Below are positions 1 to 64,000 of a stretch of 64,000 nt of DNA, one piece after another. The stretch is from NCBI GenBank assembly GCA_964016885.1, contig OZ024742.1, positions 269,762,001-269,826,000 on the forward strand, in the 5' to 3' direction. Every line of letters begins with the position of its first letter. Position 1 is the stretch's first letter. The notes under the pieces are model-generated. The model saw nothing but the letters and a program-made list of their open reading frames with translations. It was not told the DNA's origin and did no database searches. The DNA comes from Eledone cirrhosa (taxonomy: Eukaryota). The translations under genes and the position numbers were made by a program.

Positions 1-3000
1 GAGCGCGTGTTTGCGCATCATCAGCCACGCCCTCCACGTACCGGGTGTTGACAGCAGATGGACCGCGTGACCATCGGAGCGCCACAAAAAGCGAAAGAGC
101 AAACGCTCCAGCGCAGTCAGGCGGGGCTTAGAATAAGGTACAACGGTCAGGCGGTAGTAGTTGACGGACGCGATGCACGCGTTAGCCACGTCCGCTCGAT
201 CTTTCAAGATAGTTTCCTCTCCGCCCATTTCTGGGCGAGAGAAGCCGCCCTGTTCGTCACCTCGACCCAGTTTTTCTCCGTCCGTCCAGTGGCCGACGAC
301 GCTGTTTGACGGCATGTACCTGCCTCTCTAGCTGCCGAGCTGCAGGCACACTGACTTTTTCTGGTTGATCATTGCTTCTGTCACCGCTTCGTATTCTCTT
401 AGTGTAGTGCCGATCGCCTCGATGTGTTTGGCGTTCGACACCACTATGGTGACATCGGCCGCATATGCTGACACGGATCTTCCGCATCCTAGTTCGCGCG
501 GGACCCCTCTCAACGTCTCCAGTTTATGCAGTACTGGCTCGAGAGTCAATACGTACAAGAGTGACGAGAGGGGGACATCCTTGGCGGACCAAGCGCATGA
601 TGTTGAACGGTTCCGAAAGGTGACCGTTCACTCTCACCACAGAGCAGATGTCGCTGTGCATGGCAGCGATCCAGCCTCTGAAGACGGGCCCAAAGCCAGC
701 CGCCCTCAGGACTGCCGCTGGGTAACGATGGTCGACACTATCGAAAGCTTTCGACTGATCTAAATTGATCAAGGACCCACCCGTGCCAGGTTCCCTAGCT
801 ACCCTCTCTACGATGTATCGCATGATATGGAGGTTGTCGTGGAAGGATCTGTCGGGAATGGCGCATGTCTGCGCCTCTCCCACCAGACCACCAACGACAA
901 GCGCCAACCTCTTTGCTAGCACATTGGCCAAAATCTTGAACTCTTTTATTTAGCAGAGTTATGGGCCTGAAATTATCTATGTTATCCCCCTTTTTTCGGA
1001 TCCTTTCTCAGTAGCACCACAGCTCCTTGGCTCACAGAGCGGGGAATTCTCCCGTTCTGTTGCCAGTTGCAGTAGACGTCCGCCAAGAGGCCTCCGAACA
1101 AGTTTGGCATCTGTACGTAAAGATCATAGGGCAGACCATCCAAACCAGGCGATTTACCCCTTGTGCAGCCAGTCACTGTCTCCCGAAATTCAGCGGCTGT
1201 TTTCAGCTTTTCGCAACACTCCGCCTCACTGGCCGAGAGCTGCGACAGTCCGTCGATGTAGACACTAAAGTCCATCCCTCGATCTGGCCCGCCGCTGCAC
1301 GCGAACAGCTGTGCGAAGTGTCGCTGAAAAGCTTCACACATTTGCCCGGGTCGAGTAGCATACACCCGTCGTGGTCCACCAAAGACCGGATTGTGGCTTT
1401 GTTGCCAAGACTAGCCTCTGCCACTCGGGCTCATTGAACGGCTTTCGTTCCCTCGTGTCTGAGAGTAAGCACCCTAGCTCTAACAACGCAGACTTCGTGC
1501 TTTGCATTGAAGAATTGGTCAAGGGCCAATTTCGCCGCAAGCACGTCGGTCGCGATGCCTTTGCTAAGGGCCTCGTCTAATTTTTTAACTAGTTCTCCCT
1601 CTGCTCTATTTTTCTCTATTGCTAAAGCCTTACTAAACCTAATGAACACTATTCTAATCGCTCTTTTCAGAGCAAACCACCAATTGTTGTTGACGATATC
1701 CCCAGTCAACTAGCTTAACTAGTTCGCTAATCCGGTCCCTGAAGGCCTTGCGCGCTGGTAAGAAAGCGTTTAGATTCCAGTAGACGTGTCCTCGTCTATG
1801 TTGCCTATCTAAGTCAAGCACACAGATTACGAATTTGTGGTCCATGTAGCTGACTGTCCTGAATTGTGGACAGCCTATGCTAGACCCATCTATTTCCCTC
1901 CAAAATACTCTATCTAGATATGATCTGGATGACCCTATTCGATTTGTCGAAGTCCACATTGGCACATTCGGGAAATCCAATTGGTACCTGTCAGACAGTT
2001 CAAAATGCCTGAGTAGGTTGGTGCGGCTCTTGCACCCTCCTCCCATATCCGCTAATCACACACGGTCCCAGCGTGCATCTAAGATCCCGTTCCAGTCGCC
2101 CACTAACACTAAAGAGCGGGACGTTCCAAAAAAGGTCTCCAGTCGCCGGAAGAAATCAGGCCGCCCTGCTCCTGTCGGGGCATAGACGGCCACTACCCTG
2201 AAAGCTTGCCCGTCTCCGCTGGTCACGTCTAGCACCACCAATTTACCTTCTGGGGCCAGGAAGATGGCCCGTATGGCGAGATCTAAACCTCTCCGAAAAA
2301 GCACAGCAACTCCTCCCCCCGATCCAGGACGGCTGGGAGATGCGTACACATCGTAACCGCCGAAGATTGGTGCTTCGGAGATTCTGGTCTCGCTGATGGC
2401 CACTACATCTATGTTTAGTGACCTGAGGTCGTTGAGCAGGTGGCCCTGCTTCCAAGCCACGCGCATTCATGCTGCCTATTCTGAGTGTGGTCATGTTGAA
2501 ATGGAGTTGAAAAGATGGGAAAGATCACTACTTTACTTCTCGTAGTGGAAGGATGGTTTCTCCATCCTTTTCATTGCTTGTGGCCTCCTCCGGAAGGATG
2601 TCCTTATAAATCCTAATGGAGAGTGCTTGTCGGAAGTCTCCGATGTCTTTGGGGAATTTTTGTTTTAGTTTCATGTACGTTTTCTGTGTGATGCGAGTGA
2701 TTTGTATGTGTGGAGGTGGTGTGAACATTTGGGTTGTTGTGTAGTCTTTTTCTGTGATGCTGGTGTTGTGTTGAATATAGTGTAATAATTGGTTGTTGTT
2801 CAAATTTAATGCTGTGTAGTGTGTATCGTTTGGGGTTGTTTTGTTTTGTGTGCGTTTGTTGTGGGTTTGTTTCTGTTTCGCTTTTTGGTGACTTTTGTGG
2901 TGTTGGTGATGGTGGTGTTGGGGTTAATGATTGTGATGGTGTTGGTGTTTGTGGTGATGGGGTTGGTGATGGTGGTGTGGATGGTGGCATATCTGTCCTA

Positions 3001-4620
3001 ACTTTTTTGTTTGATAGTTTATTTATTTCCCTCTGTATTTTGTTTTTGGAAGGGGAAGGTAGAGTATTTTTTCTTTTTTCCTGATACCGTTTCCCACTCC
3101 TCGTCGTCACAATCTGTCTCCAGTTGCGATAAGACGGGGACTGGAAAATCCTCCACAGGCGTTGGTTTTGGTTGTGGCGTGGTGGATGATGTAGGCGCTG
3201 GTGTTAGTTCTCGCGCGTTGGGTGGTGGTGGTGTTGGTTTTGCTACTGTTGCTGGGGTTGTTGCTGTTACTGCTGCTACAGTTGTTGCTGCCATCTCTGC
3301 TGCTGGTGGTGTTGATGGTTGAGTCACTGGGGTGATTAAGAGAGGTGGACTAAACGTTTTAGCCTGAGGGCAGAAAGCCTTTTGGCGAGTTCCTTCACCA
3401 CAAACGACACACCTAGGTCTTCTGCCCTCGACGATTACGGTGAGGTGGCTGCCGTTAGTGAGGTCTATTACCTCTGGGATATCCTTAATGCATTTTTGGT
3501 CCACTTGGATCAGCAGCTCCATCCCAGATCCGGACCAGTTCTCCTGCTTTTCTTTCGCTATTTCGATTAACTTGGTGTTGGCTTCGATGCCTGCGAGGAC
3601 GGCAGCTATTAGCCAGGGAATTTCGATGGCCGGTGGAACGTGGGTCACCCTGATCTTCACGAGTCTCTGGCCACAATAGCTTGGGACGTGTGTGAAGTCG
3701 TCACTTCTTAATGGGGCCATGGAGTGTTTCTGGCCTCCTGTTATGTTTCAAAGAACACGTCCACGGTTCCATATTTCTGCCCACGTCTGATGTGGGGTTT
3801 TTGTCCCACACATGTCCCAAAGCTTTTTTGATTTGGGACTCGGATGCCCGTTCCACTCGGCGCGATTTTATGTTAATCGTCCGATAAGACACGGTGCATA
3901 GGCGCCGATGCTCCATTTTATTAGGAGGGATGGGGGGGGGGGGGCTGACCCTGTACCCATATTTCTTTACCATTTTTTTGGTTTCTTCTAATTCCTCCTG
4001 AGTTACCTGGTATGCTTCGCACTGTTTTGCTACTCTGGCAAAACTAAGGGTGATTTTCTTAATTTCATTGTTGCTGTTGTTGTTATCGTTATTTTTGTTA
4101 TTGTTAATTTTGGTTTCAGTTGTGGTGGTAGTGGCGTCAGTGGTGTTCGGTGTGGAAGAGTTCATTTTGGTTGAATTCATTTCGATATCACGAGTTAATT
4201 TATTTTTTTCTTTTGTTTCTGTTGTCGCTGTGGTGGTGGTGGGGGTGGGGTAGTGGCGGCTTTAATACCTGCAGTCATTTTTAATGGCGGGAAATTAATG
4301 TACTGCTTATATTTTTAGTGTTTGCAAACGTAGTAATATTTACAATGGTGGTATCGGTGTGAGGTGTTAGTTTGTGAGTAAGGTGTGACTCTGTGTCGTC
4401 CATGATTTTTCAAAGAAAAATCTTTGTTTGATAATTATAAAAGTTTATATTTTGGGCTCAAGGCTCCAATCTTTTTGAGTGTCCTTTTCAGAAAACAATG
4501 TATGTGCATTTATATACAGTTAACAATAAAGTTTTTCCATAAATGGCAATTTTAAACAACTGAAAATAACAAACCTTGGCGGAGTTCACGATAATAAGAT
4601 TTACTACGTAGGTCGCCAAT
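1..4620 (-). mobile_element. Tx1/L1-clade non-LTR retrotransposon, degenerate; 3' part runs off the window edge
   Basis: Frameshifted ORF1 pieces (4180-2528; degenerate zinc knuckle CVVCGEGTRQKAFC, Pro/Thr-rich tract). ORF2 pieces from 2494 show an APE endonuclease (NARGL, ISETR, VYAP, GDWN, SYLDRVF) and RT (KSPGLDG, LDQSKAFDSVDH, RQGCP, AYAADV). The 5' end abuts (AAT)n at 4621. Confidence 0.93.
2528..4180 (-). pseudogene. ORF1 (gag-like) of the first Tx1 copy, frameshifted
   Basis: ORF fragments 3701-4180, 3019-3720, 2613-3110 and 2528-2803 are homologous to ORF1 at 18970-21117 (ISFA.VAK, PSYCGQ..V, EG.RP.C..CG). Confidence 0.8.

Positions 4621-4657
<37 letters not shown>
4621..4657. repeat. 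(AAT)n microsatellite
   Basis: About 12 AAT units seen directly. Confidence 0.95.
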
Positions 4658-4658
<1 letters not shown>

Positions 4659-5094
4659 GACCACATCACCACCACCACTGCCTAATAATGATTTATCGCT
4701 ACCGACGCTATTCTCTCCCACTACCTCCCGCTAGTTGCTGCTAGCACAGCACCGCCACCACTACCACCACCACTGCCTCATTATCACTACCGCCGCTATT
4801 CTCTCCCGCTACCCCTGCTACATCGTAGAACCCCACTAAAAGAGGAAGGCATCAAAATATATAAATAGACTGAATTGATGACCCGGTCAAAATAAACAAA
4901 ACAAAAATAAAAATCAAAGCAGCACAGCAACAACGAAAAACGTAAAGAAAATAAGAATGAAGAGAAAAACAAACAGACGGACAGAAAAGGGAAGGGAAAA
5001 ACTAAATCAGACATTCAAACACTACATTACAATGAATCTGATACTTATTTATTTTGAGGGTTTTTTTTGCCTGTTTGTTTGTTTGTTTATTTAT

Positions 5095-8000
5095 GTTCGT
5101 CTACAGCGTGATAATGCCACACACATATCACGTGGAGTGACGGAACCACCGGAGACGAAGAATTCACCGGTGGTTATGTAACCATACATTCGCCAATCCT
5201 CGATAAGAGTGTTTAAATGTCGAACCTAAACAGTTCGAATAACGGTGAAATGGAGACTAGAACGTCATGTGACAGACTCTCACCCAACAGGTGCTCCCTG
5301 GCTCAGCAGCAGGGAACTGGCTGTCAACCAAATACTGCTGGTGTCGGGGGAAGAAGAAGAAGGAAAGGGACCAGAACCAACTGGACGAATGAATTGAATA
5401 GAATTGTTATGCAATGTTACCTGAAGAGTAACCCCAAGGAGAAAGGCTATAGGAAACGGATGCATAACATCTGGAACGAGATTGGTCTATTTAAATTCCA
5501 TGAACAAAAATTGGCCGGGCAGGCTCGGGTAATAAGAACTAATGGAGGGATAAGCGAGCTGGAACTGGAGGAACTGAGCAGAGAGATTAGCTTGGAGATG
5601 GAGAGTGGAGTATGCCAGGCAAACGAGCCAGTGGGAAATGAAGGTGAAGAGGTCGAGAGAACGGAAGAACCACCGGAAGCAGACAATGATCTGAATGCTG
5701 AGATGGATAATACCCGGAACAGAGATACGGCCACTGAGGAGATGAATGCTGTTGGGCTAGGACAAGATTTGGTTGATATCATAAACTTAGTGGTAGATGA
5801 ATTGTACAATGATAGTGGGAGGCCTATGAACCTAAGGTTTGTAGACAGGAAAAAGTTAAAAGAAACAACAGCTAAGGTAAACAAAGTCATCCCATACCTT
5901 GAGGCGAGGAGCCTTCACCAGTGCAACAATATCCTCAAAGCAACAGCAAATACGGTGAGGAAACTACTTGGTATAAAAGCGAGAGGAAACAAGAGACAGG
6001 AAAGAGCAGAGCCTTGGTGAAAGAAACGACTGAGTGGTCAAATCAGGGAAATGAGAAATGACATTGGAAAGCTTGAGACCCTACTGTATAGGACACTAAA
6101 AAACATAGACACTAAAAATAGACTGGAAATAAAGTACAAAACTAGGAGGAAAAAGCTAAATATTATCATAGAGGAACTGAAGCAACGCATTGTAGCAAAG
6201 AGTGCAAAAATCAGGCGATACGAGAACAGAGTCAGTCAGTATAAACAGAACCGCATGTTCGACAACAACCAGAAGATTATGTTTGGACAGCTTGAAGGGA
6301 AAGAAAGAGGCAACAACTTGAACCCTGAGGCGGAACAAACTAAAACATTCTGGAGAGGAATATGGGAGCAGGATGTTAAACATAATAACCAGGCAGTGTG
6401 TATTGAGACAGTACAGAAGGAGATTAGTGAACAGGCACACGAACAAACTGATTTGAGTATCACAGTTGAAACTCTTAAGGGGCAGGCCAAAAAACAAACC
6501 AACTGGAAATCACCAGGCCCAGATGGTGTGGAGGGGTATTGGATTAAAAATATAACATCCCTCCACCCGAAACTGACAACCATGTTCAATGACTGCTTGA
6601 TGTCAGGTGAGGTACAAGAGTGGTTGACAAAAGGTACTACAGTTCTGATAATGAAAGACCGAATCAAGAGTAATGATGTTACCAACTATAGACCTATCAC
6701 ATGTCTGTCCGTAATGTGGAAACTGCTAACAAGCATTATGTCTGAGGAAATCTTCCATCACCTCCACACAAACAACTTGTTACCGGACGAATAGAAAGGA
6801 TGCCGAAATAAGTCACGTGGTACAAAGGACCAGGTACTTATTGAAATGATGGTAAAGAGGAATTGCAAGAGGAGACACACTGGTCTTGCCATGGGATGGA
6901 TAGACTACAAAAAGGCATTCGACATGGTACGTCATTCTTGGATAACCAAAAGCCTGCAAATCTTCAAGGTGGCAGATAACATCAGACAAAAGTATGAAGT
7001 TATGTGAAACAAAGTTAACATCAACTGGAGAATCCTTGGGAAGCGTGAAGATCAAGAGAGGTATCTTCCAGGGAGATAGTCTGTCCTCTCTGTTTATTGT
7101 CCTTGCCCTGATGCCCCTGACCAGTGTACTGCGAAAAGTGAGAGCAGGATACAGGTTGGGAAAGGGATGGCTTACCATCAATCACCTGCTCGTTATGGAC
7201 GATCTTAAGCTCTTCTGGAAGAGTGAGAAGGATTTGGATGTGCTTGTTGACACTGTTCGTATTTTCACCAATGATATATGTATGCAATTTGGTATTAGTA
7301 AGTATGGAGTCATTGTGATGAGGAGGGGTAAGTTGAGCAGAAGTAACGGAATCCAGGTACCAACAGGTGAGATGATAAAGGAAATTGACTCTGAAGAAGG
7401 ATACAAGTATTTGGGCGTTCTGGAGGCTGATGACATCAAGAACAAAAAAATGAAGGAATTGATCAGAACTGAATACATTCAGAGAGTAAGGAGCGTATTA
7501 AAGACACATCTGAACAGTAGGAATGCCATAAGTGCAGTAAATTCCCAAGCTGTGTCTATTATTAGGTACAGTGCGGGAATTCTGAGATGGAATGTTGCTG
7601 AACAGAAAGAAATGGATAGGAAGACTGGGAAGCTATTGACTATCTACAACATGTTCCACAAGAGGAGTGATGTCGATAGACTCTACTTAAGGAGATCTGT
7701 GGGTGGAAGAGGTCTTATCATCATAGAGGACTGTGTTCAGATGGAGAAAAACAACCTACACAAATACGTGACTGATAGTAAGGAGCCAATGCTCAGAACT
7801 GTACTGAAGGAGGGGACAATAGGCCAGAGGATGTCCAAGGAGGAAATAACATGAAGTAGAAAGAGCAGCCTTCAGGAAAAATCCCTTCATAGTACCTTCT
7901 TTGAGAAAACTGAATTTAGAGATCCACAGACATGGAACTGATTGAAAAGAGGAGACCTTAAAAAGACTACAGAAGGAATGTTAATGGCTGCGCAGGAGCA

Positions 8001-8732
8001 GGCCCTCAAAATGAAGTGGTTGAAACACCATATTTACAATGAGGAGGCTAGCCCACTGTGCAGTATCTGTGGAAAGAGAGAGAGGAGACTGTGGCTCACA
8101 TTATATCCGAGTGTAAACACCTAGCCCAGACTCACTATAAAGGCTAGAGACATGATGTGATGGGCAGGGTGATCCACTGGCACTTTTCAAAGTAAACAAT
8201 TTACCACATTCTGAGAAGAGTATGAGCATAAGCCAGAGTCGGTGATAGAAAACGATTAGGTGAAGGTACTGTGGGATTTTAGGACACAGACGGACTAGAA
8301 ACTGTAACACAATTGACCTGACCTGGTGGTTTTGGGCAAGGAAAAAAGATCGTGCCTGATTGTGGATGTAGCCTGCCCATTCGACACGAGAGTGCAAGAG
8401 AAGGAGAGGAAGACAATTAACCGATACCAGGACTTAAAGTGGGAGGTAAAAAGGACTTGGAACTGCCATGAAGTCAAAGTGGTCCCGATTGTCATAGGCG
8501 CACTAGGTACTATCTCAAAAAGTTTCCAGGGATAGTTAAAGAAAATTGGAACACTTCAAAAGGCATGCTTGCTAGGAACAGCAAGAACCCTCCGACACGT
8601 TCTGAATATCTGAGGCTGCAGGCTTGATATTCAATTCAACACACTTTCCAGTTGACTAACATCAATGACTGAGACTCAAAGAACAATAATAATAATAACA
8701 ATAATAATAATAATAACAATAAAAATAATAAT
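5095..8732 (+). mobile_element. Dong/R4-clade non-LTR retrotransposon (family A), near full length, RT plus restriction-like endonuclease, disrupted
   Basis: Single ORF 5217-8613 broken by stops and frameshifts. Motifs: [54 protein letters not shown] zinc knuckle, PDLVVL..CLIVDVACPFD. It ends in an (AAT/AAC)n tract at 8684-8732. Confidence 0.92.
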
Positions 8733-8734
8733 AC

Positions 8735-11332
8735 ATAGAAATTTTAACAAACTACAATGTAACAAACTAGCGAATATACGAAGAAACATTGTTAAAAAAA
8801 GTTACTAACTGATATGGAAATTGATCAGATCAAGTTATTGGCACAGGATCAGCGAAGGGAAATTTAAACATGTGACAGTGAAAACGAGGTAAATTGTAAC
8901 ACTTCGTATCCCAGGGTTGGGGCGGAATCACTGACAGCAGAACAAATTAAAGAAAGTATCGAAAAAGTGGAGGGAGTGCATGATCAAGATGAACCTCAAA
9001 ATGAAAACAATTAGATCATAAATGATAAAGAAATGAGTGAGAATGAACTTGCCAACTTGAAGGAGGAAATCATGATCGAATGGATGAAAATCAAAGAATC
9101 TGACATGGGGGAACGAGACACTCTCCAAAAGATAATACACAAGACTAACATAATTCTAAAAAAAATTATTATCGCAAAGAAACTAAATATTACTGATCTA
9201 AATCATCTCTATTATGAATCGGCTAAATTCACCACTCACTTATGTGGAGTGAAAATGAAAAAAACAAAGGAATTCCCACAAGAAATCTACTTGGCAAGAG
9301 AACATCAATCGCCAAATAAACCTTCTCCGATCTGATATAGAAATTTTAACAAACTACAAAGTAGGTGAACATGTTAAACAAACTAAACTTAGAAAATTGA
9401 AAAGAAAATACAGTATAAAATCAACAAGTGGCATAGACATGCTGACAGATATAATCAAGCAAAAACTGTCGATCAAAGCTGCTTGTATAAGGCGCTTTGA
9501 AAAACGATCTAGATTATATAAGGACAATAATATGTTCAAAATCAAACAAAGAAACTTCTACAGAAAAATTGGCAATTCAACAATAACTACTAAATCAATA
9601 CCACCCAAGGAGGAAGTGTCAGATTTCTGGGAAAAGATCTGGGCCGAACAAAAAGTTCATAATATACATGCCCTATGGATAGACAGACAAATGAAAGATA
9701 CAGCTCACCTTGAGGAACAAATATGGGAAAAATATAACATTTGAACAGTTGCGTTTGGCTCTTAGAAAGACCAGCAAATGGAAATTCCCAGGAAAAGACA
9801 AAATACCAAATTTGTAGATAAATGCCTTCACAGAGTCTCATGAGCTGTTAGCCCAACTTTACAATGAAATAGTTAAGGAGCCAGAAAAGATACCATCATG
9901 GCTAGTTAACTGCATTACATTCCTGCTTCCGAAGAATGATGAGACAAAGAATCCCAAAAATTACAGACCGATAACTTGCTTGACAACAATGTATAAAATG
10001 TTAGCATCAGTCCTAACTTAATATACATATGACCACCTGATAACAAATGACCTATTTCCCAATGAGCAGTAAGGGTGTAAACGAGGCTTATATGGTTGTA
10101 AGGATCAGCTTTTGGTTAACAAAATGATACTGGGAGATTGTCATAATAGGCACAAAATTCTATCTGTTGCTTGGATAGATTATAAAAAAACATTCGATAG
10201 TTTACCACACAGTTGGATTGAGGAAACTTACAAATATCTAGGTGTTTGTCAATGAGACGGAATCAAGCACTCGACAATGAGGTAAAGGATAAGGAAGGAA
10301 TGTTACCGCAGAGTAAGAGCAATCTTAAGAACGGAATTGAATGCAAGGAATATGATCGATGCCATAAACACGCTTGCCATACAAGTAGTAACCTACAGTT
10401 ACAATATCATCAACTCGTCAAGCACAGAGATCCGTCGGCTCGATAAAAAAATTAGAACATTCTTAACTATGCACAGAATGCATCACACGAAGGCAGATAC
10501 AGATAGAATATATCTCCATAGGAAAGAAGGAGGACTAGGGATTAATCCAGTTAGATATTGCGTTGAAAACTGCAACAATTTGATTATCTACATACCTAAG
10601 GGAATCACATGTTGGATGATCAAACTCGTTTTGAAACACGAAAGCATCAAAAGATCATACTCCATTACAAAAGATGCGCAAAGATACAGTAATGGAGTAC
10701 AATTTTCAGAAGTCCCATTTACTGCTGAAATTAAAAACACAGAAAAAGCAAAGCAGATAAAAGTAACTGCAAAGAAAGAACTGCTACAGAAACTGGCTAA
10801 GAAATGGCAAGAAAAGCCCCTGTATGGAAAATACCCAGAAAGAGCTAACAATCCTGATGTTGACAACACTTTAACCCATCAGTGGTTGGCATCCTCTGGA
10901 CTGAAATCGGAGACTGAAGAACTGATTATATCAGCACAAGATCAGTGTCTGCAAACAAAAAATTAACAAGCCAACATAATAAAAAATTGATGCAACCCAT
11001 TATGCCGTGTATGTAACACAGAACCAGAGAGTATTGATCATATGATTTCAATGTGCTGTCCTATAGCTCCAACTGAATACCTAAACAGGCATGACAGAGC
11101 TGCACAATACATACATTGGATAATGTGTAAGCATTTTGAAATGCCCCATCAAATGAATTGGTGGGAGCATCAACCACCTCCCATAGTTAAAAAGATCACA
11201 TCTCAATCTTGTGGAACTTTAGTATCCAAGTAGGACCGAAAAAAGATGCAAATAGACCTGATACAATACTGAAGGACTTAAAAAAAGGGTATGTCTGCTA
11301 ATTGATATGCCCGTTCCAATAGACAAGAACGT
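8735..11332 (+). mobile_element. Dong/R4-clade element (family B), degenerate, internally deleted and 3'-truncated
   Basis: Motifs NYRPITCL, GCKDQLL, IDYKK, KYLG, MHHTKADTDRIYL..GGLG, AQDQCL, CRVC, HDRAA and RPD. The RT core QGD/YMDD region is missing around 10225. Confidence 0.88.
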
Positions 11333-12003
11333 TTACAAGGAGGAGACCAGCCCACTGTGCATGATCTGTGGAGAGAGAGGGAGAGGAGACTGTGGCTCAC
11401 ATTGTATCCGAGTGTAAACACCTAGCCCAGACTCACTATAAAGGCTGGAGACATGATGTGATGGGCAGGGTGATCCACTGGAACTTATCAAAGTAAACAA
11501 TTTACCACATTCTGAGAAGAGTATGAGCATAAGCCAGAGTCGGTGATAGAAAACTATCAGGTGAAGGTGCTGTGGGGTTTCAGGAAACAGACGGACAAGA
11601 AACTGGAACACAATAGACCTGACTTGGTGGTTTTAGACAAGGAAAAGAGATCGTGCCTGATTGTGGATGTAGCCTGCCCATTCGACACGAGAGTGCATGA
11701 GAAGGAGAGGCTTAAAATTAATCGATACCAGGACTTAAAGTGGGAGGTGAAAAGGATTTGGAACTGCCATGAAGTCAAAGTGGTCCCGTTTGTCATAGGC
11801 GCACTAGGTACTCTCTCAAAGAGTTTCCAAGGATGGTGAAACAAAATTGACCCCGCCCCGCTTTTTGGAACACTTCAAAAGGCATGCTTGCTGCGATACG
11901 TCCTGAATATCTGAGGCTGCAGGTAGCTGCTTGATATTCAAACTTTCCAGTTAAATAACATCAACGACTGAGACTCAACGAACAATAATAATAATAATAA
12001 TAA
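11333..12003 (+). mobile_element. 3' fragment of Dong/R4 family A with (AAT)n tail
   Basis: Closely matches 8033-8690 (HNRPDLVVLDK..CLIVDVACPFD); AAT tract at 11983-12003. Confidence 0.9.
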
Positions 12004-12167
12004 TTGTTTCTACGTTAGGCACAAGGCCAGCAATTACCCAGTGCATTACTGGTACTTTATTTTATCGACCCCGTAGGGATAAAAGGCAAAGTCAACCTCG
12101 GCGGGATTTGAAATCAGATCGTAAAGGGACGTAACTATGCTGGAAAGCATGTCGTCCGACCCTCTAT
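12004..12167 (-). mobile_element. tRNA-derived SINE with a Meta-like central domain
   Basis: Minus strand has a B-box-like TTCAAATCC and GCCTTTTATCCCTACGGGGTCGATAAAATAAAGTACCAG, then a (TTA)n tail; at least 6 copies in the window. Confidence 0.85.
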
Positions 12168-12187
12168 AATAATAATAATAATAATAA

Positions 12188-12370
12188 TTGTTTCTACGGT
12201 TGGCCCAAGGCAAGCAATTAACCAGTGCATTACTGGTACTTTATTTTATCGGGCCCGTAAGGATGAAAGGCAAAGTTAACTTCGGGGAGATTAGATCTCA
12301 GAATGGCAAGGGCCGTAACTTTATACGTCAAAGCATGTCGTCCGACCCTCTACAGATACTGCCAATCCAT
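12188..12370 (-). mobile_element. Second copy of the same SINE
   Basis: Homologous to 12004-12167, between AAT tracts. Confidence 0.85.
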
Positions 12371-12379
12371 AATAATAAT

Positions 12380-13335
12380 AAGCCAAAGAAAGATCTACTA
12401 TATAAACTGGCTGAGAAATGGCAACGAAAGCCTCCGTATGGAAAATACCCAGAAAGAGCTAACAATGCTGATGTTGACAATAATTTAACCCATGAGTGGT
12501 TGGCATCCTCTGGACTGAAATCGGAGACTGAATGATTGATTATATTAGTACAAGATCAGTGTCTGCCAACAAAAAATTACCAAGCCAACATAAGAGAAAA
12601 TGGATGCAACCTATTATGCCGTGTATCTTAAAAAACTATCATATAATTTCATGTGCAGACCTATAGCTCCAACCGAATACCTAAACAGGCACGACAGAGC
12701 TGCACAATAAAGACACTGGATAATGTGTAAGCACTTTGACCTGCCAAATCAAAAGAATTGGTGGGAGCATCAACCACCTGCCGTACTTGAAAAAGATCAC
12801 ATCTCAATATTGTGGAACTTTAGCATCCAAACAGACCGAGAAATAGATGCAAATAGACCTGATATAATATTGAAGGTCTTTAAAAAGAGGGTATGCCTGC
12901 TAATTGATATGTCCGTTCCAATAGACAAGAATGTACTCATAAAAACATTTGAAAAATTGAGGAAGTATAAGGACCTGTAGATAGAAATTAGAAAAATGTG
13001 GAAATTGAGAACTAAAACAATACCAGTGGTTGTAGGCGCTCTGGGAATGAAACCTAGGGGTTCTAATTATTACTTATCGGAAATCCCAGGAAACCCGCGT
13101 ATATAAGAAATATCAAAGATAGTACTAATGGGAACTGCCCATATACTAAGGAAGATTCTGTCAATATAAGTACATCATCATTCTAAACACCTAAATATGC
13201 ATGTGTATATGTATGTTTTTTCTTCAACATGGCGGACCTTGTTGTCTCTTGAGGTCACTGGTTATGACTTGGTGATAACTGGTATGAACATAAAGCAAGA
13301 TAAATGCAACACTAATAATAATAATAACAACAACA
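12380..13335 (+). mobile_element. 3' fragment of Dong/R4 family B with 3' UTR and (AAT/AAC)n tail
   Basis: Matches 10770-11330 and continues through NRPDIIL..CLLIDMSVP..KYKDL..IPVVVGALG..GTAHILRKIL. Confidence 0.9.
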
Positions 13336-14810
13336 AAGATCTCATTATTGGCTACACTGGAATACATATACGAGACAATACAATAGACAGGGACAGTGGG
13401 GGTTTACATATATAATACAATATATAATATATTTATACACATATAAATAACAATAACACAATATCAAGAAAAATGCAGCAATAAGGGAATAACCACCGCG
13501 ATTCGACTCTAGTACTCCACCAATCCTGAACCAAACGATGCTTTGAGGGCACCCTGGAGGGACACAGCTCTTCTCCTTAAATTAACCAGTCTACAGGCGC
13601 ATGCTTAATGTAGGCTAGGCGATAGTAAATGACTAATACTATGTACGTGTTTGCCCACTCCACACTACTTTTGAGAGATAGCTTCCTCTCAGCGCAATTC
13701 TCTGTGAGAGAGGAGGCTACCCTGGTCGTCACCTGGTCTCAATTCAAATCCGAATCAAACCCCGTCCAGTGCCCAATGATGCTGTTAGTCGACATGGAAT
13801 TGCCTCTCTAGGTGCCGAACTGCAAGCCCACAGACTTTTCCGAGTTGAAGTTTGCTTCTGTCAATCTTACATATTCCTCCTATAAAGTCCCTACCACTTC
13901 AATTTCCGGGGTGTTCCAGACGATTACGATGATGTCCACATCAACTGAAACAGGCTATCCACGTCGCGGTTCGAGCGGGATGCCTTGCAACAAGCTCAGC
14001 TTCTGCGGTAGAACCCCGAGAGTCAATACTTACAGAAGGGAACAAAAAGCGCAGCTTTGACTCTCCGATTGGGACAACTGAAATGGTTCACAAAAGGTTG
14101 CAATTAATTTTGACCACCGAAGAGATGCCGATGTGCATTGCAGTGATCCATCCTATGAAGAAAGGACCGAAACCAGTTGCCTTGAGGACAGCCTGTAGAC
14201 ATCGATGGTACAAACTATCGAAAGCTTTCTAATGATTTAAAGTGATCATAGCCCTACCGAAGACAGTTTTACAACCTACACTCTCTAGGATGTATTGCAT
14301 GAGATGGAGGTTGTCGTGTATGGAAATGGTCGAGGTTGTGCAAATGTTCCCCTCCCCTACCAAATCATCGACTACAAGCGACAACTTCTTCGATAATACA
14401 TTGGCCAAGACCTTAAACTCAGCTTTTAGCAGAGTTATGGGCCTGAAATTATCTAAAGTATCCCTCTTTTTCACGTCTTTGATTATAAGTGTCATTATTC
14501 CTCGGCTCACATAACTGAGAACACACCCGATTCGCTGCCAATTGTAGTAGAGTGCTTTGAGGAGATTGGAGGACATTTAAGGACTATCTACGAAAATCTT
14601 GAAGGGCAAAGATGGTAACATGCGTACTGTGCAGCTGACTACATCATGCCAAATTTCGGTTGAATTATCAGCCTTTCGCAGCGCTCAGGATCGGCGATTC
14701 AGAGACGCGGTAGGCTGTCCAAATAGGGACTGAAGTCCGACACCGTCTCCGTCCCACTACATCCCCCGAGCAAAAGCATGCCAAGTGGAGCAGACATGCG
14801 AGTCCCAGAT
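13336..14810 (-). mobile_element. Old divergent Tx1-clade ORF2 fragment with 3' end
   Basis: NFRPITLL..FKVLANVL..IHDNLHLM; homologous to RT in the other copies; its 3' end runs into TTG/TTA repeats on its own strand. Confidence 0.8.
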
Positions 14811-14869
14811 ACAAAATCATTTGGGCATGTTTGAGCTCAGAAAATCACATCATACGTGGACGAATATAC

Positions 14870-17850
14870 GGAGCCTTGGACATGTTCTTTAGAAGCCCAC
14901 AGGAAGCCAGAAATCACACCATAGCTCCACAAAGAGCGACGAGCTGAAACTAGTCTCACGTTAGTGTGCACAAAGGCCGGTAAGATTAAGAGTGACCCAG
15001 GTTCCACCGGTCATTGCAATTCCCTGGCTGATGGCCTCCGTCCTCACCCACATGGAAGACACCACAGAAGTCTTCGAGGTATTTAAAATGAAAAAAACCC
15101 AGAGAACTGGTCCGCTTCTGGAATGTAGATCCTGATCCAAGTAGACCAGAAAACAACCAAGCAATTCCACAGGTGATAGACCTCGACGATGGCAGCCACA
15201 TCACCGTAATCATTTGAGATAGAAGGCAACGATGTGGCGATTGAACCCACTTAAAAACCTTCAGCTCTAAGGCGGTGGTTAACAAATGAAGGCCACCTCT
15301 CAACCAGCAAAAATAGCAGCAGCAACTGTAGCAACAAAGGCAGCAACAGCTGTAGCAGCAACGGTAAGAAGACCGCCAGCACCATCACTTACAGTGCCAG
15401 AAGTAGCACCAACACCATCCACCTCGCCAAAACCAACACCAACGCCTATAGAAGACGTTCCACTCCCCGTCCTCTCAAAAAAATACAGGGCGAAACAAAC
15501 AAAAAACAAAACAAGCAAGTTAAGACAACAACGTCCGCCAACTACCAACCACGCCAGCATCACCAGCCCCATCACCACAAAACTCAACACCATCACAATC
15601 ATCAACCACAACCCCAACCTCCAACACCACCAAAGTCACCCGCGAGCGCAGCAGAAACAAACCCACACGCGCAACCACAAGACATGCATGTACAACAAAA
15701 CGACCAAATCTAAACACACTACACAGCATTAAACTTGAACAATAAACAATTATTAGACTACATCCAACAGAACACCAGAACCACGGAGAAAAGCTACAGA
15801 ACACCCAAAATATTCACACCACCTATACACATGCACATCACACGTATCACACATAAAACATACACATCCTTAAAGTTAAAATTCTGCAATGACATCGGAG
15901 ATTTCCTGTAAACAATTTACAGGAGGATATATAAAGACATCCTTCCGGAGAGGGCCACAAACAGTCAGAAAGACGGAAAAAAACTATCATTCCTCCACAG
16001 CATTTAATCAGTCTTTTTCAACATGACCTTATCAGAAAAAAGGCAACATAAATACACAGCTGAGAATGTAAGTCGGTGTTGCTTAATGTGGCCAGCAACG
16101 AAGACTTCGCTTTTAGTGTAGTAACTGTTCATGCCCCGTTAGGGGTAGGAATGCCTGATTACTTCAGACGAGTAAAGACCTTCCTAGGAATGTCCCGCTC
16201 TTTAATATTAGTTGGTGGTTGGAACGGGATCTTGGATGCATGCCAGGATTGTGTGGGATTAGCGGATAGAGGAGGAGGATGGGAAAACTTCTCAGACGTT
16301 TGAAACTATCCGACATGTACCCACTGGATTTCCCAAATGTGCCAAATAGATTGAGGAAATCGGAGATGGTGACAGGGGCAATTATAAACCAAGAAAAGTC
16401 GTTGGGTCTGCCACCCGACGTCTGTTGAGGCAGGTCATGGCGTCCAACAGCATCATTGGGACCTGAATGGATCGGGCGGTTAAATTGCTACGTGTCTGAT
16501 TCGGTCAAGAACGCCAGACGGACAAAAACTGGTACGAAGTGACGAACAATGTGTCCCCACTCACCAGAAATGGGCAGAGAGGAAGCTATACCTGAAAGCT
16601 CCAGTCGAGGTGCTGAATGTGTCCTTTATCTACTACTGTGTGACCATCGTGCCTTGTCTGACGTCACTGGAGCGTTTGCTTTTTCACTTTTTGCGGAAGG
16701 CACTGGCTCCTATGGTCTGGTGTTCAATCTGCAGTCAACACCCGCTACGTGGAGGACTGGGCATGCCGTGGCTGATGATGCGCAGACATGCACTCAGGCT
16801 ACAGTATCTACCCATCTTCCTGGAGAGTGAACAGGTTTGATCGCCCTTGGCTACATGCGTTTTCGCCCAGCTCATCTAGTTGACGGTGCTGAACTCCTGA
16901 GTCAAGCGAAGACCGAGAGGGAGCGCTTGGAGACTGCAATGTCTTTAGTTGCTCACAGCCCTCGATCAATCGGGCAATGAGTACGGTGGAATCTCAACCT
17001 TGGCGTTCTATAGTGGTTTATTGGAGGGAAATAGCGACGATGTCCTTGGGAAAAATCTGGACATCGACTAAAATAAACAAACCAATCTCTACGAGAGAAC
17101 TTTCGGGCCGAGGCCCATCTGGCAGTGTTACAGGGGAGCTCTCCCAGTTCGTGATGAACTCTACAGGCATGAAAGTGCCGTCAGCCAGGTCTGTCCGAGA
17201 TGTATGCAGGGTGACGGATCCATCGTGCACATACACGTCCAGTGTCCGAGCATCGCTGACTTGTGGGTTTATGTCGAACACTTTCTGTTGCCTGTAGGAC
17301 GGATCCGCCGAGTCCATCGTGCGGATTGGCCCACCGCCTTACTTTAGCCGGGAGGTGCAGGCAGTTTATTGCGTGCCTGGTGGGAATGGTGAAAGAGGAC
17401 ATGTGGTGGACGCGTTTGAAGAGATTGAAGACTTAACTCTTCTATGATGCCCTGATTATCATATTCAAATTTCATTCGGAAAGGAAATTCAGGGTGGAGA
17501 GGGAAGTGCTCCCTTCCCAGCAATTTGTTGAAAGATGGGTGAGGGAGGCAAGCATGGCCCGAGTTAATTGGCTTGTTCTAAAAATGCGTCTGAAAATTGG
17601 AGGTGGAGAACTGGGAGAGGGCACATGCCCAGGTGGTCAGAGTGACCGTGACTTTTTTAATAGGCATTCTGCATGAGTGACTCTCATATGTCTCCCCCAC
17701 CCATTGTGAATGTTATTTTTACTCCTGTATTTTCCGTTATTGTTTTTTTCTTTACACGCAGAGATACCAATTTATACCGTCCAGTACCGTCATGTACTGT
17801 CCTTTATGTTATACTTCATATCAACACTTGTGTTTAATGAAGTCAACTTT
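14870..17850 (+). mobile_element. Degenerate Tx1-clade element: partial ORF1, APE remnant, large internal deletion, ORF2 C-terminus and 3' UTR
   Basis: ORF1 remnant similar to the 1-4620 copy (PIEDVPLPVLS, YKDILPE). APE remnant (VHAP..GWNGILD) jumps near 16350 to post-RT sequence (QHPLRGGLGMPWLM). Confidence 0.82.
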
Positions 17851-17879
17851 ATTGTTATTATTTCCATTATTATTTTAAT

Positions 17880-18250
17880 GTGCATCATTACTGATTTATC
17901 GAGCACAGCTTTGTGCACCTTGGGTATGAGCAATATCGTTTTTGTTTACCGATGTTGTTTCTATTGTATTCATAGTACATTTCGTAATATGTGTACAGTG
18001 CCTAGTAGTGTTCTTTTGTATACTGTTTATGTTTGTAAGTCCTGAGAGTTTGGCTATCTATTTTTCTGTGCCTTTTTTATCATTCCTAGAGCACCTATTA
18101 ATATAGGTATTGGTTCTGTTTTCATTTTCCATATTCAAGATATTTCTAGCTCTATATTTTTATATATGGAGAGTTTATCTATTTCTTTGAAAGATATTTT
18201 GTCATCTGTGGTGATAGAATCCTCTAATAGAAGGCAAAGTTTTCTTTGTG
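17880..18250 (-). mobile_element. Old Dong/R4 3' fragment
   Basis: Minus-strand translation CLLLEDSITTDDKISFKEIDKLSIYKNIELEIS..IPILIGALGMIKK matches the RLE C-terminus. Confidence 0.7.
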
Positions 18251-18289
18251 GTCTTTGACAATAATATATTGAATCGTTGGCCTTATTAT

Positions 18290-18660
18290 CGAGAAGGAAG
18301 TGCTCCCTTCCCAACATTTTGTTGAAAGATGGGTGAGAGAAGCAAGAATGGCCCGAGTGAATGGGCCTACTCTGAGTATGTGTCTGTAAATTAAAGGTGG
18401 ATAACTGGGAGAGGACACGTGCCCTGGTGATCAGGGTCACTGTGGATTTTTAATGGGCTTTCTCCACAAATGTCCCTCGGAAGTCTCCCCCCTATTGGGG
18501 AATTTTCCATTGTTATTTTTTTGTTACATCCTCTTTTTTGTTTTTTACACGCAGAAATGCCCATTTGTACCGTTATGCATTGCCTGTACTGACCTTAATG
18601 TCTACTTTATGTAAACTCTTGTGGTTAATAAAGAAAGTCTTATTATTATTATTATTATTG
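18290..18660 (+). mobile_element. Tx1 3'-end fragment followed by (TTA)n
   Basis: 3' UTR nearly identical to 24200-24425; AATAAA followed by TTA repeats. Confidence 0.85.
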
Positions 18661-18669
18661 TTCTTTGAG

Positions 18670-18752
18670 TAAATTACCAGTAATGTACTGGGTAATTGCT
18701 GGCCTTGTGCCCAAAGTAGACACAATTATTATTATTATTATTATTATAATTA
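18670..18752 (+). mobile_element. SINE 3' fragment with (TTA)n tail
   Basis: TACCAGTAATGTACTGGGTAATTGCTGGCCTTGTGCCCAAAGTAGA matches the SINE 3' end. Confidence 0.75.
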
Positions 18753-18753
18753 T

Positions 18754-21700
18754 TGAATGCTATGTTTGACGGAGGCTCGGCTCTGTAAGGTATTGTAAAT
18801 TTTGACCGCTATAACAATTGTAAATTGTTTAAAACTTTAACCAACTTGTAGACAAAAACACCCTCCTCCTCGTGAGAGGGGTCTTTCTGCCCGTTATTTG
18901 GCCCTTCGGGGTTAAATAACTCCTCATTGGGGTTTTGTGCCCAATATTTATTTTAAACAAAAAAACAACATGGCTACGAAAAAGAATTTTCATAGGTCAC
19001 TCCCACTCATTCCGTCTACTTCTTCCTCAATCGTCACTACAGCAGAGAGAAGATTGTCTCTCTCCCTCCCTTCTTTAAATGTGTCTCTCTCCCTCCCTTC
19101 TGTTTCGCAAGCGACGACAGAAAAGAAAAGTCCGGTGCAAAGCGTGCAAGATTTCTCCACGACGACGACGACAACGACGGAACAGGTGTGCGGGAAATAC
19201 GAAAACCCATTTCATTCGTCTGACGTCAGGAATAATAGCAGTAGCAGCCGTAATAACAACAGCAACAGTGACAATGAAAACAACAGTAGCAGCAGCAACA
19301 ACATCAGCAGCAGCATAAACAACAACAGCATTAGCAGCAGCAACAACAACAACAACCACAGCAACAGCGGTGGCGGCAGTAGTCGTAGTACCTGCAGCAA
19401 CAACAAAAGTAACAGCAGCTCTGACGACAACAACAACAACAACAGCAGCAAAGAAAAAAAAAACAATCTCGTTTGCAGGTGTCGCGAAGAACCTGGAAAC
19501 CATCCTCATAACAAATGAGGAATTAGAGGAAGCGAAGAAGATGGTGACAAAAACTGGACACCGAGCAATCTGCAAGGCAGCGGAAAACATTTTTCGAAAC
19601 CCAACAGCACTGTACGGTCACGTACCGTACAGTAAGTACAAAATCCCGTAGGGTTGAAAGAGCCACATAGGCTCAAATACAAAAAGCCTTGGGGTCTGTG
19701 TGGCAGCGGAAAACGCACATCACCCGAGGCAAGAAATATGCCACCGTAGACGTACTATTTGCCACACCCCAGGAGGCAAAGGCTCAATCCGTAGTGACCC
19801 TAAGGAGCGAGGAAATGGTGTTGGTGCCCTCCTACTGCGGGCAAAAAATTGTGAGGGTCAAACTGACCCCCCCCCCCCCCCGGGATGGCCCCTTCTTGGC
19901 TGGCCGCGTCTGTCCTCGTCGGAATCGAGGACAAAACAACTGTACTGCAAGTACAGAAAAAGTAAGAGAAGATTGGGTCGGCACCTCTATTGAGATGTTA
20001 ATCCAAACCATCCAGGAATGCATCGAAGCTATCCCGGATGTGATAGACTTCGATAACGGCACTCAACTGCCATAAGTGTTGAGGGCAAACGCCCGAAATG
20101 CTTTCGCTGTGGATCGAAGACACACCTCAGGGCCTTCTGCAACGAGAAGACCCTGAGAAAGGAGAAAAGACCCTCCTTCCGAAACCGGCTCCACAGCTAC
20201 CAGTAACAGACCAAGCGGCAACCAGGAACGATAGGTCCGTGGCACCCTACCCACGCCACGGAAATCAAGAACAGCAGCAGCAGTGGAAGTATTAACAATA
20301 CCAAATGCAGCTGCAACAGAGACGCCACTGCAAACATCACCAACAACAAGTGAAAGAGTGGAGCTGGTACCCCTCCCCGACCTCACAGAATCAGACATGG
20401 AGTGTGAGGTGGGAGAGGGATGGCAAAAGGTCGTAAGAAGGCACAAACGCAGAAGCAACGCATCGTCGCCTTCGAAAAGGGAGGAAAGAAATGAAAAAAG
20501 GGTAAAGGCTACTGCAAAGAGACTCACAGTAGCAACACCACCAACATCATCACCACCCACACTAGCACCACCATCACCACCGGCGACAACGCCAACGCCA
20601 ACAACAACAACACCTTCAACACCAACACCACAAGCACCAACATCGCAAACACAACAAGACACACACACCCAGCAACACGACAAGAAAATAGCAGAACCAC
20701 ACCCACCCCCAAAAAACAAATGCAGGGCAAATACACACAACAAGAAATACACACAATACACACAACAAGAAACTAATGACTTACATAATTGAACACACAG
20801 ACATTTCACAGCACAACTACATAATACCAGCACCAATCAAAACGCCAACGAACATAAGACTGGTTAAAATAGCACAGAAAAAATACACAAACATTAAAAC
20901 GAAATTCCCCAACGCAATTGGTGATTTCAGAGACCTAGGAGGGACTCTCAACCGGAGAGTATATTCGGACGTACTCATAGAAGAGCCGAAGACCAGCCGA
21001 AGGGAGGATTCAACGGTCCCTTCACCAGACGATCAAGTGAAAAGGGATGGAAAAACCATCCTTCCTCTACGAATAGTACGCCAAGTGGTCTTTACCATCT
21101 TTTCCACTCCATTTTAAACATGACCTCACTCAGAATAGACAGCATAAATGCGCGTGGCTTGGGGTCGTCATGGAAGCAGGGTCACCTCCTCAACGACCTC
21201 TGTTCACTAAACATAGATGTAGTGGCCATCAGCGAGACCAGATTCTCCGAAGCACGGGCCTTCGAGCGATCTTCGGCGGCTACGATGTGTCGCATCTCCC
21301 AGCCGTCCTTGATCAGGGGAGGAGTTGCTGTTCTTTTTCGGAGAGGTTTGGATCTCGCCATACGGGCCATCTTCCTGGCCCCAGAGGGTAAGTTGGTAGT
21401 GCTGGACGTGACCAGCGGATACGGGCAAGCTTTCACGCTATTGGCCGTTTATGCCCCGACAGGAGCAGGGCCGCCTGATATCTTCCGGCGTCTGGAGACC
21501 TTTCTTGGAACGTCCCGCTCTTTAGTGTTAGTGGTGACTGGGACGGGTTCTTAGATGCACGCTGGGACTGTGTGGGATTAGCGGATAGGGGTAGAGGGTG
21601 CAAAAGCCTCACCAACCTGCTCAGGCGTTTTGAACTGTCTGACAGGTACCGATTGGATTTCGCGAATGTGCCAATGTGGACTTGGACAAATCTCATAGGG

Positions 21701-24425
21701 TCATCCAGATCATATCTAGATAGAGTATTTTGTAAGGAAATAGATAGGTCTAGCATAGGCTGTCCTCAATTCAAGATAGTCAGCTACACGGACCACAAAT
21801 TCGTGATCTGTGTGCTTGTGTGCTTGACTTAGATAGGCTTCATAGACGAGGACCCGGTTACGGGAAGCTAAACGCGTCCTTACCAGCGCGCAAGGCCTGC
21901 AGAGACCGGATTAGCGAACTAGTTAAGCGGGCGTTGACGGGGGCCATCGTCAACAACAAGTGGTGGTTTGCTCTGAAAAGAGCGATTAGAATAGAATCGA
22001 TTAGGTTTAGTAAGGCTTTAGCAATAGAGAAAAATGGAGCAGAGGGAGAACTAGTTAGAAAATTAGACGAGGCGCTTAGCAAAGGCATTGCGACCGACGT
22101 GCTTGCGGCGAAATTGTCCCATGACCAATTATTCAAAGACACGAGGGGACGAAAGCCGTTCAATGGGCCCGAGTGGCGGAGGCGCGTCGTGGCAACAAAG
22201 CCACGATCCGGTCTTTGGTGGACCACGACGGGCGCATGCTACTCGATCCCGGGCAAATGTGTGAAGCTTTTCAGCGACACTTCGCTCAGCTGTTCGGCGA
22301 AAGCGGTGGGCCGGGTCGAGGGATGGACTTTAGTGTCTACCTCGACGGACTGCCGCGGCTCTCGGCCACTGAGGCGAGGTTTTGCGAAAAGCCGATAACA
22401 GCCGCTGAAGTAAGGGAGGCAATGACTGGCTGCACAAGGGGTAAATCGCCTGGTTTGGATGGTCTGCCCTATGAACTTTACGTACAGATGCCAGACTTGT
22501 TCGGAGGCCTCTTGGCGGACGTCTACTGCAACTGGCAACAGAACGGGAGAATTCCCAGTTCTGTGAGCCGAGGAGCGGTGGCACTGCTGAGAAAGGATCC
22601 GAACAAGGGGATAACATATATCATTTCCGGCCCATAACTCTACTAAACACAGAGTTCAAGATTTTGGCCAAGGTGCTGGCAAAGAGGTTGGCGCTTGTCG
22701 TTGGTGGTCTGGTGGGAGAGGCGCCATTCTCGACAGATCCATCCACGACAACCTCCACCTCATGCGTACATCGTAGAGAGGGTAGCTAGGGAACCTGGCA
22801 CGGGTGGGTCCTTGATCAATTTAGATCAGTCGAAAGCTTTCGATAGGGTCGACCATCGTTACCTAGCGGCAGTCCTGAGGGCGGCTGGCTTTGGGCCCGT
22901 CTTCAGAGGCTGGATCGCTGCCATGCACAGCGACATCTGCTCTGTCGGTGAGAGTGAACGGTCACCTGTCGGAACCGTTCAGCATCATGCGCTCGGTCCG
23001 GCAAGGATGTCCCCTCTCGTCCCTCTTGTACGTATTGACTCTCGAGCCATTACTGCACAAACTGGAGACGTTGAGGGGCATTACGCGCGAACTAGGATGC
23101 GGAAGATCCGTGTCAGCATATGCGGACGATGTCACCGTAGTGGTGTCGAACATCAAACACATCGAGGCGATCGGCACTACAGTAAGTGAATACGAAGCGG
23201 TGACAGGAGCAATGATCAACCAGGAAAAGTCAGTGGGCCTGCAGCTCGGCACCTGGAGAGGCAGGTCCATGCCGTCCAACAGCGTCGTCGGACGTTGGAC
23301 GGACGAACCGGTTAAATTGCTAGGGGTCTGGTTCGGTCCGGACCTCCAGACGGACAAAAACTGGGACGAGGTGACGAGCAGAGTGGCTTCTCTCACCCAG
23401 AAATGGGCGGAGTGGAAGCTATCCCTGAAAGCTCGAGCGGAAGTGGCTAACGCGTACATCGCGTCTGTCATCTGCTACCGCCTGACCGTCGTACCTTGTC
23501 CTAAGCCTCGCCTGACAGCGCTGGAGCGTTTGCTCTTTCGCTTTTTGTGGAAGGGACGCGCTCCGATGGTCAGGCGGTCCATCTGTTGTCAACACCCGCT
23601 ACGTGGTGGGCTGGGCATGCCGTGGCTGATGACGCGCAGGCACGCGCTCAGGCTACGACATCTCCACCTCTTCCTCGACGGTGATCAGGTGTGGTCGCCG
23701 TTAGCTAGACACGTATTACCCCAGCTCGTTTCCTTGACGGAGCTGCAGTCCTGGGTCAGGCGAAGACCGAGAGGGAGCGCCTGGAGACTGGAATGTCTTC
23801 AGGCGCTCACAGCCCTCGACCAATCGGGCAATGTGATCGGTGGAAACTCCACCTCGGCGTTCTATAGAGGATTAGTGGAGGGGAAGAGCGACGACGTACT
23901 TGGGGAAAATCTAGGCGTCGACGAAAATCAACTAGCCAATCTCTTCGGAATAACTTTCGGGCGAGGGCCTATGGACAACTTCCAGAAATCTCTGGCCTGG
24001 CAGTGCTACCGAGGAGCCTTGCCAGTTCGGGATAAACTCTACAGGTATGGAGGTGCCGTCAGCCGGGCATGTCCGAGATGCGCGCAGGGCGACGAAACCG
24101 TCCTGCAGGCACTCGTCCAGTGTCCGAAAATTGCTGACTTGTGGGTTTATGTCGAACACCTGCTGTCGCGTTTAGGACGGATCCGGCTATCATCTGGAAA
24201 ACTGGGAGAGGGCACTTGCCTTGGTGGTCTGGGTCATTGTGGCCTTTTACTGGGCTTTCTCCACAAATGTCCCTCCGAAGTCTCCCCCCTATTGGGGAAT
24301 TTTTCATTGTTATTTTTTGTTACATCCTCTGTTTTTGTTTTTTACACGCAGAAATGCCCTCCTGTATTGTCCTGCACTGTCCTTAATGTCTACTTTATGT
24401 AAACCCTTGTGGTTAATAAAGAAAT
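18754..24425 (+). mobile_element. Near full-length Tx1/L1-clade non-LTR retrotransposon (frameshifted) between two (TTA)n tracts
   Basis: 5' UTR; ORF1 18970-21117 (Asn/Ser tract, CFRCGSKTHLRAFC knuckle across a frameshift); ORF2 from 21120 with APE and RT (RQGCPLS, AYADD, GGLG, CPRC..ET); AATAAA at ~24415. About 0.3 kb near 24195 is deleted relative to 17310-17605. Confidence 0.95.
21120..24200 (+). pseudogene. ORF2 (APE endonuclease-reverse transcriptase) of the Tx1 element, several frameshifts
   Basis: ORF pieces 21120-21554, 21572-21832, 21820-22398, 22173-22637, 22695-23189 and 22891-24402 carry collinear motifs. Confidence 0.9.
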
Positions 24426-25329
24426 CATTATTATTAATATTATTATTATTAATATTATTAGTATTAATATTATTATTATTATCATCATCGTTAATATTAT
24501 TGAGGTTTTTGCAAGTGAAAAACAGTTGAGTTTCAAAAAAAAAAAAAAAAAATTCATCGACAGGAGAATAGCCAGCATTTTGAATAGTGATTTTACCGAT
24601 TCTTTCAATCTATGCATTCACCTATATTATTTCGTCTTTTTTAATATATTGATTTAAATTTGAAAGTATTATAGAGTTATGGAAAAAAGGGAATTCGATG
24701 ATCTTATTGGAAAAAGGTTATGGAATATCGTATTTCTTTTCGTAAAATTAACTTTATAGAAGATAATAAACTTTCATCCCATATATATTCTCTACGCTCA
24801 ACAATACACAATTTTAGCGGGATATATATTTGATAAATTCAAAAGAACAATAGACCATAAAAAGCGTTTACACATAAAGTAACTCTGCAATAGAAAACGC
24901 ACGAATAATGTCCTGGGATCTTTTAAAATTCTTTTTTGAGCATAGAATAAACTTGTATTTTTTAACATTTTAGAAATTGATAATTTCACTATTTTTTTAC
25001 CCTCATGCCATTTCCTAACATTTGTTCCTCGATATCTATCTTAATCTAGCCATCTTTCTGTCTATCTATAAAAGTAAATTTGATCTAAATTCTTTACTTA
25101 AACTTATCTTCAGTTCTGAAAATTTCACATTATGTTTGATCTATACAATTGCAAACTTATTATAGGTTTCGGCTAGCGAACATTAACTTTGGTTTTGAGA
25201 ATGGGCTGGTTCTATTTCGTGTGCTCATTGGACACATTTTGTTTTATTGGAAGGGAATGTATGTCTAGTAGGAATGCAATTATTAAATTAGAATTTATGT
25301 GAAAAAGATGGTGGCTGAATTCTGTGATT

Positions 25330-27030
25330 TTCCTGGCGATTCTTTGTTGGAGAGGTATTTCGTATGGCTCCCCTAATAGCTTTCATTGACGACATTACAG
25401 TCCTTGTCACAGAAGAAGATGATACACGTAGTTTACTGGGAGAGTTGGATTAAATGTTTTCATTTTCCAGAATTAAGTTCTAGCCACAGAAATCTGGGAG
25501 CCTCACTCTGCGAAAAGGGTAAGTAGCGGAATCAGCGGAATTTACGGCAGACAATCAAAAGATCCCAACAATGACTGAGAAACCAGCCAAAAGTGTCAGA
25601 TGTTTGTATGATGACCCTCTGAAAGTTACGAAAAAGTGAAACGACACTAAGCAAAGGGCGGAAATAGGTCTGCAGGTCATAGATAAATGTGGCTTCTCTT
25701 GCAAATATTAGGTTTGGAGCTTGTAATTCAAGTTGATCCCAAAGCTTCCCTGATATCTACTGATATATGCTATCAGCTCTAGTACGGTGGAGGACATGGA
25801 GACCATGGAAGCCAAAATCAATGAATACGCACAGAAGTGGACTGGTGTCTGATTAGGTCTCACTGATGCTGCACTCTTCTGCTGTGAGGCCAAGCTGCAC
25901 CTCAAACCCATCGTTGAGGAGTACAGTGAACATTGCAAAGCTATTTACCATGCTTGAGAACTCGGAAGCCAATGTCATGAGGTCTAAACGGCCCAGGTTT
26001 AAAATGGAAGGTCCAGGAGGCATATATGCAGCAAAAGAAAGCTTCAAGTTCAGAGATACAATGGGACACATTCAGGCTAATGGGAAAGAACTGGGCGTAA
26101 ATAAATAGAAGTGCTGTCACAAGCCAGTCGAAAGATGAGAGATCTGATTTTACAGGGTTTGAAGAAAGAAACGTGTTCCAGAAGACAATGGAAGGCAGTT
26201 CAACGGAGAAATCAGGGCCAGTGGATGACGTGAGTAGGTGGATCTCAGAGGTGTCTCAGTTGGAATGATTTGTGGCATATGGCACCTCTCAAAATCCGTT
26301 TTCTCTTCTGTTCTGTCTATGATATCCGGCCTTCGTATACGAATTCAGTCACGTGTTGCATATCACATAAACCGAGTGCCCACTCTGCCAAGATAGACAG
26401 ACAGTGGAACGCGTTCTAAATACATGCAGGTTAGCGCCAGCCCAGCGAATATAAACGCGGAGACACAAGCAAGTGCTGAAGTACATCGTACATGTGATAA
26501 ACACGGTAAAAGTAAAATCCGTAGAAAGATAATATCCAAACAATTGTTTACGGGTGGAGGAGAAAATCATGGCCAGCAAGAGCTATGCCATACATAGCAC
26601 GGGAATAGTCTTCTGGGTGATTGACTAATGGAAATGTACAGCAGACGTCGCAGGGAAACCTAAATAACCAGAAATCAGTAGAAAGAATAGTTTGAAGCCG
26701 GACATCGTACTGCATTCCACTCCATCAAAACAACTGATTTTGAATGAACCTGCCGTGACATTTGAATGTTGATTTGAAGGCGCACACGTATTCAAAACCC
26801 CAAAATACGCCAGTCTGGCCAAAAGCCTGATGGAACCCAAATTTGTTGCCATAAAAGTTGGATTCAGAGGGTTTGGAGGAAATTATGCCTAAAATCTCAT
26901 CATTACAGAACTTTTCGTCTCTCGCAAGACAAGGTCCTACACCCTTAAGGTAATATATGAGGTAGTGGAAATGAGTTCCAGCTAGATCTAGTCAAGGAGG
27001 AACAAAAACAACCCCCATATCACGTGAGAG
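25330..27030 (+). mobile_element. Hero-clade (RLE) non-LTR retrotransposon, 5'-truncated and heavily degraded
   Basis: Manual translation gives AFIDDITVL (RT5), IPTMTEKPAKS, QGQW, WNDLWHMAPLKIRFL..SVYD, CPLCQ..TVERVLNTC..RHKQVL and LKPDIVL, in the order typical of Hero elements. Confidence 0.72.
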
Positions 27031-27559
27031 GCATCGCGTTTTATTTTAATTCACGCTAAGTGACGTTACACCGTGTCATTCGTACTTTGTAGTGCTGTAT
27101 ATTGTATGTCGACGTCTTACCGCAAACATGAATACAAACGTTATTTTCCAATTCAAGAAATCGTTGAATATAAGATTGAAAGTAAAGGTAACGGAAAGTA
27201 GTTCCAAATAGATCTTATAAACTAAATCACCATACGGTTCAAATCCACAGCAAATCTCCGATTTCCGAAAGAGGTGGCGTGTGTGATGAAATCAATATAA
27301 GTATAAATTGGTTAAGTGTGGGAATGAAAGAGGGAAATGTTGATGAAATAGGTTGGGAAATGGCGGAATGGATCCGTACGTTTGGAGATATACCGTTAAA
27401 TTGGCGGCAGCGCTTCGTTTGTAGAAATGAGTGTATTCAGATTTTAGAGTATGTGTCGAGCTAATGAGTATGTTTTGTGCAGATTGATACATGCAGTCTA
27501 TGTGGATATACAAATTTGGAGAATTGCTACATGCATTACTTGTCTAAAGGTTATCGTGG

Positions 27560-28480
27560 TATAGATATTCCTTGTTGTGGTAGGGTGTCAAACTAAAGCA
27601 GGCTTTGTGTTAGGGCGTGATATGGAAATTGGCGTATGTAATCTCAGTCGGCTAGAATTTGTAGATTCCTGGTTTTACTTTTGTCGTCAGAAGCTGATCT
27701 TCGATGTGCAATTAATAAGTTTGCTGCCGAAGTGTTACACGACAGGAATGGAAATATGTACTGTGAATTCTGAAATAATCGTCCCTAGAGGGACGCATGC
27801 GCAGCGAACGTTACATGTGAGTGCAACTCCACTGAAGCAAGTAGTGATGTCTAAGTATCTTGAGTGATGGAAATCATTGGATAGAAGTAATTGCAATAAT
27901 TGTAGTAGCTGGTCCAATAATGCACTAGGTTTAGCACTCGGTTATCAGAAGGAGTGTATGGTTAAAATCAAAACATGCAATCTTCAATTCGGTATTTGTG
28001 CCAAGACTTAACGGCGACAAATCCTTAGCTTAGTATTCGGAAGTACTCTACAAACCAGAGACAAAAGTGCAATAAGGTTGAAATACATAAGATTACAAGT
28101 TGGGAAATAGTATGAGCTTATGTGATGATGTGAGCACCGTCATTTAAGTCTATGTTTCGCAATATACGCATATAATGTAATATTATGTATATAGAAGCAT
28201 GTTTAGACTCCGGTGAGCGAAGTTTGAAAATAGTAGGATTCACTGTAACATTTAACTTAAAATAGATTTACAATGGACAGATTTTACGGGGAAAAGCGAC
28301 CGTTAGGAGACCCAGGGGTTGACCCCTAGCAAGATAGATAGATAAAATCCATGAGCTTGACTGGTCACGCTTGGAGATTCAGTCGGATCAAATGGAGATG
28401 GTTGCCTCTAACAAGACCCACTGGAATAAGTGGGCGAAGAAGAAGAAGAAGAAGAAGAAGAAGAAGAAGAAGAAGATGGT
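27560..28480 (+). mobile_element. RTE-clade LINE 3' fragment with (AAG)n tail, very degraded
   Basis: Remnants KHAIFNSVFVP, GKRPLG and WSRLEI; AAG tract at 28437-28476. Confidence 0.55.
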
Positions 28481-28979
28481 TATGGACACACATCTTTTGT
28501 TTGCCGGACAAGAAGGTTGCCATTATGCCAATGAATACACCCGGTTCCTTCTGTTATTTTAACAATCATATATATATATATATATACATTTCCGAATATA
28601 TATTCAGATATGTATGGTCCGAATGGTGGATCGCTCAAGGTAACTTACACTTCTTACCTACACAAAGCTGTCTTCCTCACTGATTAACCTCTAATCGGTT
28701 TGGCTCGAATTCTGATAATACGGAAACAACCGAATTCCATTCTATTCCATAAATGTTGTACCATAATTATTTTTTTAATTTCGAATGGGCTAATCTGTAT
28801 TTAAATTGCAATTTGAATTTTCTTACTTTGCTTATTAAATATTGATTTAATTTATTTAGTGTTTGCAACCATGTCTTTGAATTCTTTATGAAAGCATCAT
28901 GTTAGAGTGCTTCTGGCACGAGTGAGGAAATGACAGATGCTGTGGCCATTCTATATTCTATTCGATAAGCTTTGTTCCA

Positions 28980-29037
<58 letters not shown>

Positions 29038-29185
29038 ATACTTTGGGAGGGTCATGTTGCCAATAAGAAACACACGCACCAGATGTATCCACATCAATTT
29101 ATTATAAATTATATTTAGAAATTTAGGAATTTATAAATTTCTGGTTGGTTGGTTGGTTCCACAACCAGATGATTGTTCATATATT

Positions 29186-29228
29186 GTCAAAGTTCTTTCG
29201 TCACACATTATGTGACCTCTTCAGTGAC
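29186..29228 (-). ncRNA. Minimal type I hammerhead ribozyme in the PLE 3' UTR
   Basis: GUCA-CUGAAGA-G-GUCACA(UAAUG)UGUGAC-GAAA-GAAC-UU-UGAC. Confidence 0.75.
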
Positions 29229-29421
29229 TGGGGATTATTTTCTTTGTTTTTGTGCCTCTCCTTTGTTCTGTCCTACGTCATCTTGTTTTTGTGTGTGCTG
29301 TGTGCTTAGTTTGCGCATGTGTTACATCCGGGTGTCTGTGTGTGTTTATATTTGTTTATTTATTTGTTCATTTACATGATACTGGTTGCTTCTATGTGTG
29401 TGTGTGTGTTTTCATTTTTCC

Positions 29422-30237
29422 TTAGTTGTAAGTTGTGATGTTACTGTTCCATTCATATTTTCTATTTAATTTTGGTTGGAGTTCATTTATGTTTATTGCC
29501 TCTGTGATTTGTCTAAACATTGCGTGTTTTCTGTGTGTAGATTCTATTTTTATTTCTATGTTCTCTAATTTACCCGTATGTTCTATTTTAGCATGATGGT
29601 GGAGTATTGATGATTCTTTTTTATCTTGAAGTTTTCGCCAGTGTTCATTTATCCGTTCCCCTATACTACGAGCTGTCTCACCTATGTACACTATATTTTT
29701 ATCTCTACATTGTCCTTCACTACATCTTATGCTATATACTACATTTCTAGTTTTACAGTTAATATGGGGGCTTAATTTACAGATTATACATTTCTTATAT
29801 ATACAGGGAGGTCTTTGAAAAGGGTATGTATTGCTAATAAGTGTTTTTATGGAGGTACCTGTTCTTTCTTCTATCTTAATATTGAGTTTATGTTTATCTA
29901 GGGCCCTTCTAAATGTGTAAGCTAATTCACCTCTAGGGGTTGTATCGATGAACATTACACTCTGGTATGTATTGCTATCATACCATGAGTTTATTCTATT
30001 AACCTTATTCCTTGTTCTTTCTATTCTATTCCAAAAGTTGCTCCTATACAAGGGGCAGGTCCCATTTGCATAATTATTTACCATTTTTTCCCATTTGGTT
30101 CTGGCTCCTCTATATACTCTGATTTTATCTCTCTGATTGTAACCAGAGAACTGCATACGGTTGATGAAGTGTTGTATGTGTCTCTCTAGTTCTTTGGGGT
30201 TGCACAAGCGGGACACGTTTCTCATCACCCGTACCAA
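29422..30237 (-). CDS. Intact C-terminal part of the PLE ORF (RT thumb, linker, GIY-YIG endonuclease)
   Basis: 271-aa ORF with GIY-YIG motifs; upstream parts are frameshifted, so probably a pseudogene fragment. Confidence 0.75.
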   Translation of the reverse strand: MVRVMRNVSRLCNPKELERHIQHFINRMQFSGYNQRDKIRVYRGARTKWEKMVNNYANGTCPLYRSNFWNRIERTRNKVNRINSWYDSNTYQSVMFIDTTPRGELAYTFRRALDKHKLNIKIEERTGTSIKTLISNTYPFQRPPCIYKKCIICKLSPHINCKTRNVVYSIRCSEGQCRDKNIVYIGETARSIGERINEHWRKLQDKKESSILHHHAKIEHTGKLENIEIKIESTHRKHAMFRQITEAININELQPKLNRKYEWNSNITTYN

Positions 30238-32052
30238 ATCCGCAATCAGTATGTTGATTTTAGTATGGTCCGAAAAGCTGAGTTTCGGTGGATGAGATAT
30301 TTGGAAGTCATGGGTTTGGCATAATGGGAATGGAGGATGTGTGTTTTTGTTATTAATGGTATATAACCAGAGCTATGTGTCTAGTACAGGTAATCGATGG
30401 GTGGGGTGTTTGCTTGGGTAGTCTATAGTAAATCTAATACTCTGGTGGATGCTGGTAACTATTTGCTGGATGCTTTCCATTGTGTTTTTCTCTAATTCCT
30501 AGTGGGGTGTTTTTACTACGATGTTTATATCATCAAAGTAGCGGGAGTACATTATCAGGGTTAAGGGGTTGCTGTCTTCTAATTGTCCTTTAAGTTTAAG
30601 TTTAAGTCTATTGCCTCACCATACCATGAATAGGTTAGCTATGTCACCTGCAATGCTAATACCGTAGGCTGCTCCCTCCTCTTTGGCATATGTTTTCCAT
30701 TAAATTTGAACATATGTTCCTTAAAGGTTAATTTTATACTGGCCTCCACCGCATGTGCAATCATTTTCTTTAGTTCATCGTGGTTTTCGGGGGTCCGTAT
30801 GGCTCTGGTCCACTCCTTCCATCTATCTGTGTGCGTTTTCTTGGCCATTGAGGTAATGGTACGTGGTCTGCCTCTTGCAGGTCTTGTAGGGCACAGGTTG
30901 CCAAGGCCATATGTAATAGATAATCATTACTATATGTAAGTTTAAGTAAGGAGTCCCAGCTCACTGGTATTAATCCCACGGAATTCAACATTGCTCTCAC
31001 TGATAATTTCTACGCATTTCTCCACAGCAAAATCCACGTCAATAGATGGATACAGGGACACAACATCTGTATAACCTATTATGCAGTTTGTTAGGTCCCT
31101 AGATCGGTTACTCTCGCCGATTCTGCTGAGGAGGTCCTCCGTGCTGTCACATATATCTGGGGACATTTCAATGATGGGGCCTATGATCAGGGAGAGGAAG
31201 TAGGAAATTCTGTAGTTACTAGCAATGTTAGTTCCACAGACTAGCCGTGTTGGTGGACCTGTGACATTGTCACTGCTCGTTTTATGGTATTTTCGAAGCC
31301 CATACAACGCTGGTACGTCATTGTTCCAGGCCTGGAAGTTGTTGGCAGTCCTTTTGTTGGGCTGCATTATATTCGTCCACATCATCATATGGGCATTGAG
31401 GGTTTTTTCCCTATCCTCATGCTCTTGTGATGTTACTACTCTTGTGTTAGTGATGTGGGGTTGCATTGCCTGGATGTAGTTTGACAGACTGTCAACCGAC
31501 ATTCTGCCAGACTTGTCTGTTGGAAAGCATGTATTCTCTCCATTACGCGAGCGGTGCATGAGCTTACGCAAGCCATTTGCAGATTTGTCTCCCAGTTGCT
31601 GGCTCTCCATTCTATTTTGCTTCTTGCTATACTGTTCTATAATATTTTTAAGTTTAGATCTAGCTATACTAAATTGTGTTTCTGTTTGTTCATCAACCTG
31701 CGACGGCAATTACATGCGTTTGTTAAAAGCTAAAGTTGTGGCGTGGACTCTTCGCAGGTCGAATGACATATCGGAAGGATTATAAAAATTAGAGTTCCAG
31801 GCTGCTGCTTTATGTGTACTAATGGTATTGTTTTGTTAGTTGTGTTGTTTCTATTTCTATTTCCACCAACAGCCTCATGGTTGTTTCTATGTCTCTCATT
31901 AATACTCCTGTCTCTTTCCTCTGGCTCATTGTTATTATCTACTCTATTTTCTGTGTCTTTCCTATTGGCAACATGACCCTCCCAAAGTATAACAACATCG
32001 GTTTCAACACACGTTTTCAGATAAAGAATCTTGCTAGACAAATTCAGAAACG

Positions 32053-32136
<84 letters not shown>

Positions 32137-32869
32137 CTACATAATTGGTCATTTGACCTGAAAGGATGTCAATTTAGATTTTCGAAAATACAAGCTACCT
32201 TATTTCGAGAACATTGATGTATAAAATGTATTTATATCCACTATATCCTCGTGTACCTATGCATCCACACCAGTCAGCACATACTTATATACTAAAATCT
32301 TAATTTATATTACTTTTAATGACATCAGATTTGTTTTGTTTAATCATTTTACTTTTATCAACATCATTTTCGATACATGATAGCTGGAAATCATTCGGCT
32401 AATCTAAAAGAAAATTAATCTCCTGATATTTCCATAGCAAACATGTTCATTTTATTATCATAGCAAGAAATTGTTCTTCTCACTCCACATAATGACGTAA
32501 TATATGTTAGACTTATATAAGCTTTAATTACAACTGTATAACATTACAAACGAGGAAGGGATAAAGAAGGGAAGATCTGTCTGTGTGCGGAAGTAGAAGA
32601 AATGACTGTAAAATCCATACATTAGTGGAGAAGAAGGGAAAATTCAATTACGAAATCATCATTGCATATCAATTGCCCATCGCAAGAGAATATCTTCATG
32701 TAGAGCCCTTATTTCTTCCGTTTTTTTTTAATTCTAAAGGCAATAATTAGCGGTAGTCTTTTTTAAATATATACGTCTGTGTCTACAGATTGATATTTCC
32801 CAGATTCAGATGTTTCCGTATAGGTTGAAAGCAGAAATTATTTGCTTAAATTTTAATGTGTACAAATGA

Positions 32870-32995
32870 TTGTTTCTACTCTTGGCATAAGGCCAGCAAT
32901 TACTCAGTGCGTTACTGGTACTTTATTTGATCGACCCTGTAAGGATCAAAGGCAAAGTTAACCTCGGCGGGATTTGAAGTCAGACCATAACGGGC
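32870..32995 (-). mobile_element. SINE fragment
   Basis: Homologous to 12004-12167. Confidence 0.8.
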
Positions 32996-33224
32996 CATAT
33001 ACTTATGTATTCTTTATCGAGCCCTCGTCGCATTTTGGTCTTTTTAATCATATTTACTGTATATATATATATATAAATGAAGTAATTCCGTCGGAAAAGT
33101 CCAGGAAAAAAGAGTGCTCTATGTAGGTAACATAGTTTAATAGTTATGTAATAAACAACATAAGGCAATTATTCCATTTACCAGTGGCTTCTTAAAAGCA
33201 AAAGATTTTGCTTTCGATCCTCAG

Positions 33225-34172
33225 AATGAAAAAACCCTTTTAAGAAAACCCACTGTACCAATAGGAAATGTATCATATGTAAGGTGAACCCCCGGATAAA
33301 CTGTAAAACTAGAAACGTAGTCTATATCATAAGGTGTACAGAGGGTACTTGCAGAAACCTGACAACAACATACATAGACAAAACAGCTCGTAGCATAGGT
33401 GAAAGGATAGACCAACACTGGGGGGAACTAAAAGGACGAAAAAACGGGTCAGTACTATACGAACATGCTAGACAACAACATGACGGTAACATAGACAACA
33501 TAGAAATTAGAATAATATCTAAACATAGGAATGACCCAGCAGATAGGCAAATCAGAGAGGCCAGTGAAATAGAAATTAGAAGACCAAAGCTAAACAGAAA
33601 GAATGAGTGGAACAACAACAACACCCAAACAAACAACACTGACCTAAGAGAAGTATAAATAAGTAAATAAAATAAAATAAAATAAGATAAATAAATACAT
33701 ACACAAGCACAATAACAACAAGCACATAAACACACACTAGTCACCCAGCAGACACAACACTATACACACTAGTCACACAGCAAACATAACACTATACACA
33801 CACGCAAACGCATGCGTAAAGAAGACAAAATAAAATAAACAAACAAGCATATAAATAAATAAATATATAGACAGACTGAATAAAAAATGGCGTAGACATA
33901 CAACACAACAGGAGGAAAAATATAACACCACTGACGATGTTGCAGATGTGCAACGAAAGATTTATGTAAATTATATAAACTATATATATGTGTTTGTGTC
34001 TATATTGTATCTGTATTATTTTTGACCGTCGGTCAGTCAATGGCAACATTGAGGACCGATTAAGTTAGATCGCAGATATAAAAGACAGCGAGAAGCGAAA
34101 ACCAACCAAACAGTGAGTGTGTTCTGTTATTAATTCTGGCAATATAACACAAATATGACCCTCCCCAAGTAT

Positions 34173-34178
<6 letters not shown>
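33225..34178 (+). mobile_element. PLE 3' fragment (GIY-YIG and 3' UTR), related to 29033-32055
   Basis: CKTRNVVYIIRC..C..YIDKTARSIGERIDQH..RQIREA; ends ATGACCCTCCCCAAGTATAACAA followed by (TA)n. Confidence 0.88.
33927..33968 (+). ncRNA. Minimal hammerhead ribozyme, partly degenerate, in the PLE 3' UTR
   Basis: CA-CUGACGA-U-GUUGCA(GAUG)UGCAAC-GAAA-GAUU-UA-UG; stem I is weak. Confidence 0.65.
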
Positions 34179-34208
<30 letters not shown>

Positions 34209-34604
34209 ATATGTATATGTATATGTATATGTATGTGTGTATGTATATGCATAATTACATACAGTGATTTAATACTTATTTCCATTGATCATTTGCTCAA
34301 GGAACTGGTTGAGTGCTCTAAATCTGCTATAAACATTTATCCCCTTTTCTAAATATATTTTTTTATTTATTATTTGTTGTATTCCCAACTCTTTCTTTTT
34401 CTTTTTCTTTTTCTTTTTCTTTTTCTTTTTCTTTTTATATATACAATATTTATGTTTTTTTAATATATATAATATTTATGTTCTTTCTTATATATATATA
34501 TATATATAATTATATGTGTGTGTGTGTGTATGTATGTATGCATACATATGTGTATGTATATGTGTGTGTAGGTATATGTATATATATATATATGTGTATA
34601 TTTA

Positions 34605-34667
<63 letters not shown>

Positions 34668-34670
<3 letters not shown>

Positions 34671-35307
34671 AAAGTTCTATTTAAATTGTTGGGATACAAC
34701 AAGCAAATATTTTTATAACTGATATAAAGCACTCAACAAGTATTTTGAGTAAACATACGATATTAACAAATGGAAACTATATTTATAAAACCATATTTAT
34801 TTTATTATACATATTTCAAGGACACCAAGTTAAATTATACTGTGCTTTCATCAGACAAAATATAATATAGATCAGTTTTATAAGTAAATATTGATATACC
34901 CTTAAAAATGCAACCATTACTGTTGGAAGTTCCCGGATAGTGGAGTTGTTTACTTATATTATTATTAGTATAGGATATTTTTATTTTTAAAATAAGCCGT
35001 TGGGTTATAGAGAAACAAAAAGAAGGAGAGTTTTCGTCCTCTCCCCTTCTCTCTGTCTCCTCTCTCTATCTATATCTTTCTCTCTCTGTTGTTTTGGTAT
35101 CTCTCTCTTTTTTCTCTCTTTTTCTTTCTTTCTCTCTTTTTTCTCTCTCTCCTTCTTTTTCTTTCTCTGTAACCCAACGGCTTATTTTAAAAATAAAAAA
35201 TATCCAATACTAATAATAATATAAGTAAACAACTCCACTATCCGGGACCTTCCAACGGTAATGGTTGCATTTTCTAAGAGTATGTCAATATTTATTTATA
35301 AAACTGA

Positions 35308-35310
<3 letters not shown>
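34668..35310. repeat. Non-coding repeat with an internal inverted repeat (34869-35012 vs 35162-35310); another inverted copy at ~50100-50380
   Basis: Direct reverse-complement matches; the two copies give similar spurious ORFs (MLYISYK...). Confidence 0.75.
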
Positions 35311-35366
<56 letters not shown>

Positions 35367-36260
35367 TAGAGTTAAACAAGGTTCATATAAATATATCTAA
35401 GAATGAGTTGTACACACATACATATGTGGGTGTTTGTATTTGTATGTATGTGTTTGTGATATGTATATATATATATATGAATGTGTATGTATGTATGGAT
35501 ATGTATGTATGTATATATGTATATATACATATGTGTGTGTGTGTGTGTGCGTATATATGTATATGTGTGTGTGTGTATGTATATGTGTATGCGTATGTAT
35601 GTGTTTATGTATTTGTATATGTATGTGTGAGAGTGTGTGTATGTATTTATTTTTACGTATGTATGTGTACGTGCATTTGTGTGTATTGCTTACCACGTGT
35701 GTTTGTTCATTTATGTGTTGCCTGTATCGCTGTCAACGCTATAATATTCTTTATATTCATTTTTATTTTTTTATTATTATATATTTTTTTCTTATATTTA
35801 TTTGTGTGTGTGAGTATGTAGGTGTGTGTACATATTTCTATATTTGTGCATGCGTATGTATGCGTGTATATATGTGTGTATGTATGTGTATGTATGTACG
35901 TGTGCATATACATATGATTGTGTGTATATATGTATGTATGTGTATGTATATATGTATGTATATGTATGTGTATATATATATATATGTATATATATGTATG
36001 TGTGTGTATGTATGTATATATATGTTCATGTATATATATATATATATGCATGTATATATGTGTGTGTGTGTATGTACGTTTGTGTATTTGTATGTATGTG
36101 TATGTATGGATATGTTGATATTTATGTGCGTATGTATGTGTATATGTATGTGTATGTATATATACACACATATATATATATGTGTGTGTGTATATGTGTG
36201 TGTGTATGTATATATATATATATGTGTATGTATATAATTGTGTGTGTGTGTGTTTGCATG
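35311..36260. repeat. Compound (CT)/(TA)/(TG)/(TATG) microsatellite field
   Basis: Seen directly; all ORFs here are low-complexity artefacts. Confidence 0.95.
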
Positions 36261-36629
36261 TGTGTTTTATTTTTCCTTTCCTTCTTCCTTTTCCAGCCTC
36301 ACTTTCATATAGATTATATTTTTGCTTTTAAAATCAAACGTCAATAAATACCCCAGGATGTTTTCATTCTGATGATTGAAAACAACATTTGTTTGCTTTT
36401 AAGGAACCACTGATAAATGAAATAATTGCCTTATGTTGTTTATTACATAACTATATATATATATATATAGGAGGTGTGTTTTATTGTCGCACAATAAAGC
36501 AATGCAAATATCGGATAAGTAGCACTCTACAATGTGTAGGACTGGAGTATAAATAATGTAAGATCTGGAGTATGAATAATATAACCATCTTTTGATCTTA
36601 TATTATATATATATATGTGTGTGTGCGTG

Positions 36630-37598
36630 TGAACGAAAAATGGCGTGCTGCGATGTTGCGAATATGAACATATGAATAAAATTAGACCAAGAAACAAGAT
36701 TGTCCGTCATCAGTTGCCTGCTGATTATCATTGGTATTTCTTCGCATTAAAGACTAGATACCCACAATCAGTGCGAGCGATAACTAAATGATGTTATCGG
36801 GACAGAGCAAAAGAGAGGAAAGGAAATAAACAACATGGTAGTAATACAACGTAAAGAGAGGAAAAGAGAGACAAGTCAATGAATCTTGTGGGCTTAAGTC
36901 CGACAAATCAAATGACGAGAAGATACAGACGCGTCCGAGCCACGAGAAAAGTGAGAGAGGAAAGAATATTTCACGCAGGTCAGACGGGAGGAAGTGAGAG
37001 AGAAGGACTAGCAGAGAGTGAGTGAGTGAAAGTGTGACTCGGTCTATTTTTATTCATATGTTCATATTCGCAACAATGCAACACACAATTTTCACTTCCA
37101 TATATTTGTTTTCCCTTCACTGTGGTTCGTATTTTTTATGTCACCTTACTGCTATCCTCTTTCTCTATCCACCTCTCTCTTTTCACCTCTTGCTTTCCTC
37201 CACTCCCGCTGATGGTCACTCATTCTCGGCTGGCACTTTCCTCACACTATCACTCACTCACTCTCTGCTACTCCTCCTCTCTCACTTCCTCCCGTCTGGC
37301 CTTCGTGAAATATTCTTTCCTCTCACACTTTTCTCGTGGCGCGGACGCGTCTGTTTCTTCTCGTCATTTGATTTTTCGGACTTAAGCCACAAGAATCATT
37401 GACTTGACTCTCTTTTCCTCTCTTTACGTTGTATTACTACCATGTTTTTTGTTTCCTTTCCTCTGTGTTCCTCTGTCCCGTTAACTTAATTTTGTTATCG
37501 CTCGTACTGATTTTAGGTATCTAGTCTTTAATGCGAAGAAATAGCAATGAAAATCAGCAGGCTAATGATGACGGACATTCTTGTCTCTCGGTCTATTT
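36630..37598. repeat. Inverted pair of a ~0.55-kb non-coding repeat
   Basis: 36690-37037 is the reverse complement of 37242-37585; 36630-36690 is inverted at 37038-37100; CTCGGTCTATTT occurs at both 37038 and 37587. Confidence 0.8.
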
Positions 37599-37599
37599 A

Positions 37600-38537
37600 T
37601 ATATATATATAAAACAGAGGATGTCTGTCTGTGTGTCTGTTTCCCTAAAACTCGAGAAGTACCCAACAGTTCTTTTTCAAACTTTACACATGTAACCCGT
37701 ATGGCCCCGGAAGTGTTTTGAGCAAAACATAATTTCAAATTATTCTGACCTAGGGATCGAATAAGTGAAGTGGCCAATGCATGTACATAATGATGGAGTG
37801 AGAGGGGAGAGAAAGAAACGGAGAGGTGAAGTGAAGAAGTGGCTCTCTACTCCTCCTCCTCCTTCTCCCCATTCGTTTTTCGATAGAGGGGATAAATGTG
37901 AACGAGTTACAGAGAGAAAGAGTGAGAGTGAAAGAAACCGACAGACTAAAAGAGGGGGATAGCGGCAGAGAGTGAGAGAGAGAGAGAGAGAGTGACAGAC
38001 GCCGTCTTTTGAGAGTTGTATGCGTCAAAGATACATGACAGTGGAATAACTATTGCATGTGTGTGTAAGTGCGCGCGTGTGTGTGTGAGTGTGTGTGCGT
38101 TTGCATGCGTGAGTGTGTATGTGTGCGTGAGTGATTATAAACTCTCTCACATGGTCTGATGGAATTAACCCTTTAGCATAAATATATAAATGTATAACAT
38201 TATTTATTATTATATACATTACTCTTACAATCCATATATAGACACACACACGCACTGATCGCGTCATAATGACGTAATGCAGACATCAGACATACAGACA
38301 TATATTATAAGGGCGCAACGTTATATCTATGTATTTATCTAAAAAGAAAGACTAAGGATTATAGAGAGAGATCGCTAAACCGCCTCATGCGGTCCCTATG
38401 GCAATAAATTTGAAATATTATTTGCTCAAAGGACCATAAGTATTACATGTGTAAAGTTTGAAAACAATCGGTTGAATGGTCCTCAAGTTTTAGTGAGCTG
38501 ACATTTAGACAGACATACATTCTCTGTTTTAGATATA

Positions 38538-38589
<52 letters not shown>

Positions 38590-38736
38590 TATATTCGTGT
38601 ACAGATATTTTTGCATACACAATAACAAAATATAAATAAACGTATTTATTTCACGAGGCTCAATAAGGATAAATATATATCAAATATATAAAAACCCTAG
38701 AGAAAATCCCGAGTAACGCCGGGCCATTCTGCTCGT
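37600..38736 (+). mobile_element. Non-autonomous Helitron-like element containing an inverted copy of its 5' end
   Basis: 5' ATATAAAACAGAGGATGTCTGTCT is inverted at ~38440-38535; 3' hairpin CCCGAGTAACGCCGGG followed by a degenerate CTAG (GCTCGT). Confidence 0.55.
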
Positions 38737-38752
38737 ATATATATATATATAT

Positions 38753-39660
38753 ATTGATATACTTTGGGAGCGTCATGCTGCCAATAAAACAACACGCAAA
38801 TGTAAACTTGCTCTTCAAATTTCCAGTTGGTTGTTTCTAAAACTGGCCGGTTGTTTATATATTGTCAACGCTCTTTCATCATATATTCTGTGACCTCTTC
38901 AGTGACTGATTTCTTATTTCATGTCGCTCTTTTGTTTTCTATCCTACAACATCTTGTTTTTGTTTGCTTTGTGTTGTGTACTGGGTTTGTAAATGTGTTA
39001 CATCAGTGTGTGTGTGTGTGTGTTTATCTATTTATTTATGTGTTGATTTACTTGCCACAAGTTAGATACTTGTTCTATTTGTGTGTGTCTCGTTTGTTTT
39101 ATTAGTTGGTTTCTTGTATGTCTCTGTATGTCTTCATTTTGTCCTTAATTACTAGTTGTAATGTCGTGGCTATTCGACTGGTGTTTTCTGTTTGATTTTA
39201 GAATTACAGTAGCAACAATCATAATGTTTGTGGCTTTTGTAATTTGACATACATTGTGTTCTTCCTTTGTTTGTATATAATGTTTATTTCTTTGTCATCT
39301 AGTGTCCCCCTATGCACCCTTTTGGCATGTTGGTGGAGTATTGGTTAGTTTTTCCCATCCTGGAGTTCTCGACAGTGCACATTTATGCTTTCTACTCTGT
39401 TACAGGCTATCTCACCTGCGTATGTTGTTTTCTCATGCTTACACAGCCCCTCAGTACATATTATGCTGTATACTACGTTCATATTACTGCAGTCAATTAC
39501 TAATAGTTTCTAACCAGATTTCTGTGTCTAGTATAGGTAATCTACGGTTGGTTTGTTTAGATGGGTAGTCTATGGTAAATTTAATACTCTGGAGGATGGA
39601 GTTAGCTATTTGCTGGACGCTTTCATGATGTTCCTCTCTAAGCATATGCATGACCGGTAA
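38753..39660 (-). mobile_element. Degraded, internally deleted PLE of the 29033 family
   Basis: Terminal TATACTTTGGGAGCGTCATGCTGCCAATA; degenerate hammerhead at 38864-38906; 39500-39630 matches 30360-30490. Confidence 0.78.
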
Positions 39661-39669
39661 CATATCAAT

Positions 39670-40595
39670 GGATGGATTTCCTACCTATAGTTGCTCGCAC
39701 ATTGCTCGGTTTGTTGATTTGTTTCGCTGTTTTCCTACTGTTTTCTCTTTTCTTCTCCTTTGCTTCTCTTCCCTCCTTCTTCCGTTTTCCCAATAACTTA
39801 TCCCATCATTGACGCCTTGTGGCGAGGTTTATTGTCTTTAAAGCGTAGAAATATCCGAGACCCCCAGTAGACAAGTGATGAGGCACACTCCCACCAGCCG
39901 TTCTTGCTTTCTTCGTATTCCCACTGAATGTTAAGTTACCTTAAATAACAACTAAACAACCGTTTCTATTCTCACTATATTTCATCATGTTTTTCGCTGT
40001 GACCATTTTCTCTCCCCTTTTACCTACCTATTTCGCTACTTTCTACTCTTACCCCTCTTTCTTCCCGTCCCATTCTCCCTATCTACTCTTACCTCACTTT
40101 CTTCCTCTCCCTTTCTCACGCTGATTCTCACGCCCTCGTCTGACCGTTTAGCAGTTCTCTTCTCACTTACAACTGCGGGGAACGGACGTGTGTCTTTTTC
40201 CTCCCGACCACTCAGTCTTGAACTTAAGTTCTCTTATCGAGTGGTCTTGGATTTCTTTACCTATAGTTGCTCGCACATTGCTCGGTTTATTGTTTGTTTT
40301 TTTTCGCTGTTTTGTTACTGTTTTGTCTTTTCTACCCGTTCGCTTTCCTTCCTTCCTTCCTTCTACTCTTTTCCCAATAACTTATCCAGTTATTGACGCC
40401 GTGGGGAGAAGTATATTGTCATTAAAGGGTAGAGATATCCGAGACTCCCAGTAGACAACTGAAGAGGACTTGCTTTCTTCGTATTCCCACTGAATTTTAA
40501 TTTACCTTAAATAAAACGACACACCCATTTCTATTCTCCATATAATTCATCATGTTTTTCGCTGTGACCATTCTTCTCTCCCCTTCTATCTACCA
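39670..40595. repeat. Partial tandem duplication, ~575-bp unit, ~1.6 copies
   Basis: ACCTATAGTTGCTCGCACATTGCTCGGTTT and the following ~350 bp recur at ~39680 and ~40260. Confidence 0.8.
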
Positions 40596-40599
40596 GCAA

Positions 40600-41780
40600 A
40601 AGCGATGAAATAAAATGATGGTTCAAGTAGGTAAACTGACGACTAAGTACCAACATAACCTCACGCCAAAGGAAATAAATTACTTAACCAACTTCGAAAT
40701 GAAAACTAACAATTTTTATGCATTGTTGAAAGTTCAGAAATCCAAAGAAATACAAAACAACATAAAATGCCAAAATTCATTATATGTTGAAGCACCAAAA
40801 CCGAAAGATTTACGCCTAATTGTTGCTGGTCCAGCGTCAAAAACACAGCGTCTACGCAATCTATTAGACATCATACTGAAACACTTATGTAAAAAAAATG
40901 CTAAGCTTCATCAGAGATGATATGGAATTTCTGAACTATATTCCCCAGAAAGTCCACCAAGGAACAATCTTAGTCAGCTTTCACGTAAGGAGCTTATATA
41001 CTAACATACCACATGACTTAGGAATTGAAGCTGTTGAATTCTGGATTAAAAAAATACGCAGATTAGATTTCAGAGAGATTCCCAAAAGAGTTTATTTTGG
41101 AAGGATTCAAATTAGTATTGCAGAAGAACCATTTCTTCTTTGATAAAGAACTGTATTTACAAATAAAAGGAACGGTAATGGTCAACAAATTAGCCCCAAT
41201 ATATGCAACAGACATGGATCACCTTGAGGAAAATCTATATTCCCAGCTTCAGGAATCGTTCAGTCATGACTTCACCACCTACATTAATGATAACTGGAAA
41301 CGTTACCTAGACGACTGCTTCATCTTCTGGAATAGAAGCCAAAAAGAGCTGCAAAGATTCTATTACACGATAAAGAGGCTTCACGAAGCAATGCAATTTA
41401 CCATGGAATGTAATAAAAAGGAACTAGATTCCCTTATCATTAAAAAAGAGGAAAATATCAAACAGACCTGTTTTACAAACCGACGCCAATACTTGAATTT
41501 CCTTTCAGCACATCCCTCACATACCAAAAGGAACATTACCTTTAACATGGGTAGATGCATCTACAGCATAGTAACCCACCCCACACTACCGGAAAAAAAG
41601 ATTTTATGAACTAAAATATTTTCCTTAAAGACAAGAATATCCGACGAACCTCATCAATACGGCCATCTCCAAATCCCAGAACATCCCAGTGACAACACTG
41701 AGAAAAACTAACTAAGAAAAATGAAAAGGAATAAATAGTTTAGTCGTCACTCACGAACCAAGGAACATCAACATTGTGAA
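40600..41780 (+). mobile_element. Penelope-like RT fragment (second family)
   Basis: FYALLKVQKS, LRLIVAGP, SFHVRSLYTNIPH, GTVMVNKLAPIYA, WKRYLDDCF, YLNFLSAHP. Confidence 0.85.
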
Positions 41781-41789
41781 AGCCGCTAA

Positions 41790-42002
41790 ACAATATCTAG
41801 CGATAACAATGTTGAGAATGGCTCTCAACATTTCTTGGAAACAGAAGCTGGCAAATAAGGAACTATACATATTACTATCTCCAGTTAAAACAAAAAAGTT
41901 GCCTGCAGACGAATGAAACTTGCTGGGCACTGCATCCTTCATCCAGAGGAGATAGCATCACAACTTGTACTGTGGAAACCGACGGTCGGACGAAGAAGAA
42001 GA
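41790..42002 (+). mobile_element. RTE-clade LINE 3' fragment
   Basis: MLRMALNISWKQKLANKELY..RRMKLAGHC..LVLWKP. Confidence 0.65.
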
Positions 42003-42104
42003 TATGTATGTATGCATGTATCTGTATATATATATATATATGTGGATATGTGTATGTATATATGTATACACACACACACATACACACACATACACACACA
42101 CACT

Positions 42105-42201
<97 letters not shown>

Positions 42202-42204
42202 GTA

Positions 42205-42242
<38 letters not shown>

Positions 42243-43629
42243 TGTGTGTATATATATGTGTATGTATATATAAGTATATATATGTTAGTGCTTGTGCTAG
42301 TGTAAATAGATGGGTATGTATGAACTAGTATATGGGCTGTATGTATGTTTATATGTAGGGAGGTAAATATGTGAGCTATCACGATCCCCCCTTCATATAT
42401 AGAGAGTCCTACATTACAATACAACCTGATCTGTTTGACAATCACCACCGACGAATGTGAGAAAATTCTTCAGGAAAGTTAACCAGTAATCTTTTAAAAA
42501 TGTCCCCACCAAGTTTAAAAAGTTCATACTAGATCTACAAAACCAAATTCTAAAATTACAATATAAAATAAAATTGTCTAGAACTACAAGTCAAATCATT
42601 ATTTTCCTTTTTTCAAATATATAAATATATCTCGCGATATTGCGGTTTTCCATATAGATGCTGGTAATAATGAGAGAAGCTTGATGTTATCCAGTTTTCT
42701 TGATACACCAGTAATTGGAAATCGGCTCAGGGTTCTCCAGTTATTGGAGATTATATTATAGACTATGACGATCCGCGCTGCAGAGCACACATTTTATTGA
42801 TAGAGAGTAGAACCAAGTTATACTTAAAATATATCTTTATTCTAAATAGTTTCAATATAGAGCATTGGGCCATACTACGATACATACGAGGTTTTTTCTT
42901 CATCGCATTAAATATCTACAGGAGTTTAGATGTTGATATACCTTGCATATCACAAGGGCAATCAAAAGCTAAATAAAAACAGAAGAGGTATAATATATAC
43001 AGCATATCAAAATGAGGCAATACTATATGAGAACATATGTGTGTATATTCACCAGAAATAAGGATGGCAGTAGTTAGACAATTATACATTAGGCATATAC
43101 ATTTAATAATACATGGAAAAGAAAGCTTATAATTTTAGAAGAATACTAGTTAGGAAACATTTTTCCTGATAAGTTGACTTCCAAAGACACAGAAAAATAT
43201 TTAACCGGAAAACATAAGTATCACGCTTTTTATTATAACACACAGCATGTATTAAGGTATCTGGATACATACCATGTTTATTCTGGTTTGTAATTGAATT
43301 AGCTTAGTAACACGAATTTACGGACGATACGCCACTCAGTATTATTACTTTCAATGTTGATTGAGGAGTCGCATACTATCGGGCGAAAATCTTGGATGCC
43401 TGTTATATTTATCCTTTCTTGAGCCTTCAGTTGTTATGATTTCTAAAGTGTGTATTTCTTATAAACTCATCTTAGTTTTACAGTAAATATTTTGTTTTTG
43501 TTTATACCTCACAGAAACAGCCTCATATCCAGTACGGAATTATGAATTATTGGTAAAACGATCTACCAATAATACAACCTATCTAACATAACTTGTACAA
43601 CTAGTTTGTTCTTTCATTATCTAATAATT

Positions 43630-43815
43630 ATTTCTACTTTACACACAAGGCCAGCAACTTGGAGGGGAGGGAAAAGTCGAGTAAATTGACGCCAGTACTT
43701 ACTGGTGCTTTATTTCATCGACTCCGTACGGATGAAAGGCAACGCTAACCTCGGTGGGATTTGAACTATTTGCTGCGAAGCAGGGTGTCCGACGCTCTAC
43801 CGACACTGCCAATCT
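43630..43815 (-). mobile_element. SINE, related subfamily
   Basis: Same core; GGGATTTGAAC is the reverse complement of a B-box. Confidence 0.8.
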
Positions 43816-44220
43816 GCTCACCATCTAGAAGGCTCTAATAATAAAATACAACGCATGAACAATACACAGACACGTCAGTCAGGCATAGCATCGCCCGGCT
43901 TGTCAGTGTCATTGTCCTATTCGTTACGCAGCCTGCAGACCTCGTGTGCAAATTAATGTTGGCGTATTTTTCAAAAATATATTAGTGGAGAGCTGTAAAT
44001 TAATTACAAAGCTATTTCTCATCTAGATGCAGCAGAGTAGTACTGTAGATTATTTGTTCAAATAACTATAATAATAACTTTTTTCCATTTCCATTAAATT
44101 AATAATTATAACATTATCTTTCTATTTGTATTTGGACAGCATTCTAATATATAATCGTACGTAATTTTGCAAAATTATTGTTTAATTGCCTATCCATCTA
44201 TATTTAGATTTATTGTATTG

Positions 44221-44575
44221 TATTATACTATAAACACTATTAATACGTATGAAGTATTACATTATAAACAATATTAATACATATGAAGTATTATACTATA
44301 AACAATATTAATACATGTGAAGTATTATATTATCAACAATATGAATACATATGAAGTATTAAGATGGTGGATTGGCAGTATCGGTAGAGGGTCGCCGCCA
44401 TGCTTTGCAGCATAGTTACGTCCTTTTACGTTCTGAGTTCAAATCCCTCCGAGGTTAAATTTGCCTTTCATCCTTACAGGGTCGATAAAATAAAGTACCA
44501 GTAATATACTGGAATAATTGATGGCCAAAAGTAGAAACAATTATATTATAAACAGAATTAATACATATGAAGTAT
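44221..44575. repeat. 34-bp minisatellite (4 + 1 units) interrupted by a SINE
   Basis: TATTATACTATAAACAATATTAATACATATGAAG-type units at 44221-44360 and 44539-44575. Confidence 0.85.
44363..44540 (+). mobile_element. Full-length SINE copy
   Basis: A-box-like TGGCAGTATCGG, B-box GAGTTCAAATCC and the Meta-like core. Confidence 0.85.
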
Positions 44576-44679
44576 AAAATCAAAAGCGTGGAATTTATGT
44601 TTTCCTGTAAAATATATCAGAGGAAAAAAATGTTTCGCGAACTAGGATTCTTAATAAATTATAAACTTCCTTCAACATT

Positions 44680-44892
44680 AACAGTCGGTCGACTTTCGTC
44701 AAATCTGACCGAGGAAACAATGTTTCAATTGGTCTTTCCAATTGCTAATACTATTTGTCGGTCGCAACTCCGGGCAGAAGGATCAATGTGAAATAAAGTC
44801 TCTTGCTCAAGGACATAACGCATCACTCGGCCCAGGACTCAAACTCGCAACCTCACGTTTGGGAATTCAGTTATCTAACCATTCAGCCACGC
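44680..44892 (-). mobile_element. Second tRNA-derived SINE family
   Basis: Minus strand reads GTGGCTGAATGGTTAG...GAGTTTGAGTCC...TGTCCTTGAGCAAG. Confidence 0.6.
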
Positions 44893-45350
44893 CCTTATAA
44901 TTATATTTATATGCCTAACATATCATTGACTAACTACTACCATCCTTCATATTTCAGGTCAATATACACACACATATATATATATATACATATATTCACA
45001 TAATATTGCTTATAATTTTCAATCATATATGTCCGTCAATATACTAATGTACATACGCGCAAACTTTTGATATACTGGTTTTAATATAGTGCTTCTGCTT
45101 TACTTTTGCCTTTGATTAAGCTTGTGATTTGCAATGTAATTTAAATAGTATGGTATGAACTGCAGCCGATACAAGGTGTTCTCACATGTGTGTAATTCAC
45201 CTGACGCATCAAACCATATCTACACCCTAAGGATATGTAGAGCGATGTACACATAGCTCTTATGTAGCATAGCATGGCCCACCGCTTTATATGGAAAAAT
45301 ATGCAAAACAAAAATATATATTAATTATAACTTGAGACTTCTCTCTATTA

Positions 45351-45400
<50 letters not shown>

Positions 45401-45591
45401 GGTTATGTACGAGTGTATTAAGGTTTTCCAGGACACAGTGTTATGTACCGTGTAGGGGAAGGTCAGCTTACAACAGAGTGGTGCTCAACGAAATGCAGAA
45501 AATAGGTGTATATTCCAGTTTAGCTATACTCCGGGGCGTGTATAAAGAATCAAAAAGAACAGAAAGATGCAGTAAAAGAGATTTATTCGGT

Positions 45592-45704
45592 TCTAACGTA
45601 CGTTTCAATAGACATCAATTTGCCTAGATCTCGCTGCATCTATAATATATAGTTAGTAGAACATTCAACATCCAATGCACAATCGATTCCATATCATCAG
45701 AGAT
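45592..45704 (-). ncRNA. Type I hammerhead ribozyme with a long stem II
   Basis: UCU-CUGAUGA-U[AUGGAAUCGAUU..long hairpin..AAUUGAUGUCUAU]U-GAAA-CGUACG-UU-AGA. Confidence 0.6.
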
Positions 45705-46005
45705 TATGTTTACCGTACCAGAATGTTCAGGTTTTTATAGGAATTCATGTGAAGTTGAAGTAGAGAAGAAGGAGGATGTGACAAAGACGAGAGAGATGGG
45801 AGGGGGGGGGGGGGGGGGGGGTCATGAAAAAAACCCTATCTCTATATGTTGATTTAAAACTGCACTATCCACAAGTGTTTTTTGGCCTTCATATCATGTT
45901 CTCCTGTTTTATCTGATGAAAACACAAATATTATTGCTTGATGATGTTTGTTTTTGAAATGCGCATAATAAAATATATGGAACTCCTTTAACCATCTTTT
46001 GATCT

Positions 46006-46121
<116 letters not shown>

Positions 46122-46479
46122 GTATGTATGTATATATATATAATAATAAGAAGAATTTGACGCGATTAGCATGAGTTTCACTGTTAGTACCGGCTGCATC
46201 TCAGCGTGCTCAATACGTAGTGTTATATAAAGTCGCAGAGTAGATTCAAAGTTATTTGGTTAAATACAACACACGTAAATGCGTACCTCAAATATATACA
46301 CGCACTCGAATTTCGGCTTCACTTAATGCCGCAATAGAGTGCACACCATCCAATGTTTGCATTTATTTTGCAATGATGCATAATCCGCGCTGTACCGCAC
46401 TAGCGGATTTCGCCTAATCAGTAACCAATCGATCAACATCATTTGATTCCAGTGAGTGACGGCTATGAGACTGGATACA

Positions 46480-46582
<103 letters not shown>

Positions 46583-46598
46583 GCACACACACACATCA

Positions 46599-46640
<42 letters not shown>

Positions 46641-46675
46641 TGGAAAATGTGTGTAATCCTTGGTACAGTTAGGTA

Positions 46676-49803
<3,128 letters not shown>

Positions 49804-49812
49804 GTATACATA

Positions 49813-49873
<61 letters not shown>

Positions 49874-50374
49874 TATATATGTATATATATTATATATATA
49901 TGTATATATATATTAGAAAGTGAGTTTTTTTTACAAAATGAAAAAATAACCGAGGTGTCCTACACGAGTGTAAGTATAGAGAAAAAAGATGAAATCGAAA
50001 ATGCAACTGGAGTCTTATTTAAAAAAAAAAAATATATATATATATATATTTGTTTCCTTTACCGGTTTCGCAGTTCTTACTCTTTGCAAATGTAGAGTTG
50101 AGATGGAGTCCAGCCTCCTACCTTAATGGTCGCTATATTTATGGTACGTCAACATTATTTATAAAACTGGTTATATATTGTATTTTATGTGACGAATGCA
50201 TGCCATATTTTTAATATGGTATCCCTGAAATATGTATAATGAAATAAATATGGTTTTATAAATATAGCTTCCATTTGTTTAATATCGTATATCTACTCCA
50301 AAAACTTGTCGAGTGCTTTATATCAGTTATAAAATATTTACTTGTTGTAACCCAACAATTTTAAATAAAATTTT

Positions 50375-50447
<73 letters not shown>

Positions 50448-50689
50448 GTTTGTATATGTATAGTAAAGCCGAAACAATTCAGGTATGGACATAGAATAAA
50501 GAATGCAAATGCAAAATATATTGTTGACAATTAGTCGTTTGCCTTAGATTTATTTAAATGTCCTTATTTTTCGAAATAATATCTCTTCTTCGGAGGGAAG
50601 TAAAGCGGTTAAACCAGTGTTCTAAATAGTTTGCCAAGTCATGCTGACAGGAAATGGTATAGAGTGTCTGTTCTATCTCTATTATCAAA

Positions 50690-53150
<2,461 letters not shown>

Positions 53151-53156
53151 TATTAT

Positions 53157-53342
53157 GTGGATTGGCAGTATCGGTAGAGGGTCGGCCGCCATGCTTTTCA
53201 GCACAGTTACGTCCCTTTACGGACTGAGTTCAAATCCCGCCGAGGTTCACTTTGCCTTTCATCCTTACGGGGTCGATAAAATAAAGTACCAGTAATACAC
53301 TGGGATAATTGCTGGCCTTGTGCCAAAAGTAGAAACAATTAT
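53157..53342 (+). mobile_element. Full-length SINE copy
   Basis: Same family as 44363-44540. Confidence 0.85.
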
Positions 53343-53555
53343 TTACGAAGTTTCTAAAAACAGTGGGAGGGTTGTACTTTCTGTTCCGTATAACCATGTC
53401 CATTACGTTCTACAAAGATATAAATGATCTGGTAAGGTGAAACAATTGTTTTCGGTATGGTAACCTAACTGTTGTGTAACCACCTCTACCTAACTCGCCC
53501 CATGGACTGAGTTCTCTACCACTACGGACATTAACTTCCAGTGTTCTACCACTAT
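53341..53555. repeat. Duplicate of 54742-54945; a diverged inverted copy lies at ~53700-53800
   Basis: Direct sequence match. Confidence 0.85.
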
Positions 53556-53581
53556 TTACATATATATATATATATATATAT

Positions 53582-53678
<97 letters not shown>

Positions 53679-53959
53679 GAGATATAGAGAGAGAGGGAGA
53701 GAACTGGTTACACAACATTTAGTTCACCATAGCAATTGTATCACCCTAGCGGATCCTCACCTGGTAATGGACATGGTTGTACGGAACAGGACGGACAACC
53801 ATACGAACGCGCATGTGCAGAAACGGTCACTTCACGCTGGCAAAACTAAATTGGGTGCTAGTGGTATAAGGGTGATAACTGCGAAGTCCGAAAGTTTCTA
53901 GTTGATCAGAAAATGAGGATGTTGTTGTAATTCAATCCGAAGCTTTGTAGTTATGTAAG

Positions 53960-54760
53960 AGATATTTCCAGACCTGTGGACAACATGTTAAGAATTCATA
54001 TCTTGATTTTAGGCAATCGCTATTGCGTAATCTCTTTAGAATATTTATTCGTTCATCAATGCATAATCAACACGACGGATTGCCCCTTGCGTATGACTTG
54101 GACATAGTGATGAATTTCCATTGAATGGAGTAGTCCATACTTGAGTCCTTGAGGGCCCATACATGGCTCGCGAGTTTCGTGGATGAACGTCTTTCCGGGT
54201 ACCTAAAGGTCGGTTGGTGACTCAGGAAGTGTTCCTTAAATCGGCCCTGCGCCACACCCCCATAGGATTGGACCTCCTGTGGTTGATTTGGTGGGTTACC
54301 ATAGCTACATAAACTACTGCGGGTGTATTGCATTGCTGTTGAAGCGGACAAGCTTCGGGCTTACGTCCAGATTATCCTGGTGGGTGTTGCTCTTAGGGAT
54401 GTTGGTGATGTGGGCCTTCATGTTCTTAGCGCAGGAGTATCCCAGTTTTAATTTGTGTCGGTTAAAGATGGAGCGGTATTTATGACCTATGGGAAAGTGT
54501 CTATCTAAGAGGGCTTGAAACGTTTTGCCTACATTGGTTTTAACGTTGAGGGAGAAGGGAGGAGAGAACCAGATAGTTTGTCTATTGTTATGCTTTGTTT
54601 TCTTATTGCTGTTGTTGTTAGTTGGGGAGCAAGTGGTAGATTGCGAGAAGCCGCTGCTAGCTAACACCGTGTTATAGTAGGGTGCCGCTCTGTCGAATAT
54701 AGCCTTATTAGAGGGGAGGTTTGAGATTCTAGTACTGATATTATTTACGAAGTTTCTAAA
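53960..54760 (-). mobile_element. PLE 3' fragment (fourth family): RT thumb and GIY-YIG-type endonuclease
   Basis: IWFSPPFSLNVKTNVGKTF..LLDRHFP..IFNR..LGYSC..NM; FKEHF..H..F..STKLASHVWALK..IQW..C.LC..E. Confidence 0.8.
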
Positions 54761-54956
54761 AACAGTGGGAGGGTTGTCCTTTCTGTTCCGTATAACCATG
54801 TCCATTACGAGCTGAGGATCTGGTAAGGTGAAACAATTGTTTTCGGTATGGTGAACTAACTGTTGTGTAACCACTTCTACCTAACTCGCTCCATGGAGTG
54901 AGTGCTCTACCAGTACGGACATTAACTTCCAGTGTTCTACCACTATATATATATAT

Positions 54957-55139
<183 letters not shown>

Positions 55140-55268
55140 TTGTAATAGAATGAAAACTAAATTTCATTTCTCACTCTTATACGGCACTTACTTAAATGTA
55201 AGTATGTATGTATACGTACATACATATATGTATACAGACGTACAGTAGCATGCATGTATATCTATATA

Positions 55269-55346
<78 letters not shown>

Positions 55347-55432
55347 CAGGTACACATACATATATGTACGTATCAGTTTAGCGGACGTTTATTATAGCGC
55401 CCTCTTTGTTCAACCATCTGGCAGAAGGGTAT

Positions 55433-55475
55433 ACGGTGCTGATGATAGCTAACAAGCTTGAAGCTAGTACATCGT
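55433..55475 (+). ncRNA. Type I hammerhead ribozyme, GAAG variant
   Basis: ACGGUG-CUGAUGA-U-AGCU(AACA)AGCU-U-GAAG-CUAG-UA-CAUCGU. Confidence 0.75.
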
Positions 55476-55625
55476 TCCTGTGTCAGTGTTGAACAAAAAG
55501 GTGACGTGGCTGCCTTAACACCGTACGGCATAAATTCAGGCTGTCCGTTTGTTTACAAATGGACAAAGCGGGCGTTATAATAAATGTCCGCTAAACTGAT
55601 ACGTACATATATGTATGTGTACCAG

Positions 55626-55712
<87 letters not shown>

Positions 55713-55950
55713 GCATGCTACTGTACGTCTGTATACATATATGTATGTACGTATACATAGATACTTACATTTAAGTAAGTGCCGTATAAGAGTGAGAAAT
55801 GAAATTTCGTTTTCATTCTATTACAACTTATCGTTTTCGGTGCGCCTGGCCAACGGAACTCACTCGATATGCAAATTAGGCTGCTCAGCCGTTAATTTTC
55901 ATAAGGAAAGTATATACTTTCGAACGTTCAACCATCTGGCAGAAGGGTAT

Positions 55951-55993
55951 ACGGTGCTGATGATAGCTAACAAGCTTGAAACTAGTACATCGT
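55951..55993 (+). ncRNA. Type I hammerhead ribozyme, intact core
   Basis: ACGGUG-CUGAUGA-U-AGCU(AACA)AGCU-U-GAAA-CUAG-UA^CAUCGU; stem I extends via AGGG/UCCU, CUGGCA/UGUCAG and UUCAAC/GUUGAA. Confidence 0.85.
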
Positions 55994-56143
55994 TCCTGTG
56001 TCAGTGTTGAACAAAAAGGTGACGTGGTTGCCTTAACACGGTACGGCATACATTCAGGCTCTCCGTTTGTTTACAAATGGACAAAGCGGGCGCTATAATA
56101 AACGTCCGCTAATCTCATACGTACATATATGTATGTGTACCTG

Positions 56144-56196
<53 letters not shown>

Positions 56197-56250
56197 CGGC
56201 GATGAATTAGTTTTGCGAGGTTTTTTATATGAAATCGTGTGTCGAAACAG

Positions 56251-56783
56251 ATATTGTTATATTTGGGGAGGGTCATATTTGCGTAATATTGCCAGAATTA
56301 ATAACAGAACACACTCACTGTTTGGTTGGTTTTCGCTTCTCGCTGTCTTTTATATATATATATCTGCGATCTAACTGACCTAAGAGAAGTACAAACAAAC
56401 AAGCAAATTAAATCAAACAAAACAAGACAAATAAATACATACACAAGCACACAAACACACACCAGTCACCCAGCAGACACAACACTATACACACCAGTCA
56501 CACATCACACATAACAGTGTTATGTGTGATGTGTGACTGGTGTGTATAGTGTTGTGTCTGCTGGGTGACTGGTGTGTGTTTGTGTGCTTGTGTATGTATT
56601 TATTTGTCTTGTTTTGTTTGATTTAATTTGCTTGTTTGTTTGTACTTCTCTTAGGTCAGTTAGATCGCAGATATATATATATAAAAGACAGCGAGAAGCG
56701 AAAACCAACCAAACAGTGAGTGTGTTCTGTTATTAATTCTGGCAATATTACGCAAATATGACCCTCCCCAAATATAACAATAT
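56251..56783. repeat. Perfect 533-bp palindrome built from PLE 3'-UTR pieces
   Basis: Centre at 56517; identical ORFs at 56326-56514(+) and 56520-56708(-); arms match 33638-33790 and 34060-34178. Confidence 0.93.
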
Positions 56784-56802
56784 ATATATATACATATATA
56801 TG

Positions 56803-56855
<53 letters not shown>

Positions 56856-56859
<4 letters not shown>

Positions 56860-58797
56860 TGGAATAAATGCTCTGAAATAGCGATATATATGTGAATATA
56901 GACATAGAATATTCGAAAATATTCTGTATGTTTATAATAAACATTTTGAAGACCTAATCGCTATAGAATAGAATACGTCACGTATTGCAATTAGATTCTC
57001 GACAAAAGCAAGGGAAGTAATCTACGCGTTTCATTCTTATTAGAAATCTTCAGGACCACATATCCAGTGCTTTTATCGAGAATGACACAGCTAGAGACTT
57101 ATAGAATACTTAGCTGTGTACAGGAACTGGTTTGAAAGAGCGGTTACCGGTCCGGCAGAAATTAGAAATTGGAATAAATGCTCTGAAATAGCGATATATA
57201 TGTGAATATAGACATAGAATATTCGAAAATATTCTGTATGTTTATAATAAACATTTTGAAGACCTAATCGCTATAGAATAGAATACGTCACGTATTGCAA
57301 TTAGATTCTCGACAAAAGCAAGGGAAGTAATCTACGCGTTTCATTCTTATTAGAAATCTTCAGGACCACATATCCAGTGCTTTTATCGAGAATGACACAG
57401 CTAGAGACTTATAGAATACTTAGCTGTGTACAGGAACTGGTTTGAAAGAGCGGTTACCGGTCCGGCAGAAATTAGAAATTGGAATAAATGCTCTGAAATA
57501 GCGATATATATGTGAATATAGACATAGAATATTCGAAAATATTCTGTATGTTTATAATAAACATTTTGAAGACCTAATCGCTATAGAATAGAATACGTCA
57601 CGTATTGCAATTAGATTCTCGACAAAAGCAAGGGAAGTAATCTACGCGTTTCATTCTTATTAGAAATCTTCAGGACCACATATCCAGTGCTTTTATCGAG
57701 AATGACACAGCTAGAGACTTATAGAATACTTAGCTGTGTACAGGAACTGGTTTGAAAGAGCGGTTACCGGTCCGGCAGAAATTAGAAATTGGAATAAATG
57801 CTCTGAAATAGGGATATATATGTGAATATAGACATAGAATATTCGAAAATATTCTGTATGTTTATAATAAACATTTTGAAGACCTAATCGCTATAGAATA
57901 GAATACGTCACGTATTGCAATTAGATTCTCGACAAAAGCAAGGGAAGTAATCTACGCGTTTCATTCTTATTAGAAATCTACAGGACCACATATCCAGTGC
58001 TTTTATCGAGAATGACACAGCTAGAGACTTATAGAATACTTAGCTGTGTACAGGAACTGGTTTGAAAGAGCGGTTACCGGTCCGGCAGAAATTAGAAATT
58101 GGAATAAATGCTCTGAAATAGCGATATATATGTGAATATAGACATAGAATATTCGAAAATATTCTGTATGTTTATAATAAACATTTTGAAGACCTAATCG
58201 CTATAGAATAGAATACGTCACGTATTGCAATTAGATTCTCGACAAAAGCAAGGGAAGTAATCTACGCGTTTCATTCTTATTAGAAATCTTCAGGACCACA
58301 TATCCAGTGCTTTTATCGAGAATGACACAGCTAGAGACTTATAGAATACTTAGCTGTGTACAGGAACTGGTTTGAAAGAGCGGTTACCGGTCCGGCAGAA
58401 ATTAGAAATTGGAATAAATGCTCTGAAATAGCGATATATATGTGAATATAGACATAGAATATTCGAAAATATTCTGTATGTTTATAATAAACATTTTGAA
58501 GACCTAATCGCTATAGAATAGAATACGTCACGTATTGCAATTAGATTCTCGACAAAAGCAAGGGAAGTAATCTACGCGTTTCATTCTTATTAGAAATCTT
58601 CAGGACCACATATCCAGTGCTTTTATCGAGAATGACACAGCTAGAGACTTATAGAATACTTAGCTGTGTACAGGAACTGGTTTGAAAGAGCGGTTACCGG
58701 TCCGGCAGAAATTAGAAATTGGAATAAATGCTCTGAAATAGCGATATATATGTGAATATAGACATAGAATATTCGAAAATATTCTGTATGTTTATAA
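56856..58797 (-). repeat. 310-bp tandem array (~6.3 near-identical units), one hammerhead ribozyme per unit; retrozyme-like
   Basis: GGAATAAATG recurs at 56861, 57171, 57481, 57791, 58101, 58411 and 58721. Minus-strand HHRs at 57017-57059, 57327-57369, 57637-57679, 57947-57989, 58257-58299 and 58567-58609. Confidence 0.93.
57017..57059 (-). ncRNA. Type I hammerhead ribozyme (first of six array copies)
   Basis: GUGGUC-CUGAAGA-U-UUCU(AAUA)AGAA-U-GAAA-CGCG-UA^GAUUAC; distal 16-bp helix AUUCUCGAUAAAAGCA/UGCUUUUGUCGAGAAU. Confidence 0.87.
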
Positions 58798-59030
58798 CAG
58801 TTCCTGTACACAGCTAAGTATTCTATAAGTCTCTAGCTGTGTCATTCTCGATAAAAGCACTGGATATGTGGTCCTGAAGATTTCTAATAAGAATGAAACG
58901 CGTAGATTACTTCCCTTGCTTTTGTCGAGAATCTAATTGCAATACGTGACGTATTCTATTCTATAGCGATTAGGTCTTCAAAATGTTTATTATAAACATA
59001 CAGAATATTTTCGAATATTCTATGTCTATA

Positions 59031-59034
<4 letters not shown>
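58798..59034 (+). repeat. Inverted partial copy of the 310-bp unit including a hammerhead at 58868-58910
   Basis: Reverse complement of most of the unit; ends in (TA)n. Confidence 0.92.
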
Positions 59035-59068
<34 letters not shown>

Positions 59069-59094
59069 TATAGATATGTATATGTGTGTGTGTG

Positions 59095-59610
59095 TGTGGC
59101 ATCACTCTTGAGTGCTACTGGTAAGATGTAACTCAGTACAACATGTCGCATGGTCGGGTCGTCGGCGTCTAACCCGGCAACCCCACCAAATTTACTTGGT
59201 GAGGAACGTGATCTTGGAGACCCTGCAGTACAAAAAACAAAACCTGACAAAGGGCGGAAGAACTCATAAGAATCAACGGCCATCCAAAGTCTGAAAATAT
59301 GTATATACACCTCTACCGCGCCATTAAACCACTGGGAGTGAAGGACCCCTAGCATTTGTCAGGACATTCTTCTAGGAGAAGGAAAAATCAGGAGACTGGG
59401 ATTACTCCGATATAACCCTGCGGCTCAGTAGATACCGATGATGTTGGTCTGTTCTTCTTTTCGGGTTATAGCTACTGTCGGTCAGAGAGTGGGATTGGCT
59501 CAGTGCAGTCTTTCCTCACTTTAAAAAATATCTTCACTCACAGGCATTGCACGATAGAATTAATGGTATATCATTCAATGGCCATACTCGATAACGAAGC
59601 GGCAGCCATC
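59095..59610 (+). mobile_element. Probable 5'-UTR fragment of an RTE-type LINE
   Basis: GC-richer island between microsatellites containing GGAGAAGGAAAA, a motif I associate with RTE 5' UTRs; no ORF support. Confidence 0.3.
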
Positions 59611-60013
59611 ATATATATATATATATACATATATATGCATATTTTAGAATAACAATTCAATTGGTCTCATGCATATATCTGGAAGTGCTCTACAAAGATA
59701 TAAATGATTCAATTAACATTGGTGATATAGGGTTATTAGAATACGTTGAAAGAATCTCATTTTATGGGATTGTGAATTCTTCAGTGTTATATATATTCCA
59801 AATATTCTCGCTTTATTACTTAAGCGGGGCGTGGCATTCCAATAATTACCGTTAATATAATCATTTTTACCTCTTTCATAAAAATAAAAAAATTACCATA
59901 ATATTATTCACACTCCATCGCAAATGGCATACATATTTGCATATGAGTGTATGACAAGGTGCGTGCATATGTTTTTGTGCATGCAAGAATATATATATAT
60001 ATATGATTATATA

Positions 60014-60077
<64 letters not shown>

Positions 60078-60263
60078 TCTTGTAATATCACTATTTAAAA
60101 TGCCTCACGGTGATGATATATTTCTTTATATATAAGGAAGATTCACATGAATATACTCATAAACGCATGGATGTACATAAGCATTTACGAATAATAAATT
60201 TATGAATACAATTATGTATATATATATATCTATGCATATACATAAACATATAATTATATACAT

Positions 60264-60370
<107 letters not shown>

Positions 60371-60827
60371 ACATACGTATACATATATGTATTCATATAC
60401 ACACATTCATGACCTTACGTGAGCGTGTTTATTCCCCGTTGTTTGAGACCTCTCAAATCTATATATTAATCTTAGAACGGGCTCACATTCGTAGATTTAA
60501 TGTATTTTCCATCCTGATTTAATGTGTTTACGATTTAAATTATCGTCCATAATGTACATATAAAAAATCCTTTCATGTTTTAATGTATATGAGAGCTGGA
60601 AATATAAAATTTTATTGCTATGAATAAAATGTTGGAAAAAGAGGCTTTCTCTGTGTATAATCGGATTTTCCTAGTGGTTGTTTGGAAGATGACCCGCTAA
60701 GAGATACTTATAAATTTAGGTTGATCAATTCTCACAGTTTTTATAAGCGCACGTTGGTGGAAGTATTCGTATTCGTATGATTTCATACTCATAATTTGGA
60801 TTACAGACACAGACACATACACACACA

Positions 60828-60915
<88 letters not shown>

Positions 60916-61099
60916 TGTGTATATATATATATATATGTATGTATATATATATATATATATATTACTCCATGATTAGTACAGTACGAGTTGCAGTGTTCGT
61001 ATGCAAACTTAAGTGCATCTAGTAGTTGTTATAAATGCAAGTTGTAAGTGCTTCTAACAGACATAAGTGCATCTTGTGGTAAATTACCGCCCAATCTCA

Positions 61100-62285
61100 C
61101 TCACCTCACATATCATTATCATATTTGAGTGGATGATGTGTTCCCGAATGACTAACCTCCTTGAAAGCAACAATCTGCTGATCTCCAACCAGCATGATTT
61201 AGTAATGGCAGGGACTGTCTAATGCAGTCTCTGCATCATTTTATGACATCATAAGCACTTTTTCATAGAGCTCCATATCTGATGTCATACACCTTGATTC
61301 CAGCAACACATGTGACTCGGTTCATCTCAACATTCTGCTGTAAAACCTATCCAACATTGCTGTCCCTCGAATGTTATTACTGAGCATGCAATGTCGTAGG
61401 CGAGGGAATAAGATTAAGCTCAGCGAATGTCAGAATGTCATTATTAAAGTGGGAGACCGGGCATTACTTCTATTGGATATACTTGCTGTTATCCTATGGG
61501 AAGGAAACAAATATGCTATTGAAGGAGGATCAATTTGAACTAATCTAGGATGGTGAACAGGATACACTGAAACTATGATATTCACTTCCTCAAGGTGAAA
61601 TTCTTGTGACATCCAACAGCATCAGATCTCTGAGAGTAGTTGTTGATATCAACCTAATCTGGGCTAATCAAAAAAATTGACAAGGCGCGGAGGGTGTGTT
61701 CCTGTATTCTCAGAACTTTCCAGTCGAGCGATATCCACAAAATAATCATTTGCTTCCTTACTTTAGCACATCCCCCCCCCCTCCCACACACCCACCCGAA
61801 ACAAATGCCATGACAAGCGTTGAATATTTAAGTCGACTAAAAAATCTCAAACCTTACAGTCCATAACTCATTCTTCAGCGCTACATTGTCTGCATGATAT
61901 GGAAAATATTCCAACAGCATTGCCCACATAATGTTTTCATCATCATAAAATCCACATAGGGTTTAGTAACCTTGCTATCGACCTACAACATCAATTAAAC
62001 TCGTATCTCATAACAGCAAAACGGTAACATTATTCCACCTCAACTAATCACACTCTCTTTAATGTCATACCCAAAGCCACCAAAACAGAAAGAGATCTCA
62101 TGCAAATCAGAAAATTATTTGATAAAATTCCTCCATAAAATTACGAATAAACACCTTACACCTGGATATGTCTCCGAAAACACTCTAAATGAGTGGGTCA
62201 TACTGTCCAAATCATGATTTGAAAACTTCGCACTGTGGTGCTATTAAGTTAGACAAGACTGTGGCCGAAAGCTATCAATTTTGTC
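61100..62285 (+). mobile_element. Very degraded CR1-group LINE fragment
   Basis: LLESNNLLISNQHDF..GRDCLMQ..DVIHLDSS..DSVH resembles NQHGFR.GRSC..D.IYLDF.KAFD.V.H. Confidence 0.55.
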
Positions 62286-62364
62286 AAAGATATATATATA
62301 TTCATATGTCTTGCTAATTTATTGTAGAACTATCATTCTCTCTTTCCCTCTCTCTCTCTGTACA

Positions 62365-62451
<87 letters not shown>

Positions 62452-62453
62452 GT

Positions 62454-62580
62454 ATATGATAAGATTCAAGACCCTGACGGCTGAGCTCCGGCCATTTCGA
62501 CAGCTAGGTCCGATCAAGGTTCGGGACTAACTGTTGAAACGGCCGGAGCTCTACCGTCGGGGTCTGAATCTTTTCATATT
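62454..62580. mobile_element. MITE-like imperfect hairpin in (TA)n
   Basis: ~60-bp arms (AAGATTCA.GACCCTGACGG..GAGCTCCGGCC / GGCCGGAGCTC..CCGTCGGGGTCTGAATCTT) around a ~7-nt loop. Confidence 0.6.
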
Positions 62581-62653
62581 AACCACTCTACTACCCCAAG
62601 TATCGAGTCCTCTAGTGTGTTATGGTCCACGTGGTATTTTCTACCGCACCCTA

Positions 62654-62702
<49 letters not shown>

Positions 62703-64000
62703 CAAATATTGCACCAAGAAAAATGTAAACGTCGGCGTGAAGGAGGATATGTTTGTGTCTATTATTATTGTCTACATATGTTGATTACAAAATATCTTGT
62801 TCAATCATATGCAATACTCGATTATGTATCACAATTCATTAGAAAGCTTATAATAGTGGAAATGTCTATCACTACGCGTTATAATTCAGCAATGGGATTT
62901 TCAAATTAAGAATATGTAAATAAGTTAAAAATAGAATGAAATAGAGTTGGTTAGTTTTATAGTAGAGAGGAGAGGGAGTGAGGGTAAAGAGTTTCACATT
63001 ATCAAGCTTTGTGCTGTAATGTGGAGCAATTATTATTTGACCATTGGTATGGGTCAACGTTTTTATGTTTATCATATATCGTCACAAGGTTAGAGATGGT
63101 ATAAAGAGAAGGATAGAAAATGAGAGGTTAGAAGTTAAAAGTAATGTAGAGTGGGTAGGGAGGAAATGCATTAAGAAAATGAGATTATTTTGAATATTAC
63201 TGAAATCTTTGTATATGTCTGAACATTTCAAATGCCACAGGAAATCTACTAAATAGGATGTATTAAAACGTAGGTATTAGGGATCGAATCTTGTTCTAGT
63301 CCAGTTTCTATTTAACGAAAGGTTTTAGAAACTTGTGTTTCCTACTAAATATCTTATCATGCCGGTAATTTCGAAGGCCATTTCCGGTCGCTATTTCAAT
63401 TACCTGCGCCAAATATAATTCATAGGAGTGACTTTCATTCTGGAAAGGACGGGCAAATTTCAATACGGAACATTGTAGTGTGTATTCAATATTAGCACAC
63501 TTCTGATCCCAGAATTCTTTCACCAGGGACGTAGCTCTAGCTAAAATGTTTTTTTTTAGCGTGGGTGTGCACATAAGACATAAGTAAATATATAATATAA
63601 TCCAACAATAGTGTGTAAAGATTAGTTTGTGAAACCTAAATGATAGTAGCAAGGAATGCGTATTACATGCAAGACACCTGTTTAGAGGGGACAATACTTA
63701 GTTTAAGCCAAGCATTAAATATATATCGTGAACGTAAATATCTAAATTCCCTTGTACATTATTTTAAGAATAAAAAAAAAATCTACATCTGTAGCCAGAT
63801 ATATTAATAAATTGGTGGAGTCTAACACTGAATACACGACTGTTTTGGGATTTCCTTGCTGACTGTTTTGGGAAGTCCTTGCTAGAGCTTCCCCCTAAAA
63901 CGTTTGTAATAAGCAATGCGACCTCTGTTTGATGGAAGCCTTTTACGTAACATTGTCCGAACCTAACCCAATCAATGATCGAAATGAAATAATAATACAT

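Follow-up and report, generated by a model that had tools for sequence, protein, structure and literature searches.

The closest described relatives of the repeats analysed here are metazoan non-LTR retrozymes, the Schistosoma ribozymes and Penelope-like elements (PLEs). The dimer logic of these hammerheads and the canonical metazoan type I design are known (PMC4209133). In axolotl, ribozymes with a U·U mispair at the base of helix II cleave, and do so efficiently as dimers; HHR_Amex1, together with newt satellite 2, is a further relevant known system (PMC7229834). Eight of nine Xenopus retrozyme dimers gave no cleavage in vitro (bioRxiv 10.64898/2026.07.22.740005). PLEs are characterized by inverted 5'-truncated arms and 30–40-bp tails (PMC8557442), and the tail has been described as unique to PLEs and as equal to the stretch between two reverse transcriptase (RT) start sites; in vitro, ribozyme cleavage is dispensable for PLE insertion (PMC11167929). 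Here we analyse the window, a stretch of 64,000 nucleotides from Eledone cirrhosa, in which a 310-bp repeat and a longer repeat, the AGC family, are in all probability non-LTR retrozymes with type I hammerheads that have U·U at the base of stem II, have fixed ends in (TA)n and were likely copied by a PLE RT-endonuclease.

Results

Two retrozyme insertions lie side by side in the window

We found that both repeats are present as short tandem units with one type I hammerhead each, that each insertion has a second arm in inverted orientation (Table 1), and that the units are dispersed over thousands of loci; judged by their sequence, both are non-LTR retrozymes. ORFs in the 310-bp array all stay below 130 aa, and the AGC unit has a single 136-aa stop-to-stop frame, which runs across (TA)n. 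Neighbouring monomers differ by 0–1 bases within an array and arrays differ between loci, as expected if each insertion were copied from one template. When two assembled contig sets, presumed to be RNA, were compared with positions 55715–56148, they gave only three 31-letter pieces less than 90% alike, all outside the ribozyme, and are uninformative on expression.

Table 1. Retrozyme insertions, hammerhead motifs and (TA)n tracts, in window positions.
Feature	Position	Strand	Remarks
310-bp retrozyme tandem array, 6.3 units	56856-58797	-	TRF period 310, 99% matches; 3' end at unit position ~165-167 (from cleavage site), against (TA)n
Inverted 5'-truncated arm of same 310-bp insertion	58798-59034	+	3' end abuts (TA)n at unit position 130; the other arm's site lies 35 nt further on (tail)
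AGC-family ('518-bp') retrozyme, 1.4 units, internal (TA)n	55408-56149	+	stops in second unit's internal (TA)n, not at family end site
Inverted truncated arm of AGC insertion	55137-55407	-	abuts (TA)n at family's distal end site, which recurs in other loci
(TA)n target tract	54944-55136; others 56150-56195, 56780-56855, 59034-59065		
310-bp family hammerheads, six copies at 310-bp spacing	57013-57065, 57323-57375, 57633-57685, 57943-57995, 58253-58305, 58563-58615	-	core change A6U at 57943-57995, copy likely inactive
310-bp family type I hammerhead	58862-58914	+	U10.1 at 58881, U11.1 at 58894; predicted cleavage after 58904 (GUA)
AGC-family hammerhead copy	55427-55479	+	A15.1G (GAAG), likely inactive
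AGC-family type I hammerhead, intact	55945-55997	+	U10.1 at 55964, U11.1 at 55977; predicted cleavage after 55987 (GUA)
Small hammerhead, U·U + 2 bp	54805-54850	+	in inverted pseudo-LTR of degenerate Penelope-like element
Minimal hammerhead-like motif	45592-45703	-	U·U closes ~87-nt stem II; stem I ~3 bp

The two motifs quoted in the original prediction were both located, seven copies in the 310-bp repeat and two in a repeat of ~420–540 bp. The full core (CUGANGA, GAAA, UH; three-way junction, open helix I) is present in seven of these nine copies and the other two have one core change each, so that the GAAA ascribed to the second family holds for the intact copy and not for the other. All nine copies, from both families, have U·U at 10.1-11.1, where the hammerhead consensus has a Watson-Crick pair. 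The 518-bp period is correct as the spacing at this locus and fails as the family monomer, which varies from 407 to 538 bp because the unit holds a variable (TA)n. The second family had also been parsed without an unpaired U, and we found U1.7 there too (CAUCGU-U-CCU). No hammerhead core was found in the palindrome at 56224–56810.

Compensatory changes support the ribozyme fold

Strict motif matches numbered 0 in 100 dinucleotide shuffles of the window, and genome-wide the exact pattern gave 44,074 matches as compared to 0 for the reversed pattern, our control. Among 20 aligned copies, 87.5% of cells are paired and two-sided changes occur at 12 of the 16 pairs, which bears out the prediction that the helices differ in sequence yet pair; none of 500 shuffles matched the pairing or covariation score of this alignment, a result that the kinship of the copies inflates. 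Helix III (ACGCGU or ACUAGU) gives no covariation because it is invariant or palindromic. U1.7 is present in 49 of 49 sequences (49 kept of 59 distinct) and the final A of loop II in 48 of them. These residues match the loop I-loop II contact motif of the Schistosoma type (PMC2632901, PMC11875169), and by analogy U1.7, the 5' U of loop 1, would contact this final A. The predicted AAYA loop is right in sequence; the U-A pair that closes it never covaries, so that a UAAYAA hexaloop on 3 bp plus U·U is a possible alternative for loop II.

When the 310-bp ribozyme was folded in isolation, the hammerhead fold without helix III came to –6.2 kcal/mol as compared to –7.7 kcal/mol for the MFE structure, so the isolated ribozyme is predicted to be weak. 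The predicted hairpin differs by only 0.3–0.4 kcal/mol between U·U and A-U. Folded as circles (6 monomers, 40 shuffles each), monomers beat their shuffles, with z –4.1 for the 310 unit and –6.9 to –13.4 for the five others, where microsatellite content inflates the AGC values; stem I stays formed in the circles.

U·U is dominant but replaceable, and is missed by standard models

To place U·U among the families, we counted pattern matches. In the AGC family, U·U is present in 25,369 of 26,739 matches (95%), and the AGC lineage also holds a subfamily with a C·A mismatch, to which the majority of the first 100 among 1,182 matches belong. In the 310-bp family, 3,978 of 18,312 matches (22%) have a Watson-Crick A-U at 10.1-11.1, on at least two backgrounds and with long arrays that are equally homogeneous. 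A canonical pair in the family consensus had been named in advance as what would speak against the prediction, and we see it in part; U·U still dominates. A relative in the 310 lineage (L050; 74–76% alike over two ~70-nt stretches) keeps U·U, a PLE end family with U·U gave 8,666 pattern matches, and the 45592 family has U·U in 11 of 11 among the copies listed. In the 310 lineage and in the AGC, PLE end and 45592 families, U·U persists while other stem II pairs turn over. By sequence, families with U·U that are unrelated or only distantly related number at least four, two of them apparently Penelope-type ends. In contigs of two other organisms that span the AGC ribozyme, neither 10.1 nor 11.1 is listed as changed. 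A search for further U·U families with a 14-nt stem II, in which 10.2 had to be G or C, gave 164 matches, most of which derive from the two known families by single-base decay. With a longer stem II there were 300 matches as compared to 53 in the control; these comprise one small family and otherwise largely indel variants and noise.

As predicted, the repeats look unrelated: local alignment of the 310 and AGC bodies scored 21 against a shuffle mean of ~20, with no detectable homology. In contrast, the AGC body is homologous to that of a family with G-C at 10.1-11.1 (scores 76–92 vs 20), which has the same loops and design as the U·U families; ribozyme and body therefore evolve fast within a lineage. 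Of the proposed shared design, the dominance of U·U in both families stands, and most of the rest is the ordinary metazoan type I design, with its helix lengths, loop-loop contact and palindromic helix III (PMC4209133, PMC2632901). The idea of an undescribed or obligatory subtype is not supported: U·U is in print (PMC3088659, PMC7229834), and A-U, C·A and G-C forms exist. Most likely, U·U is a weak stand-in for the canonical pair that is tolerated and is shored up by contact between loops I and II.

The expectation that strict descriptors would miss these ribozymes was confirmed. Perreault 2011 (PMC3088659) excludes mispairs at 10.1-11.1 by rule, and the best Rfam scores were 14.4 and 17.6 bits for the two U·U families as compared to 36.5 for the G-C sister, all below the gathering score of 52 for Hammerhead_HH9 (RF02275), the only hammerhead family listed in Rfam searches of the U·U ribozymes. 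In the HH9 alignment, UAU falls on the model's stem I bulge and UAAYAA on its hexaloop. Searching the whole 64-kb window gave no hammerhead among 133 matches at E≤1. Almost all of these are microsatellites that resemble microRNA models.

Insertion ends form a Penelope-like tail

Of 20 two-armed 310-bp loci, 19 (13/13 and 6/7 in two samples) have one arm that runs into (TA)n near unit position 130 and another that does so near 165; locus L119 departs from this pattern. In the G-C family, all 10 two-armed loci end near 230 and 300, and in the AGC family two fixed ends were found in 6 of 6 loci with both ends called (31 examined). AGC ends were mapped by anchor patterns, since BLAST end-calling ran into (TA)n; the TA-type end was found in 22 of the 31 loci and the window's own was missed. 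Almost all loci used for end mapping are on one contig and come from the top of the match lists. In an ORF-bearing PLE-type element, 24 of 28 arms end 32–36 or 101–107 nt past its ribozyme. The tail is ~35 nt in the 310 family and ~60–70 nt in the sister families, the latter exceeding the published 30–40. With such fixed pairs of ends in (TA)n, the insertions were likely copied by a PLE RT-endonuclease. The retrozyme bodies had no sequence match to the PLE ends sampled (~25 loci). The main texts of PMC7229834 and bioRxiv 10.64898/2026.07.22.740005 contain neither fixed tail ends in (TA)n nor two-armed inverted insertions, and we have not found the paired-end signature reported for retrozymes; U·U itself was already described.

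The 45592–45703 motif, in which the predicted U-U is indeed present, has an 8-nt palindrome at helix III and a GUU site, belongs to a dispersed repeat and is likely a Penelope-type end; beside one copy of this repeat (L138) there is a weak GIY-YIG match (E 0.004). The ORF P0001 has no Pfam match by itself, and its profile match to the window's GIY-YIG frame is non-significant (E 0.08). Its assignment as PLE-type rests on visible YRDD and GIY-YIG-like motifs, on GIY-YIG in 3 of 30 relatives and on its atlas neighbours.

Discussion

From the sequences, covariation, copy numbers, end geometry and variant spectrum observed here, we infer a life cycle in which transcription, ribozyme cleavage, dimer and circle formation and a PLE protein would each have a part. 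The array would be transcribed, neighbouring ribozymes would pair via the palindromic helix III and cut after GUA, and ligation of the unit-length RNA would yield a structured circle. Both strands of the (TA)n target would then be nicked by a PLE protein, reverse transcription would start at two internal sites 35 nt apart (~60–70 nt in the sister families), the RT would lap the template several times from each site, and the two products would join back to back to give the inverted two-armed array. The template could equally be a linear multimeric transcript instead of a circle. We lean slightly towards the wider reading of these data: that Penelope-type RT-endonucleases insert animal retrozymes by priming both (TA)n strands from two fixed sites on the circle, with many laps giving a two-armed rolling-circle product, and that this genome holds the first direct footprint of the process, resolved to the base at both priming sites, and also more than 50,000 U·U hammerheads missed by standard models, U·U possibly tuning cleavage down.

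A stronger role for U·U is doubtful. As a positively selected attenuator or switch, it would slow cleavage so that circles or multimers survive for the RT, or make cleavage dependent on the dimer or the PLE, in a subtype common to retrozymes and PLE ends. Its retention in four families despite turnover in stem II would fit, as would the C·A subfamily, which also carries a mismatch, and the contigs of two other organisms; moreover, the young 310 and AGC families both use GUA, which PMC1636495 reports as slower than GUC in one viroid ribozyme. In contrast, the A-U forms reach equally homogeneous long arrays, the G-C sister amplifies with the same insertion geometry, the predicted energy difference is small, and copy counts are non-independent events. 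That both families owe the design to descent from one ancestral U·U ribozyme, with bodies diverged or swapped beyond recognition, and not to convergent selection, is nearly an even proposition, falling just short of probable, and it is compatible with retrozymes copied by PLEs. The identical spacing, U·U, UAU, UAAYAA and GUA and the homology of the AGC and G-C bodies speak for it, whereas the 310 and AGC bodies have no homology, the tree has no outgroup root and, since G-C is found in the closest relative of AGC, either history requires at least one switch.

We consider it improbable that the arrays are satellites that grew locally by unequal crossover or slippage from one PLE-derived end with the ribozyme as an inactive passenger. 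This route is discussed in bioRxiv 10.64898/2026.07.22.740005, concerted evolution also yields homogeneous arrays, and two of the nine window copies have core mutations; however, both inverted arms are multimeric and end at the two fixed (TA)n sites in 19 of 20 loci, compensatory changes run throughout all helices, also between subfamilies, and the repeats occupy thousands of dispersed loci though they have no ORF. Copying by a PLE RT-endonuclease remains our preferred reading.

Arguments about which machinery mobilises animal retrozymes still draw on co-occurrence and homology, and the paired ends add a mechanistic footprint, from which priming is predicted at positions 130 and 165 of the unit. 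In genomes of this kind, Rfam and strict descriptors may undercount ribozymes by tens of thousands. U·U itself will not surprise hammerhead specialists; its natural occurrence alongside A-U, C·A and G-C in near-identical backbones provides a series on the function of 10.1-11.1.

Compared with the metazoan non-LTR retrozymes (Cervera and de la Pena 2020, PMC7229834; Li et al. 2026), the sequence families are new, and the AGC monomer, with its internal (TA)n, lies at or above the 150–450 bp range of PMC7229834. Axolotl HHR_Amex2 (~60,000 copies) shares U·U at the helix II base, high abundance and a short helix III; it has a 2-bp helix III with a tetraloop and a weaker tertiary contact, and cleaves better as dimers, whereas the 310 and AGC families join U·U to an Amex1-like helix III (A-U pair and palindromic tetraloop) with loop-loop residues apparently intact. 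Schistosoma Sm-alpha/HH9 shares the 6-bp helix I, U1.7 internal loop, 4-position helix II and A-ending hexaloop; here, U·U replaces its G-C at 10.1-11.1 and only one U makes up the 3' side of loop I. EN+ PLEs (PAc of Anolis, PMC11167929; survey PMC8557442) share partial tandems, an inverted 5'-truncated arm, a tail bounded by two end sites, targets that are AT-rich or (TA)n and a hammerhead in the repeat. In contrast to these elements, the insertions described here have no ORF, are whole multimers of a short unit and carry a full helix II with loop contact instead of a minimal ribozyme.

Hammerhead copies in the window

The original prediction reported hammerheads with a U10.1·U11.1 mismatch (U·U) at the base of stem II in two repeats, a 310-bp tandem repeat (310 family) and a second repeat (AGC family). 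We found that both motifs are present, with nine copies in total between 55427 and 58914, all nine (9/9) having U at 10.1 and 11.1 and two of the nine carrying a core change, A6U (57943-57995) or A15.1G (55427-55479). A strict descriptor gave no match in 100 shuffles of the window, and in the 3.0-Gb genome a pattern of U·U plus a 14-nt stem II gave 44,074 exact matches as compared to 0 for the reversed control. The AGC monomer had been given as 518 bp; at other loci it measures 407-538 bp because of an internal (TA)n.

Features in the window (window positions)
Feature	Position	Strand	Details
310-bp array, 6.3 units	56856-58797	minus	with its inverted arm, seven hammerhead copies
Inverted arm of 310-bp insertion	58798-59034
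AGC-family repeat	55408-56149		two hammerhead copies
Inverted arm of AGC-family insertion	55137-55407
Truncated AGC-family insertion	49190-49810		break within ribozyme; short inverted arm
Palindrome between the two retrozymes	56224-56810		293-bp, perfect centre, 96%; no hammerhead core
Unit related to that palindrome	near 33732
Nested inverted repeats	46674-49127		(TA)n flanked by arms of 601 and 358 bp; may be a further two-armed insertion
Broken Penelope-like element	51088-52830	minus	RT (PF00078, E 5e-8), then C-terminal GIY-YIG frame (PF01541, E 6e-7)
Degenerate second Penelope-type insertion	53330-54943		small U·U ribozyme (54812, +) in an inverted pseudo-LTR; piece of an ORF; decayed copy of the ribozyme (near 53750, -)
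LINE-type RT frame	22879-24399	plus	also zf-RVT
LINE-type RT frame	6946-7851	plus
Hammerhead-like motifs	45913; 34854	plus; minus	stem I of 8 bp, rich in A/U; long stem II beginning A-U; AUA site
Minimal hammerhead-like motifs	29224; 38902	minus; minus	additional G between A9 and stem II
Motifs without stem II (related copies)	36369; 33224	plus; minus	CUGANGA and GAAA just two bases apart

The additional G of the minimal motifs is a pattern described for minimal ribozymes of Penelope-like elements (PLEs; PMC4209133). At two sampled loci (L103:4873-5505 and L142:2224-3201) a PHD finger comes after an RT frame; this non-LTR element type has several copies.

Ribozyme architecture

Both families share an internal loop in which UAU faces a single unpaired U1.7, with three further pairs closing it; U1.7 is found in 49/49 retained sequences (49 of 59 distinct sequences, the other 10 having broken or shifted stems). 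Loop II had been parsed as an AAYA tetraloop, a reading that may need revision. The apparent U-A pair atop AAYA shows no covariation (47/49 in one set; 17/20, with no alternative pair, in another), so loop II may instead be a hexaloop, UAAYAA, capping a helix of four positions that begins with the U·U; the Rfam HH9 alignment also places loop II as a hexaloop.

Canonical metazoan hammerheads are described with 6 bp in helix I, 4 bp in helix II and 1-2 bp in helix III, whose palindromic loop operates as a dimer (PMC4209133). Loops 1 and 2 are reported to make a reverse Hoogsteen contact, in which the 5' U of the first meets the final A of the second (PMC2632901, PMC11875169), and GUA is a known natural cleavage site (PMC1636495). 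Since the helix lengths, the palindromic helix III, the loop contact and GUA are all published, U·U is the sole departure of both families from the metazoan norm.

Variation at positions 10.1 and 11.1

U·U is not obligatory in these families. In the 310 family, 3,978 of 18,312 pattern matches carry A10.1-U11.1. When we built a tree of 17 monomers with this position masked, A-U and U·U monomers were interleaved, the starred branches required at least two changes between the two states, and the most divergent monomer carried U·U. Arrays with A-U are as homogeneous as those with U·U. Two long, homogeneous A-U arrays (L085, L092) have a 311-bp unit with one extra stem I base near the cleavage site.

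The AGC-family matches comprise 25,369 with U·U, 1,182 with another base at 10.1 (C·A in most of the first 100) and 188 in which just 11.1 departs from U. A relative of 466-469 bp with G-C at this position (G-C family) makes up the majority of the first 100 of 11,728 non-U matches; its ribozyme has the hexaloop, U1.7 and CUAG of the AGC family, and the G-C and AGC bodies are homologous (66% over 256 nt; scores of 76-92 as compared to about 20). The 310 and AGC repeat bodies showed no homology when compared.

The U·U ribozymes of both families score 14-18 bits against Rfam, as compared to 36.5 for the G-C sister. A natural U10.1-U11.1 hammerhead has been reported (PMC3088659), where U-U is cited as the most active mispair (Ruffner 1990), and, like the 310 and AGC ribozymes, the axolotl HHR_Amex2 has U·U, in about 60,000 copies, its monomers cleaving 22% in one hour and its dimers much better (PMC7229834). 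The proposed U·U subtype is real, but it was already known and is exchangeable.

Recurrence of U·U

The proposed sharing of U·U across repeats extends beyond the two families. Of two distant relatives of the 310 unit, one carries U·U (L050) and the other A-U (L102). A small U·U ribozyme, with 8,666 pattern matches in the genome (control, 12) and one copy in the window at 54812, sits directly after a PLE-type ORF; better-preserved copies of the degenerate PLE-type insertion in the window are found at L104-L116. U·U had also been noted in the motif at 45592, and among the matches listed it closes a stem of about 87-90 nt in 11/11 copies of that family. Contigs of two further organisms that span the AGC ribozyme have loop and stem I changes, with none listed at 10.1 or 11.1. 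The genome probably has a real preference for U·U, which may or may not be under selection. In a small dispersed family (L073, L074, L076, L079), U·U occurs with a stem II of 18 nt that contains mismatches; the palindrome there is CCGG and the site GUC.

Class and proposed mechanism

The 310 and AGC repeats are non-LTR retrozymes with type I hammerheads, and are new members of that known class. The ribozyme fold is conserved, circles of monomers are predicted to be stable with stem I formed, palindromes can pair between copies (predicted duplexes of -7.5 and -4.8 kcal/mol), and adjacent monomers within an array differ by 0-1 bases (nine loci). By analogy with published systems, the array would be transcribed, dimers would cut after GUA and the units would be ligated into a circle. 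Reverse transcription primed by a PLE would then start from two sites, proceed round the template and use both strands of the target. The template could also be a linear multimer in place of the circle.

The (TA)n-rich sequence background and the SINE-like repeats resemble those of an octopus; if that holds, the literature listed on hammerheads or retrozymes in octopus, squid or cephalopods gives no description of these families. The main text of an Octopus vulgaris repeat annotation has neither "ribozyme" nor "retrozyme", and a giant squid genome paper gives 235 Rfam hammerheads.

Insertion geometry

To our reading, the part worth following is the footprint of a PLE tail, the stretch between two end sites, on retrozyme arrays. 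We mapped 310-family ends at 26 loci (18 + 8), 20 of which have two oppositely oriented arms. In 19 of these 20 (the exception is L119), the two arms end close to unit positions 130 and 165, one at each, counted from the cleavage site, and both run into (TA)n; the calls vary within 117-134 and 156-170, since exact extension halts at substitutions. Each of the six one-armed loci stops close to one or other of these sites, and inner junctions are scattered. G-C family ends lie at about 230 and 300 in 10/10 two-armed loci (16 stretches surveyed, one empty; two loci read from separately fetched ends), and the AGC loci with both ends called (6/31) have one end of each type. In the PLE-type element that bears an ORF, 24/28 distinct arms stop 32-36 or 101-107 nt past the ribozyme.

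The main texts of two retrozyme papers (PMC7229834 and a 2026 preprint) do not use "tail" or "inverted" in this sense, and among the matches listed no paper concerned such a tail footprint on retrozymes by title or abstract start. Inverted arms truncated at the 5' end, tails of 30-40 bp and microsatellite targets are listed as PLE traits (PMC8557442); the tail has been shown to span the distance from one internal RT start site to the other, and is termed unique to PLEs (PMC11167929).
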